Source of the DNA: Macrostomum lignano
Lineage: Eukaryota
Assembly: GCA_002269645.1 (NCBI GenBank)
Contig: NIVC01000001.1
Coordinates: forward strand, 1 to 64,000
DNA: 64,000 nt
Direction of reading: 5' to 3'
The notes under the pieces were generated by a model. That model did no database searches. It saw nothing but the letters and a program-made list of their open reading frames with translations, and was not told the origin of the DNA. Shown here piece after piece: positions 1 to 64,000 of the stretch (its first letter is position 1; each line of letters starts with the position of its first letter). The position numbers were made by a program, and so were the translations under genes.

Positions 1-24
1 AAAAATCCTGATCCGGTTTTTCCT

Positions 25-424
25 GATCACCAACCTATCCTGATCACCCTATTATCCTGATCACCCACCTATCCTGATCACCCACCTATCCTGATCACCC
101 GCCTATCCTGATCACCCTATTATCCTGATCACCCACCTATCCTGATCACCCACCTATCCTGATCACCCGCCTATCCTGATCACCCACCTATGCTGATCAC
201 CCACCTATGCTGATCACCCGCCTATCCTGATCACCGCCTATCCTGATCACCCACCTATGCTGATCACCCACCTATCCTGATCACCCGCCTATCCTGATCA
301 CCCGCCTATCCTGATCACCCGCCTATCCTGATCACCCACCTATCCTGATCACCCGCCTATCCTGATCACCCACCTATGCTGATCACCCACCTATGCTGAT
401 CACCCATGCACCTATCCTGATCAA
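25..424. repeat. 17-bp tandem minisatellite (CCTATCCTGATCACCCR)
   Basis: Unit repeated about 20 times, with occasional TATGCTG variants. Confidence 0.95.
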
Positions 425-522
425 CATCTGATAAACCATTGGATTAGATATAAATGTTACCTATTAATCCTTTGCTGAGACTGAAATTACCTTCTTATCA
501 ATCTGGAAGTGCCGCTGCGGGT

Positions 523-1731
523 TCAGCACCCACTGCAGGTCGCCAACGCCGTCAGTCTGTTGGCTGGCCTCGTACTGCTGCCTGGCCAGCAGCTGCTGCT
601 GCCTGAGCTGCTGTCGGTCATTGGAATGTCATGATCAGGGAAAGTGTCCTCGCGAGCTAGCAGGCTGCCGGGCTCCTTGGCTGCCGATCTGAGCACTGGC
701 GTCGGCCTGGTGTTGTTCTGATTCTGGCTGCTCGCCATGCTCATCAGGGTGTGGCTGCGACCGAGTAGTCTGTAATAAATGTTAGCGTTCTTCACACTCA
801 ATATCCAAGCTGCACTACTGATTTAGTAGTCAAAACAAACTGCGGCAGTAAAAACCTGTTGACTTGCGGCACCCGGGCTCCTGGCAGCACCAGACGCGGG
901 GTTGAGGACGGCGCGACAACGGCCTGACGAAACGAAGGACCGCGCGTAGATACGAAAGGCTCTGGTCGGCAGCGGGTACTTCCACTTGTTCAGCTGGCTC
1001 TCGCCTTTCTCGCCCAGGCTGTTGACGTTAAGGGCAAATTCGGTTCATGCCACGAGTCACATAGTTGCAATCTAAAGACTAAATTAACAAAAAGCTGGTT
1101 TGAAGGTTAAGATAGTCTCTTCAAGACACCGTCAAACATATGACCAGCTGAAAGTCCATATTAGCTTTCAATGATGTAAATTCTGTGGGACTTTATATGC
1201 TTAATTATTATTTATTTTAGAGGCAGGGGGCTGTGTGCACCCTTGTGCACTTTAAGCGACATTGTCACACAACCGGCGAGAGGCATTGCTGCCCATTCCG
1301 CCGACTCCCCTGAGCAGGCACACAAGCGCGCGGATACGTACGCAGTCATACGCACAGGCACACACTCACACAGGAGTGTACAGCGGCCCTAACTTTATTT
1401 ATGGTTAGGCATGTACACTTCACTGTGCCCTGGGGGTTGGGTCTCAATGCCGTTAATTGCACGAGCAGAGCCAAGCCGAGATTCCAATTCAGCCTCACAT
1501 CAATGCGACTGCACTTGCAGCCGCTGGCCAAATGTAAATTCTTACTTCTCATAAGGATTAGTGTGGGTGTACCCGTATCTGGAGTAGATACCACCCACGT
1601 CCTCGTAGTCTGGCGTGGCCGGCAGCCGAGGCAGCCTGTAGGGCGTCTCCCGGGTGTCCTGATCTGCTGGCAGCCGGAATCCGACGGGCATCTCGCCAAG
1701 CTGAGGTAGACCCTTGGCGGGGCGCTGGTCG
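523..1731 (-). CDS. Uncharacterised spliced gene, partial (internal/3' exons)
   Basis: Exon ~1731-1546 (...YEDVGGIYSRYGYTHTNPYE, donor GTAAGA, phase 2) joins exon 1018-856 (N-LGEKGESQLNKWKYPLPTRAFRIYARSF..., acceptor CAACAG). A further acceptor lies at 769 (TTATTACAG). The 3' frame and 5' exons are unresolved and I recognise no family. Confidence 0.5.
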
Positions 1732-1821
1732 CTGCGATGGGGTTGGGATCGGAGCTCCTTAACTGGTTGGCACAAGGTTAAAGCAACTCTCTGGTCTTTG
1801 TTTTATGCTGAATGTACAGCT

Positions 1822-3075
1822 AAATTTGTACAGTTTGTACAGACTGGAAGCCGAGATTGATACAGTTTGTACAGACTGGAAGCCGAGATTGATACAGTTT
1901 GTACAGACTGGAAGCCGAGATTGATACAGTTTGTACAGACTGGAAGCCGAGATTGATACAGTTTGTACAGACTGGAAGCCGGGATTGGTACAGTTTGTAC
2001 AGACTGGAAGCCGAGATTGATACAGTTTGTACAGACTGGAAGCCGAGATTGATACAGTTTGTACAGACTGGAAGCCGAGATTGATACAGTTTGTACAGAC
2101 TAGAAGCCGAGATTGATACAGTTTGTATAGACTGGAAGCCGGGATTGATACAGTTTGTACAGACTGGAAGCCGAGATTGATACAGTTTGTATAGACTGGA
2201 AGCCGAGATTGATACAGTTTGTATAGACTGGAAGCCGAGATTGATACAGTTTGTATAGACTGGAAGCCGAGATTGATACAGTTTGTATAGACTGGAAGCC
2301 GAGATTGGTACAGTGTGTACAGACTGGAAGTTGAGATTGGTACAGTTTGTACAGACTGGAAGCCGGGGTTGGTACAGTTTGTACAGACTGGAAGCCGGGG
2401 TTGGTACAGTTTGTACAGACTTGAAGCCGAAATTGATACAGTTTGTACAGACTGGAAGCCGGGATTGTACAGTTTGTACAGACTGGAAGCCGGGATTGAT
2501 ACAGTTTGTACAGACTGGAAGCCGGGATTGGTACAGTTTGTACAGACTGGAAGCCGAGATTGGTACAGTTTGTACAGACTAGAAGCCGGGATTGATACAG
2601 TTTGTACAGACTGGAAGCCGGGATTGATACAGTTTGTACAGACTGGAAGCCGGGATTAGTACAGTGTGTACAGACTGGAAGCCGAGATTGGTACAGTGTG
2701 TACAGACTGGAAGTTGAGATTGGTACAGTTTGTACAGACTGGAAGCCGGGATTGGTACAGTTTGTACAGACTGGAAGCCGGGTTGGTACAGTTTGTACAG
2801 ACTTGAAGCCGAGATTGATACAGTTTGTACAGACTGGAAGCCGCGATTGGTACAGTTTGTACAGACTGGAAGCCGGATTGGTACAGTTTGTACAGACTGG
2901 AAGCCGGGATTGGTACAGTTTGTACAGACTGGAAGACGGATTGGTACAGTTTGTACAGACTGGAAGCCGAGATTGATACAGTTTGTACAGACTGGAAGCC
3001 GGGATTGGTACAGTGTGTACAGACTGGAAGCCGGGATTGGTACAGTTTGTACAGACTGGAAGCCGAGATTGGTAC
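1822..3075. repeat. 32-bp tandem minisatellite (TACAGTTTGTACAGACTGGAAGCCGRGATTGR)
   Basis: About 39 copies; source of the repetitive MYRLEAEIDTVCTDWKP ORFs. Confidence 0.97.
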
Positions 3076-4038
3076 TGAAGCTTTCACAGAAGCTAAAAAT
3101 GGTTGTCAACTTTTTGCAATGCAATAAAATCTGTGATAACAAAAGCTGCAAGAATATGCGGTCACTCCAGACTCACCCCACACGCCGTTCTGTAAGCATA
3201 GCCCCAATTTTCGGCGAAAGGTTTACTATGAGGTTATCAGTCAAATCGGCAGATGCACAAAGACCACAAGCTATTAAGAAGGATAACTGTATTTGAAGAT
3301 GGAGTTCAGGCTGCTCAGGCTCAGCGCCGGCTAAATGGCTGCTGCTGTCTTGATTTCTTTGAGAATGCTCAAATAGAGAGCGAGAAAAAGGAGAGAAAGG
3401 AATGAGAGAGGGACTAGCAGATAGAAATAACGCTCATAGCACTTAACCAGCCAGTTACCTGGGTTTGCACTCGCACTATAATAATAGCCTGAGCAGGCCG
3501 CTTGAATCCAGCTCAGAGCCGAGGGGCAGTGTTACCGACAGACGTGCACAGACCATGGATGCTTTTGCTCTGCTATAAAAGGGTCTCACACTTTAGATAT
3601 TGAACCGGGGTTGGCGGGGTTGCAATTGCACACTTCGGCCTCAAAATACGCAGTTACGCCGAAAATCAAATGGCGACATTATTGCGGTCGCATGCTCACT
3701 TCTTGGCAACCATAAGCCCATAAACTAAGATGCATTTAATTACAACCTCTGTGCCTTTCGGTTTGGCCCTTAAAATTGGATTGTATTGAAAGACTAAGCT
3801 CTAGATTCCAATAGATAGAGGTCCACTGACCCCAATTAATGTTGTCGAGCGCGGATTTGAACCATGGATGGGGAGGCTGGGGAAGGTAAGCATATTTGTC
3901 GTATCGCCAGTGCCTTTCTTAAGGCACTTCTACCGCAGTTGTACATGATTCGAACCTACAGTATGTCCAAGGACTTAAATGTAAGATTAATACACATTAG
4001 CACCTTGCCGACCGGTTCCTATAAGCTATTCCTTATCG

Positions 4039-4290
4039 AGAGTTGTAGCCTAATGATTAGAGCGTCGGACACACGACTGGAAGGACGGGGGTTCGATTCT
4101 CGATCGACTCGGAACAATTTGTGTCCATGAGTAAGACACTTAACTCTGATCGAGGGTGTGTGTGTGGCGACCCCGACTGAACAGCCGTACGCAACCTTCA
4201 GATGCGCCGCGCAATAGCTGCGGCTGAGCTGTCGGTTGCACATCGCGGCCCATTAGGGCAGGTGTAATGAAATATATTATTATTATTGCT
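4039..4290 (+). mobile_element. tRNA-derived SINE with CORE-like central motif
   Basis: Pol III A-box-like TAGCCTAATGA (4046) and B-box GGTTCGATTCT (4090). GTGTCCATGAGTAAGACACTTAACTCT (4121) resembles the CORE-SINE motif GTG(A/T)CCTTGGGCAAG(T/A)CACTTAAC. Ends in an (ATT)n tail at ~4276-4287. Confidence 0.75.
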
Positions 4291-5102
4291 ATTAGTTATT
4301 CAATAATCAGGTAATTCCTCAACTGGAATGTCTCGAATCGCTTTGAATTTTGTCAGTACATAAACAGTAAATATAGAAGTACGATATTAATAGGAAAAAG
4401 TTCCACCTTCAAAGAGCAGCCCATCGCTTCACTCACCAAAAGTTCCAAAAACTTCCTTTATTTCCTGTCTTCTTTTATCTGCTTTGACTTTGATTTGCAA
4501 ACAATAGCGAACAATGGAAGATCGCTGATGCTCTCAACCTTCTAGTGCGACTCGCGGGGCCAAGCAGCAGACTTTATCTGCAACATCCTCTCTGCTCAAC
4601 CATCTCCCCCCTGTCCCAGTTCACCTTTCTGACTCTTCCAACAGACTGTGAGCTAAGAGAGAGGGGCGCAGCTCAGTGACCGCGGTCGGTCCGTACGCAG
4701 CTTGCATGCATTCCATGCCAGGCAAATATGGCAATGGCCAACCACTGCCACCCAATGCTTTTTAGCCAAGCAAGCAAAAGCTTGACAATGGCTGATGGCT
4801 GCTGGGTGATGGCGGGAAGTCTCTCAGCAAACCGGCATGTACTCAGAGTCTAAACTCCACTGCAACACAAGCTGCATCATCCCGCGGACTCAGTTGCCAC
4901 GGAGGGGACGGTCGCTTCTTTTTTGCTTTTTAACTTTATCATCCACCCTTGCGGAAACTGAAGCTCAGTCTCCACTGCTGTGGAATTCCACGCTTCAGTG
5001 TAATAGAATTTTATTTTACTGCAATAATTTTCGGTGAAGCAAAGGCCAGAATTAAAACCCCCTAATCCGAAACTTAAAATTAAGCGCCTGGATGGGATGG
5101 AT

Positions 5103-5775
5103 GGATTAGCAATCCATTCTATTCCTGCATCCTTGTGGGCTAGATTAGCAATCCATTCTGTTCCTGCATCCTTGTGGGCTAGATTAGCAATCCATTCTAT
5201 TCCTGCATCCTTGTGGGCTAGATTAGCAATCCATTCTATTCCCGCATCCTTGTAGGCTAGATTAGCAATCCATTCTATTCCTGCATCCTTGTGGGCTAGA
5301 TTAGCAATCCATTCTATTCCTGCATCCTTGTGGGCTAGATTAGCAATCCATCCTATTCCTGCATCCTTGTGGGCTAGATTAGCAATCCATTCTATTCCTG
5401 CATCCTTGTGGGCTAGATTAGCAATCCATTCTATTCCTGCATCCTTGTGGGCTAGATTAGCAATCCATTCTATTCCGCATCCTTGTAGGCTAGATTAGCA
5501 ATCCATTCTATTCCTGCATCCTTGTGGGCTAGATTAGCAATCCATTCTATTCCTGCATCCTTGTGGGCTAGATTAGCAATCCATCCTATTCCTGCATCCT
5601 TGTGGGCTAGATTAGCAATCCATTCTATTCCTGCATCCTTGTGGGCTAGATTAGCAGTCCATTCTATTCCTGAATCCTTGTGGGCTAGATTAGCAATCCA
5701 TTGTGTTCCTGCATCCTTGTGGGCTAGATTAGCAATCCATTCTATTCCTGCATCCTTGTGGGCTAGATTAACAAT
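5103..5775. repeat. 39-bp tandem minisatellite (GATTAGCAATCCATTCTATTCCTGCATCCTTGTGGGCTA)
   Basis: About 17 near-identical copies. Confidence 0.97.
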
Positions 5776-6748
5776 CCATATATCACTTCAGGATGAGCTC
5801 AGTCTAAGCGAGCAGAGAACCATAACTCTGTATAGCAAGTTCCAGCGGAGAGCATTAAAGTACATCACACCTGCTCTCCATTGTTCTGCAGAGAAAATTC
5901 ATTTCTTCGCTTGGAGCCTCGCCAAACTCACTTTGCTCTAGCTTAATTCTCCGTTACCATGGAAACGGCTATTGGATTTTCTAGAAAGAAAAAGAAGCTT
6001 GCTACACTTTTTATAGCTCTCAGCTTCTTTAAACTCCCTGAGACTCAATGGAAGGAATTTAAAAAATGTTTTCCATAAGAGGCAGGTGCATAATTAATTT
6101 AGCAATTTTGGCCGAAATGGTTCGTGTCTAATAAACCAATGGCTGCAAAGTTATCTTGTTCGATATTGTTTTTAACACGTGACTGCATTGCTGCATTCCC
6201 TACGAAATTGATTGAATATTTCGGAATCGTAGCACATGTTTTACTATTCCGTTCAATAGGTTTTTTCTGAATAATAAACTTTTTTAATCGTAGATCATAA
6301 GCTCAAGAAAATCTAAAAAGGTTAGAGATTAAGACAATACGCCCGTATAACAAAGAAAATATGAGACACTATAATAGCATTAATACGAATGTTGTGAAAG
6401 GGCGCAGTTGAAAAAGGTGTGTCAGAATTACAATCCGATGTAGATAACGAGCATTGGTTCAAGCAATTTTTTGTCTTTCGCTCAAGCTACTCAAAGTAGT
6501 AGTTACAAGGCAGTAAAAAATATTAATGGAGCGGTTCGGAATAACCGGAAGAAGCATTAAAATAAGAATCAAGTGACAACAGCTAGCTAGATGGGACCGC
6601 GTGTTTAAATAAAGGGGGAATAACAAGGTCTAGTTTAAAGATATTATATATAGATCGGTAATGTTATACGTGTGTAGTTGGTTAGTTGAAAAAAGTGGTT
6701 TTTTAAGTTCTTTCCTGCTTGACTCAATGGACTCCCCTCACATGCTGC

Positions 6749-8765
6749 TCAAAGGCTAGAGGGCTGAATCTCATTGTCGAAATCTTCAAACATGCTCTTC
6801 GCTCGTGTCTGAGCAGTCGAGGCTTCGTGCGCCCAGGCGTCCTTGCCAACCGGGGCGCCGCCATCGCGCCTGGCGGAGTCGCTGACGCGAGATCGATTGC
6901 GCCGGAACTTTGAGGCCATCAGGAAGAGCAGCTGGATGAACTCTGTGCAGGAGATGATGCTCAAGCCAGCCCAGAGTCCTGTGGTTTTTTTAAATATCGT
7001 TGCGTTGTGTTGTGTCAAATAATCAACTTACTGCATGAAGATAGTCATGCAAGGATGTCATTATAAAACAACAATACTCACCCAGAACTCCGCCAACATC
7101 GGACCAGAACTGCTCGGGTGGGTAAGAGTACTTCTCCACAGTGCTGACGCCTTCGTTCCCGTTAGCCAGTAGTACAACTCGCGTAAACAGCAGGCGCGTG
7201 CTCAGGCCGAGCTTGAAGAGATTCTTGCCGACTCGCTCCAAGTCGCCATAATAGACACTGTTGTTTATGGCCCATTCCTTATATAAATTGCTAGTCTTGG
7301 CCACTTCGTCCAGTTTGGCTTGGAAGTTTTTGTCGCTGAATTCGGAGATAAGCTTGGTGGAGAGGCTGCTGAAGGGGTAGGCTACAGTCTCGCATGGTTT
7401 AAGACAGCTGTCCCTATAGCCTGGGTTCTCAGCTAGAAATGCCTCGGCGTCCTTGTGACACTGGCGTCTGGTCAAGATGCCAGTAGCTTGGGCCAACGCC
7501 ATCGAATCCAGGTAGGTGGTGTTCCATTTGCTCCAGTAGGAGTAGTTGCAGGGAAGTGTCAGATTTACTGTGGCGTTCCAGCAGAGCGTGAAATTCGTCG
7601 ACGCAACGTACCGATCGATGTACTGAACAGTTTTATTGGCGACAGTCGTGTATGGATACTGGATGAGACTGGGATCGATTTCGTGACAGTAGGGCTTGGT
7701 GCTGGCCAGAGACGACGGCACGAGGTACTTCTCAGACAGGCAGGAACACCTGCCGACTATGATCTCCTGGGCCTTGACACTTTCGCAGGCATCTTTAGTG
7801 TAAGCAAACGATCTCAGTTTATCAAATTGCAGCAGGGTCAAAGGGCTCGGATTCTCGGCGCACTTTTTTACAGGCGAGTTGATCGACTTGGACCGTTCGA
7901 TTCCGGCGCTAATAACGTAGTTGCGCGTCTCCGATACCTGCACATCCTGCGAGTGGTCCGGAACCGTGTTCGGCGGATGAACGTACATGGAGTAGCCAAA
8001 GTTGAAGTCAAACCTCTCCATATTGGTAATTGCTTTGTAGTAAGGAACGCTCGGATTCTGTACAAATATGAAGGAGAACAGCATTAGGTCCAAGGCGCTC
8101 TGCTCACCAGCCTGGAATACCCGCCTGTCTGTCATGGAAACGGTAACGCAAGCTTCACTCAGAGGATCGAAGAAAATAGTCATGTTCCAGGGTCCGCAAG
8201 TTTCGCCCCGAAAGTTGCAATAGAGGACCGTTGTCACCGGATTCCGTGTCATGTTGGCCTCGACCGTGTACTTACGAAGCGAGTAGCGAGCAATCTCTGG
8301 GGCGATGAAGCCCTCACCAGCGGCTGTCCAGAAATTGTACGTGTTGCGGAAGGCTGTCTGGACGCTGAGATCACCGCCTAGTGATGGTATGGTAGCGTTG
8401 GAGTCCTGCGTACAGGCCAGATCGCGACGGCACCATACGGACTCGTGATAAGGTTGATTTGGGCAGAATGTCACGTCGGGCAGCACAAACGGCTCGCTGT
8501 TGTACTTCGTCTCCACGGTGACAATGTACTGCAAATAGTTTATAGCCAGGAGTATGATGTGCACCCCGAACGCAATCAGGGCGCAACAGATAATGAGCAT
8601 CCAGAGACGACGCACTGCTTTGTTCTCTACTCGCAGCTTATAGAAACCATGTGCCGTCGTGTGCTGTAGAAAATTGTTGAGAAGAGGCTCCGGTTGTTGG
8701 CCTCCTGTAACTGGGTTATCTACCGACTCCTCCGCTTTGGGAAGATTCTCTTGAGAGCTCGACAT
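6749..8765 (-). CDS. DEG/ENaC (amiloride-sensitive sodium channel family) subunit, ~637 aa, 2 coding exons
   Basis: Exons 8765-7082 and 6978-6749; phase-1 intron GTGAGT...CACAG. N-terminal TTAHG motif, TM1, PDVTFC post-TM1 motif, Cys-rich thumb (C...RCSC), and TM2 WSDVGGVLG|LWAGLSIIS with the GxS filter. Confidence 0.95.
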
Positions 8766-10081
8766 TCTTCCGTTGAACTACTGCTTTGGTTCAACTGGAG
8801 ATTGAAACAAGTAAGAACTGTCGGGTGTGTATGCTAACTGAGAGGCAGGTGGTTAAGCTTTAAATTAGTAAAAGGAGCGAGACTTACCACCGATGACGCT
8901 ATTCTCCACTGGGTTTGATATTGCCGTCTCCAATACAACTATCAAGGTCCAGGCGTGAAATTTAAGTTTGCCCAATCTTCTTTAGTCAAATTTCTCACGG
9001 GTGGGTCTGCATGTTTTTCCTCTTTTGTCGGCCTCTTTTTTTAAAGCTTCCTGATGAAGAACCGAGGAAATTAACTTTGCCCGCACCTCAGCCTCGTCCC
9101 CCGTTACTAAAAAAGCAATGCGTGGGTGAGTGGTTGATTGCCGAATAGGGAGCTGCGCTGGAAGATTGGCAGCAAGTTTTCTTGCATTTCGATTGGCCGC
9201 GAATTGCAGCGGAGACTGCAACAGCCAGAAAATACGAGTAAGTATTGGTCGTTTGTTGAAGGAGAAAACTTTTTTCTCCTTCCCGCAAACCTGAGCACCA
9301 CAGCGCCTGACTTTTTGAGAAGAAAATTAGATTTCCCCCCTTCTCACTCACGCGTGGATCGATAGCGCCGGTCCGTGTGGCCTTCCGTTTTCCATCTTCC
9401 TGAGGGTCAATGCAACAGCCGCTAGCTAAGAAAAACTAACCTGAGAGCCTCGTAGTGAGCCTTCGTTAGAGAAGGAGAGGTTATTTCAGCTTTTTATTAA
9501 TAATTCAGAGTTTGTAATGCCCTTCCTCGCAGTTACCAAGGCGACGGCAGTGCTACTAATCACAAAGTCTAATATTCCAGGCGAAATTTTCTTCAGAATT
9601 TCTACCTCTCCTGAAGCCTCATCAACTTGATTAAGTCTCTCTTCCTAAACTCACGGATTGGACCACCCATGAATAACTGCCCCCCTCCCCCACACTGAGC
9701 AAGCCGTCGCTTTGGTAAGCGAACCTCTTAAAGTGACCGTCACGGTTAGAGACTCCGGTTGTCAACGGCAACCAACAAAATCACCGGTACGGTAGATTGC
9801 CGCCCATCGTTTTTATTGCCTTGTCGGTTCTTTTGTGCCAGAAAGCACACAGAGAGAGCTCTAAAACCCGCAGGAAAAGAATTGGTCCCAAAGGACCGTC
9901 GTGATTTAAATTTTCCATTTCCACTACTCAATTGTCTTAATTTGAGCATCTTGGTCTTAAGGAGGTAAGAATTCATTTGTCTCTGAAATAACCGTAGCAA
10001 TAGTTTTATTAGTAGCCAGAAACTATATTATGATTATAGCTTACACAATTTCATCGTATAATCTTATAATTTAAACTGTCG

Positions 10082-11948
10082 ATGTCTGTTTCTATTTGCT
10101 CGAATAGGCCAGAGATGGACGAGATTAAAAAGGAAAATGCTGCTCAAAGTGGCATTACAGGCGATGAACCCCAGGACTCCGACAAAAAACCTTCGCAAGA
10201 AGACGGAAACGGCAGCGCTGGTATAGTATCCGAGTTCTTTGTGACTACAACGGCTCATGGTTTCCTGCATATTGTTCAAAACTCGATTTACCTCCGCATT
10301 GTCTGGGCTCTGCTTATTGTGATCGCGTTTGGAGGATTTGGCCTCCATCTGAGCACTTTGGTGGAAAAGTACTTGTCCTATCCGCTGACGACAGAGATCC
10401 GGTATTCGGAGGTTGAGTTCGAATTCCCTGACGTGACGGTCTGCCTTACAACAAAGTACAGGCACTGCCTCAACATTGACGTCCGCGATCCAAGAATCGG
10501 TCTGGTGACTAATAGCACTGTGCCAAGCCTTGGAAATTACAATTTCTGGTCGGCACTAAACAATACCTTTACGTTTTGGAAGCAGGCTTACGGATTGAAG
10601 GACGATTTATTGATCAAATACAGCACTGTCGGTATGCGAAGCTACACGTACGAGATCAACATAACGAACCGGCGCACCGATATCGCCACGGGAATCGAGT
10701 ACAAGCAAAAAGCTTTGAACCTCGACAACGTCGTGGCCTACGACGATCCCGAGTTGTTCCGCTGTGCCACTGTGCGACCTAAGAACCGAGCCATCAATTC
10801 TGTCAACGATGCCATGGGTCTCATACTCAGCATATTCGATCAGTACATTGGAAATAAGACCACTCCGCTGATAGACCGAGCCTGGGTTGCCGGCGTGCGA
10901 GTCACGCTTAGCGAGCCGAACGCCCGGCCAAACTTGATCAACTCATTCATCGTGCCACCTGGCACCATCAAGCATACAAAGGTTTCCATGACCAGACAGG
11001 AAAAGCGAAAGACGCCAAAGCAGGATTGTTACGAAAGCTCTAACGACCTGCCCATTCAGGTGTTGAATCCGGATGGCACGCTATCCAGCTATCGCTATAC
11101 CCAGTCCGACTGCAGAGAGCTCGAATTACAAAAATATGTCATGCGAAAGTGCGGCTGCGTGAGCAACTTTAAACTCGTCCCGGCCGAGTTCAAGTCGCTG
11201 TCTGGCAGCCTGAAATATTGCCTCGACTTGGACCCAACGATCCTCAAGGCTAAGAAGATTTTTCTGGCCAACAGTTCCTCCAACGGGTCTCAGACGCTTT
11301 TAGTTGAAAAGTTCGATTCATCAGTGGTGCCCATGGAATTGATCCTGGCGCAAACTGGTTTTCGGGCCCAGCATGAGTGCCACTTGAAGGCTCTTGGGGA
11401 CTTTGTTGCTTCGGCGGAGACCTGTCCACCGAGCTGCGTAGCGTACACCTACCAGGCCTACTCGTCCGAGTCTCTGTGGCCGTTTCAGATCGATCAATAC
11501 TTTGCCGAGCGAATTCTCAATCTGTTCCAGTCGGCCTACAACTACAGCCTGGAGAAGGGCCTGCCGGTGCCGCTGTTCAAATGCTTCGAGGCTGGCGCTA
11601 CCATCACCTCGAGGGACTACTGGAAGATGATCGGCTATTTCAACCGGGTGGTGATATCGTCAAATAGTCTGCGGGGCACGCAGTACCAGGAAAAGGAGAG
11701 CTACCCACTTGCTGGTCTGTTCTCCAATATGGGCGGAATTCTTGGTGAGTGGCAGACTAGACGCTACGCGTAACCGACGCGTATTGAAATTTTCAATCAT
11801 AAATCCCTCAAATCTGACACTGACAGGACTCTACGTTGGCGTGAGCGTGATATCGGTGTGCGAATTTCTCGAATTTCTCACCCTGCTGACCGTTCACTGG
11901 GTGAATCGAAAAAATCGATCTTCGGGTAGAAACGAGGCTGCGACTTAA
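10082..11948 (+). CDS. DEG/ENaC family subunit, ~594 aa, 2 coding exons
   Basis: Exons 10082-11744 and 11827-11948; phase-1 intron GTGAGT...GACAG. TTAHG, FPDVTVC, KCGC and TM2 FSNMGGILG|LYVGVSVIS. The start could be the second ATG (MDEIKK). Confidence 0.95.
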
Positions 11949-12972
11949 GCTATCTAACGGTATTAATCCTGTAATATTAGATATGCATGGGCTCACTTCT
12001 GCGCGACATATTCGAATATTTACAGTCGCCTCCGTATAGGCAATTGACAAAAGGCGGAAAACTTTGAATGCGCTAGACTTTAATATCTTACTGCAACCAT
12101 GGAATATTCATATCGTGCTTATATCTGCTTATAAATAGATTACGTTTTTGCACAAATTAACTATTATAGAACATATTTTGTTAACTTTTTAGAAGTCCCC
12201 GGTAGTATCCTTGCGATTCGTTGCCATGCAGAGCTATAATCTTTACTTTAAACCCTGTTGATTCGCTCGTGCGAGTGTATTATTCAGAATACGGATATTT
12301 CAGCTACGAGTAAATGATCTTTTCGCAAGCTTTACTACTACTTGCATACAGTAGTACGTCAGTGCTGGCTCGAACATGCCTCTATTTTCTACTTCGAAGT
12401 ATGAGCTATTTTTGCACGAAAGTCTCTCAATAGTTGCTTGCACCAATCTTGATTACAATACTTTTGCTGTATTTTTTTGACGTCGTCTGTGTAAGTCTTA
12501 CAAAGGCTACTTTATTGACTAAATAAAACTTCTAAGCATCAAAAGCCGATCTCTGTTTTTATCGATTCGACAATCGACAAAAAGAAAAAGAGCTTCAAGT
12601 GTTAAGGCCTGCCATACATGTATAAACAACATAAGTGCCGCTGTATATGGTGAGCCACCAGAATTTTCCTGATAAAAGTGGACAGGTTCTGACTGGCACA
12701 GTCTGGATCGGTATTTTTAGCTGAGCCGTTTTTCTATAGATATTCAGCAAGTGGCTCTTAAAAATAGAAAGCAATTTACATAGCGACCTCGCATTTCGGC
12801 GCTTATCTGCTAAGCTTGATACTTCACAGGCATTAAGTAACGCCTAAATACTTAAAGACACTCCTGCATTGACCTTGCCCGATATTTCAAGCCGGATTTT
12901 TAAGTAGCTTGTTGGCGGAATATTTCTAATCCTGCTTCTTTCTTATACACATCGTGCGGCGTCCAAATTGTA

Positions 12973-15900
12973 ATGAATAAAGCGGAGGCTTTCTCACCCG
13001 AAGGTCACCAGAAGGCGATCGTCAACAGTCCATCGAAAGCTTGGGTTTTCTGTCGAGTTATTTGCGTGGCCATTAGTTTCGTCCTGTTGCTATCCAGTTA
13101 CTATGGCATCAAGTTCATGCAGAGCTCCATCAACGCCCAGCAAGGCCTCGGCACAGCCAGCTTAGCCGTGGTGTACGCGTCCGTCCTGTTCTCATCCTTG
13201 GTCCTGGCCAATCCGCTGGTTGAGACAATCGGCCCAAAGCACTGCCTGTCCTTTGCTATGCTGGGCTACATGAGCTACATCGCTTTCAACGCTTATCCGT
13301 CATTCTACACACTGATTCCGGCTAGCTTGATTGTTGGCCTGTGCTCTGCTCCGCTGTGGGCGAGCATGGCCAGGTATAACATGCAGCTAGCAAGCCTGTA
13401 CTCAGCAGCAACTGGCGGTGGCAAATCTTTGGCAGCATCCTCTGCGCTGGTGTTTGGACTGTTCTATGCGATATCTAACACGTGTGAGACGCTTTCAATC
13501 CACTACTGTACCGTTTCATCAGCTTTGGGACTGAGATTCAAATATGATTGTGCGACGACTGGGAAGATGGTAAAGATCTTGGAGAAAGGGCGACGATCTT
13601 AGAGAGGACAGTGACTAGAGAAAGGGCGACGATTTTCGAAGAGGGCAACGATTGGGGAGAGATCGACGATCTTGGGAAAGAGCGACGACCTTGGGAGAGA
13701 GTTAGGACCTTGGGAGAGGGTGACGACCTTGGGAAAGAGCAACGACCTTGGGAGAGGGTGACAATCTTGGGAAAGAGAGACGATCTTGGGAAAGGGTGAC
13801 GATCTTGGGAAAGAGAATGATCTTGGGAGAGGGTGATGACCTTGGGAGAGGGTGACAATCTTGGGAAAGAGAGACGATCTTGGGAAAGGGTGACGATCTT
13901 GGGAAAGAGAATGATCTTGGGAGAGGGTGACGATCTTGGGAAAGAGAATGATCTTGGGAGAGGGTGACGATCTTGGGAGAGGGTGGCGATCTTGGGAGAG
14001 GGTGACGATCTTGGGAAAGAGAATGATCTTGGGAGAGGGTGACGATCTTGGGAGAGGGTGGCGATCTTGGGAGAGGGTGGCGATCTTGGGAAAGAGAATG
14101 ATCTTGGGAGAGGGTGACGATCTTGGGAAAGAGAGACAATCTTGGAAGAGGGTGACAATCTTGGGAAAGAGCGACGATCTTGGGAGAGGGTGACAATCTT
14201 GGGAAAGAGAGACGATCTTGGGAAAGGGTGACGATCTTGGGAAAGAGAATGATCTTGGGAGAGGGTGACGATCTTGGGAGAGGGTGACAATCTTGGGAAA
14301 GAGCGACGACCTTGGGAGAGGGTGACGATCTTGGGAAAGAGCGACGACCTTGGGAGAGGGTGACGATCTTGGGAAAGAGCGACGACCTTGGGAGAGGGCA
14401 GTGACTGGAAAGAGGGCGATGATTCCTTGACCGTACAATTCAAGAAACCTAATTTTCAGCCTACGTCTGGGGCAACTTGATCAGCTACTTGACTCTCCGA
14501 ACTGAAAATCGACCAGTAAACGCATCGAGCGGATCAAATTCAAGTGCCGAACTCCGGTGCGGCAGCAGATTCTGTCCTAGCAACTTGGAATCGGGATCTC
14601 GTATTGTCAGGCCAACTGAAGAAAGGGTAAATAGTCCGTGATTGCAGTTCCCTACATTCCTACGAGCGTAGATTACCAATGCATTATGTGGACTCATTCA
14701 TTGCACAACCCATCCCAGCTGCACATCATGGTCGGCTGTTTCCTCGCCAGCTCGGCAGCGGCTGCTCTAATCGTCACCTTCCTGGTCCCGTCTCTGGACA
14801 ACATCGCCGAGCAGCAGCAGCAGCAGCAGTCCGGTACCTCGTCGACAACCTCACCCGCCTCGTCTGTGCGAGACAAGCTCAGTCGTACAGCCCGGCAGCT
14901 GGTCCGGCCTCATCAACTGCTGATGACGCCGCAGCTGATCAACGTCGGCCTCTCGCAGTCATTCGCGCAGGGAGAATTCACTCAGGCAAGTTGAGATTCT
15001 CAGTTTTACATAATAGACATGATGCGGCTGGAATGCTGCCCAGCTTCAGGCCATAGCTTCAGAGCCCAAAATTTTGCAAAAAAGTGGCGCATAAAAATCT
15101 GTGACATAAATTTAGAAGCATCAGTGGTGTTTCACTAGTCCAGCGTCAGCTAGTTGAAATTGGTGTTAAGGAAAGGGTCATCTAAATAGTTCAGAGCTCC
15201 GCTTGATGCAGTTAAATAGACGCCATTAAGGCATGAGAAATCAGCTCTACAGTGTCTACAGTAAATTGGTTTAACAAATTAGCCGTAAACCACAATCTGC
15301 AGGCCTTCGTAGCCTGCAGCCAAGGTGTAGCGTTTGTCGGCTTTGTGATGATGTGCTACGGCGGCAGTCAGATTTTATCATCTCTGCTGTTTGGCAAACT
15401 GGCCGAGCTTACCAACAAGCAGGCCTGCGTGTACACCGGTGAGAGGCATTGGGGACTGTACTGCTGTTGTTGTGAATAATGGTTACAGGATTGTGGTGTA
15501 GTTGGATTAGGGGCGTAGCCTGGGGGCGCGTGTCTGGGGGCGCCAAAGTGGGGCGACAGTGAGAGGCGCCAGCACCAAGGGGCGCCAGCACCAAGGGGCG
15601 CCAGCACCAAGGGGCGCCAGCACCAAGGGGCGCCAGCACCAAGGGGCGCCAGCACCAAGGGGCGCCAGCACCAAGGGGCGCCAGCACCAAGGGGCGCCAG
15701 CACCAAGGGGCGCCAGCACCAAGGGGCGCCAGCACCAAGGGGCGCCAGCACCAAGGGGCGCCAGCACCAAGGGGCGCCAGCACCAAGGGGCGCCAGCACC
15801 AAGGGGCGCCAGCACCAAGGGGCGCCAGCACCAAGGGGCGCCAGCACCAAGGGGCGCCAGCACCAAGGGGCGCCAGCACCAAGGGGCGCCAGCACCAAGG

Positions 15901-17418
15901 GGCGCCAGCACCAAGGGGCGCCAGCACCAAGGGGCGCCAGCACCAAGGGGCGCCAGCACCAAGGGGCGCCAGCACCAAGGGGCGCCAGCACCAAGGGGCA
16001 CCGGGCGCCAGCCTTATTGACAATCGTTTATTGGGCAGTGGGTAGTGTAGCGTACTTATTTACACTAATTTGCCAAAGCAAGCAGTATAACATAAGGTTT
16101 GGCTCAACCCTCCATTAATAGCGTACAAAATTTGCACTTGCTGTAGTGACCTCACTAGACCGTCTGAAATGCACAGTTTGAGCAGATAGTGAGAGTGCAA
16201 TGCTAAAAATACACGTAGTGGGCTGAACATTGACCCGCAAGTTTCCGCTATCGTGGAATCTTTGCTCGGAAAATCTTATACCTAAAATTAAATATGGCTG
16301 CAGCGTCAGCCATAATGTCCCAATGTCTGCCCTTGGGCCACACCCTTCTAGAAGGTTTGTAGACAGCAAAAGAGCAGCAGAACCTGGCTTGTCTAGTTGA
16401 GACAATTTCTTATCCTGAAGCTGAATAGATAACTTGAATCCCCAAATCCCAATGAAGCAACAACTGCTCAGATTGCGCTAGACCTGTTCCTGCTGTTCTG
16501 GACTATCGATGAGTCATCTGTTGGGCCTCTGTTTTTGACCTCTATTGTCAGCGGAATGATCGATGCTGTTTGGAATTCTCAACTGCTGGGTGAGTCAAGG
16601 GACTTGGGACCGATCGACATGTAGATGCTTGGCTTTGACATACACTTCAGCAGAATGCAGGATTAATGCAGTTGATTACCGCAAACCAATCCGATTTTGG
16701 CGACATCGGCTGCCGTGAATGTTACATATACTGACGTTCGGGCAAATAAAACATCTACTCGCCAACGAGATCATCGACGTTAGGCAACGTCCAGCGGATC
16801 CGTATCGTTTCGTAAAAAATTAGGTTTTTTATAATAAATCTTCACCTATTTTTGTGGCACATGTTGTCAAAATTATCTCTCTAGCGATATGTCCCTAGAT
16901 AAACTAGATATCTGTCAGCTGAGATATCCAGGCTGACAGATCAGAAGCTACATGTAGTTTATTCAATTTTTTATTGTATTCTTTGAACAATTTTTTGAAT
17001 AAGCTGATTTATTAACCTGAAATAGGGATGTTTTAAGAAGGTGTGCTTTCATTCGAAAAGATTCTCAAATAATTTTCGTCTCAATTGCTTGTTTGGCGCG
17101 CCCCGAATGGTTGCTAGTCCAGTTCTACTAGAAATCAAGTAAGCATCTATCAATTTTAACAAACTCGTTTGCCTTTACAATTTTATCGCTGCAGCTCTGC
17201 AAGGCGAGCTGTTTCCGGAGGATCAAGTGGCCGCCTTCGCGTCCTACAAAGTGTGGGAATCCCTCGGCTACCTTGTTGGATTTGCCTACAGCACCGCAGT
17301 GTGCACCAGGCACAAGCTGCTGGTGATGCTAGGCCTGCTAGCCCTCAGCACCGCCTGCTTTACAGTGCACAATCTTACAAGAAGAAAAGAAACAAAATTG
17401 CGAGTTGAACCCAAGTGA
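12973..17418 (+). CDS. UNC93A: UNC-93-like MFS membrane protein (UNC93A-like), ~478 aa, 6 exons
   Basis: Exons 12973-13483, 14460-14626, 14719-14985, 15303-15438, 16458-16589, 17195-17418, all phases consistent. Family motifs include SSINAQQGLGTASL, VWGNLIS, C-G-x2-FCP and AAFASYKVWESLGY. Confidence 0.9.
13565..14400. repeat. ~19-bp purine-rich minisatellite (GACGATCTTGGGARAGRG..) in UNC93 intron 1
   Basis: Tandem variants that fill most of the intron. Confidence 0.95.
15564..16005. repeat. 16-bp near-perfect tandem repeat (GGGGCGCCAGCACCAA) in UNC93 intron 4
   Basis: About 27 essentially identical copies. Confidence 0.97.
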
Positions 17419-17949
17419 TGTTTTTATTGGCAATTCAAATTGCAATATTCTACATGTAGATGTATTTCATAAAACTATAATAAAACGGTAACCTTGATTG
17501 GTTGGATTTGTAAACCTTAATTGGTTGGATTTGTAATCCTTAATTGGTTCTGACAGCTGCGAAGCTGCTCAAATAGATGCTGATATCGAAGACGCAACCC
17601 CCTTTGCTAGATCAGTACCGTGACCTTTAGTAGATCACGCGGCATCCAACCCATATCGTAACGCAGATTCTAGCTCTCTTTAACTTTTGCTGTTGTAGCA
17701 AGTATCGGCCTCGTGGGCATCACACAGAGGACATTTATGCTTTGCTTGCCGGACAACATCAAGGTTTACGCTTTCTGAGTTAGGTCCCACATTTCTTAAC
17801 TTGATTGCAGCTGTGTCAACTTTCTTTATGGAGTTAAATAGAAATAATAAATAGTGTACTACTGACTATAAGAGAAACAGGTCCAGTACCGTAACGCCTT
17901 TCTTAATGAATAAGACTTACTGAGGAAGAGAAAATACAAATATTATATT

Positions 17950-18130
17950 CCGGCGCAGATCCAGGAGTGGGCAAAAGGGGCGATTCATGGGCCCCCCTCA
18001 CAGCCGGCCAAAAAGTTGCGCCATACCTTTTGGCCTATAACCATGCAAAGTCTTTTCTAATTTTGTGTTGTAGTTTCTTGGTATAGCTTGCTCGCCCCTC
18101 AAAAATTTTCTGGATCCGCATCCGCCCCTG
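17950..18130. mobile_element. hAT-type MITE
   Basis: Imperfect terminal inverted repeats (CCGGCGCAGATCCAG ... CTGGATCCGCATCCGCCCCTG). Flanked by an identical 8-bp duplication ATTATATT (17942-17949 and 18131-18138). Confidence 0.7.
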
Positions 18131-18594
18131 ATTATATTCCTTTTTCCAACCGATTCAGTTCTGAAGTCAATATCAATAAAAAGCCGGAATTAGAAAGTGA
18201 CAGTATAATAAAATATGAACACTAACATCCTTTACACTTATACACTTTCAATGTTAAACAAGTTTTTCGTAAAATTCAGAAACGTAAACTTTATAAAAAA
18301 TAGTAACACTTAAACTACCAGACCTATAGCTGTTAGAACTTTCTAGAAAAAATGCAAGTTTAATTTGCTGATTTAACGAGAACTCGCGAACGCGTCGAAA
18401 AAGATTTGACAAGTGATAACAAAATTATTATTCGATCATTTGACATTACTACTGGTATGATCAGATCATGAGGGCCGTGTTTCTCTTATATCATTTATGA
18501 TAGAGAAATCGATTAGCAGTCTAGTGTGTTTTTATTTTTTAGGTTCATTTACTGTGAGTCAATTATGACTAGGCCTAGGCTTAGCCCGCTTAGG

Positions 18595-18748
18595 CCCTAT
18601 TGCAATTAGAAAATGTTTATGCTTTACATTTATACTATAGGCCTACTATTACTATATAATATATAGTTAACAATGCTATAGTAAATAATATATTATATAC
18701 TATAGTATAATATATCTATAAAGCAAAAAATTGCTAATTGCAATAGGG
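18595..18748. mobile_element. Fold-back / MITE-like inverted repeat
   Basis: Ends CCCTATTGCAATTAG ... CTAATTGCAATAGGG, with imperfect pairing extending ~45 bp inward around an AT-rich core. No clear TSD. Confidence 0.45.
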
Positions 18749-21239
18749 TCAAAATTGACTCAAATATATTAGTTGCAAGCCATAGTCAGGAAAGGGGCAT
18801 GTGCATGCCAGAATTAAATTCAGGAAAAAGTCCCTATATACGCTAAGTATACCAAAAATTAGAAATATAATTGTCATATATGCCCAAATTTTAAAATTAT
18901 ATAACTACTTTTGCATTGCAACAATAAGACTTTTTTCCATTGTTACGCTTGACTATATGTAAATGTAACAGGGGTTTTGCTTCCCTCTTTTAGCTAGGCC
19001 CTATTCTACTAATGCCACAGGGGTGAACTTCTCTCTATTAAATCCTACTGTTTAGCTACCAAAGTTGTAACAGGCCTTATTTCTGTCTTATTATTACCAA
19101 ATTTGTACTAGTGAGGTGGGGCGGAAAAAATAAATTTGTGGTTGGTGGTTGGGTGTGGTTTGAAAAGTTGGGTTTCTTTGAAACCAAACGACATTGAGTT
19201 CGCACAAATTAGATCTGGAAAATTGTGCAGACGAATCACAATGAATTTTCTCCTGTTTTACTCCGACAGCCGGGTTCTCAAGTCTGGGGGGAGGGTAGTC
19301 GTAATTGTAGCAGAGCAGTCGTTAGAGCAGCATGGTCGTTCAGTTAGTAGACACTGGAGATTCTGACACCAAAAATAATGTGTCAATTTGCAGAGCTGAT
19401 TACTGTCAGTAGGGTAGTTGCTGCCACTACCATAATTTGTTCGTATTATGGAACATTAAGATCTCAGAGCTCGTTAGGAGTTGAGATGATCAGTTGTTTT
19501 ATGCCCCACGGGCAAATTACTCAAGATAAAACTACAAAGGCTTCAGTCAAATAACGACTTAAGGAAATTATTTTCGTCACTTATTATTTGCACACAAGTT
19601 AATTTGAGTGGATTCACAATTAAAAACTAAGTTATTAAGTCAAGCCGATGGGTATTACTATAATGATAAGATGATGCACTTAGTGCCAGGGGTGTAGATA
19701 AGAAACTAAAATAGCTGAATTAGCTAGCACTCAATTGACACAGGCTAAATGTAACAAAACACAAAAAGGGAGAGCAAGCATGGAAGGGAAAGAAAGAAAG
19801 GGAGAACGGAGAAAGGAGCAAGGAGCATAGCATGAGCGTCGCATAAAAAGATTATTTAAATAGTAGCGTACATCAAGTGGGGTAGGGGGTGAGACAACTG
19901 GGCAAGCAATGGGGCAACCAGTGGGGCAACTGATGGGGCAAACAGTGGAAAGAAATGACCAATGGGTTTAGGTAAGAAAAACAAAGGGCCACACAAGGGT
20001 AAAAAAGACACCAATGGGAAGGGCCAAAGGCGGGAACGCAGGACCAGCAGAAAAGGCAATGGCTGGGGCACCAAGAGGCAGTGACTTAATTTAAACCAGT
20101 CAAATTTCGCAAGTCGTTCCCTAGGTAGTAGTCCCCGCTACCACACTAGGGTTATTTCTTACTATTGATTTTTTTGGTTATTTCCTATATGTTACTTGTA
20201 TATTTACTGGTAGCGCATATACTTTTACTGATAGCGTAGGCCTATATACTTTTACTAGTAGCATATGTATTTTTACTGGTACCATATGTACTTTTAGCCT
20301 AAGTGGTCTAATGGCATTATATTTCTAATTCTAAATATCCCCTAGTTCTCTTCTCTAGGAAGGTTTCTCTCAGTCTGGGCATTACTGAGATCAGAGGGTT
20401 ACAGCTTACTTCTTGGGTATTTGGCCCTGAGGCAGGTTTTTAAGACTCTAAGTCTGGGTTTCTCTATCCTATGTTAGGATTTCCACCTTCTAAAGGCAAT
20501 TTCTCAGATTCTAGATCTGGATATCTCATTCTTCTTAGAATGGGTTGAACTCTCCCAATCTTGGTTTATCCTTAAGCTAATATCTACTACTTATAAATGA
20601 GTAACACTAGAACAACTCCTGAGCTCAACTGATTTTGTTTCTATAGTTCAAGGTGTTCAATGAATAGACAAGCTAGACAAGAAAACAGAACAAGGGAAAC
20701 TAAACCTTTATTTTCTTTGGCTTCCAGTGGGTTCCCTTTTATAGTAAAGTTTTTTGATACAATTTATAACAAATGATAATTCAAAATATATGGAATATAT
20801 TGCTTATAAGACATATTTAGAATATTTTTATAGTATAATAATAGTAGTATCTTTGAAATACACATTTCCTAGAAACTAATGGTATAAAAACAAGGCATAT
20901 TACATAAACAAGCTGTTTAAACCCGCTGAATTCCGATCCCTGGAACTGTTTTTGCATGCATTCTTAAATCTAAAGTCATACTTAAACAAATACTTGTAAG
21001 TAATGGGGATAGAGGTAAACAAAAAATGGAGTAAATATATATTAAATTAAGATTTGAGGCCTTTAAAACTTTTTTCCTCTCCTTACTCTTCTTATCAATC
21101 TCCACTTTTCTATCACTTCTCTCTCCTTTCTACTCTTTTCTTTCTCCTCTCATCTCTCTCGACTCTCCTCACTTAGCTCTTTTCTCTTCTTCTATCTTTT
21201 CTCTCTACATGTCTCGCCTCTTCTTTGTTTGCTCATCTC

Positions 21240-21832
21240 TAATCTTCTATTACCTCTCCTGTAAGGTAAGAAAATTTGCCACTGCCGCTGCTCAAGTCTT
21301 TGTTGCTGTCCATGTTGCTCAGGTCTACTGAATTTAGAAGGCTGTTGTCAAATTCCTCTTGTAGTTTTTCAAGGTCAGTCTGTTTTTCTATAAGTTGTTT
21401 CTTTAGTGTCCTGTTTTCCTCCTTGACATTGTTCAGTTGTCACTTCAATGTCTGTCTCTTGTTCCATTCCTTAGCCAACAGATCACCAAGCAGATCCTTC
21501 TTGCATTTGAGCTCTGTTAGCAGCTATTCTTTGTTCTCTCTGTGCTGTTGTTTCTTCATTTTGAGCAGCTGACATTTGAGCTCTGTCAGCAGCCTATCTT
21601 TGTTCTCTCTGTGCTGTTGTTTCTTAATTTTGAGCCGCTGACATTTGAGCCCTGTTAGTAGCTAGTCTTGGTTCTCTCTGCACTGTTGTTTCTTCATTTC
21701 AAGTAACTGACCTTTGAGCTCTGTTAGCAGCTTGCTGCTGCTCTCTTGCTTCTTCTGATTCATTATCTCTTGCCTGTCTAAGCCTTTTAGCAGCTGCTGA
21801 TATCCTTCCAAGAGTGCCCTTTTGGGAGGCAT
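21240..21832 (-). pseudogene. Decayed coiled-coil ORF (MPPKRALLEG...), probably a transposable-element (gag/ORF1-like) remnant
   Basis: One frame from ATG 21832 with three 69-bp (23-aa) internal repeats (LLTELKCQLLKMKKQQHRENK). Interrupted by in-frame TAG, TAG and TGA. The TE origin is inferred. Confidence 0.5.
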
Positions 21833-22689
21833 AAAAGCTAAGCTATCAAGAAGTTTATTCCATATCAGTTGTCACCTGGGCCTATATGAGTGTAGTCTTA
21901 AGGAAAAAGGCTAACTTCGAACTTCAATTGTGCATTAATAAAGCAGTGGTAAATTATATTTAATGTTAGCATTCTATGTATGTGTAGCTGGTTTTCTTAG
22001 CCTCAGCCAGAGGGAAATTGGCCATAGACATAGCTTCTAGTCCCTATAAGGAAAATACATTACATATTAAGATAAGTAGCCTATCTTTTTGCCAAACTGA
22101 TCATTTTCTTTCATTAAAAGATACACTGATATAAACTAAAAATTCACTTTTGCCAAAGTATTTTTTGCCAAAAATTCCTTCACAAAAATGGGCTACATCC
22201 CATCAAATGAACTATGAAGGGCTAATATATATTGTAACTTTTAAGCAAAAAGGCTATCTCCCTGACTATGTCTTGCAAGATATCTAATTAGGTTTTTGAC
22301 TATATAATATAATTGTATAATAAAAGTATTGACTGAGGCCTATAGGCCTATTGGTCTTATTTTGTAATCAAATAATTTATGCTTTACAATTTATGCAAAA
22401 TCAGACCTTTTTTAGTTTTTTAAACATTTTATATTTTGTTTCTTGTTTAATTTTTGCTAGGCCTAATATGACTTGGCACAAATCACAGATTGCCTTACTA
22501 TTAAATTTTCTTTTTAGTATCTTATATAATATATTACTACTTTACTCAAAGTATGAGCCTCTATTTTCAATCATTTTGTTTAGATAATCTTAGTCTAAAT
22601 CAAAAAACAAAATATATATACAAAATAGTCTTAAGACATTGCTTGCCATTCCTGTTAAACACCATAAGAAGGTAGTACACACAATAATC

Positions 22690-23930
22690 TAGCAACATCT
22701 GCTTTCAAAGAGCACAACAAATAACTGATTAAGGACATTGTAGTCCTTTCCACATGTTTTTATGCAGCAAAGAATGGTGCCTTCTTCCCAGCTTCTACCA
22801 TCAAAGTAAGCAAACATCTCGATGTGGTGGCCAACTAAATCTAGAAGGTTAGCCTGCGACAGTGGGGCATCCTCATCTTTATCCAGGTGGGTATCATCAT
22901 TGTCATGCACTTGTCTTCTGCGCCCTTATCCGCCGCACACTCATCCACCTCAACCTTGGTTGCCATGCCCTCATCCACTGCGGCTTTGCCTAAGCCCTGG
23001 CTCAGTGTCAGTGCCATGGGCAGCGCCACAAGTAGCACTATTAGCAGTGCCACGGCCGATGCCTTGGGGTGGCACCACGGATGGCACCAGGGGCAGTGCT
23101 ACAAGTGGCAAGTTCTAGGTGCTCGGCGATCATAGACCAGACTCTGCAAATCCATTCCAGTGTGTCCAGGATGGCCTATTGATTCTCTTTGATTCTCAGC
23201 AGCAGGTGCAGTGGTCAACTCAAAAACAGCAGCAGGTCATGCAGCTGCTGCCAGAATTGAAGCACAATGTGCTTGACATCAGCTTCTGAAAACAAAGGGA
23301 GCTTGGTATGGTCTTTTGGCAGACAGGACTCTGCAAATTGGAAGGAGTGGTTAATAGAAAATGTTTGTAATTATGGGTACTGCCCATAGCCTTCACTTTT
23401 GCATGGAGTATATTTTCAAAGACATTAAAAATAAAAATGGTACTATACACCTATTAGTAGTCAGCTTATGAAGCCGTAGCTGGGCAACCACTGCCTTTTC
23501 CTGCTCATTTGGCGTCAGGGCATCCAGGGACTTGCTTATCTGGCTCACCATAGACCAAAGGCCACCGTAGAAGCCAACGTCCGCACTCTTGGCGTGCAGG
23601 TTTGCCACTGTGGCAACTTCCCTATGCTGCTTTTTGTAGGGCAGCAGCATTGTCTTGTTACTGCTTCTCTATCACTATGGTGATCTTCTGCGCCCTGGAG
23701 ATCAGCATGCTCCATTGCTCCTCCAACTTGGCAGCCATCCACTTGGGAGCGCCATTCTAGCCAAATAAAACGACAGCTTCATGGCCTTGTCCAGCTTTTC
23801 CAGCTCTTGCTGGACACTAAGTGGCAACTCGAAAGGAGACTCCCTATATATTGTCGCAGGATCGCCAACCTTAGACGTCTCCTTGTACTCGTAGTAGGCA
23901 CGCTGGAAATTCTATGCCTCTACTTTTACT
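22690..23930 (-). pseudogene. Degenerate DNA-transposon-like protein, C-terminal remnant
   Basis: Frameshifted segments ESPFE..LDKAMK, NGAPKWMAAKLEEQWSMLISRAQK, GGLWSMVSQISKSLDALTPNEQEKAVVAQLRLHKL and LVGHHIEMFAYFDGRSWEEGTIL. From memory these resemble C-terminal motifs of invertebrate transposon-derived proteins; not verified by search. Confidence 0.4.
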
Positions 23931-23949
23931 CTATCATATGCAGCAATAT

Positions 23950-24244
23950 CATACATGCGCAACAGTCGGCCGAGTCGGCCGATCCGGCCGACCGATTTGG
24001 CGGCCAACCAAGGAAGTCGCAAAAATGCCCACCCGAAAAAACACAGTATTAGTACTAAGTAGCTGACGAGGCATTTCTGCTTAATAAGACAGTCATAGTT
24101 ACTCCTGCCGTTTACCCAAAGTTGCGTTAATTTTGTTTTAGGGTTTTTTTACATGTAAGTCGCATTTTTGGCCAAAAACTACGTCGCATTTTTGTTAAAA
24201 CTAAGTCGCACGGCCGACCAAATTTTGGAGGTTGCGCATGTATA
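23950..24244 (-). mobile_element. MITE carrying a 28S rRNA-derived segment (copy 1)
   Basis: TIRs CATACATGCGCAAC (23950) and GTTGCGCATGTAT(A) (24231-24244). The internal reverse complement GGGTAAACGGCAGGAGTAACTATGACTGTCTTATTAAGCAGAAATGCCTCGTCAGCTACTTAGT lies at ~24054-24117. Homologous to 63465-63704. Confidence 0.8.
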
Positions 24245-24782
24245 TGCAGCATGCAGCCAAACTGGTGCAAGAGAAGCTGCTTTGCTAAGCAAAAAAATCT
24301 TGCCTCATCCTTCTTGCCTCATATAGCCTCAATATCTTGCCAATTGGCTACCACTTTTGTTTTTTTTTTACTTTTTTCTGGTACCTTTTATATGAAAATA
24401 TTATTATCATTTATATAAATAATCTAAAGACTTAGGAAAGTATGACAAGAAATGCCAAAAAATTCTAGTTGTTTACAAAATAGGGGATGGAGCCAAAAGG
24501 CTTAATAACTTCTCTTAATGTTGGCATACTGAATTTAGTCACGGATGTTAACTAATAAGCATTCTGTTTTCCTAAGCTAGATCCCATTTAAAGTATCAAA
24601 CATTTTAATATTTATGATTCTTGGGATTTCAAGAATTCTATCAATTGTCAGATTCTAGTCTAGTAATCTGTAATTACATTTAATGGAGTCTGCAGAGGCT
24701 CAGCAGTAAGGTAAGGTAGAGATGTTGGTATTTTATTTGAGTCTTTGTGTCTGTGTCTAATCTGTGATTCACCATCTTCCAG

Positions 24783-24791
24783 GCTCCCGCC

Positions 24792-24825
<34 letters not shown>

Positions 24826-25713
24826 GCTCTGCAAAGCAGCTGTCCACCGCTGCCAATACAAATGGCGATATAAGCACCAATGGCCCGTCTGCTAATCGGA
24901 TGGAGTCCTGCAGTGAGCCTGAGCTATCGGCCTACTCATCTGAGTCTAATGACGCTGCTGAAAATCAGGAGCCAGGTGTACAGCCGCCTCCCGGCATGCT
25001 GCTGCTGTCTAACGGACAGCAGCAGGGTCCAATGCCCCCCACTGGCAATGGATGCCAGCCGCCTGTGTCCATGTGGATTAATCCGGCCATGGCCGGAGTG
25101 CCTCCGATTATTGGTTCTACTCTGGAGCACATTGTGCGACAGTTGGACATCCTCACTCAGGTTTGCTGCGCTTGTCTCCCAGTGTATGAGCAGGAGGGTA
25201 GCGGCTCCTCCCAGTGTATGAGCAGGAGGGTAGCGGCTCCTCCCAGTGTATGACCGGCTCACATTGAAGGACCTGGAGGGCAGCGGTTGCCGTTGAAGGC
25301 AGAGTCGGCTAACTTTGTTGTCGTAATAGCCAGATAAAGAGAGTCTAGCTCATGACTGAGGGACCAGATTAGATAGAGACAAAGGAGAAGGAATAGAGGA
25401 GAGAAATGGGAAAAGGGAGATAAGAGATAAGAGGATATGCGAAGGGAAAGCAGAGAGAAGGGGAGAGAGGACAGAAAGACACAAACCTTGAGCGGGTTGG
25501 ATTGCTATTGGTGAAGTTTCAAAGGCTTTCAAGGCTAATAGAGAGCATCAGTTCGCCCGCCAGCTCATGCAAAGCATTGATAGCTTAATTCTCTCAACTT
25601 TGCAGACTGTGGCCATCCTGGAGAAGCGCTTGACCATCACTGAGACCAACATGCGCCTCTTGCTTGCCCAGCAGCAGCAGCAACAGCAGCATGATCAATA
25701 TGGAGACGAATAA
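24783..25713 (+). CDS. POC1: Centriolar protein POC1, C-terminal exons only
   Basis: Exons 24783-25160 and 25606-25713 splice to LEHIVRQLDILTQ|TVAILEKRLTITETNM, the conserved Poc1 coiled coil (cf. [29 protein letters not shown]). A possible 15-nt exon lies at 24696-24710. WD40 exons were not found. Confidence 0.85.
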
Positions 25714-26540
25714 TGACTGTTTCAATGTAATTATTGAAATTGAAATTGCGGTCTGTGTGTAGTTTCTTTTATGTATTATGTATTGTTTAATTTTTTTTTG
25801 ATTTCAACCGATTTAACCTACAAAAGACGAATCGAAAGTAACAGATAAAAATGAGAGATAGTAACAAGAGATTATTATTACTATTCGATATTTGTTCTTC
25901 TCTGCTTTGCTTCGCCAGCTTTTACTGACACTTTCTTTTGTTCGCTGAATCAATGACGGACCTTGAACCTCCGAATGTCAGCCTGATTTAAGATTTGATA
26001 AGCTCACAAAGTTTACAGAGATGCAATGCGGCACCTGATGCTGACCTGTTTTGTGTGCATCTGCTTCTCATCTGCTTCTCTGCCTCTTTCTCTCCATCTG
26101 TCCGCTTGTTGTTTCTCTAATTCCAAACAGGTGTTTCACTGACTTATAAGTTCAGTTGATGGCTGCCAGCATTGCATCTCTTGCAAAACACAACTTTTGT
26201 CAATGTGCTTTTGTGTAATAGCAAATGCTTTCAGACGGCTATCCACTGTTCGTTTCACTGCCTTCCCTGCGAGTGTCTAACAATGGCCCCTTCCATTTCT
26301 GTCAGCGCATGAGTTTTGCGCGTGGCGAACAGCAGACTTTATCGTCATTGTTTGTCAGAACCCTTCTCTCTCTGCATATTTTCTTTTTTGACTGAGAAAT
26401 TCACATTTTTCTGACTGCATTCTACTGCTCGGCTGCGTAGTAGTTAGTAGCAAGTAGTGTGTTTTTTATTTTTTTAAACAGCAGCCTTTGGTTTTTTATG
26501 AATCGCTACTTGACCGCTTAGCTGTATCTTTTACCTGATA

Positions 26541-27125
26541 ACACAGATACTAGAATAACTGTCATTCGCGATTAAAGTTGTAAAAAAGCAGAGTGTTATT
26601 TTTCAGTAGCTGTCTGCGTAGTGTCACTTAAATTTAATGTGCCAGCTAAATGTTAAGAATCAACAAGCATTTAACTCGATGTACACAAGTGAACGCTAAG
26701 ACGGATTGAACCCAGCCTAGGGGGTGCAGGCTCAATCTAGCTCAGCCAATGAGAGAGCAGTAAGGTGAGAGATCAAAGTCAGACGGACGAAACCCAGCCT
26801 AAGGGGGCAGGCCCAATCTGGCTCAGCCAATGAGAGAGCAGTAAGGAGAGAGATCATAGTCAGACGGACGAAACCCAGCCTAGCGGGACAGGCCCAGTCT
26901 AGCTCAGCCAATGAGAGAGCAGTAAGGAGAGAGGTCAAAATCGGACACAAGCGGGCAAGAGGAAAGCCGACTGTTGATCGGCCTGGCTTGGGCTGGGCCC
27001 CACCCCTTTTCTTTAAAAAAAAACTATTTTACTAATGTACAGGCAAAAACGCTAATCCTATATACTAAAAATGAAATGTCTTTTTTCTAATGAAAAATAC
27101 TAACTAGTTATTCTAGTATCCGTGT
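26541..27125. mobile_element. MITE-like element with 20-bp TIRs and an internal 3 x ~81-bp repeat
   Basis: ACACAGATACTAGAATAACT (26541) and AGTTATTCTAGTATCCGTGT (27106) are inverted copies with 1 mismatch. Three internal units start at ~26709, 26791 and 26872. A similar left end occurs at ~32815. Confidence 0.6.
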
Positions 27126-28344
27126 CTTACAAGGGGCTTGAAAGTTAATTAAGCTCTCTAAATGGCTTTCCAACTTAGCTAAAAGTTCCTACTGTCTGCT
27201 TGGCTGCACCAAATTGGCATACTAAACTTTTTTTATTGATAACGTTACCGTATGTACTATAGCGTCATTCTTTTCAATCCGGCATTTATAGTTCAGTTGC
27301 GCTGTTCTCACACGCTTCGCCCCTGTTCGTTTTATTTTAAACCGGGCAACAACCAGTTTTTGCGTAGCAGGTGAAAATTTAGCGAATTCCTGGCATTGAG
27401 CAGCATGTAGGATGATGGGTGTCCCTTTAAACTATTTGTGTTTTCGATTTCATATTTTTAACCGTTATACGTAATGCCGTGTGGATTCTATTTTTCTTTC
27501 CGCCCATCCCCTTTAAGTGCTCATATATGCCAGTGAACTTTTATTTATCAACTCATTTTTAAAACAAAAATTGGTCCAAGCTGTGTGTGTCTTATGCTTC
27601 GTCGGTAGCGGTCTCAGATGATATTTCTGTTAAAAGTTTTTGCGCTGTGTGTTCGTGCTCCGCCTCCCCTCTAAGCGCTTTAGTTTATTTTGTAATCATA
27701 AACAGTTGCTTGGTTAAATTGGCTTTATTAAGTCTGAGGGACTTATTAAATCTGACCTCTACCATTTGCCAGGTGTAAATTTAAGTTACTGACCACCAAA
27801 GCCTAAAACGATTACTTATTTTAAATATCTTCATGTACTTTTCCTCATTCTCAAAGCCGTACTGTCTTGCGCTTTTATCTAGCTTTATATTTCACAAATG
27901 GAGTCGAAAAAAGGCGAGTATATGCATATTACACTACTATTATACTGCTACTAATACACGTTCGTGGAGAGCTCATTTGCGCTTTTTTGAGAAATTAATT
28001 TAAAACAATACTGTTTTTAGAGTTACTTTTTTATTTCATTTTCAAATTAAAAGTGTAGCAGTTAAGCCAAGTTCACTACTTCCTAGATAAGTAGGATATA
28101 AATCATTGAAAATGCAAGTTTTTGTCTTAGGAATTTCTGTTAGGAATATATTTTAGTTCGAAGAAAGTCCTGATGCCAATCAAAACCCGTTGGCTTGTCA
28201 GAAAGAAAGAAGTAGTTTTAATCCTCTTAGCGAACTCGCATTCTGTAAATTTTATAACTGAGACTATATTTAAAATAGCAGCCTATTCTGTAAGTTAGCA
28301 ACCGATGGTTAAAATTAGCGAGTCAGCTGTTAGCGCAATCAGAT

Positions 28345-28614
28345 TCAACCAGACTTGAACAGCAGGATGGCCACCTGGCCCAGGTAGAAGTAGATGAAGT
28401 GCTTGGTCTCGTGGGTCACGTAGCTGCCAAAGTTGCGGCCGACGATGCAGTGCCAGGTCGGGTTGTACTTCTTGTCGAACTCCTTCTTGATGTAGGCGGC
28501 GATGTCTTTCTCGACGTTGAACTTCTCCAGAGCCTGGGTGGAGCAGTCAACGGCGTCCTGCTGCATGTCCTCGGACATGTCGGCGTTCTTGATGACGGCC
28601 TTGCGCTCAGACAT
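28345..28614 (-). CDS. DYNLL: Dynein light chain LC8 (DYNLL1/2-like), 89 aa, intronless CDS
   Basis: [24 protein letters not shown]...[42 protein letters not shown] is near-identical to canonical LC8. The true start is the internal ATG at 28614. Confidence 0.98.
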
Positions 28615-29474
28615 TCTGTGTAGCTGTCGGGTGGTTTCTAGCTGCTGAGGGAATTGAGAGATTGTTGGCTGCGAGATCGCGCTGGAATGCTGCTTGCTGG
28701 GAGGCTTCGACATTTATGCCGACGCTGCTGGGCAGCTTAGCTTCAGCAGTTAGGCGCAGTGGCCTTCGCCTATTGGCTGTCCCGGTCGGTGTTAGAGCCA
28801 GCAATTTAGCTTCAGTTCTCAGTAGTTTAGGCTGCTCCGCTCTGCGGGCTTTCAGTCTGATTGGCTGGAGCTCAGTCTGTCAGGTAAACTTACCTGCAGA
28901 AAACTGGCTTCGGATGGTTTTAGCTTGGGCGGGGGTTGCTCAAAGCTCGCTTTTGGGGTCAGTGGAAGCCCCACCCCGTCTCACCCACTATAACAACTCA
29001 GCTTGCATTCCTTGAGTTCGAGCAGTCCTCCCCCCCCCCAAACAGCGGCCTTCTCATTCATTGTTGTATTATCCATAGTAATGCGTAGGAAGGGAGGGCA
29101 TTCTATTAGCCAACAATTCAGTTTTTCATTCTTACGCTTGCTTGAACCATTTCTTTGTAGAACTTGACGCACACAGTTTAGAGAGTTCGTGCGGCGCTGT
29201 GTTAGCTTGTCGGTAGTACGCATGCATGCCCCCCCCCCCCGGCTTTGCTTGCTTAATTTCATAAGCAACTGCGAGTGCCGGCATTGCTTGCAACTTTCAT
29301 ATCTGTATATACGTTGCGGTTTCAATATAAATACTTGGGTCTTTGTTGTATAATATGATATAGTAAAATGCATCCAAGTTAGACCTTTTCTCTCAATTCT
29401 TGTATCTATTGACTCCCTTAACTTTGTGTGTCTTCTTTGCTTTTCAGTATCGGTTTTTTTCACTCCACCACCTC

Positions 29475-30410
29475 GTAGAGGGCGGAGTTCCCACTGGATA
29501 GAGGGCGGAGCTCCCACTGAGTAGAGGGCAGAGCTCCCACTGGGTAGAGGGCGGAGCTCCCACTGGGTAGAGGGCAGAGCTCCCACTGAGTAGAGGGCAG
29601 AGCTCCCACTGAGTAGAGGGCAGAGCTCCCACTGGGTAGAGGGCAGAGCTCCCACTGAGTAGAGGGCAGAGCTCCCACTGGGTAGAGGGCGGAGCTCCCA
29701 CTGGGTAGAGGGCAGAGCTCCCACTGGGTAGAGGGCGGAGCTCCCACTGGGTAGAGGGCGGAGCTCCCACTGGGTAGAGGGCAGAGCTCCTACTGGGTAG
29801 ATGGCGGAGCTCCCACTGGGTAGAGGGCGGAGCTCCCACTGGGTAGAGGGCGGAGCTCCCACTGGGTAGAGGGCGGAGCTCCCACTGGGTAGAGGGCAGA
29901 GCTCCCACTGAGTAGAGGGCAGAGCTCCCACTGGGTAGAGGGCAGAGCTCCCACTGGGTAGAGGGCAGAGCTCCCACTGGGTAGAGGGCAGAGCTCCCAC
30001 TGGGTAGAGGGCGGAGCTCCCACTGGGTAGAGGGCGGAGCTCGCACTGGGTGGAGGGCGAAGCTCGCACTGGGTGGAGGGCGGAGCTCCCACTGGGTAGA
30101 GGGCAGAGCTCCTACTGGGTAGAGGGCGGAGCTCCCACTGGGTAGAGGGCGGAGCTCCCACTGGGTAGAGGGCGGAGCTCCCACTGGGTAGAGGGCGGAG
30201 CTCCCACTGGGTAGAGGGCAGAGCTCCCACTGAGTAGAGGGCAGAGCTCCCACTGGGTAGAGGGCAGAGCTCCCACTGGGTAGAGGGCAGAGCTCCCACT
30301 GGGTAGAGGGCAGAGCTCCCACTGGGTAGAGGGCGGAGCTCCCACTGGGTAGAGGGCGGAGCTCGCACTGGGTGGAGGGCGAAGCTCGCACTGGGTGGAG
30401 GGCGGAGTTT
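29475..30410. repeat. 23-bp tandem repeat (GTAGAGGGCRGAGCTCCCACTGG)
   Basis: About 40 copies between the divergent DYNLL and TMEM129 genes. Confidence 0.97.
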
Positions 30411-30556
30411 TCACAAGGTAGAGGCCTGACGAGTTATTTCATAACTCAGTGTGCTTGATGCCTTGTTCTCAACTTCTCAACTCAACTATGCCCTATTCTA
30501 AGTTATGATTAATGTAGATTTCTGCGATTATCTCCAACAATTTTTGCTTTTTTTTC

Positions 30557-32337
30557 ATGGACGAAGAGCTCGAAGGCGTTTTCGACTGGTCCGACGCAGC
30601 CGATGACCAAATTGAAGCTGCCGCAGCAGCCGCCTGGCAAACTGGCGACGCCATTCACAGCCTCATCTTCGCCGCCCTGGCGCTTTGCCTGGTCGCTCCG
30701 CCCACCGAGGTGGTTAGCGCTGGCCTCACCGTTCAGAATCTGTTCAGGCGGTGGCTGCCCAGCGAACAGCTGCAGTTTGTTAGGCACCATCTGCATCGGA
30801 CTGCTCTAACTGTTCTGCTGCACTCGCTGCTACCAACGGTTTATTACGTCTACATGGCTGTCGCCTGTCCGCACCTGCAGCTCTTGCCGAATCCTCTGAA
30901 GGCTGCAGCTGTCTGGCGCTGCCTCGCCATCGTGGCCATCGCTGCGCCCGCCGCTGCCGCCTGCCTCTATTGGCGATGGACGCGAGCTGGTTTCCGGGTG
31001 AGCAGAGGGCGGAGTTCCCGGCGGGTAGAGGGCGGAGCTCCCATGCAGGGTGAGGGCGGAGTTCCCGGTGGGTAGAGGGCGGAGTTCCCGGTGGGTAGAG
31101 GGCGGAGTTCCCGGTGAGTAGAGGGCGAAATTCCATTGGGTAGAGGGCGGAGTTCCCGGTGGGTAGAGGGCGGAGTTCCCGGTGAGTAGAGGGCGAAATT
31201 CCATTGGGTAGAGGGCGGAGTTCCCGGTGGGTAGAGGGCGGAGTTCCCGGTGGGTAGAGGGCGGAGTTCCCGGTGGGTAGAGGGCGGAGTTCCCGTTGGA
31301 TAGAGGGCGGAGTTCCCGGTTGGTAGAGGGCGGAGTTCCCGGTGGGTAGAGGGCGGAGTTCCCGGTGGGTAGAGGGCGGAGTTCCCGGTGGGTAGAGGGC
31401 GGAGTTCCCGGTGGGTAGAGGGCGGAGTTCCCGGTGGGTAGAGACCACACAAGTCTACGAGTTTCCAGTGAGATGCAGCTGCATAGAATTCGCTGCCCCG
31501 TCTCCGCAGCACCACCCGATCGCGGCAAAGCTGGCCAGAGCCGCTCGCAACTCCAACTGGGCCGAAGTTGCCAGCGCAATCGATGTGGAATTTCGACGCT
31601 ACGACAAATTCGTTACTGGCCAGATGGGCAGACAGGTGCGAGAGGTTTAAATTGTGTTTTTATTGAGTTTGCTTTTTTCATTTTGCCGATTTTCCTTCCT
31701 TTTTCAAATCGATCGTCGGGCCCAGCTAATCGTGACGGACGGCTGGCTTCTGCAGACCAGCGCCTACACGGTGCAGGTCGCGCCGCAGGCCAGCCTGATG
31801 CTCCGAGTCCTGTCCGCCGATGAGCATCGAATCTCGCCGGACAGCGGGCCGCTTGGCGCCCAGATTCTTCGCATAGCGGTGATCCCGCTGGACTCGGACA
31901 GATTCCAGCAGTTCGAGGTGCGCGTCAATTCGGCAGTTTATAGCGACCTGCGCGAGAAGCTGACGGCTCCGGTCACCGCCGCCCAGTCTGTGATGATTCG
32001 GCAGTCGCTGAGCGACCAGTTTGTTGAGGCCTTCGCCGAGTGCGTCGCTGAGAATGGCCGGTTTCGGGGCGCCCCGGGCCAGCAGCCGCAGCAGCCGCAG
32101 CAGTGCCTGGGCTGTCTGAACCAGCCGGCCGACTGCCGCATCGCTCCGGGCTGCGACAGCGCCGGGAACTGCGGCGGATGCCGCTGCCAGCCGATGTGGT
32201 GCCGCGGCTGTCTTGGCCGATGGTTCGCCAGCCGGCAGGCCCAGGCTGGCAGAGAGACGGAGGCGTGGATGTCCGGCAAAGCGCCTTGTCCGACTTGCCG
32301 GGCCGAGTTCTGTGTGCTTGACGTGTTTCAACTGTGA
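30557..32337 (+). CDS. TMEM129: E3 ubiquitin ligase TMEM129, ~392 aa, 3 exons
   Basis: Exons 30557-30997, 31510-31635, 31726-32337, all phase 0. Motifs APPTEVVSAGLTVQNLF, EFRRYDKF, IVTDGWL and the C-terminal C4C4 RING CLGC...CRCQPMWCRGCLGRWFASRQ...CPTCRAEFCVLDV. Confidence 0.95.
31000..31442. repeat. 23-bp tandem repeat (GTAGAGGGCGGAGTTCCCGGTGG) in TMEM129 intron 1
   Basis: Variant of the 29475-30410 array. Confidence 0.95.
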
Positions 32338-32864
32338 TGCCCGATCTGTTCCTTACATAGTTTCCTTGCCTTTGTTTCTATGCTATTCGCGTTGTCATGC
32401 CTTTTCTTCTTTAAATTCAGGGGTTGATGACAATTATTAAGGTATTTTTTTTGGGGGGGGGGGGGTGAATTACTCAGCGGTAACTTGGCTTTCTCGGATC
32501 TCCATCACGCGTTCAATTCTCAGCTGTGCGCTATTTTCTCAAGCTGCTACTGGATTATGGATTGTTTATCTTAATTGTGTAACCGATTTTATCCTGATTA
32601 AATAAACTCTAAAAAAGATACAATTTCTTAGATTCAGTTCAATGACTACTCAAGTAGAAGGACGGATATAAAATTACAACAGAATCCTAACTTTCTAAAT
32701 ACGTAAAAAGCTCTATGAATGTCAGTAGGTCTGCCTCCTATCAAAAGGAATTGCAATTTTTGTGCTGAAAAATGAAAACCTCTTATCTCCGTAGTGTATT
32801 TCTTCGGTAAAAACCACAGACACTAGAATAACTAAATGGGCCACTCAGCACATTTGCGTGCAAG

Positions 32865-33207
32865 CTACTTTCAGTTCAGTAGTAAGTTAAACTGAAGCAT
32901 TTTAATTTATTTTTTAAAGACAAGGCTCATTTATTGGCTCTTACCCCGCCCCCCCAGCTTAAACCCTCAAACTCCACACAGAACCGCCACCCCTGCCCTA
33001 CCACCCAGTTTTTATTGGCTGTTCCAGCCTAAAGCTGGCATGTACATTTCAGTGGACTGGCCAATGTACATTACGCTCGTATTGCTGAACCAATTTAGCA
33101 AGTTGTTTACTGCAAGCTTGGCTTCTAAACTTATCAAAGTAATTTCAGCTGTCTTTACTTTTATAAAATAGCTTATGTATTCTTCATTGCTACTGAACTG
33201 AAAGTAG
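32865..33207. mobile_element. Putative MITE with a perfect 18-bp inverted repeat
   Basis: CTACTTTCAGTTCAGTAG (32865-32882) and CTACTGAACTGAAAGTAG (33190-33207) are exact reverse complements. This could be read as a TA TSD plus a 15-bp TIR (Tc1/mariner-like). Confidence 0.5.
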
Positions 33208-34357
33208 AGAGCTGTTTTACTAAGTATATGCCTGAGTGGCCCATCTGGTTATTCCAGTATCTGTGGTAAAAGCCGGCCTCCTAAACCTTTCCAAGAAACG
33301 TAGTTTCCCGTCGTTCTACTCGAGTATTCCTCGCTTCAGTTTTGTTCCTTGGAACCGGAAAAAACGCGCGCGATTCATCGTTGGTTTTTTTTGTTTTTTA
33401 CCTTCTTTATACGTGCTGCAGAAACTTCAAACTTCTTATAAGGTACCATTTTGTGCACAGTTCCCTTATGCGAATTATCTCGTACACTAGCTGTGCACAT
33501 CTACAAGTACGAACGGAGCTCAAAAATGCCCGAGTATTGAGTCGTTGGGTTTATTTTTAGTCCATTTAAGCCAGCAAGCAATTTGTTGCGTACAGTGGAG
33601 GTGTTTTTCCGGTTACCATGGGGGCAATGCCAACGTACAGTATTATTGGGTACACGTTTAATACCTTATTATTAACCCAGCAACAAATTATTTATCTCGC
33701 AACAAACTTAGAATTAGAAAACACCATAGGATCGGGGCGCGTCGCTTTGTAAGTCCTGCATGTTTATCGCTCTCCTTACGATAAATTGAATGCTTCAATT
33801 TCGTACGTTGGTTCAACTTCAGCTGATACTTTTAGCTGGATTTGTTTGTGAGTAGCCTTTCATCAGACTCATTGAATATTTGTCTGTAGGCATCATTTTG
33901 GGCCTACATTTAATTACTGGTTACTGCTCACAACTCGAAGCATATATCCATATAGTGCTGTTGCTTAGATTACTTACTTTTTGAAGTAGGGTCCTGTACC
34001 CCTTTTATGATACTTGTACTTATGCATAAAAAAAATTACATGTATATTTATTGTGTACTGTAAAGATTTTGGCCCTGCGACATCTCTATATTTAAGATTT
34101 GTTGTCAGCACTCATTTTGGCGCTCCATAGCTTTTGCATATCCCCCTTCAGTCCCCCTTGTGGCGACGACCCTGCCTCATAATACGTACAGTTGTGTTGT
34201 CTAAACGGATTTCGCAGATTACAGGTAGCTGTTTCGTGCATAGCGCAATGACGCAATGACGTTCATCTTGTAGACAATTTGGTCCAGAAAAAAATAGAAA
34301 ATACGCTAACAGGACAAAGCGCACACGAGTACGTGCACTTTAGTTATCTATGTTATA

Positions 34358-34960
34358 TTGGAATTAATGTGCCAAAGCGCCCCTGCTCCAACTACTGCTC
34401 AAACAGGCTTTCAGTTGGCTACCGCCGATTGCACTCAGTTTCTGTGTCTCGATGCAAGGAAGAATGTCAGCCTAGCGGTGCTCCCGTGCAAGGATGAGCA
34501 GGCGGTGGCGTGTACTCAGCGGTACCTGGACCCCAGCTGCCACCCCAGCTTCTGTCCAAATCCAGACGATCGATTCGGAGACTCCCGCAGCAGGAGGATC
34601 ATCGCCTTTTGCCTGATCGATGCGCTAAAAGTCTGTCCCGCTAAGCATAAGCCGAGGACTCCAGAGGCGAAGTCGAAGGACGCCGCCTATGCTGGCAAAA
34701 TAATCGCACCAGATTTGCAGCCGGGCGATTTCAAAAGTAATCGCAAACGTGAAGATGGATCATCGCCAACTACTCAAGCTGGGATTTCTAATGCCATTGT
34801 AGCCATTGTCTGCCCTGTTATTGCTATTGTGCTAATTCTAACGATATTGGTTGCTCTGTATGTGCGGCATGTATGTGGGAAGCGAAAATTAAGGCAGGAC
34901 AATGGCATGAGATCCAATGTTAGTGGCGCCGAAGAACAGCTGATTAAAAGCTTGACTTAA
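34358..34960 (+). CDS. Uncharacterised Cys-rich single-pass membrane protein (5' end uncertain)
   Basis: Stop-free 200-aa frame with 8 Cys in a compact region, an NVS sequon, a hydrophobic helix (AIVAIVCPVIAIVLILTILVALYV) and a basic stop-transfer tail. A likely acceptor at TTTCAG 34414 implies an upstream signal-peptide exon that I did not find. Confidence 0.65.
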   Translation: MELMCQSAPAPTTAQTGFQLATADCTQFLCLDARKNVSLAVLPCKDEQAVACTQRYLDPSCHPSFCPNPDDRFGDSRSRRIIAFCLIDALKVCPAKHKPRTPEAKSKDAAYAGKIIAPDLQPGDFKSNRKREDGSSPTTQAGISNAIVAIVCPVIAIVLILTILVALYVRHVCGKRKLRQDNGMRSNVSGAEEQLIKSLT

Positions 34961-35553
34961 AAAAGCACTTTCACTTATTTTCTTTATTATTAATCTCATT
35001 TAGTTGACCTGTAAACACGCTCTAATAGTTGTACATGCAAGTAAAGTGTATTATTCGGTCAAGTCAGATTTTCAACTAACCTAGCTTGTGGCTTTTAGGT
35101 GGTGCTGAATCCGAGAAATATTTATTTTTCACCTCATTTTAACATCAAAATGTAACCGATTTCGCAATTTTTACATTAAATTTGCATTCTTTAGCTTTGT
35201 CAGATTATCTTTTTTTATGTACATGTACATTTCTTACCTCGCAAAGTTTGTGTTTGTGTCTTACTGTATTACTCTGCCCTAAAATAAACATCCTATCGGC
35301 TCTGGGATCTTGCCAATTATGTTACTTGCCAAAATCCACTACGAGATACTGAAAATGGTTTGCCCGTATCTATCTATCTGAGTTCACTCAATATTCGTAC
35401 GTTTTGTACTTTTGGACGAGTTGGGCAAGCAATTGGCTTCGCAGTGGGTCAATATGAAAATGATAAAAAGCAGTATGAAACCGCAATATGAAGCTGGCTT
35501 CTACTCATTAATATACACCATTGTAGTCATTAAAAGCTTCGACTCCTGAATGG

Positions 35554-37165
35554 TCACAGCTTGGCTCCCCCTCCCCCTCCGCCATCGAACCGTCCGCCCC
35601 GGCCGCGGCCGTCGCGCACAAAACCAGCAGCCCCGGTGGCCGCCTCCGCCAGCACTCGCTCGCCGCCGGTGAACTCCGCGGCCAGCCGGCTCAGTAGGCC
35701 GTCTGCATTGTTCCTGTCGTTCGTTGAACTGCCACAGTTGAAGTAGGCTGCTGCGACAGCTGATGCCCGGTCGGCTCGGGCGCAGGCCTGTAATACATTT
35801 AATAACCATATTTTTTATTAATCTCGAGTTACGAACCGGAAAGTGCAAAATGTACTTAGTAGCTATTTGCTATTAGCATTTACCCCCAGAAATTCTCCTC
35901 CCACCACCAAAATCCAAATTAAGGACATGTCTGAGAAAATCTACACCGGGGGAATCTATATATAGGTCAAAAGCGAAAAATGTCGAAAGACAGTTCAAAA
36001 TCGCCACAGCATTCCGCATATAGCTACTGTACAAGGATCAGCGCAGCTACAGAATTCAATGCTCTGCGACAGCCAACCTGCGGGAACGAGGCGATCTCCT
36101 CGGCCAGAGCCACCGCCGTCTGCAGAGCCTGGCCGTCCGGACAGACTCGATTAGCCAAGCCCATCTCGGCCGCCTCCCGGGCGCCAACCGGCCGGCCAGT
36201 CAAGATAAGGTCCAGCGCTCTGGACAGGCCAATCAGCGCCGGCAGCCTCACGGTGCCTCCGTCGATTAGCGGCACCCCGAACCGGCGGCAGAACACTCCG
36301 AGGGTGGCAGATGCTTCCACAACGCGGAGGTCGCACAGCAGCGCCAGTTCGAGGCCGCCAGCCACCGCGTATCCGCTGATGGCCGCCACGGAGGGCTTGC
36401 TGAGCCGCAGGCGGCTGGGACCCATTGGAGCCAAGCTGGCTTCATCTTGTTGAGGAATGGTTGTAGTTCATGGATTTGCGCGTAGGATCCTAGTAGAAGA
36501 GCAATTGCTGGTATGTACATGTACATATCTAAATGTTGGATATAAACGTTACTTAGATGCCTGGTTTGAGCTTTGGTAGATACCGGATGTTGACGTGTTC
36601 TGTAATCTGATGAAGACTACAAAGGCAACATAAAAGAATTCTGTGTGTCGGAGGCACTGCAGAAACTCAGTGGTGACCAGCTTTGAAGCGACCTGTAAAA
36701 TCAAGATGTACCTGCCTACGAGCTGGATTGGGTCTGTTATGCAAATTCTTCCAGACATTGTCATACAACCAGCGCTGAGACTCCTGAGCACAACATACAA
36801 GCGCACATGATAGCACGCACTCATACACACACTCACACAGGGGTGTACAGCTGACTTTTATCTAACAAGCAAAGACAGCTAGCGTGCCCCCTACCGGTCG
36901 CCACCGGGCCAAAGTGCGGCCTGATGCCATTCTCTGCGGCACCAAATTTAGCCGCCTCGGCCAAATCAAATCCGGAGCAGAAATTGCCGCCTCGGCCATG
37001 GAGCACCAGCACGCTGGACTCGGAGTCCTTTTCAAACTGCTTGAAAGCGGAGTAGAGCAGGCGGGCCAGCTCCGAGTTCACGCAGTTTCGCTTCTCTGGC
37101 CGGTTAAGACCAACAAGGAAGCAGCGGCCGGTTCTGGTCACTTCTAGTAGAGTCTGGGAGGCCAT
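35554..37165 (-). CDS. Enoyl-CoA hydratase/isomerase (crotonase), ~290 aa, 3 exons, C-terminal PTS1 (AKL)
   Basis: Exons 37165-36895, 36445-36078, 35787-35554 with consistent phases. Crotonase motifs LNRPEKRNCV, FCSGFDL, SKPSVAAISGYAVAGGLELALLCDLRV and LILTGRPVGAREAAEMGLANRV. Ends ...GGAKL*. Confidence 0.93.
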
Positions 37166-39238
37166 AAGTCTGCGTTGTACTTTTAGATTGCAATTCAGGC
37201 TTGAAAAGTCCGATATGAGAGTTTAGTGTATAAGTTTTGTTAAAACTGGTTAAGCCATTTTTTCTAAACTTATGACAGACACTCCACTTTTAGGATTTTG
37301 GATGGAAGGCCCATACACATTTATTATCTGGTACTATGCTTGGTAGGTGTTTGAAAAGTGTTTTATTCTTTAACTGCACTGATTATTTCAAGCATAATAG
37401 TTACATTTTTAATGATCAGTTGGTAAAGGCTAGACACTAATCATGACTATTTAGGTCTTGTATGACTATATTATTAATAACCAGACTCAAAAAACATTAT
37501 TTAATCAAGTATTACCAGAATGACAAGTAGGAAACATGGCTTCATAAGAAAAATTCAAGAACTTCTTAAAACGCAAGAAATTACTAAATGCTGACAAAAA
37601 GACAAGATAAAAAGTTAAAATGTATATTACTTATTACATGGTTGCCCAAACTAAACATTACTACATATATTAAAAGTAAATTTTACAAAAAGGCTTGAAA
37701 GCTGTATAATTTGATTAATTATTAAACTAAGAACTTTCTTTTGAAGCTCAAGTTTCTTATTTATGTATGCAAAAAACCACTTTAGAGAAAAAAACTTTGG
37801 AAAAAATAATATTTTAATATTTAATATTTTAATATTTTAATAGAGGCTGTGAAACTTTATCCTAACAAAATGTGAGAAATTTGAATGACTGCAATCGAAT
37901 TCAAAAGTTGAAGTAAATTTGATAAAATATTTCTATGATATTACATTGTTACCTTCCAATCACCACACTCATTCATTGTTGCAAAAGTTTGACCATCATA
38001 ATAATTATTTAAAAAGTAATAATGTATTATATAAATATTAATAAATATTGTAACCGAAATTGATTCCTACGAGGGTTAGAATAATAGAAATATAGAATTA
38101 TCAACATATGCGGTGCAATGAGGCGACTATTAAAAAAGATGTTATTTACCTACAGTGAGCACACGTGCAGAAACTGCATTTCAGATTTAAACGGAATGTA
38201 ACTAGCGAAGCACTGTTAATATTAACAAAATTTTCTAAAGATGGTAAGTTCGTTACAGCAAAAATGCGTAGTTTATTTTTTTTCTTCGTTTAAACACAGT
38301 TTAATTAAATTTTACTTAGCTATTGTAACATTCTAAATTTAATGTGCTTGGAGTACTCGCTATTCAATTTCTGCTACTCGTTTAGATTTAATTGCACGAT
38401 TATCTATAAATTGATTATTAGAGGCTTTCTAGATTAGGGCTGGTTAGGAAATTATTCAAGCTGCTTCCTCGAACACACCAGGACATATAAGTAGCACCAA
38501 TAGAAAATTACCCTATTGAAATTTTCGGTTTTCCGTGTCATTCTGGGTCGTGCCAATCAAACTAACGATTGCCGAAAGTGTAAATGGTTTAAAATGTCAA
38601 TTTACAGCAATCAGTTTTATTTCTGTGTTGGTTTCCAGACTGATATTCAGTCTAACAGAATCTAGCAATCCAGCAACAGTATTTAACAATATCAACTTGA
38701 ACCATAAGATCCAATTCATCGACGTTTAGTTTCATTAAAATTATTTTAAAATTATTTATTATAATTTTTAATTTACGAATGCCTGCCATGTGTCCTTCGT
38801 TAGAAAACACAGAGTTTTTCAATAATTTCTCAAAGCATTATTTAAAGAAATGATTCAATTTATAGGTGTTTTTGCGACTCTATTTCTGTTAATTCTATTA
38901 CTTTACTTTATAAGCAAGACTACCCTCGTTTGAGTCTCTAATTGATAGAAATTAATATTGCTATTCATTAAAGGTCGATATATTAATGCATTAATCACAA
39001 AATTTTCTTTAAAACTTTGGAAGCCGTACCCGTACACTTGCTGATTCATTATTTTCGTTTTTATGCTAACGAATAGAATGAATTTGTTGAACAAGGAAAT
39101 GCGGACTGATTACTGTAATATACATGTAAAGCTATAACACTGCATGCAATTATGATTGAATCTGAAATATAGGAACAAATTTCACAATGCTCCCTAAAAA
39201 CCTGCATTCAACCTTTTCCAGCAGCCAATACAGCAAGC

Positions 39239-42200
39239 ATGGACGACTGCACCTTGGAAAAGCTGGGTGTAAAGCCGGGCCCTTTAACACCCGCCTTTAA
39301 CAAAAATGTTACCAGCTATTTCATCACGCTGGCTAGTGATGCTGAAGCCATCACCCTGGACCCGCGAACCAGCGACAATGGCGCCTCCTATGAGATTAAG
39401 GTAGTGCATCAGATCCTTGAAATTCAGCCAAAGTTTTCAATTGTTGGCTTTGTTTGAATAAAAAAAATTTCCATAACTGTCACAACAGGGCGGCGGAGGC
39501 GGTGGCAAAACGGTTCCTGTAGAGCCAGGAGCGAAGCTCACTCTGACTATTCAGGTCACAGCAGAGGACGGTCAAACCACCAGAAATTATGTGATCGCTG
39601 TGAACCGACTATCAGCCAAGGATGCCAGTTTGGCGTCCTTGACTGTTGGCCTGGAGGGCTGCCTGGAGCCCGCGTTCAGCCCGGAGCAGCTCAGCTACGA
39701 GTGTGAGGCGGGTCGGGGTGGCTGAATTGTCGATTAAAAATCAGCCCTGATAAATGGGGATAACAGAATGGCAATCTGTGTGGTGTCGTCATTGAAGAGG
39801 AGAGAAATACTCGTATGAAAGATTCATAATTATTACCAACAGAGACAAAAATCTTAGAGGAGAGAGGGGGAGAAGCAAGAGAGAGAAAAGAGAAGAGAGA
39901 GAGAGAGGGGTGAGCGAAAGAGGTAGAGAGGTAGCTAGAGGAGTAAAAGAGGTAGAAAAATAGAGGGACAGAGGGAAAGAGATAGAGAGACAGAGAGGTA
40001 CAGAGCAAGGACCACTAGAATTTACCGTTGTATCCGCTATGCTAGTAGATTCTAGTGATCCTTGGTAGAGAGGGAGAGAGGTAGAGAGATTAGAGATAGA
40101 GAGCGAGAGAGGGAGAGAGGTAAAGAGGTAAAGAGGGAGGGAGGGAGAGGAGAGAGGGAGAGAGAGGAGTAGAGAGGGAGGGAAGGAGAGAGATAAAGAA
40201 AGGGAGAGGGAGAAAGGGAGAGAGGGAGAGAGGTAGAGGTAGAGAGAGTTAAAGAGGAGACAGGTAGTTGGCGCTTGAGAGTGTCAACTCAAGCCCATAA
40301 AATCTCTATTCACTGCTCACCTTCAACCAGGCCAAGTTCCGTACTCGGCGACCACTCTGAAAGTGGAAGCGGCGGTGTCTGATTCGAAGATCGGGGTCAC
40401 AGTTCAGGCAGACGCAATGTCCGACGGAGCGGTGACGCTAAATCTGGGTGCCACCAGCGTGCTTATTGAGGTCCGGTCTGCGGACGGATCAACGAAGCGG
40501 GTAAGAGTCCTCCTTGCACCTGAAGATCCAACTGAACTAAAGATAATCTGAAGCAATCTTAGACGCTTAAAGACACCCAGGAAATGTTATCGATTCTTCT
40601 CTCCCCTCCTCTCTCCCCTTTTCTCTCCCCTCTTCTCTCCCTTCCTCTTTCCCTCCTCTTTCCCTCCTCTCCCCTCCTCTCCCCTCTTCTCTCCCCTCTT
40701 CTCTCCCCTCCTCTCTCCCCTCCTCTCTCCCCTCCTCTCTCCCCTCTTCTCTCCCCTCTTCTCTCCCCTCTTCTCTCCCCTCTTCTCTCCCCTCCTCTCT
40801 CCCCTCCTCTCTCCCCTCTTCTCTCCCCTCCTCTCTCCCCTCTTCTCTCCCCTCTTCTCTCCCCTCTTCTCTCCCCTCTTCTCTCCCCTCCTCTCTCCCC
40901 TCCTCTCTCCCCTCCTCTCTCCCCTCCTCTCTCCCCTCTTCTCTCCCCTCCTCTCTCCCCTCCTCTCTCCCCTCCTCTCTCCCCTCCTCTCTCCCCTCCT
41001 CTCTCCCTCCTCTCTTCCCTCCTCTCTCCCTCCTCTCTTCCCTCTTCCCTCCCTCCCCTCCCCTCCTCTCCCCTCCTCTCTCCCCTCCTCTCTCCCCTCC
41101 TTTGCCTTCTTCTCTATCCCTTCTTTTCTCTCCTCTCTCCTCCCTCCTCTTCAGTCCTCTTATCTTATACTTTTTATCTCATCCCATATCTCACCTCTCC
41201 TCTCTTCTCTCTTCTATCATCTTCTATTCCTTGTCCTCTCATCCGACCTGCAGCCTTGTTCTGGATTTTTTATCTGGCCTTTGAAGTAAAAAAGTTTGCC
41301 AATCCCTGGTTCAGTTTATAAATGGAGAATCTGTTTATAAAAATGCATAAAAGAGACATAAAAGAACAGCTGAAAACACAAACAGTCACCCTATAAGGAG
41401 TCAAGATACTCGCAGATGCCACAGAATCCACTGAAGGCGCGGGTCCTCAACCGCACTCAAAAAACTTAAACGCACGCAGCTGTACAGCCTCACCGTGCTC
41501 AGGGGCGTCTGTCCTCGGCACATTCAGCTGACCGACCCCGCCGAAGCCGCCAGCTTGGAGGATCCGATCAGCCTGTCGCTGCTGCACCGGCCAGTCAGCC
41601 TGCCGTCGTCAGCCGACCCAGCTCAGCTGTACTCAGCCCAGCTTCTGGACGCCGCGTTCCGCCCGAGTCGCACCGACCCGGCGGACGGTTCGCCGTTGCC
41701 GCCGTCCGAGACTGCCAACGCGGCTGCCGCAGCCAGCGGCGACATCAAGTGGCAGCCTCGTCCGGACGCCGCCGCCGACGCTCGGCTGTCCGCCTGTCCG
41801 GCCGAGATTGTCGATTTGCGCGCCGGCGCCGGCGGGGCATCTACTCTGCGCGCTAAAGCGGCGCGACAAATCGGCGCCGATCTAGCGGCGCGGACGTCGG
41901 CAAGTATGAGTGAGCTGCGCAAGAACTACCAGCACTGCAAGCCGGACGCCGCCACTGCGCCTGACGCCGCACGACAGTGGGAACGGCGGCTGAGGAACAT
42001 CTTCGACGTCAGCGACGCCAAACAGTTGGTGGAAATGGGAGAAAAGAGCGCTCAGCAGTACCTGGACAGCCTGCCAGAGGATCCAGGTGAGGCCTCGATC
42101 GGCGCATGAATGAGGGCACGGTTTTGTGGGGTTTACAACTGGGGGAGGGGAGAGAATCACAGCGCATGGGGTTTACAACTGGGAGAGAGAATCAGGGCAT

Positions 42201-45200
42201 GGGGTTTACAACTGGGGAGAGAATCAGAGCATGGGGTTTACAACTGGGGGGGGGAGAATCACAGGGCTTGGGGTTTACAACCGGGGGGAGAGAATCAGGG
42301 CTTGGGGTTTACAACCGGGGGGAGAGAATCAGAGCATGGGGTTTACAACCGGGGGGAGAGAATCAGAGCATGGGGTTTACAACTGGGGGAGAAAATCAGG
42401 GCATGGGGTTTACAACTGGGGGGAGAGAATCAGGGCATGGGGTTTACAACTGGGGGGAGAGAATCAGGGCATGGGGTTTACAACTGGGGGGAAGAATCAC
42501 AGGGCTTGGGGTTTACAACTGGGGGAGAGAATCAGGGCATGGGGTTTACAACTGGGGGAGAGAATCAGGGCATGGGGTTTACAACTGGGGGGAGAGAATC
42601 AGGGCATGGGGTTTACAACTGGGGGAGAGAATCAGAGCATGGGGTTTACAACTGAGGGAGAGAATCAGAGCATGGGGTTTACAACTGGGGGGAGAGAAGC
42701 AGGGCATGAGGTTCACAACTGGGGGGAGAGAATCAAGGTTAGGTAGTCAGATGCACATAGAGGGAGAGGCTGATCAGATGTACGTCCAATTTTGGGCCAT
42801 ACTAGTTAAAGCAACAGGAGCAACTCCTCTCATCCCTCGCAGCCATCAGCCGCAGCTACCCAGCCGGCAGCTCTCCACAGGACCACCTGCTGCGAGCCTG
42901 CAACGCGTACGCTTGCGCCATCGATGCAGCTGGCAGCTCTGCGCCCAACCGCTGGCAGCTGCACCTGCGGCTCGGTCAGCTGCTGGAGGAGATGCAGCAC
43001 TGCCAGGATGTGCGCGGAGTAAAAATCGCCGACGCAATGGCTGGCGACACTGGCGCGGCCACGTCCGCTGGCACGGACACCGCGGCTCTGGACAGCGCCA
43101 AGGAGGACGAGATCGACGCCATCTGCCGACTGCGCGGAGTGTCGGACAGCGCCGGACTTGGCGCCAAGCTGAGGGCGCTGGACGCCGAGATGCGACATCT
43201 AAGAGACCAGGTGAGAAGGGCTAATCAGTAATTAAATCTCATAATCTCAATAATTCCCCTCATGAGCCTTGACAGCTCAATAATTCCCCTCATGAGCCTT
43301 GACAGCTCAATAATTCCCATCATGAGCCTTGACAGCCCAGTAATTCTCCTCATGAGCCTTGACAGCTTAATAACTCCCTTTATGAGCCTTGACAGCTCAA
43401 TAACTCCCTTTATGAGCCTTGACAGCTCAATAATTCCCCTCATGAGCCTTGACAGCTCAATAATTCCCCTCATGAGCCTTGACAGCTCAATAATTCCCCT
43501 CATGAGCCTTGACAGCCCAGTAATTCTCCTCATGAGCCTTGACAGTTCAATAACTCCCTTTATGAGCCTTGGCATCTCCAAAATTCCGTTCACGGGCCTT
43601 GAAATTTCAGCAATTCCCACCGAGCCACAGAATTTCAGCGATTTCCCCCATAAGCCATGACCTCTTAACAATTCCCCCATGAACACAGTGGGGAATTATC
43701 ATTACGATCATCAATCGTCAATATCATTATGATTGTAAATAAATCATCAGAAAAGCGATAGCAACGTCCGACTTAATCTAATTGGCTAAAAATTTCATTA
43801 ACAAAACTGATTATATCTAACTCACTGGTTGAGCATTGAATTCCTTCAAGGGCCAAAGCTCCAAGGCGGACTCAGTGCAGTCTCTGTTCCTGTGGAAGAG
43901 TCGCCAGGCCACGGCGGAGGGCGCCGCCCAGCAGAGGGCCGCGTCGTCCGAGTCGCCGCTATCGCACGCGCTGGACAAATACCGAGACGCGCTCAGCCTG
44001 GCCGATTCCAATGGCGAGCTGCATTGCCACGTTGGAAGGCTAATGGTTGCTAGGGGCGAGTATGGGGAAGCCATTAGGTGAGATCATTTTTTAATACATT
44101 AAGTCGATTTCAATTTCTTTAATTATAACAGGGAAGAGTTAAAACAAAGTTTCAAGTCTCTAAACTGAGTTGGGGCAGAGAGAAAAGGGGTTGGTGTCTG
44201 AACTGGGTTGGGGCAGAGATGGAAGGGGTTTGTGTCTGAACTGGGTTGGGGCAGAGATGGAAGGGGTTTGTGTCTGAACTGGGTTGGGGCAGAGAGGGAA
44301 GGGGTTGGTGGCTGAACTGGGTTGAGGCAGGGGTTGGTGTCTGAACTGGGTTGGGGCAGAGAGGGAAGGGGTTTGTGTCTGAACTGGGTTGGGGCAGAGA
44401 TGGAAGGGGTTGGTGTCTGAACTGGGTTGGGGCAGAGATGGAAGGGGTTTGTGTCTGAACTGGGTTGGGGCAGAGAGGGAAGGGGTTGGTGTCTGAACTG
44501 GGTTGAGGCAGGGGTTGGTGTCTGAACTGGGTTGGGGCAGAGAGGGAAGGGGTTTGTGTCTGAACTGGGTTGGGGCAGAGATGGAAGGGGTTGGTGTCTG
44601 AACTGGGTTGGGGCAGAGAGGGAAGGGGTTGGTGTCTGAACTGGGTTGAGGCAGGGGTTGGTGTCTGAACTGGGTTGGGGCAGAGAGGGAAGGGGTTTGT
44701 GTCTGAACTGGGTTGGGGCAGAGATGGAAGGGGTTTGTGTCTGAACTGGGTTGGGGCAGAGAGGGAAGGGGTTGGTGTCTGAACTGTGTGGGGGCAGAGA
44801 GGGAAGGGGTTGGTGTCTGAATGTCTGAACTGGGTTGGGGCAGAGAGGGAACTTTATTCAGGACAGCGTCAGAGAGACACCGTCAGAGAGGTTGGTGTTT
44901 GAACTATGTTGGTGCAGAGAGAGAAGGGGTGGGTGTCTGAACTGAGTTAGAGCAGAGAGTGGATGGCTGAACTGTGTAAGGGGCAGAGAGGGAAGGGGTG
45001 GGTGTCTGAACTGGGTTGGGGCAAAGAGGGAAGGGGTGGGTGTCTGCACTGTGCTGGGGAAGAGAGAGAAAGGGAGTGACGGGAGCGTGAGTGACGGCAG
45101 AGGGAGGGAGTTTCTGAATTGCGTGAGGTCGAACGCTCTTACCACTCCAACCCTTTACTCGCAGACGCCTCGAGTCGGCCCTATCCTGGCAGCCGAATAA

Positions 45201-48200
45201 CCCTGCTGCTCGTCTCTACCTCGGCGCAGCACTTGCACGGGATATTCTCCAGTCGGGCAAGGACTCCCAGCCGCCCAGAGCGCCGGAGGCGATCGACCTG
45301 TTGTGCGACGGGTTGGAGACGCTGCTGCAGCGGCTGCAGGCGAAGCCCGAGTCCAAACGGTGCCTGTTTGCCGAGGAGCCGCTGCAGCCGACGGACCATG
45401 CACTGCTCAGAGCTTCCCTCTCTCTGGGCCAGCTGACTCCCGAGCAGCAGGGTCCGCTGCGGGCGGCCCGGCTGCACCAAGCCTGCCTGATGATCTCGCG
45501 GGCTCTGGCGCTGCTGCCGCCGCGCTGCGAACGGCGCCAGCTGGTGCGCCGGCTTCTCATCGATTGCCACGCAGCGCTGCTGCCGTCGAATCGAAGCGCG
45601 GCTGACGAGGCCGGTGAGCTGCTGCTAACGCGTCGCTGCCGCAGCCTGTCGGCGCTAATTGCCTCGGCGTCCTCGACGATGTCGGCGGATCCGGAGCTGG
45701 CAGCTCTGCAGCGCCGCGTGGCGGAGACTCTGGTCCGCGCCAACCCGTTCTGGTCGCCTGCGCTCTGTCAGCTTGGCGCCGCTCAGCTGGCGCGGGTGGA
45801 AGCTACGACGGAGCCGACGGATGCCGAGGAGCGCCGGCGATGCCTGGCCGACGCCGAGGCGTCGCTGCGAACAGCCATCGAGCTGGAGGGCCGACCGGCC
45901 GCGGGAACGACGCCGCCGGAGCGGCTGAGCAGCCAGGACTGGTGGCAGCGGGCCGACGCCGAGGAAGCCAAAGCAAAAGCGGCGGCGGAAGCGCCGAAAG
46001 CGGCAGCCGCCGCTGCGCCGCCGCCAGCTGCTGCAACTGCGCCTGCAAGTCGAGGCGGTGCCAGAGGTGCGGACCTCAATTGTAAAGTGCTTTCTGTATG
46101 CAGCTAGGGAAATAAAGTGCATCGTTACCATGCCCATCAGTTGAGGTTTGCCCAATGTCACAACAGCCCAGAAGCTCTGTCCAGCTAAAGGCCAGTGGCA
46201 GAGGTCAGAGATGATGCCCAGAGACAGGTTTATTAAATCTCATTATTTTCTAATTATTGATTTGCACAGGTGGCGTCAGAGGTGGCGCTGCTCAGACAGG
46301 GAGAGGCGCTGCCACCGCGCCAGCTCCTAGTAGAGGCGGCGCTGCTGCAAGAGGTGGCGCCACAAGAGGTGGCGCTGCTGCAAGAGGCGGCGCCACATCA
46401 ACAAGGGGTGGCGCTACCGCAACGAGAGGTGGAGGCGCCGCAGCTGCCAAAGGCCCCGCAGCCGCAAAAGCAGCGACTCCCGCTGAACCGTCGGCGCCGC
46501 AGACTCCGCAGCAACCGGCAGCCGAATCGGCGCCAGAATCTGCGCCAGTATCGGCGTCACAACCGGCGCCAAAGCCGTCAAAACCAGCGCCAATTAATCG
46601 TCCGAGCGCCGCTGCCCGGTTAACTCTGGCGCGCACCCTCCGCGCCGCGGAGAAGCCGGACGAGGCGCTGGCCATGTTCGAGGAGGCGCAGAGAATGTCG
46701 CCAGGCTGTCACGACGCCTACATCGAGGCCGCCGATATGCTCCTGGCCGGTCCGCAGCCGCTGCGCGCCGTGGACATCTACTGCCGATTCCCCGTCTCCG
46801 ACGCCGGCAATCCGTCATTTGACGACGCGTACATCTTCGGCGAAATTGTCCGCCTTCTGGTTAAGCACGAGAAGTTCGATGACGCCCGCCTGCCGGAGTA
46901 CATGATCAAGTGGGGCCGCGTCATGGGACTGCGTGAGTGCGAGCGGCCGGTTGTGTTGTTGTTGCTTGGTTGTGTTGTTTTTTGGTTGTGTTGTTGTTAC
47001 ATTGTTGTGTTGTTGTTTAGTTGTATTGTTGTTGCTTAGTTGTGTTGTTGTTGCTTGGTTGTGTTGTTTCTTGGTTGTGTTGTTTCTTGGTTGTGTTGCT
47101 GTTGCATTGTTGTGCTGTTGTTTAGTTGTGTTGTTGTTACTTAGTTAGGTTGTTGTTGCTTAGTTGTGTTGTTGTTACATTGTTGTGTTGTTGTTTAGTT
47201 GTATTGTTGTTGCTTAGTTGTGTTGTTGTTGCCTGGTTGTGTTATTTCTTGGTTGTGTTGCTGTTGCATTGTTGTGCTGTTGTTTAGTTGTGTTGTTGTT
47301 ACCTAGTTAGGTTGTTGTTGCTTAGTTGTGTTGTTGCTTAGTTGTGTTGTTGATTAGTTGTGTTGTTGATTAGTTGTGTTGTTGTTGCTTAGTTGTGTTG
47401 TTGTTGCTTGGTTGTGTTGTTTCTTGGTTGTGTTGTTTCTTGGTTGTGTTGCTGTTGCATTGTTGTGCTGTTGTTTAGTTGTGTTGTTGTTACTTAGTTA
47501 GGTTGTTGTTGCTTAGTTGTGTTGTTGTTACATTGTTGTGTTGTTGTTTAGTTGTATTGTTGTTGCTTAGTTGTGTTGTTGTTGCTTGGTTGTGTTATTT
47601 CTTGGTTGTGTTGCTGTTGCATTGTTGTGCTGTTGTTTAGTTGTGTTGTTGTTACCTAGTTAGGTTGTTGTTGCTTAGTTGTGTTGTTGCTTAGTTGTGT
47701 TGTTGATTAGTTGTGTTGTTGATTAGTTGTGTTGTTGTTGCTTAGTTGTGTTGTTGTTGCTTGGTTGTGTTGTTTCTTGGTTGTGTTGTTTCTTGGTTGT
47801 GTTGCTGTTGCATTGTTGTGCTGTTGTTTAGTTGTGTTGTTGTTACTTAGTTAGGTTGTTGTTGCTTAGTTGTGTTGTTGTTACATTGTTGTGTTGTTGT
47901 TTAGTTGTATTGTTGTTGCTTAGTTGTGTTGTTGTTGCTTGGTTGTGTTATTTCTTGGTTGTGTTGCTGTTGCATTGTTGTGCTGTTGTTTAGTTGTGTT
48001 GTTGTTACCTAGTTAGGTTGTTGTTGCTTAGTTGTGTTGTTGCTTAGTTGTGTTGTTGATTAGTTGTGTTGTTGATTAGTTGTGTTGTTGTTGCTTAGTT
48101 GTGTTGTTGTTGCTTGGTTGTGTTGTTTCTTGGTTGTGTTGTTTCTTGGTTGTGTTGCTGTTGCATTGTTGTGCTGTTGTTTAGTTGTGTTGTTGTTACT

Positions 48201-48944
48201 TAGTTAGGTTGTTGTTGCTTAGTTGTGTTGTTGTTACATTGTTGTGTTGTTGTTTAGTTGTATTGTTGTTGCTTAGTTGTGTTGTTGTTGCTTGGTTGTG
48301 TTATTTCTTGGTTGTGTTGCTGTTGCATTGTTGTGCTGTTGTTTAGTTGTGTTGTTGTTACCTAGTTAGGTTGTTGTTGCTTAGTTGTGTTGTTGCTTAG
48401 TTGTGTTGTTGATTAGTTGTGTTGTTGATTAGTTGTGTTGTTGTTGCTTAGTTGTGTTGTTGTTGCTTAGTTGTGTTGTTGTTGCTTGATTGTGTTGTTT
48501 CTTGGTTGTGTTGTTGTTGCATTGTTGTGCTGTTGTTTAGTTGTGTTGTTGTTACTTAGTTAGGTTGTTGTTGCTTAGTTGTGTTGTTGCTTAGTTGTGT
48601 TGTTGATTAGTTGTGTTGTTGATTCGTTGTGTTGTTGTTGCTTAGTTGTGTTGTTGTTGCTTAGTTGTGTTGTTGTTGTTTCTTTGTGTTGTGGCTTTAG
48701 TGTCAAAAAAGGGTTGAGAAAGTTGCTTCGAGCACTGCAATGCACTGGTCTTGATACTTTACAAGTGAATAATTTCAATCCCTGACGGCACACTCCATTC
48801 CCAGCCATCCTGGACAAGTACATTGCCACGCTGGAGGACAAGATGAAGACTGGAATCTGCAAGCAGGTCTACGCGGGAGTCAACGGGCGCTCAGTGGACG
48901 ACTTGGAAATGCAGGCCTTCTTCAAGGCCAGATGCTGGGACTGA
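39239..48944 (+). CDS. Uncharacterised ~1150-aa protein: two cadherin-like beta-sandwich repeats, U-box-like segment, TPR repeats, RGG/Ala-Pro linker; 9 exons
   Basis: Exons 39239-39400, 39489-39702, 40331-40500, 41480-42086, 42843-43210, 43851-44077, 45165-46066, 46270-46932, 48805-48944. All are GT-AG with matching phases and total 3453 nt. Motifs LTPAFNKNVTSY and LEPAFSPEQLSY..VTAEDG..Y (beta-sandwich), EDPISLSLL..PV..TDPADGSPL (U-box-like), and TPR-like helices. Confidence 0.88.
39850..40260. repeat. GA-rich low-complexity tract (intron 2 of TPR gene)
   Basis: Almost pure A/G. Confidence 0.9.
40598..41230. repeat. 12-bp CT-rich repeat (CTCTCCCCTCYT) in intron 3
   Basis: Tandem polypyrimidine units. 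Confidence 0.93.
42130..42735. repeat. ~33-bp G-rich minisatellite (GGGGTTTACAACTGGGGGAGAGAATCAGGGCAT) in intron 4
   Basis: About 18 copies with variable G-run length. Confidence 0.95.
43245..43575. repeat. 30-bp minisatellite (CATGAGCCTTGACAGCTCAATAATTCCCCT) in intron 5
   Basis: About 11 copies. Confidence 0.95.
44165..44850. repeat. 38-bp G-rich minisatellite (GTGTCTGAACTGGGTTGGGGCAGAGAGGGAAGGGGTTG) in intron 6
   Basis: About 18 copies, interspersed with shorter deletion variants. Confidence 0.95.
46950..48690. repeat. GTT/GT-rich degenerate microsatellite with a 353-bp higher-order period (intron 8)
   Basis: Landmark TGATTAG recurs at 47351, 47704, 48057 and 48410. Confidence 0.92.
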
Positions 48945-49904
48945 TGAGGACTTGAGATGCTGGGACTGATGAGGACTGGGGATGATGGAACTTTTGGAAT
49001 AATCGAACTGGACTGACGAAACATTAGATAAAAAATTATCGTAGCTTTTGCATGCCGCCAAACTGTACTATTAAATTCTGCATGAAACGTACTTTTAAAA
49101 TGTACTTCTATACTATTTTAGAAAACAGTGTTTAGAATTATTGTGTTTAGCTCGCGTTAAAACTCAAAGTCCTTGCTTCTATCTCGATCTACGTTCGCAC
49201 TTTCAATATAGAGCTTAGAATATGCCACTATTCGAATTATAAGTTGCTTCTCTGCTTTATTTTGTTTAATTCTCATTTTCATTCTCTACCGTCCAAATAT
49301 TTTATTCAATAAAATTTCGAATTTCTATGCTACTATTTTTCAGGTTTTTACAAATTTAACGAATTTTTTATTTGCATAAGCTGAGACTTTTAGGTTTATA
49401 AATAGATATAAAGGACATCATTTTTCCATATTTCTACTTTCAGTAGAGAAATTCGACTACTAGCTGGTTGTTTGAATAATTTTGTTTATCTTACACTGAT
49501 AAACTAATTTTCTAGGTCACTGCAAGGTCGCTCCAATCTGACTGTTTTTATTAGGACTTGGAGCAGCGATGCTCCCTCAGAACATGCCTGGGCCCTCGCT
49601 TCAAGTAAAATCTGCACGCGTTGACCTCGTGTGACCTTTACTGCTCTGTTTCTCTTGACCAACTGAAAAGTGCAACAACAAAGGCTCTAGCCTCTGCACT
49701 GCTGGAAATGGGTCAGTTAGAAGCCCAGCAACTTTAAGCCAGCCAAATACTTCCGTAACAATGCAAAAAAACCTTTGCTGTGTACTTTTACAGTTGCATT
49801 TCTTTGCAATCTCATGTATTTTTGCGCCTGACAGTCACATTGACGGCCCTGACAATGCCAATGACGCTCCTGATAAGTTCACTGGCGCCCTTGACATAAA
49901 CTTG

Positions 49905-50275
49905 TGCACCTGACAATCATCTCATTGGCACTCCTGACAATCTCATTAGCACTCCTGACAATCTCATCGGCACCCCTGACAATCTCATTGGCACTCCTGA
50001 CAATCTCATTGGCACTCCTGACAATCTCATTGGCACTCCTGACAATCTCATTGGCACACCTGAAAATCTCATTGGCACTCCTGACAATCTCATTGGCACT
50101 CCTGACAATCTCATTGGCACTCCTGACAATCTCATTGGCACTCCTGACAATCTCATTGGCACTCCTGACAATCTCATTGGCACTCCTGACAATCTCATTG
50201 GCACACCTGACAATCTCATTGGCACACCTGACAATCTCATTGGCACACCTGACAATCTCATTGGCACACCTGACA
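49905..50275. repeat. 21-bp tandem repeat (GGCACTCCTGACAATCTCATT)
   Basis: About 17 copies. Confidence 0.96.
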
Positions 50276-50557
50276 ATAATTCCTGTCGAATTCAATGGCA
50301 GCCCTCGATGTCCTCAGCGCATCAGACAAGCCTCATTATACTTTGGGTCGAAAGCAACGCATTTTTTCGGAGATGCAATTCGCCTTGAAGGCAGTCTCGT
50401 GAGACAATCAAAACAGTTGCTCTTATCCCTCTCTGCGCGCAGTTTAATTCTAAAAGTGCAGAGCAGTAAAAAATTGAAAAAGCACAATTTATTCCGAGAT
50501 TGCGCAGCTGAAAATGGGTCACTAAGAGTGCTCTAATTCTGACACACAAGCCATAAA

Positions 50558-52647
50558 TCAGGTCAGATCTGTGCGAAGAGAAACGTGCCTGAAGGCCCCT
50601 AGTCACATGAGGCTTGTGAATTTATGTGAGCCAACACCTAATCCCATATCGGATTATCCTATAATTGCAGGGGCGTGTCAGCTTGTGCTGGTATTAACCT
50701 GCCATCTCGTGCCATCTGTGCGCAGGCAAGTTGTGCTGGTGCACCGAGTGCCAGAAGTCAATCAATTCAAGGGTTAATGAAACCAGCGGTCTGTGGACTG
50801 GAATGGGGAAGTCTCTGATCTCTGTGTTCCCCTATTCTCCCACAGGCATTGGGTGAGTTGTAAACAGATGGCACTCTCAGTAATTCTACACTCCTTGCCA
50901 GTTCAAAAATCGATTATCGAATAAGAGAGTGGTTGCGTGAAGAGAAGAGAAACAGAGTTGAGATGAGAGAAGAGAGAGAGAAAAGAAGAAGAGAGGAGAG
51001 AGGAGAGAGGAGAGAAGAGAGAAGAGAGAGGAGAGAGAAGATAGAAGAGAGAGGAGAGAGAGAGAAAAGAAAAGAGAGAGAGAGTTGAGAGGTGAGAGGA
51101 GAGAAGAAAAGAGAGAGGAGAGAAGAGAAAGGAGAGAGAGTTGAAAGGAGAGAGGAGAGAGAGAAGAGAGAGGAGAGAAGAGAGAGAAGAGTTGAAAGGA
51201 GAGAGGAAAGAGAGGAGAGAAGAAAACAGAGAGGAGAGAAGAGAGAGGAGAGAGAGAGTTGAAAGGAGAAAGGAGAGAGAGGAGAGAGAGTAGAGAAGAA
51301 GAGAGAGAGGAAAGAAGAGAGAGGAGAGAAGAGAGGGAGTTGAAAGGAGAGAGGAGAGAGGAGAGAAGAGAGAAGAGAGAAGAGAGAGAGTTGAGAGGAG
51401 AGGGGAAGAGGAGAGAAGAGAGAGAAGAAAAGAGAGAGGAGAGAAGAGAGAGAGGAAAAAAGAGAGGAGAGAAGAGAGAGGAGAGCGAGTTGAAAGGAGA
51501 GAGGAGAGAGAGGAGGGAAGAAAACAGAGAGGAGAGAAGAGAGAGGAGAGAAGAGAGAGAAGAATTGAAAGGAGAGAGGAGAGAGAGTAGAGAAGAAGAG
51601 AGAGAGGAAAGAAGAGAGAGGAGAGAAGAGAGAAGAGAGAAGAGAGAGAGTTGAGAGGAGAGGGGAGAGGAGAGAAAAGAGAGAGGAAAAGAGAGAGGAG
51701 AGAAGAGAGAGGAGAGCGAGTTTAAAGAAGAGAGGAGAGAGGAGAGAAGAGAAAAGAGAGACAGTTGAGAGGAGAGGGGGAGAGGAGAGAAGAGACAGAA
51801 GAAAAGAGAGAGGAGAGAAGGGAGAGGAGAGAGGGTTGAGAGGAGAGAAGAGAGAGGAGAGAAGAGAGAAGATAGGGGAGAGAAGAGAGATGCAGGCTAA
51901 GATGAGAGGAGAGAAGAGAGAGGCAGGGCTAAGATGAGAGGAGAGAAGAGAGATGCAGGCTAAGATGAGAGGAGAGAAGAGAGAGGCAGGGCTAAGATGA
52001 GAGGAGAGAAGAGAGAGGCAGGGTTGGGAGGAGAGAAGAGAGAGGCAGGGTTGGGAGGAGAGAAGAGAGAGGCAGGGTTGGGAGGAGAGAAGAGAGAGGC
52101 AGGGTTGAGAGGAGAGAAGAGAGAGGCAGGGTTAAGATGAAAGGAGAGGAGAGTAAGAACTGATGAAGCACGAACCAGAGAGGTGGTGGCAAAGCATTTG
52201 CATTCATACCTATCTAGAATTAATTCAGTCAGTGAATGCAGACGAATACGATAGCAGGCTCTGCGGCAGACACGAAGGCACAGACGCGAGCCGTGCAAAA
52301 CCAGCCAGAGGGGGGGGGGGTTGCTGGCTGGCGCAAAAGCGGATTTTTAGATTATATCGAATCACTCAGAGGGTATTCTCGGAAAATAAAAATGGCTGAG
52401 ACAGACATGCAATGGGAGGGCAGCAGAAAATAGCAATCCTCATCTCTTGCGAGCCTGTGCCGAGGGCCACAATGTCATTAGTATCAGGTATCACCTGCAA
52501 CTGACTTGATGAGGCCTTTCCAGGTCGGGGGGTTCAATTAGCGAATGGCCTGGATTTTGGCGCGGCAAAAATATAACGCCTGAGAGCGGTGTCGAATATC
52601 CTTTAATTCATTGTTACCTGCCAACATGCCCGTGAGAAATTCGCCAT
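50558..52647 (-). CDS. Candidate micro-exon gene, 3' part (uncharacterised)
   Basis: Exons 52647-52618, 52549-52495, 52260-52210, 50790-50699, 50568-50558. All are GT-AG and phase-compatible: DGEFLTGMLA|GHSLIEPPDLERPHQVSC|RACYRIRLHSLTELILD|RPLVSLTLELIDFWHSVHQHNLPAHRWHEMA|DLT*. AATAAA lies ~65 nt downstream. No homology recognised. Confidence 0.5.
50940..52150. repeat. GA-rich low-complexity / polypurine tract
   Basis: About 1.2 kb of almost only A/G. Confidence 0.93.
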
Positions 52648-53570
52648 CTGAGCGATTCCACATGAGTTCATGACCATCTGAGCGATTCCCCATGAGTTCA
52701 TGACCATCTGAACAATTCCCCATGAGATCATCTGAGCAATTCCCCATGAGTTCATGACCATGTGAGCGATTCCCATGAGTTCATGATCATCTGAGCGATT
52801 CCCCATGAGTTCATGACCATCTGAACAATTCCCCATGAGATCATCTGAGCAATTCCCCATGAGTTCATGACCATGTGAGCGATTCCCATGAGTTCATGAT
52901 CATCTGAGCAATTCCCCATGAGTTCATGACCATGTGAGCGATTCCCTTGAGTTCATGACCATGTGATCGATTCCCTTGAGTTCATGACCATGTGAGCGAT
53001 TCCCATGAGTTCATGACCATGTGAGCGATTCCCATGAGTTCATGACCATGTGAGCAATTCCCCATGAGTTCATGACCATGTGAGCAATTCCACATGAGTT
53101 CATGACCATGTGAGCGATTCCCCATGAGTTCATGACCATCTGAGCAATTCCCCATGAGTTCATGACAATCGGAGCAGTGCCCCATGAGTTCATGACAATC
53201 GGAGCAGTGCCCCATGAGTTCATGACCATGTGAGCGATTCCCATGAGTTCATGACCATGTGAGCGATTCCCATGGGTTCATGACCATGTGAGCGATTCCC
53301 ATGGGTTCATGACCATGTGAGCGATTCCCATGAGTTCATGACCATGTGAGCGATTCCCCATGAGTTCATGACCATGTGAGCGATTCCCATGAGTTCATGA
53401 CCATGTGAGCGATTCCCATGAGTTCATGACCATCTGAGCGATTCCCATGAGTTCATGACCATCTGAGCGATTCCCCATGAGTTCATGACCATGTGAGCGA
53501 TTCCCATGAGTTCATGACCATCTGAGCAATTCCCCATGAGTTCATGACCATCTGAGCAATTCCCCATGAA
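52640..53570. repeat. 29-30-bp minisatellite (CCATGAGTTCATGACCATGTGAGCGATTC)
   Basis: About 31 copies. Confidence 0.95.
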
Positions 53571-54093
53571 TTTGTCACTATATCAGTAATTCCCCTTCAG
53601 TAAATCGCATTTATTTCTGATGCAATTCGCCTTTTCTGTGACGTTCGCTGCAGACGTCATATGTGACGTAAAACATCGCGAGCAAAACTTAAAAAACTTG
53701 ACACCAAAAGAAGACGCTCAAAATTAAGAAGCAGCATTTTTTCCTCCGAACTCTAAAACCTGATGAAGCGATCCATTTGCGCATTTCTTGTCCAAAAACT
53801 TCAAACAGCCCACTGAACTTGTAATCAATTGAAATCCAAAACCACACAGAACTGACAAATCATTTCCATTCTCAGTGCGCATGAAACGCGATGACGGCCT
53901 GCCTGCCTGCACCAGATTCCGGCCAGCTGTGTGCTGCAATCAGCCGGGCTGCACTGCCGTGACGTCGTGGGAACCCGCCAAACTGACACTGCAGTGCTGG
54001 GCTGCGGCTGAACCTGAGCTGAAACAGGTTTGTGCACTTTTATACTGACAGGGCTTGCTGCAGCAGCTGGGGCCATCTGCGTCAGCTGCTGTG

Positions 54094-55005
<912 letters not shown>

Positions 55006-55469
55006 CCCATTGCAGAGTCAGAACGCCGTCTCAACTGACCCAGTTTTTTCCAACACGATTTTGCTGTTCCCGGTAAACAGCAGACGGACAAAGACAAACA
55101 AAGCTGCAGTCATTTCTGCTATAAATATCCCCTGTAGCTGCAACGCGCAGGAATCCCATTAACCGAGCGGTCCCCCCTCCCTCGGCGTCGGCACGCGTTC
55201 CCGAATCGGTGTCAAGTTTCGAGGCGCCGCACGGCTAAACAATTCCCATTATTGGAATTTCGGGATGCAAAAGCATGCCAGTCTGAGCCGCGCACTTTTG
55301 CCAAGCAAAACCGCAGCTTGCCTTGCCACGAATTGCGGACAGCAACAAACAAATGGAGTTTGGAGTTTGGGTACAGAGCGAGTTAGGAAATTCGAGAGAA
55401 ATTTGAAAACCAGCTGGATTTTTTCTTGTTTCTGAAATACATGGAAATTATTAAGAATCACATTTTTAG

Positions 55470-57490
55470 CACTCCTGTCCCTCACTGAGCACTTCAGTCT
55501 CTCACTGAGCACTCCTGTCTCTAATTGAGCACTCCTGTCTCTAATTGAGCACTCCTGTCTCTAATTGAGCACTCCTGTCTCTAATTGAGCACTCCTGTCT
55601 CTCACTGAGCACTCCTGTCTCTCACTGAGCACTCCTGTCTCACTGAGCACTCCTGTCTCTAATTGAGCACTCCTGTCTCTCATTGAGCACTCCTGTCTCT
55701 CATTGAGCACTCCTGTCTCTCACTGAGCACTCCTGTCTCTCATTGAGCACTCCTATCTCTCACTGAGCACTCCTGTCTCTCATTGAGCACTCCTGTCTCT
55801 AATTGAGCACTTCTGTCTCTCATTGAGCACTCCTGTCTCTCACTGAGAACTCCTGTCTCTAATTGAGCACTCCTGTCTCTAATTGAGCACTCCTGCCTCT
55901 CATTGAGCACTCCTGCCTCTCATTGAATACTTCTGTCTCTAATTGAGCACTCCTGTCTCTCATTAAACACTCCTGTCTCTAATTGAGCACTCCTGCCTCT
56001 CATTGAATACTTCGGTCTCTCACTGAGCACTCCTGTCTCTCACTGAGCACTCCTGTCTCTAATTGAGCACTCCTGTCTCTGACTGAGCACTCCTGTCTCT
56101 CACTGAACACTCCTGTCTCTCACTGAGCACTCCTGTCTCTCATTGAGCACTCCTATCTCTCACTGAGCACTCCTGTCTCTAATTGAGCACTCCTGCCTCT
56201 CATTGAATACTTCTGTCTCTAATTGAGCACTCCTGTCTCTCACTGAGCACTCCTGTCTCTAATTGAGCACTCCTGTCTCTAATTGAGCACTTCAGTCTCT
56301 CATTGAGCACTCCTGTCTCTAATTGAGCACTCCTGCCTCTCATTGAATACTTCGGTCTCTCATTGAGCACTCCTATCTCTCACTGAGCACTCCTGTCTCT
56401 CACTGAGCACTCCTGTCTCTGACTGAGCACTCCTGTCTCTAATTGAGCACTCCTGCCTCTCATTGAATACTTCTGTCTCTAATTGAGCACTCCTGTCTCT
56501 CATTAAGCACTCCTGTCTCTAATTGAGCACTTCTGTCTCTCATTGAATACTTCTGTCTCTAATTGAGCACTCCTGTCTCTCATTAAGCACTCCTGTCTCT
56601 AATTAAGCACTCCTGCCTCTCATTGAATACTTCTGTCTCTAATTGAGCACTCCTGTCTCTCACTGAGCACTCCTGTCTCTCACTGAGCACTCCTGTCTCT
56701 AATTGAGCACTCCTGTCTCTAATTGAGCACTCCTGCCTCTCATTGAATACTTCGGTCTCTCATTGAGCACTCCTGTCTCTCATTAAGCACTCCTGTCTCT
56801 AATTGAGCACTCCTGCCTCTCATTGAATACTTCTGTCTCTAATTGAGCACTCCTGTCTCTCATTAAGCACTCCTGTCTCTAATTGAGCACTCCTGCCTCT
56901 CATTGAATACTTCGGTCTCTCATTGAGCACTCCTGTCTCTCATTGAGCACTCCTGTCTCTCACTGAGAACTCCTGTCTCTAATTGAGCACTCCTGTCTCT
57001 AATTGAGCACTCCTGCCTCTCATTGAATACTTCGGTCTCTCACTGAGCACTCCTGTCTCTAATTGAGCACTCCTGTCTCTCATTGAGCACTCCTGTCTCT
57101 CACTGAGAACTCCTGTCTCTCACTGAGCACTCCTGTCTCTCACTGAGCACTCCTGTCCCTCATTGAGCACTCCTGTCTCTCACTGAGCACGTCAGTCTCT
57201 CACTGAGCCCTTCTGTCCCTCATTGAGCACTCCTGTCTCTAATTGAGCACTCCTGTCTCTCACTGAGCACTCCTGTCTCTAATTGAGCACTCCTGTCTCT
57301 CACTGAGCACTCCTGTCCCTCATTGAGCACTCCTGTCTCTCATTGAGCACTCCTGTCTCTCACTGAGCACTCCTGTCTCTCACTGAGCACTCCTGTCTCT
57401 CACTGAGCACTCCTGTCCCTCATTGAGCACTCCTGTCTCTCACTGAGCACGTCAGTCTCTCACTGAGCCCTCGTGTCTCTGACTGAGCGT
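55470..57490. repeat. 20-bp satellite (TGAGCACTCCTGTCTCTMAY)
   Basis: About 100 copies over ~2 kb, with recurring variant blocks. Confidence 0.98.
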
Positions 57491-57599
57491 CCCAGATCTT
57501 TTAATTGACTTTCAGTCCTTTTCCACGCCTTTCTATCCATCTTGTCCATCTGTCTTCTCTCTCATTCATCTTTTTTCTGTAGTCGTTCACTTCCACCCC

Positions 57600-57601
57600 T
57601 G

Positions 57602-57681
<80 letters not shown>

Positions 57682-57716
57682 CTCTCTCTCTCTCTCTTTC
57701 TCTCTCTCCCTCTCTC
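57600..57716. repeat. (CT)n microsatellite
   Basis: Dinucleotide run. Confidence 0.95.
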
Positions 57717-58392
57717 AGCTGCATTTTCTCATGCATGCCTAGTAACTTGTATCCAATTATCTGCAATCAGCAGCTCCATAACCAGACAGAATTTGCAACA
57801 GTATCAGAAGAGACTCGCTCCTCAGCAACCCAGATGCATGCAACAAGTGCTGGCCTGGGCCTTATCAATAAACAAATTAGCTAGCAACAAATCGAACTCA
57901 TACAGTGTGGCAAATCCAAGCAGGGAACCAAACGAACTGTTTCGGTGCGCACTCAGTGTACGCGACGACACTGGGCCCTATTCACACTGCAGTTAGACTA
58001 ACTTTGTGTTTACCCATTCGAATCGAATTTTAGCTTTCTTAGAAATGTCTGCAATTAGACGCCTCTAATTACCATGCAGTTAAACTCACAGAGCGTGTAC
58101 CTGGTATTTCTGTATCAGCTAATTATTAATAGATTTTGTTCAAGTATTTCAAATTAAACAACAGGAAATCATTTCACCTGTGTTAACAAAGGTTGATAAT
58201 TTCAGTCGGCAATCCATGTAATACCTGATGCAGCAGTTTCCGTTCCAGCAGTTATTTTTTAATTGTCCGGACAATTTTAAACCTGTGTAGTGCGCCTTCT
58301 CCGCAAACTGGTGGGGCACATTGGGGACAAATGGCTTCCTGTGCATGTATGCTTGGAGGTGCGGTCCTGCTTGAGCTTACTGTAAGAGTAGC

Positions 58393-58575
58393 TTGTTGGG
58401 GGAGGGGTCAGCTGACACCCTAAAGCAGATTGTTGGGTGGGGGGTCAGCTGACACCCTAGAGCAGATTGTTGGGTGGGGGGTCAGCTGACACCCTAGAGC
58501 AGATTGTTGGGTGGGGGGTCAGCTGACACCCTAAAGCAGCTTGTTGGGGGGGTCAGTTGACACCCTAGAGCAGCT
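58393..58575. repeat. ~37-bp tandem repeat (TTGTTGGGTGGGGGGTCAGCTGACACCCTAGAGCAGA)
   Basis: About 5 copies. Confidence 0.9.
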
Positions 58576-60624
58576 TGTTAGGGCTCAGGTGACCCACTGA
58601 TGCTCAGTTAACCTCTAAACGATATGAATTATAAATATAAAGGTACCCAGGTACTTTTCTAGATTCAAAGTAATTTCAAAGCAAAGCTCTCGTAGGTGTG
58701 CTTTCCAGCAACAGTTACAGGCTCATAAAGAGATAGCCCTGCTTTTGCTAAATATTTCTGCATCAACAGATTACAAAAAATCGATTGCGTAATCTGTTGA
58801 TGCAAACTCGATTTTCAACAGCGGCCCAAACTGAATTTGTTTGCTAATTGAGATTAGCAGGTCAAGCTTACGCAACAGAGAGAGATCGGAGCTGGCGATT
58901 GCACCGGTGAAGCCCACAGACTGCAAGCAGGTGCTGCTGTTTGTTTTACGAGGCAATTCTTTAGAAAAAAGGAAGTAGAATCATTGTGTCGCAAGTCATT
59001 TAGCCATACGGCCCAGACGACCAGAAACACATGGATGGAAAGTTACCGGTTTGGCACCGACAACAAAGATTCAAAGATTTTAGGCCAGGTCTTTGTTTGC
59101 GTTGTTGGGTCCATAGAAAAACAGTCTGCATATGCGTGGCACAGGTGTAGCGGCTAAAATAGATATATTGCCCTGCCCAATTTGGCACGAGTCTCTGTTC
59201 CATGCAGCTCGATTCAAACCCGAACAAAGACCGAATGAGATAAGAGGGCGTCTCAGTTGGGGCGGCGAACAAAGACGCCCAGCATATTTTTCCCTTTCCT
59301 CCACCTGTGCCAATTCCCAATCCCAAGCATCTGTTTTCCCCACGCAAGCCCCGTCGGAAATTCGGCCTCTCAATTTCGATTCTGCGGAGTTGAGGTCTTT
59401 GTTGTTCATTCAATATTCGCTCGGTTCCCCGGACCCGGAGACGGCGGCGGCGAGGGCAGGTGGGGAAGTGAGAACTGAAGCCGATGCTGGAAACAAAGAC
59501 TTCTATAAACCTCACCAAATCAACTTATCGCTCGCTATATCACAAAGACTTCAGTGCTCAGGGACAAAGGTCTCGCAATGGGGTGTCTTACGCAACAACC
59601 CAGACTTCTCACCCGCTTCCAATACTTGGCACGCGCTCTCAAGACCTGTCTATCATCAGGTTTCGACCCCTCATACAAGCTCAAACTTTGATATGCTGTC
59701 AAGGCTTAAAACGACTCGATATGGCTATCCTCAGAGATATGAGTTGGCACACGAGTTGGGGTAGGTCTTTGTTCGGTCAATTCAGCCAAGCCAGTCCGAT
59801 GGAGCAAAGATGATGAATTAGAAGAGGGATTGGGGAAGGGAGTTGGGTTAAGCAGGACTCAACTCAACAGCACTGCTCACTGCTGGTTTGGCCGTAGCAA
59901 CATCTGCCTGAGGCATCACTCAAGACCCGCTCTCTTCAGTTTACCTTCAGTTTTTTTACTCCAATATCTTTCTTCTTCATTTCTGTCTCCAACTCGTTCT
60001 GTCAAAATCTTTCTTTCTACTCTATCCATACTGGACACAATAAGTGAGTCACGCTATGCTCGGCCTCCCAGCTCAAACTCACTGTCTCCTAGTGCCGTCT
60101 AATGCACACCTCACTGCAAATATTCCATCGTGCATCCTCTTCCCCTCTCCAGAGTCGCCTCAATTCTCTAAAAGCTTTAAGAGCTCTTTCTTCTGAATCC
60201 GATCTTGCTGTCACCAATGCTCCCCCCCCCACTGAGCTCTCTGCGGGGTGTTTTCTCCCCCGGGGCTGGGGGATCGAACATCTGAGGCATCGCGCCTGCA
60301 GCTCATCCCTTCTAAATCCCGTTTTTAGCCTCTCTCAGGCCCGCGGGGCTTAACTCCCGATTATTCCCCTTTCACTCGCCTGACTGCTCTTTCATCTTAG
60401 GCCCTATAGTTTCCCATCTCCCGCCCTTCTCCTTTGCGAGCCCGCATCAATCGCTTTCGTGTTTCGAGCAAAATCCTAATTATGCTGTTTCTCCCGGGAG
60501 ACTGTCTTTGCCCTTGCACTGCCCTCCACCACTAATTAATGATGTTCGATACACGCGAAAGCTTGCAGGCCTGATGTGAATGAAAATTATACATGAATGA
60601 CGGGTGCGTGCCGAGGAGTCTTGA

Positions 60625-61545
60625 CGATCTAAACTGTGAGGATGTGAGGAGATCTAAACTGGGATGTGAGGAGATCTAAACTGGGATGTGAGGGGATCTA
60701 AACTGAGATGTGAGGGGATCTAAACTGGGATGTGAGGGGATCTAAACTGGGATGTGAGGAGATCTAAACTGGGATGTGAGGGGATCTAAACTGGGATGTG
60801 AGGGGATCTAAACTGGGATGTGAGGGGATCTAAACTGGGATGTGAAGGGATCTAAACTGGGATGTGAGGGGATCTAAACTGGGATGTGAGGGGATCTAAA
60901 CTGGGATGTGAGGGGATCTAAACTGGGATGTGAAGGGATCTAAACTGGAATCTAAACTGGGGTGTGAGGGGATCTAAACTGGGATGTGAAGGGATCTAAA
61001 CTGGAATCTAAACTGGGGTGTGAGGGGATCTAAACTGGGATGTGAAGGGATCTAAACTGGAATCTAAACTGGGATGTGAGGAGATCTAAACTGGGATGTG
61101 AAGGGATCTAAACTGGAATCTAAACTGGGATGTGAGGGGATCTAAACTGGGGTGTGAAGGGATCTAAACTGGAATCTAAACTGGGGTGTGAGGGGATCTA
61201 AACTGGGATGTGAAGGGATCTAAACTGGAATCTAAACTGGGATGTGAGGAGATCTAAACTGGGATGTGAGGGGATCTAAACTGGGATGTGAAGGAATCTA
61301 AACTGGGATGTGAGGAGATCTAAACTGGGATGTGAAGGGATCTAAACTGGAATCTAAACTGGGGTGTGAGGGGATCTAAACTGGGATGTGAGGGGATCTA
61401 AACTGGGATCTAAACTGGGATGTGAGGGATCTAAACTGAAATGTGGGATCTAAACTGAAATGTGGGATCTAAACTAAGATTTGAGGAGATCTAAACTGGA
61501 AGGGGGATCTGAACTGGGATGTGAGATCTGAACCGGGATGTGGGA
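60625..61545. repeat. 22-bp minisatellite (GATCTAAACTGGGATGTGAGGG)
   Basis: About 40 copies, degenerating towards the 3' end. Confidence 0.96.
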
Positions 61546-62928
61546 TCTAAACTTTAATTATGCAAGATCTGAATTGGATTGACAACTAAAATTACGATGT
61601 GGGACACTGGTATCTGGGATCTGAATTCTTGAGATCTATATTCTTCATGGATTGGAATTATCAGCTGATCGCATTGGGATTGGGATAGAAATTTCCGCCC
61701 CCCGGGACTGAATGGGGTGAGTGATTTGTATTAGTTTTGGACTTTTGGTTGCTGTGAAGTAGGATCTGAATTTGCATGCGGAAAATAAATCTTATAAAAA
61801 AGTTAAAAATGGACGGAATTTTTCTCCTTTCCTACATAAATATTTCCCATTTCCGTAATTATATGCGTATCAAGCAGTACAGTGAGTTTAATCGGTGCAA
61901 ATTTACTCAAAAACTGAGTCAGAACAAAAGAAAAACAGGCTATTTGGAAAAATCAAAAAACTAATTGGCAGGTCATAGGAAGGTTGAGCAACTGCGTGCC
62001 ATTGTGAATGGAAGGACGCGGAATAAACCGTGGCCTTGAGAGTACTCTCTGGTTGGTTGGTTGGTTGGTGGAAAAATAAGGACATGTCATATGCATGAAC
62101 CTTCAGTTCAGTCAGCGTTGGGAAAAGGACGTGAGCGGTTCGGAGGCGAAAGGTAAAGAAGAAAAAAACAACTCCCAAGATTAGAATGACAAAAAGAATG
62201 AAGTAAGCGCTTCACCAAGTTAGTAAAATCAGCTGTTTTGCGACCGCCCCTCCATTTTCTCTCTCTCTACCAGTCCTTTTCAATAATAGCAGGTTCGCCT
62301 TGCGAGATCGCCCATGGCGCCCTTGTGCTGTGGAAGAGGAAGGGGGGTTGACGAACCGGTCAGCTGACTCTGAAAACAGCCAACCCCGCACACTGTACTA
62401 AAAGAGAGGAGGGGGCTGGGTTAATTGCGAGAGCGTAAAGCCCACCCCACTCCCCACGCGGCGGAGAACTTGGATAGATAAGGGGGACGGCTGTTAGAGA
62501 GAGGGTGGCCGTTGATTGGGCACAGGGAGAGACAGCCACCCCCGCCCCTAGAGCGATTTTGAGGGGTTCGGGGGGTCTGGATCTATCTATAAAGAGCGCG
62601 AGGGCTCTCGCATATTTTATTGAATGTAGGACTGCTAGCAAGTTTATTACCCAAACGGTCCATTCCGCTATTAGTTTAAGTCCCTAGATTAACCTTTTTA
62701 AGAGCTTATCATAATTTATTTTAATTTTACGATATAGCTGGTCATTATTACGCTTTTTACGCTTCTCTTTGTATTTAGTTTGTAAAGAGTTGATTGTCGC
62801 CTTCGCACTATTATTTTGTTTACTTGTAGCTCAAGAGCCTCAATCCTTTATTTAATATAGTGCTAGCTTGAATTAAATAAACGATTATATTTAATTAGAG
62901 ACTCGGAATCTGAATTATGGTACACAAC

Positions 62929-63315
62929 ATGTCCGACAGTCGTAGAAAACGCAGAAAGAGCAGCAAGAAATTCTCTTACAGGGGCAGTTACTCTGCTTCA
63001 AGCGAGGAACTGGCCAATATTAATAATAGCAACATTAGCAACAAGGTGCAGATTCGAGAGCAGGTGAGTTTGTCAACTGATTAAAATCTAGTAGTGATTA
63101 ATTCAATGATGAATGTCCAAAGTATTAAAAGACCAAATTTTAACTATTTAACTCTGCAGACCGAAGTCCATTCCGTGACGCAGCTTCAGCAGGTTTCCCC
63201 GCCACCGCCGCCGCCTCGGTCTCTGCTGCCCGACGGCCTCGAAGAGGGCATCTATCGACTGCTGGATGCCGAGATGGTGTACCATCCGAGAACAGATTGC
63301 CTGCTGAATAATACG
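62929..63315 (+). CDS. 5' exons of an uncharacterised gene continuing beyond the window
   Basis: Exon 62929-63063 (MSDSRRKRRKSSKKFSY...IREQ, donor GTGAGT) and exon 63160-63315 (TEVHSV...EEGIYRLLDAEMVYHPRTDCLLNNT, donor GTGAGA), both phase 0. Basic NLS-like N-terminus. Confidence 0.7.
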
Positions 63316-63464
63316 GTGAGATCAGTGGGGTCCAGTGCATTCGGTGGCTTAGCCCCTGGGGGGGGGGTCAAGGGGGTCAGCAGACCCTCCTCGAAAAACA
63401 TAGGGGTCATGACTCATGACGCATTAGAGATGGAAAAATCCAGAATGGCATTTTTATCTACATG

Positions 63465-63704
63465 CATACATGCGCAACCCCCCTGATTTTACACTGGCCA
63501 TGCGACTTACCTCTGAAAGAAACTCTGGGTAAACGGCAGGAGTAACTATAACTGCCTTATTAAGGCTAAAATGCCTCGTCATCTAACTAGTGCCTTGTCT
63601 TTTTCCTGGTGGGCATTTTTGCGACTTACCTTGCCAGTTACCTTACCTGAGCCCCTTGCCAGCCGGCCGGATTGGCCGGGTCGGCTGGGTGTTGCGCATG
63701 TATG
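63465..63704 (+). mobile_element. hAT-type MITE carrying a 28S rRNA-derived segment (copy 2), intronic
   Basis: Perfect 14-bp TIRs CATACATGCGCAAC / GTTGCGCATGTATG and an 8-bp TSD TCTACATG (63457-63464 and 63705-63712). Internal segment GGGTAAACGGCAGGAGTAACTATAACTGCCTTATTAAGGCTAAAATGCCTCGTCATCTAACTAGTG at 63527-63592. Confidence 0.88.
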
Positions 63705-64000
63705 TCTACATGTATTCAAAATTTTCAAATGAACGATATTGTGTATCATTTTGTTTTCTTTCGTTACTTAATCAGTTTATAGCATGAATATAAACAAATG
63801 TATCGCTTCAAATAACTCTTAGACAAACCGCACGACGTCATGAATCTTTATAAAAAAACGATTAACATTCGATATAATAATGTTTCTGTTTTGAGGGGAA
63901 ATACTTTCAAAATTTGCTATGCAGCTACTGTCAGTAGGCTACGTGCGAATTTTGCCATTATTTTTTTAAAAAATGCTTATAAGACAATTCAATATTTTCA

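What the first reader, a model, noticed from the sequence alone, without database searches (positions are those of the whole stretch)
39239..48944. Uncharacterised multidomain protein: cadherin-like beta-sandwich pair, U-box-like segment, TPRs and RGG, with no signal peptide
Seen: a nine-exon, phase-consistent 1150-aa ORF whose N-terminus is hydrophilic (MDDCTLEKLG). Established: the L.P.F......Y...VTAEDG..Y pattern is characteristic of the cadherin-like beta-sandwich domain (PF12733), best known from secreted bacterial proteins. U-box plus TPR is the CHIP-type E3 architecture. Inference: an intracellular scaffold or degenerate E3 ligase with an RGG RNA-binding linker and a compact, conserved-looking C-terminal domain (FDDAYIFGEIVRLL...MQAFFKARCWD). 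I cannot assign a named gene.
Basis: partly seen in the sequence, partly recalled or inferred. Interest (0 to 1): 0.7.

Follow-up and report, generated by a model that had tools for sequence, protein, structure and literature searches.

The report
Zinc-less RING-derived scaffold protein, flatworm
This is a real nine-exon gene of the flatworm Macrostomum lignano that encodes a member of an old, completely unstudied animal protein family whose ubiquitin-ligase RING finger has lost every zinc-binding residue and now looks like a U-box.

Summary
Nine GT-AG, phase-consistent exons (39239-48944, + strand) give a 1150-aa protein. It is 100% identical to GenBank PAA94727.1, a hypothetical protein of Macrostomum lignano.

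Two cadherin-like beta-sandwiches, TPRs, nine RGG motifs and the lack of a signal peptide or membrane segment are all confirmed.

The "U-box-like" call is right in kind and can be made sharper. Full-length orthologues, all named "uncharacterized", occur in a ctenophore, a hemichordate, a crinoid, amphioxus, fishes and molluscs.
- In the ctenophore the aligned segment is a true C3HC4 RING.
- In Saccoglossus only one zinc site survives.
- In most bilaterians only relic ligands remain.
- In Macrostomum 0 of 8 remain.

A profile of the segment plus the following zinc finger matches the TRAF6 RING-ZnF1 (E 4e-9) and RNF125 (8e-9). The Cys-less members alone match U-boxes (hhalign 85%).

It is not a CHIP relative, because the domain order is reversed. 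It is not a TRAF either, because there is no MATH domain.

In Macrostomum the RING/zinc-finger region also evolves faster than the TPR solenoid (p = 5e-5). A TPR/beta-sandwich scaffold with weak or lost ligase activity is therefore the best reading. Function is untested. Interest is moderate.

The parts
39239..48944 (+). Whole coding region. Nine exons (39239-39400, 39489-39702, 40331-40500, 41480-42086, 42843-43210, 43851-44077, 45165-46066, 46270-46932, 48805-48944), 1150 aa, stop TGA at 48942-48944.
   Evidence: all introns are GT-AG and the phases are consistent; 100% identical to GenBank PAA94727.1; colinear with orthologues.
39239..39614 (+). Cadherin-like beta-sandwich 1 (aa 1-96; spans intron 1). 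It starts at Met1 (MDDCTLEKL), so there is no leader peptide.
   Evidence: PF12733, aa 8-94, profile positions 3-88 of 89; 47% mean identity to orthologues.
39615..41503 (+). Cadherin-like beta-sandwich 2 (aa 97-190; spans introns 2 and 3).
   Evidence: second PF12733 stretch; beta strands at 102-186 in the orthologue model, pLDDT ~90.
41546..41701 (+). RING-derived, zinc-less U-box-like segment (aa 205-256: SLEDPISLSLLHRPVSLPSSADPAQLYSAQLLDAAFRPSRTDPADGSPL). The eight RING ligand positions read D210, S213, S226, Q231, S234, L237, D248 and D251.
   Evidence: ligand table; ctenophore zf-C3HC4. TRAF6 4e-9, RNF125 8e-9; all 18 PDB hits are RING/U-box; hhalign 84.9% against U-boxes.
41750..41968 (+). 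Remnant of the TRAF6/RNF125-type C2HC zinc finger(s) that follow the RING in orthologues (aa 273-345). The ligands are lost and the segment is Ala-rich and poorly conserved.
   Evidence: C-x6-C-x11-H-x3-C in chordates and the crinoid, a second finger in the ctenophore, crinoid and hemichordate, none here; 13% identity.
41969..45951 (+). TPR / alpha-solenoid body (aa 346-845; spans introns 4-6). It includes the Pfam-significant TPR at aa 569-608.
   Evidence: continuous helical hairpins at 337-816 in the orthologue model, pLDDT mostly 75-95. Foldseek finds only TPR solenoids.
45952..46589 (+). Disordered Ala/Pro-rich linker with nine RGG motifs (aa 846-990; RGG at aa 879-938 = 46051-46433; spans intron 7).
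   Evidence: pLDDT 24-35 in the orthologue. RG-rich in all orthologues; 33-bp repeat at 46332-46397.
46590..48941 (+). C-terminal TPR pair (aa 991-1060) plus a family-specific helical tail (aa 1061-1150: FDDAYIFGEIVRLL...MQAFFKARCWD). Spans intron 8.
   Evidence: TPR signal at aa 997-1055; 47-49% identity; helices, pLDDT 80-90; no PDB or Pfam relative for the last 95 aa.

Best explanation
The gene encodes the Macrostomum lignano orthologue of an ancient, uncharacterised cytosolic protein family of animals.

The ancestral plan was: two cadherin-like beta-sandwiches, then a C3HC4 RING, then one or two TRAF6/RNF125-type C2HC zinc fingers, then a ~500-residue TPR solenoid, then an RG/RGG-rich disordered linker, then a TPR pair with a family-specific helical tail. 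That is the plan of a substrate-recruiting RING E3 ubiquitin ligase.

Within the family the RING lost its zinc ligands step by step and became U-box-like. The flatworm copy is the end point: 0 of 8 RING ligands remain and the adjoining zinc finger is erased.

I think the flatworm protein works mainly as a TPR/beta-sandwich scaffold that brings partners together, possibly on RNA or RNP granules through its RGG linker. Any E2 recruitment by the zinc-less RING remnant is weakened, or possibly lost.

Shown: the gene model, the domain identities, homology of the segment to RING/U-box domains, the pattern of ligand loss, and the faster evolution of this region in Macrostomum.

Inferred: ligase ancestry as a function, scaffold behaviour, RNA binding, and cytosolic location (from the absence of a leader peptide).
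For: Gene and organism.
- 100% identity to PAA94727.1.
- Orthologues in a scallop, Aplysia and Plakobranchus, amphioxus, teleosts, a ray, a bichir, a crinoid, Saccoglossus and a ctenophore are all "uncharacterized" and colinear.

RING ancestry.
- The ctenophore orthologue matches zf-C3HC4 over positions 1-40 of 40 at 22.4 bits, above the cutoff of 21. Saccoglossus gives a partial RING.
- Ligand table: ctenophore 8/8. Saccoglossus and an unplaced eukaryote keep site 1 only (C1, C2, C5, C6). The other bilaterians keep C1 and usually H4 (amphioxus and one fish also C6). Macrostomum keeps 0/8.
- The profile of the RING+ZnF segment against the PDB gives TRAF6 RING-ZnF1 at E 4e-9, RNF125 at 8e-9, then LNX, TRAF5, RING2, the PUB12 U-box and SIAH1.
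- A profile of Cys-less members alone returns only RING/U-box chains (18 of 18; best is the PUB12 U-box at 0.024).
- hhalign against a small U-box alignment gives 84.9%, E 6.5e-6, in register: CPIS/PV/Y/DP..PL.
- The Pro after the seventh ligand position is invariant in all 12 sequences. The hydrophobic residue two positions after C1 is kept in all of them. By general knowledge of RING/U-box-E2 complexes these are E2-contact positions.

Fold.
- AlphaFold2 of the mollusc orthologue with an 18-sequence alignment gives pLDDT 77.7 and pTM 0.69.
- The segment shows loop, two short strands, central helix, loop at pLDDT 77-92.
- It is followed by a beta-beta-alpha unit, a solenoid, a disordered RG linker and a helical C-terminus.

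Degeneration in Macrostomum.
- The ex-zinc-finger region is only 13% identical to orthologues.
- Between the window protein and its 97%-identical homeolog, 11 of 20 substitutions fall in aa 191-345 and 1 in TPR aa 346-640 (Fisher p = 5e-5).
- In both closest solved relatives the zinc finger next to the RING is needed for activity (PMC4944129 for RNF125; PMC5702613 for TRAF6).

No leader peptide or membrane segment.
Against: - No Pfam U-box or RING model matches the flatworm protein itself.
- The Cys-less-only PDB hits are individually weak (E 0.02-1).
- The fold evidence comes from a mollusc orthologue, and only as secondary-structure order and confidence. I could not superpose the isolated segment on a RING or U-box.
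- The motif core is still recognisably conserved in Macrostomum (35-50% identity to orthologues; E2-contact Ile212 and Pro249 are kept). True U-boxes are fully active without zinc, so an active ligase is not excluded.
- No orthologue has a basic "linchpin" residue after the last ligand position. That argues neither way, since many active RINGs lack it.
- The homeolog comparison rests on 20 substitutions. For the 52-residue core alone it is not significant (p = 0.06).
- There are no expression, localisation or binding data for any family member.
Confidence: 0.6

Rival explanations
1. It is an active, zinc-independent U-box-type E3 ubiquitin ligase. The Cys-less RING remnant still folds through hydrogen-bond and salt-bridge networks, binds an E2~ubiquitin and modifies substrates held by the TPR solenoid and the beta-sandwiches, as canonical U-boxes do.
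For: - The motif ECP[IV][ST]L..LY.P[IV]SI..SDPKH.[FY]S.P.I..LTR.SK.DP....PL is strongly conserved across Cys-less deuterostome and mollusc orthologues. That implies a folded, selected module.
- It aligns in register with U-boxes.
- The E2-contact Ile/Val and Pro positions are kept in every member, including Macrostomum (I212, P249).
- AlphaFold2 is confident on the mollusc segment (pLDDT 77-92).
- The U-box is accepted to be a zinc-less derivative of the RING (Aravind and Koonin 2000, from my own knowledge).
Against: - In Macrostomum the neighbouring zinc finger is erased. That finger is essential for activity in RNF125 and TRAF6 (PMC4944129, PMC5702613).
- The region evolves about 20 times faster than the TPR body between homeologs.
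- No Pfam U-box hit.
Confidence: 0.3
2. The model joins two neighbouring genes, or mis-joins exons: a cadherin-like/RING gene and a TPR gene.
For: Older M. lignano models of this locus or its homeolog are truncated (P0001, 678 aa) or frameshifted (P0191). This shows that automatic prediction struggles here, probably because of the repeat-filled introns.
Against: - Orthologues from seven phyla are colinear from MDDC... to ...FFKFKCW in one protein.
- One orthologue is a single uninterrupted 3390-nt ORF.
- GenBank PAA94727.1 has the same 1150 residues.
- All splice sites are canonical and in phase.
Confidence: 0.03
3. It is an extracellular or surface adhesion-type protein, as the bacterial relatives of its cadherin-like domains are.
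For: PF12733 is found overwhelmingly in large bacterial surface and secreted proteins. Those are the closest sequence relatives of the N-terminal pair (E 7e-30 to 1e-8).
Against: - The first beta-strand starts at Met1 in every orthologue, with no hydrophobic leader and no membrane segment.
- The rest of the protein (RING-derived module, TPR solenoid, RGG linker) is typical of cytosolic or nuclear proteins.
Confidence: 0.04

Closest known systems
TRAF6 RING + zinc finger 1 module (PDB 3HCS/3HCT, 5VNZ/5VO0)
   Same: This is the best sequence match of the family's RING+ZnF profile (E 4e-9; profile positions 3-98 against TRAF6 17-108). It shares the same order of RING, linker helix and C-x(n)-GC-x11-H-x3-C finger.
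   Different: - There are no further TRAF zinc fingers, no coiled coil and no MATH/TRAF-C domain.
- The N-terminal cadherin-like pair and the C-terminal TPR solenoid are absent from TRAFs.
- In the flatworm all zinc ligands of both units are gone.
RNF125 / RING-UIM ligases (PDB 5DKA, 8GBQ)
   Same: Second-best match (E 8e-9). The crinoid orthologue hits Pfam zf_C2HC_14 (E 1.4e-4). A RING is packed against a C2HC finger that is needed for E2 binding (PMC4944129).
   Different: There is no UIM and no C2H2 fingers. The protein is far larger and has TPR and beta-sandwich domains.
U-box domains (PUB12, PRP19, CHIP/STUB1, UFD2)
   Same: Both are zinc-less RING-like modules. Cys-less family members align in register with U-boxes, including the CPIS and DPxxxxPL motifs.
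   Different: - No Pfam U-box match.
- The zinc loss appears to have happened inside this family, starting from a TRAF6/RNF125-like RING.
- CHIP has a 3-TPR clamp N-terminal to a C-terminal U-box, which is the opposite order and scale.
Bacterial PF12733 cadherin-like beta-sandwich proteins, and human CPED1
   Same: They share the same Pfam domain, here in two copies. CPED1 is a named vertebrate protein described as having this domain (PMC5739604).
   Different: - The bacterial proteins are secreted or surface proteins with many repeats.
- CPED1 is named for a PC-esterase domain.
- None of them combines the domain with a RING-derived module and TPRs.
TPR-solenoid scaffolds (CTR9, SKI3/TTC37, IFT139/TTC21B, OGT)
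   Same: These are the top Foldseek matches of the orthologue model (E 6e-7 to 1e-3). They share the long TPR superhelix.
   Different: TM-scores are at most 0.18 and identity is 10-14%. This is a generic repeat resemblance with no evidence of orthology.

Membership tests
Cadherin-like beta-sandwich (Pfam PF12733) | Match to the Pfam model above its gathering score | tested here: met
   97.5 bits against a cutoff of 24.2. Two stretches; the best is aa 8-94 over profile positions 3-88 of 89.
TPR repeat proteins | At least one TPR model above its gathering score, plus a helical-hairpin solenoid | tested here: met
   TPR_11 29.6 (cutoff 26.8) and TPR_19 25.9 (cutoff 25); helix-turn-helix array at 337-816 and 938-1090 in the orthologue model. 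TPR solenoids are the only fold matches.
RING finger (C3HC4) | Eight zinc ligands in cross-brace spacing | tested here: not met
   the window protein has D, S, S, Q, S, L, D, D at the eight positions (0/8). The ctenophore orthologue has 8/8 and passes zf-C3HC4.
RING finger (C3HC4) | Sequence homology to RING domains | tested here: met
   the family profile matches TRAF6 at 4e-9 and RNF125 at 8e-9, among dozens of RING chains; with Cys-less members alone, 18 of 18 hits are RING/U-box.
U-box (Pfam PF04564) | Match to the Pfam U-box model | tested here: not met
   no hit at E<=1 for the window protein; no hit at E<=10 for the mollusc orthologues; only a weak zf-Nse hit at 0.092.
U-box (Pfam PF04564) | RING-like fold kept without zinc ligands | tested here: inconclusive
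   hhalign 84.9% in register with U-boxes; loop, beta, beta, helix, loop order at pLDDT 77-92, but in the mollusc orthologue only and without a 3-D superposition.
U-box / RING E3 ligases | Binds an E2~ubiquitin and stimulates ubiquitin transfer | not testable with these tools
   This needs a biochemical assay. Only the conservation of E2-contact positions (I212, P249) was seen.
TRAF family | C-terminal MATH/TRAF-C domain and coiled coil after the RING and zinc fingers | tested here: not met
   no MATH or zf-TRAF Pfam hit in the window protein or in eight orthologues. A TPR solenoid follows instead.
CHIP/STUB1-type E3 | N-terminal three-TPR clamp followed by a C-terminal U-box | tested here: not met
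   the RING-derived segment (aa 205-256) precedes about 800 residues of TPR and linker. The nearest relatives of the segment are TRAF6 and RNF125, not CHIP. The EEVD-clamp residues were not examined.
RGG-box proteins | Clustered RGG repeats (tri-RGG: three RGG separated by 0-4 residues) in a disordered region | tested here: met
   RGGARGGVRGG at aa 879-889 and nine RGG in aa 879-938; the equivalent region of the orthologue has pLDDT 24-35. RNA binding itself is not testable here.

The most novel reading that the evidence does not exclude
Living orthologues of one ancient animal gene preserve a stepwise, family-internal conversion of a zinc-binding TRAF6/RNF125-like RING into a zinc-free U-box-like domain.

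The stages are:
- 8 ligands in a ctenophore;
- one intact zinc site in a hemichordate and an unplaced eukaryote;
- relic ligands in chordates, molluscs and a crinoid;
- none in a flatworm.

In this reading the zinc-free forms remain working E3 ligases. That would make the family a second, independent origin of the U-box solution and a natural series for asking how a RING can dispense with zinc. The family also joins a bacterial-type cadherin-like pair to a cytosolic ligase, and it seems to have been lost from tetrapods.
Probability: 0.3. Interest if true: 0.65.

Novelty: new variant of a known kind. Interest (0 to 1): 0.45.

Why it matters
All parts of the protein are known domain types. The family as a whole has never been described: every orthologue in public databases is "uncharacterized" or "hypothetical", and six full-text searches for its accession numbers and gene identifiers found nothing.

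It combines domains in a way not seen in studied E3 ligases: a cadherin-like pair, a RING-derived module and a long TPR solenoid.

If the zinc-free members are active, the family offers a graded natural experiment on how RING domains turn into U-boxes. If they are inactive, it is a clear case of a ligase turned into a pure scaffold while the rest of the protein stays under strong constraint.

Either way it is a tractable target. M. lignano allows RNAi and transgenesis.

The patchy distribution also makes it a candidate for a lineage-loss study. It is present in a ctenophore, ambulacrarians, amphioxus, fishes, molluscs and a flatworm, and it was not seen in tetrapods.

Tried and rejected
- **Spliced protein in remote tools.** I therefore used orthologues, and I have no model of the flatworm protein itself.
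- **First AlphaFold2 run.** With a 3-sequence alignment it was useless (pLDDT 44). The 18-sequence run was good.
- **Foldseek on the whole model.** It returned only generic TPR solenoids. I could not submit the RING-like segment alone, and coordinates are not exposed to scripts.
- **Single-sequence searches of the mollusc segment.** phmmer against the PDB found nothing. Only profiles worked.
- **Third word-indexed homologue search.** Run with a trimmed ortholog alignment, it failed to recover the orthologues. Its hit P0191, named "CNOT1_TTP_bind", is a frameshifted old model of this locus or its homeolog, not a real fusion.
- **C-terminal 95 aa.** No PDB or Pfam relatives.
- **Rfam on 38-50 kb.** Nothing found.
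- **Bacterial promoter/terminator scan.** Irrelevant for this eukaryotic gene.
- **Cilia link.** Rejected as unsupported.
- **CHIP homology.** Rejected on domain order and nearest relatives.
- **Taxon of the intronless orthologue P0053.** It could not be determined.


Full report

Yes. Reading the sequence around each proposed boundary and assembling the exons in a script gives nine + strand exons: 39239-39400, 39489-39702, 40331-40500, 41480-42086, 42843-43210, 43851-44077, 45165-46066, 46270-46932 and 48805-48944.

All eight introns are GT...AG with pyrimidine-rich acceptors. The phases (0,1,0,1,0,2,1,1) are consistent. The CDS is 3453 nt, giving 1150 aa and ending at TGA 48942-48944.

The window comes from the flatworm Macrostomum lignano. 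The spliced protein is 1150/1150 identical to GenBank PAA94727.1, "hypothetical protein BOX15_Mlig013536g1, partial". It is 97% identical to a second M. lignano copy, UniProt A0A1I8G618, a truncated 678-aa model.

The protein is colinear from its first to its last residue with 1063-1285-aa proteins of other phyla. One orthologue is a single uninterrupted ORF. The "two separate genes" refutation therefore fails.

**2. Domain content**

- Pfam gives Cadherin-like PF12733 at 97.5 bits (cutoff 24.2) in two copies.
- It gives TPR models above cutoff at aa 569-608 and TPR signal at aa 997-1055.
- It gives no U-box or RING hit.
- There are nine RGG motifs at aa 879-938, including the tri-RGG RGGARGGVRGG.
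- No hydrophobic stretch could serve as a leader peptide or membrane segment.

**3. The family**

An exhaustive HMMER search with a profile of two mollusc orthologues and the flatworm homeolog P0001 was dominated by huge bacterial proteins with many cadherin-like repeats. It also found 13 eukaryotic clusters that match along the whole profile.

Their database names are all "uncharacterized" or "hypothetical":
- Molluscs: Mizuhopecten, Tegillarca, Aplysia and Plakobranchus.
- Cephalochordate: Branchiostoma.
- Teleosts: Embiotoca, Brachyistius, Salminus and Astyanax.
- Other fishes: the bichir Erpetoichthys and the ray Narcine.
- Other phyla: the crinoid Anneissia, the hemichordate Saccoglossus and the ctenophore Bolinopsis.
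- One intronless gene sits on a 697-kb metagenomic contig of an unidentified eukaryote.

No tetrapod, arthropod or nematode protein is among the listed hits. A full-length orthologue should have scored above the list's floor of 393 bits, since the ctenophore scores 601. This suggests loss in those lineages, but I did not test it directly.

Full-text searches for the accession numbers and gene identifiers found no paper.

**4. What the "U-box-like segment" is**

In the 14-sequence alignment (columns re-read) the flatworm segment LEDPISLSLLHRPVSLPSSADPAQLYSAQLLDAAFRPSRTDPADGSPL aligns with other orthologues as follows.

| Orthologue | Aligned sequence | RING ligand state |
|---|---|---|
| Ctenophore | LLCGVCSSLYQCPRRLLQCSHSFCTVCLAVSQRTDKKCPTCS | Complete C3HC4 RING |
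| Saccoglossus | CPIC...FCLPC...DPLDESPL | Only the first zinc site (ligands 1, 2, 5, 6) |
| Metagenomic orthologue | not quoted | Only the first zinc site |
| Chordates, molluscs, crinoid | ECP[IV][ST]L...H.[FY]S...DP....PL | Only C1 and usually H4 (amphioxus and one fish also C6) |
| Macrostomum | D, S, S, Q, S, L, D, D at the eight positions | None |

Pfam recognises the ctenophore RING over its full length (zf-C3HC4 22.4 bits, cutoff 21).

Right after it, chordates and the crinoid carry C-x6-C-x11-H-x3-C. The ctenophore, crinoid, hemichordate and the metagenomic orthologue carry a second C-x2-C...H...C finger. Molluscs and Macrostomum have lost both.

Three further results support the homology.
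- A profile of RING plus finger from 12 orthologues matches TRAF6 RING-ZnF1 (E 4e-9, spanning both units and the linker helix), RNF125 (8e-9), LNX, TRAF5, RING2, the PUB12 U-box and SIAH1.
- A profile built only from the nine Cys-less members returns 18 PDB chains at E<10. All 18 are RING or U-box domains, led by the PUB12 U-box at 0.024.
- hhalign of that profile against a four-sequence U-box alignment gives 84.9% probability and E 6.5e-6, in register.

The segment is a RING that has lost its zinc ligands, as U-boxes have. The loss appears to have happened inside this family, starting from a TRAF6/RNF125-like RING plus C2HC-finger unit.

**5. Fold**

A 3-sequence alignment failed (pLDDT 44). 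An 18-sequence alignment gave pLDDT 77.7 and pTM 0.69. The model shows:
- two beta-sandwiches (residues 6-186, pLDDT ~90);
- the RING-like segment as loop, strand 216-219, strand 227-229, helix 230-240, loop (pLDDT 77-92);
- a beta-beta-alpha unit at 269-292, where the zinc finger used to be;
- a helical solenoid at 337-816;
- a disordered RG-rich linker at 820-935 (pLDDT ~25-35);
- a helical C-terminus at 938-1090 (pLDDT 80-90).

Foldseek of the whole model against the PDB finds only generic TPR solenoids such as CTR9, SKI3, IFT139 and OGT, at TM at most 0.18. I could not search the RING-like segment alone.

The last 95 residues have 68% mean column identity across orthologues. They have no relatives in the PDB or Pfam.

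**6. How it most likely works**

The ancestral plan is that of a substrate-recruiting RING E3: binding modules (a beta-sandwich pair and a TPR solenoid) around a RING-ZnF catalytic adaptor.

In both closest solved relatives the finger next to the RING is needed for activity.
- In RNF125 it stabilises the RING for E2 binding (PMC4944129).
- In TRAF6, ZF1 and the linker helix contact ubiquitin (PMC5702613).

The flatworm copy has lost all ligands of both units. Its ex-finger region is only 13% identical to orthologues, whereas the first beta-sandwich, the C-terminal TPRs and the tail are 47-49% identical.

Between the two M. lignano copies, 11 of 20 substitutions lie in aa 191-345 and only 1 in the TPR body at aa 346-640 (Fisher p = 5e-5). 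For the 52-residue core alone, p = 0.06.

My best reading (confidence ~0.6) is a cytosolic TPR/beta-sandwich scaffold with a vestigial, weakened E2-recruiting module. The conserved RG/RGG linker may tether it to RNA or to methyl-arginine readers.

The main rival (~0.3) is an active zinc-free U-box-type ligase. It is supported by the strong conservation of the Cys-less motif in deuterostomes and molluscs, and by the retained hydrophobic residue after ligand 1 and the invariant Pro after ligand 7 (I212 and P249 in the flatworm).

**7. Comparison with known systems**

- It is not a CHIP relative. The domain order is reversed, the TPR region is many times longer, and the nearest relatives of the segment are TRAF6 and RNF125.
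- It is not a TRAF, because it has no MATH domain or coiled coil.
- It is not a Pfam U-box.
- It is a new architecture built from known domain types.

The cadherin-like pair is closest to bacterial surface-protein repeats (E down to 7e-30). Here it starts at Met1 of a leaderless protein.

The cilia suggestion has no support.

**8. Verdict**

The gene is real and ordinary in its parts, but it belongs to an unstudied, ancient and patchily retained animal family. The most interesting point is the graded loss of RING zinc ligands among orthologues, with the flatworm at the fully zinc-less end. Interest is moderate (0.45). I class it as a new variant of a known kind.

Noticed in passing
window 40064-40267, 40598-41101, 42147-42735, 43246-43602, 44159-45074, 46950-48692: Six of the gene's eight introns are largely filled by a different tandem repeat each: AG-rich; 12-bp x43; 34-bp x17; 30-bp x12; 38-bp x25; and 19-bp x98 organised in a 353-bp higher-order unit x4.9. 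They create long spurious ORFs in all frames.
   Followed up: partly
window 28345-28713 (-): A single-exon ORF encodes an LC8-type dynein light chain (Pfam Dynein_light, E 3e-43) with a 37-residue N-terminal extension.
   Followed up: partly
window 30557-32337 (+): Two ORF pieces match the N- and C-terminal parts of TMEM129 (Pfam Tmpp129, E 2e-24 and 2e-65). By my own knowledge TMEM129 is an ER-resident RING E3. It is unrelated to the finding. Tandem repeats lie on the opposite strand around 29000-31500.
   Followed up: partly
window 36024-37165 (-): Exons of an enoyl-CoA hydratase/isomerase family gene (Pfam ECH_1, E 1.5e-23 and 1.5e-10).
   Followed up: partly
window 45237-49009, compared with P0191 and P0001: Older public M. 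lignano gene models of this locus or its homeolog are wrong. One is truncated at 678 aa. The other (UniProt A0A1I8FIU5, named CNOT1_TTP_bind) is a frameshifted translation of exons 7-9.
   Followed up: yes
L001 2001-5390 / L002 10001-13390 (ENA ERZ25069837, contig ctg28026): An intronless 1129-aa orthologue lies next to an intronless eukaryotic glutathione synthase on a 697-kb metagenomic contig of an unidentified eukaryote. It keeps zinc site 1 of the RING and the second zinc finger. Its G+C (51-55%) is higher than that of its flanks (38-45%).
   Followed up: partly
window 46332-46397: Part of the RGG-coding stretch of exon 8 is itself a 33-bp tandem duplication. The RGG array may therefore grow by repeat slippage.
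   Followed up: no
window 48925-48975: The last codons and the stop (GCTGGGACTGATGAGGACT) are repeated once immediately downstream of the stop codon. This is a small local duplication in the 3' UTR.
   Followed up: no
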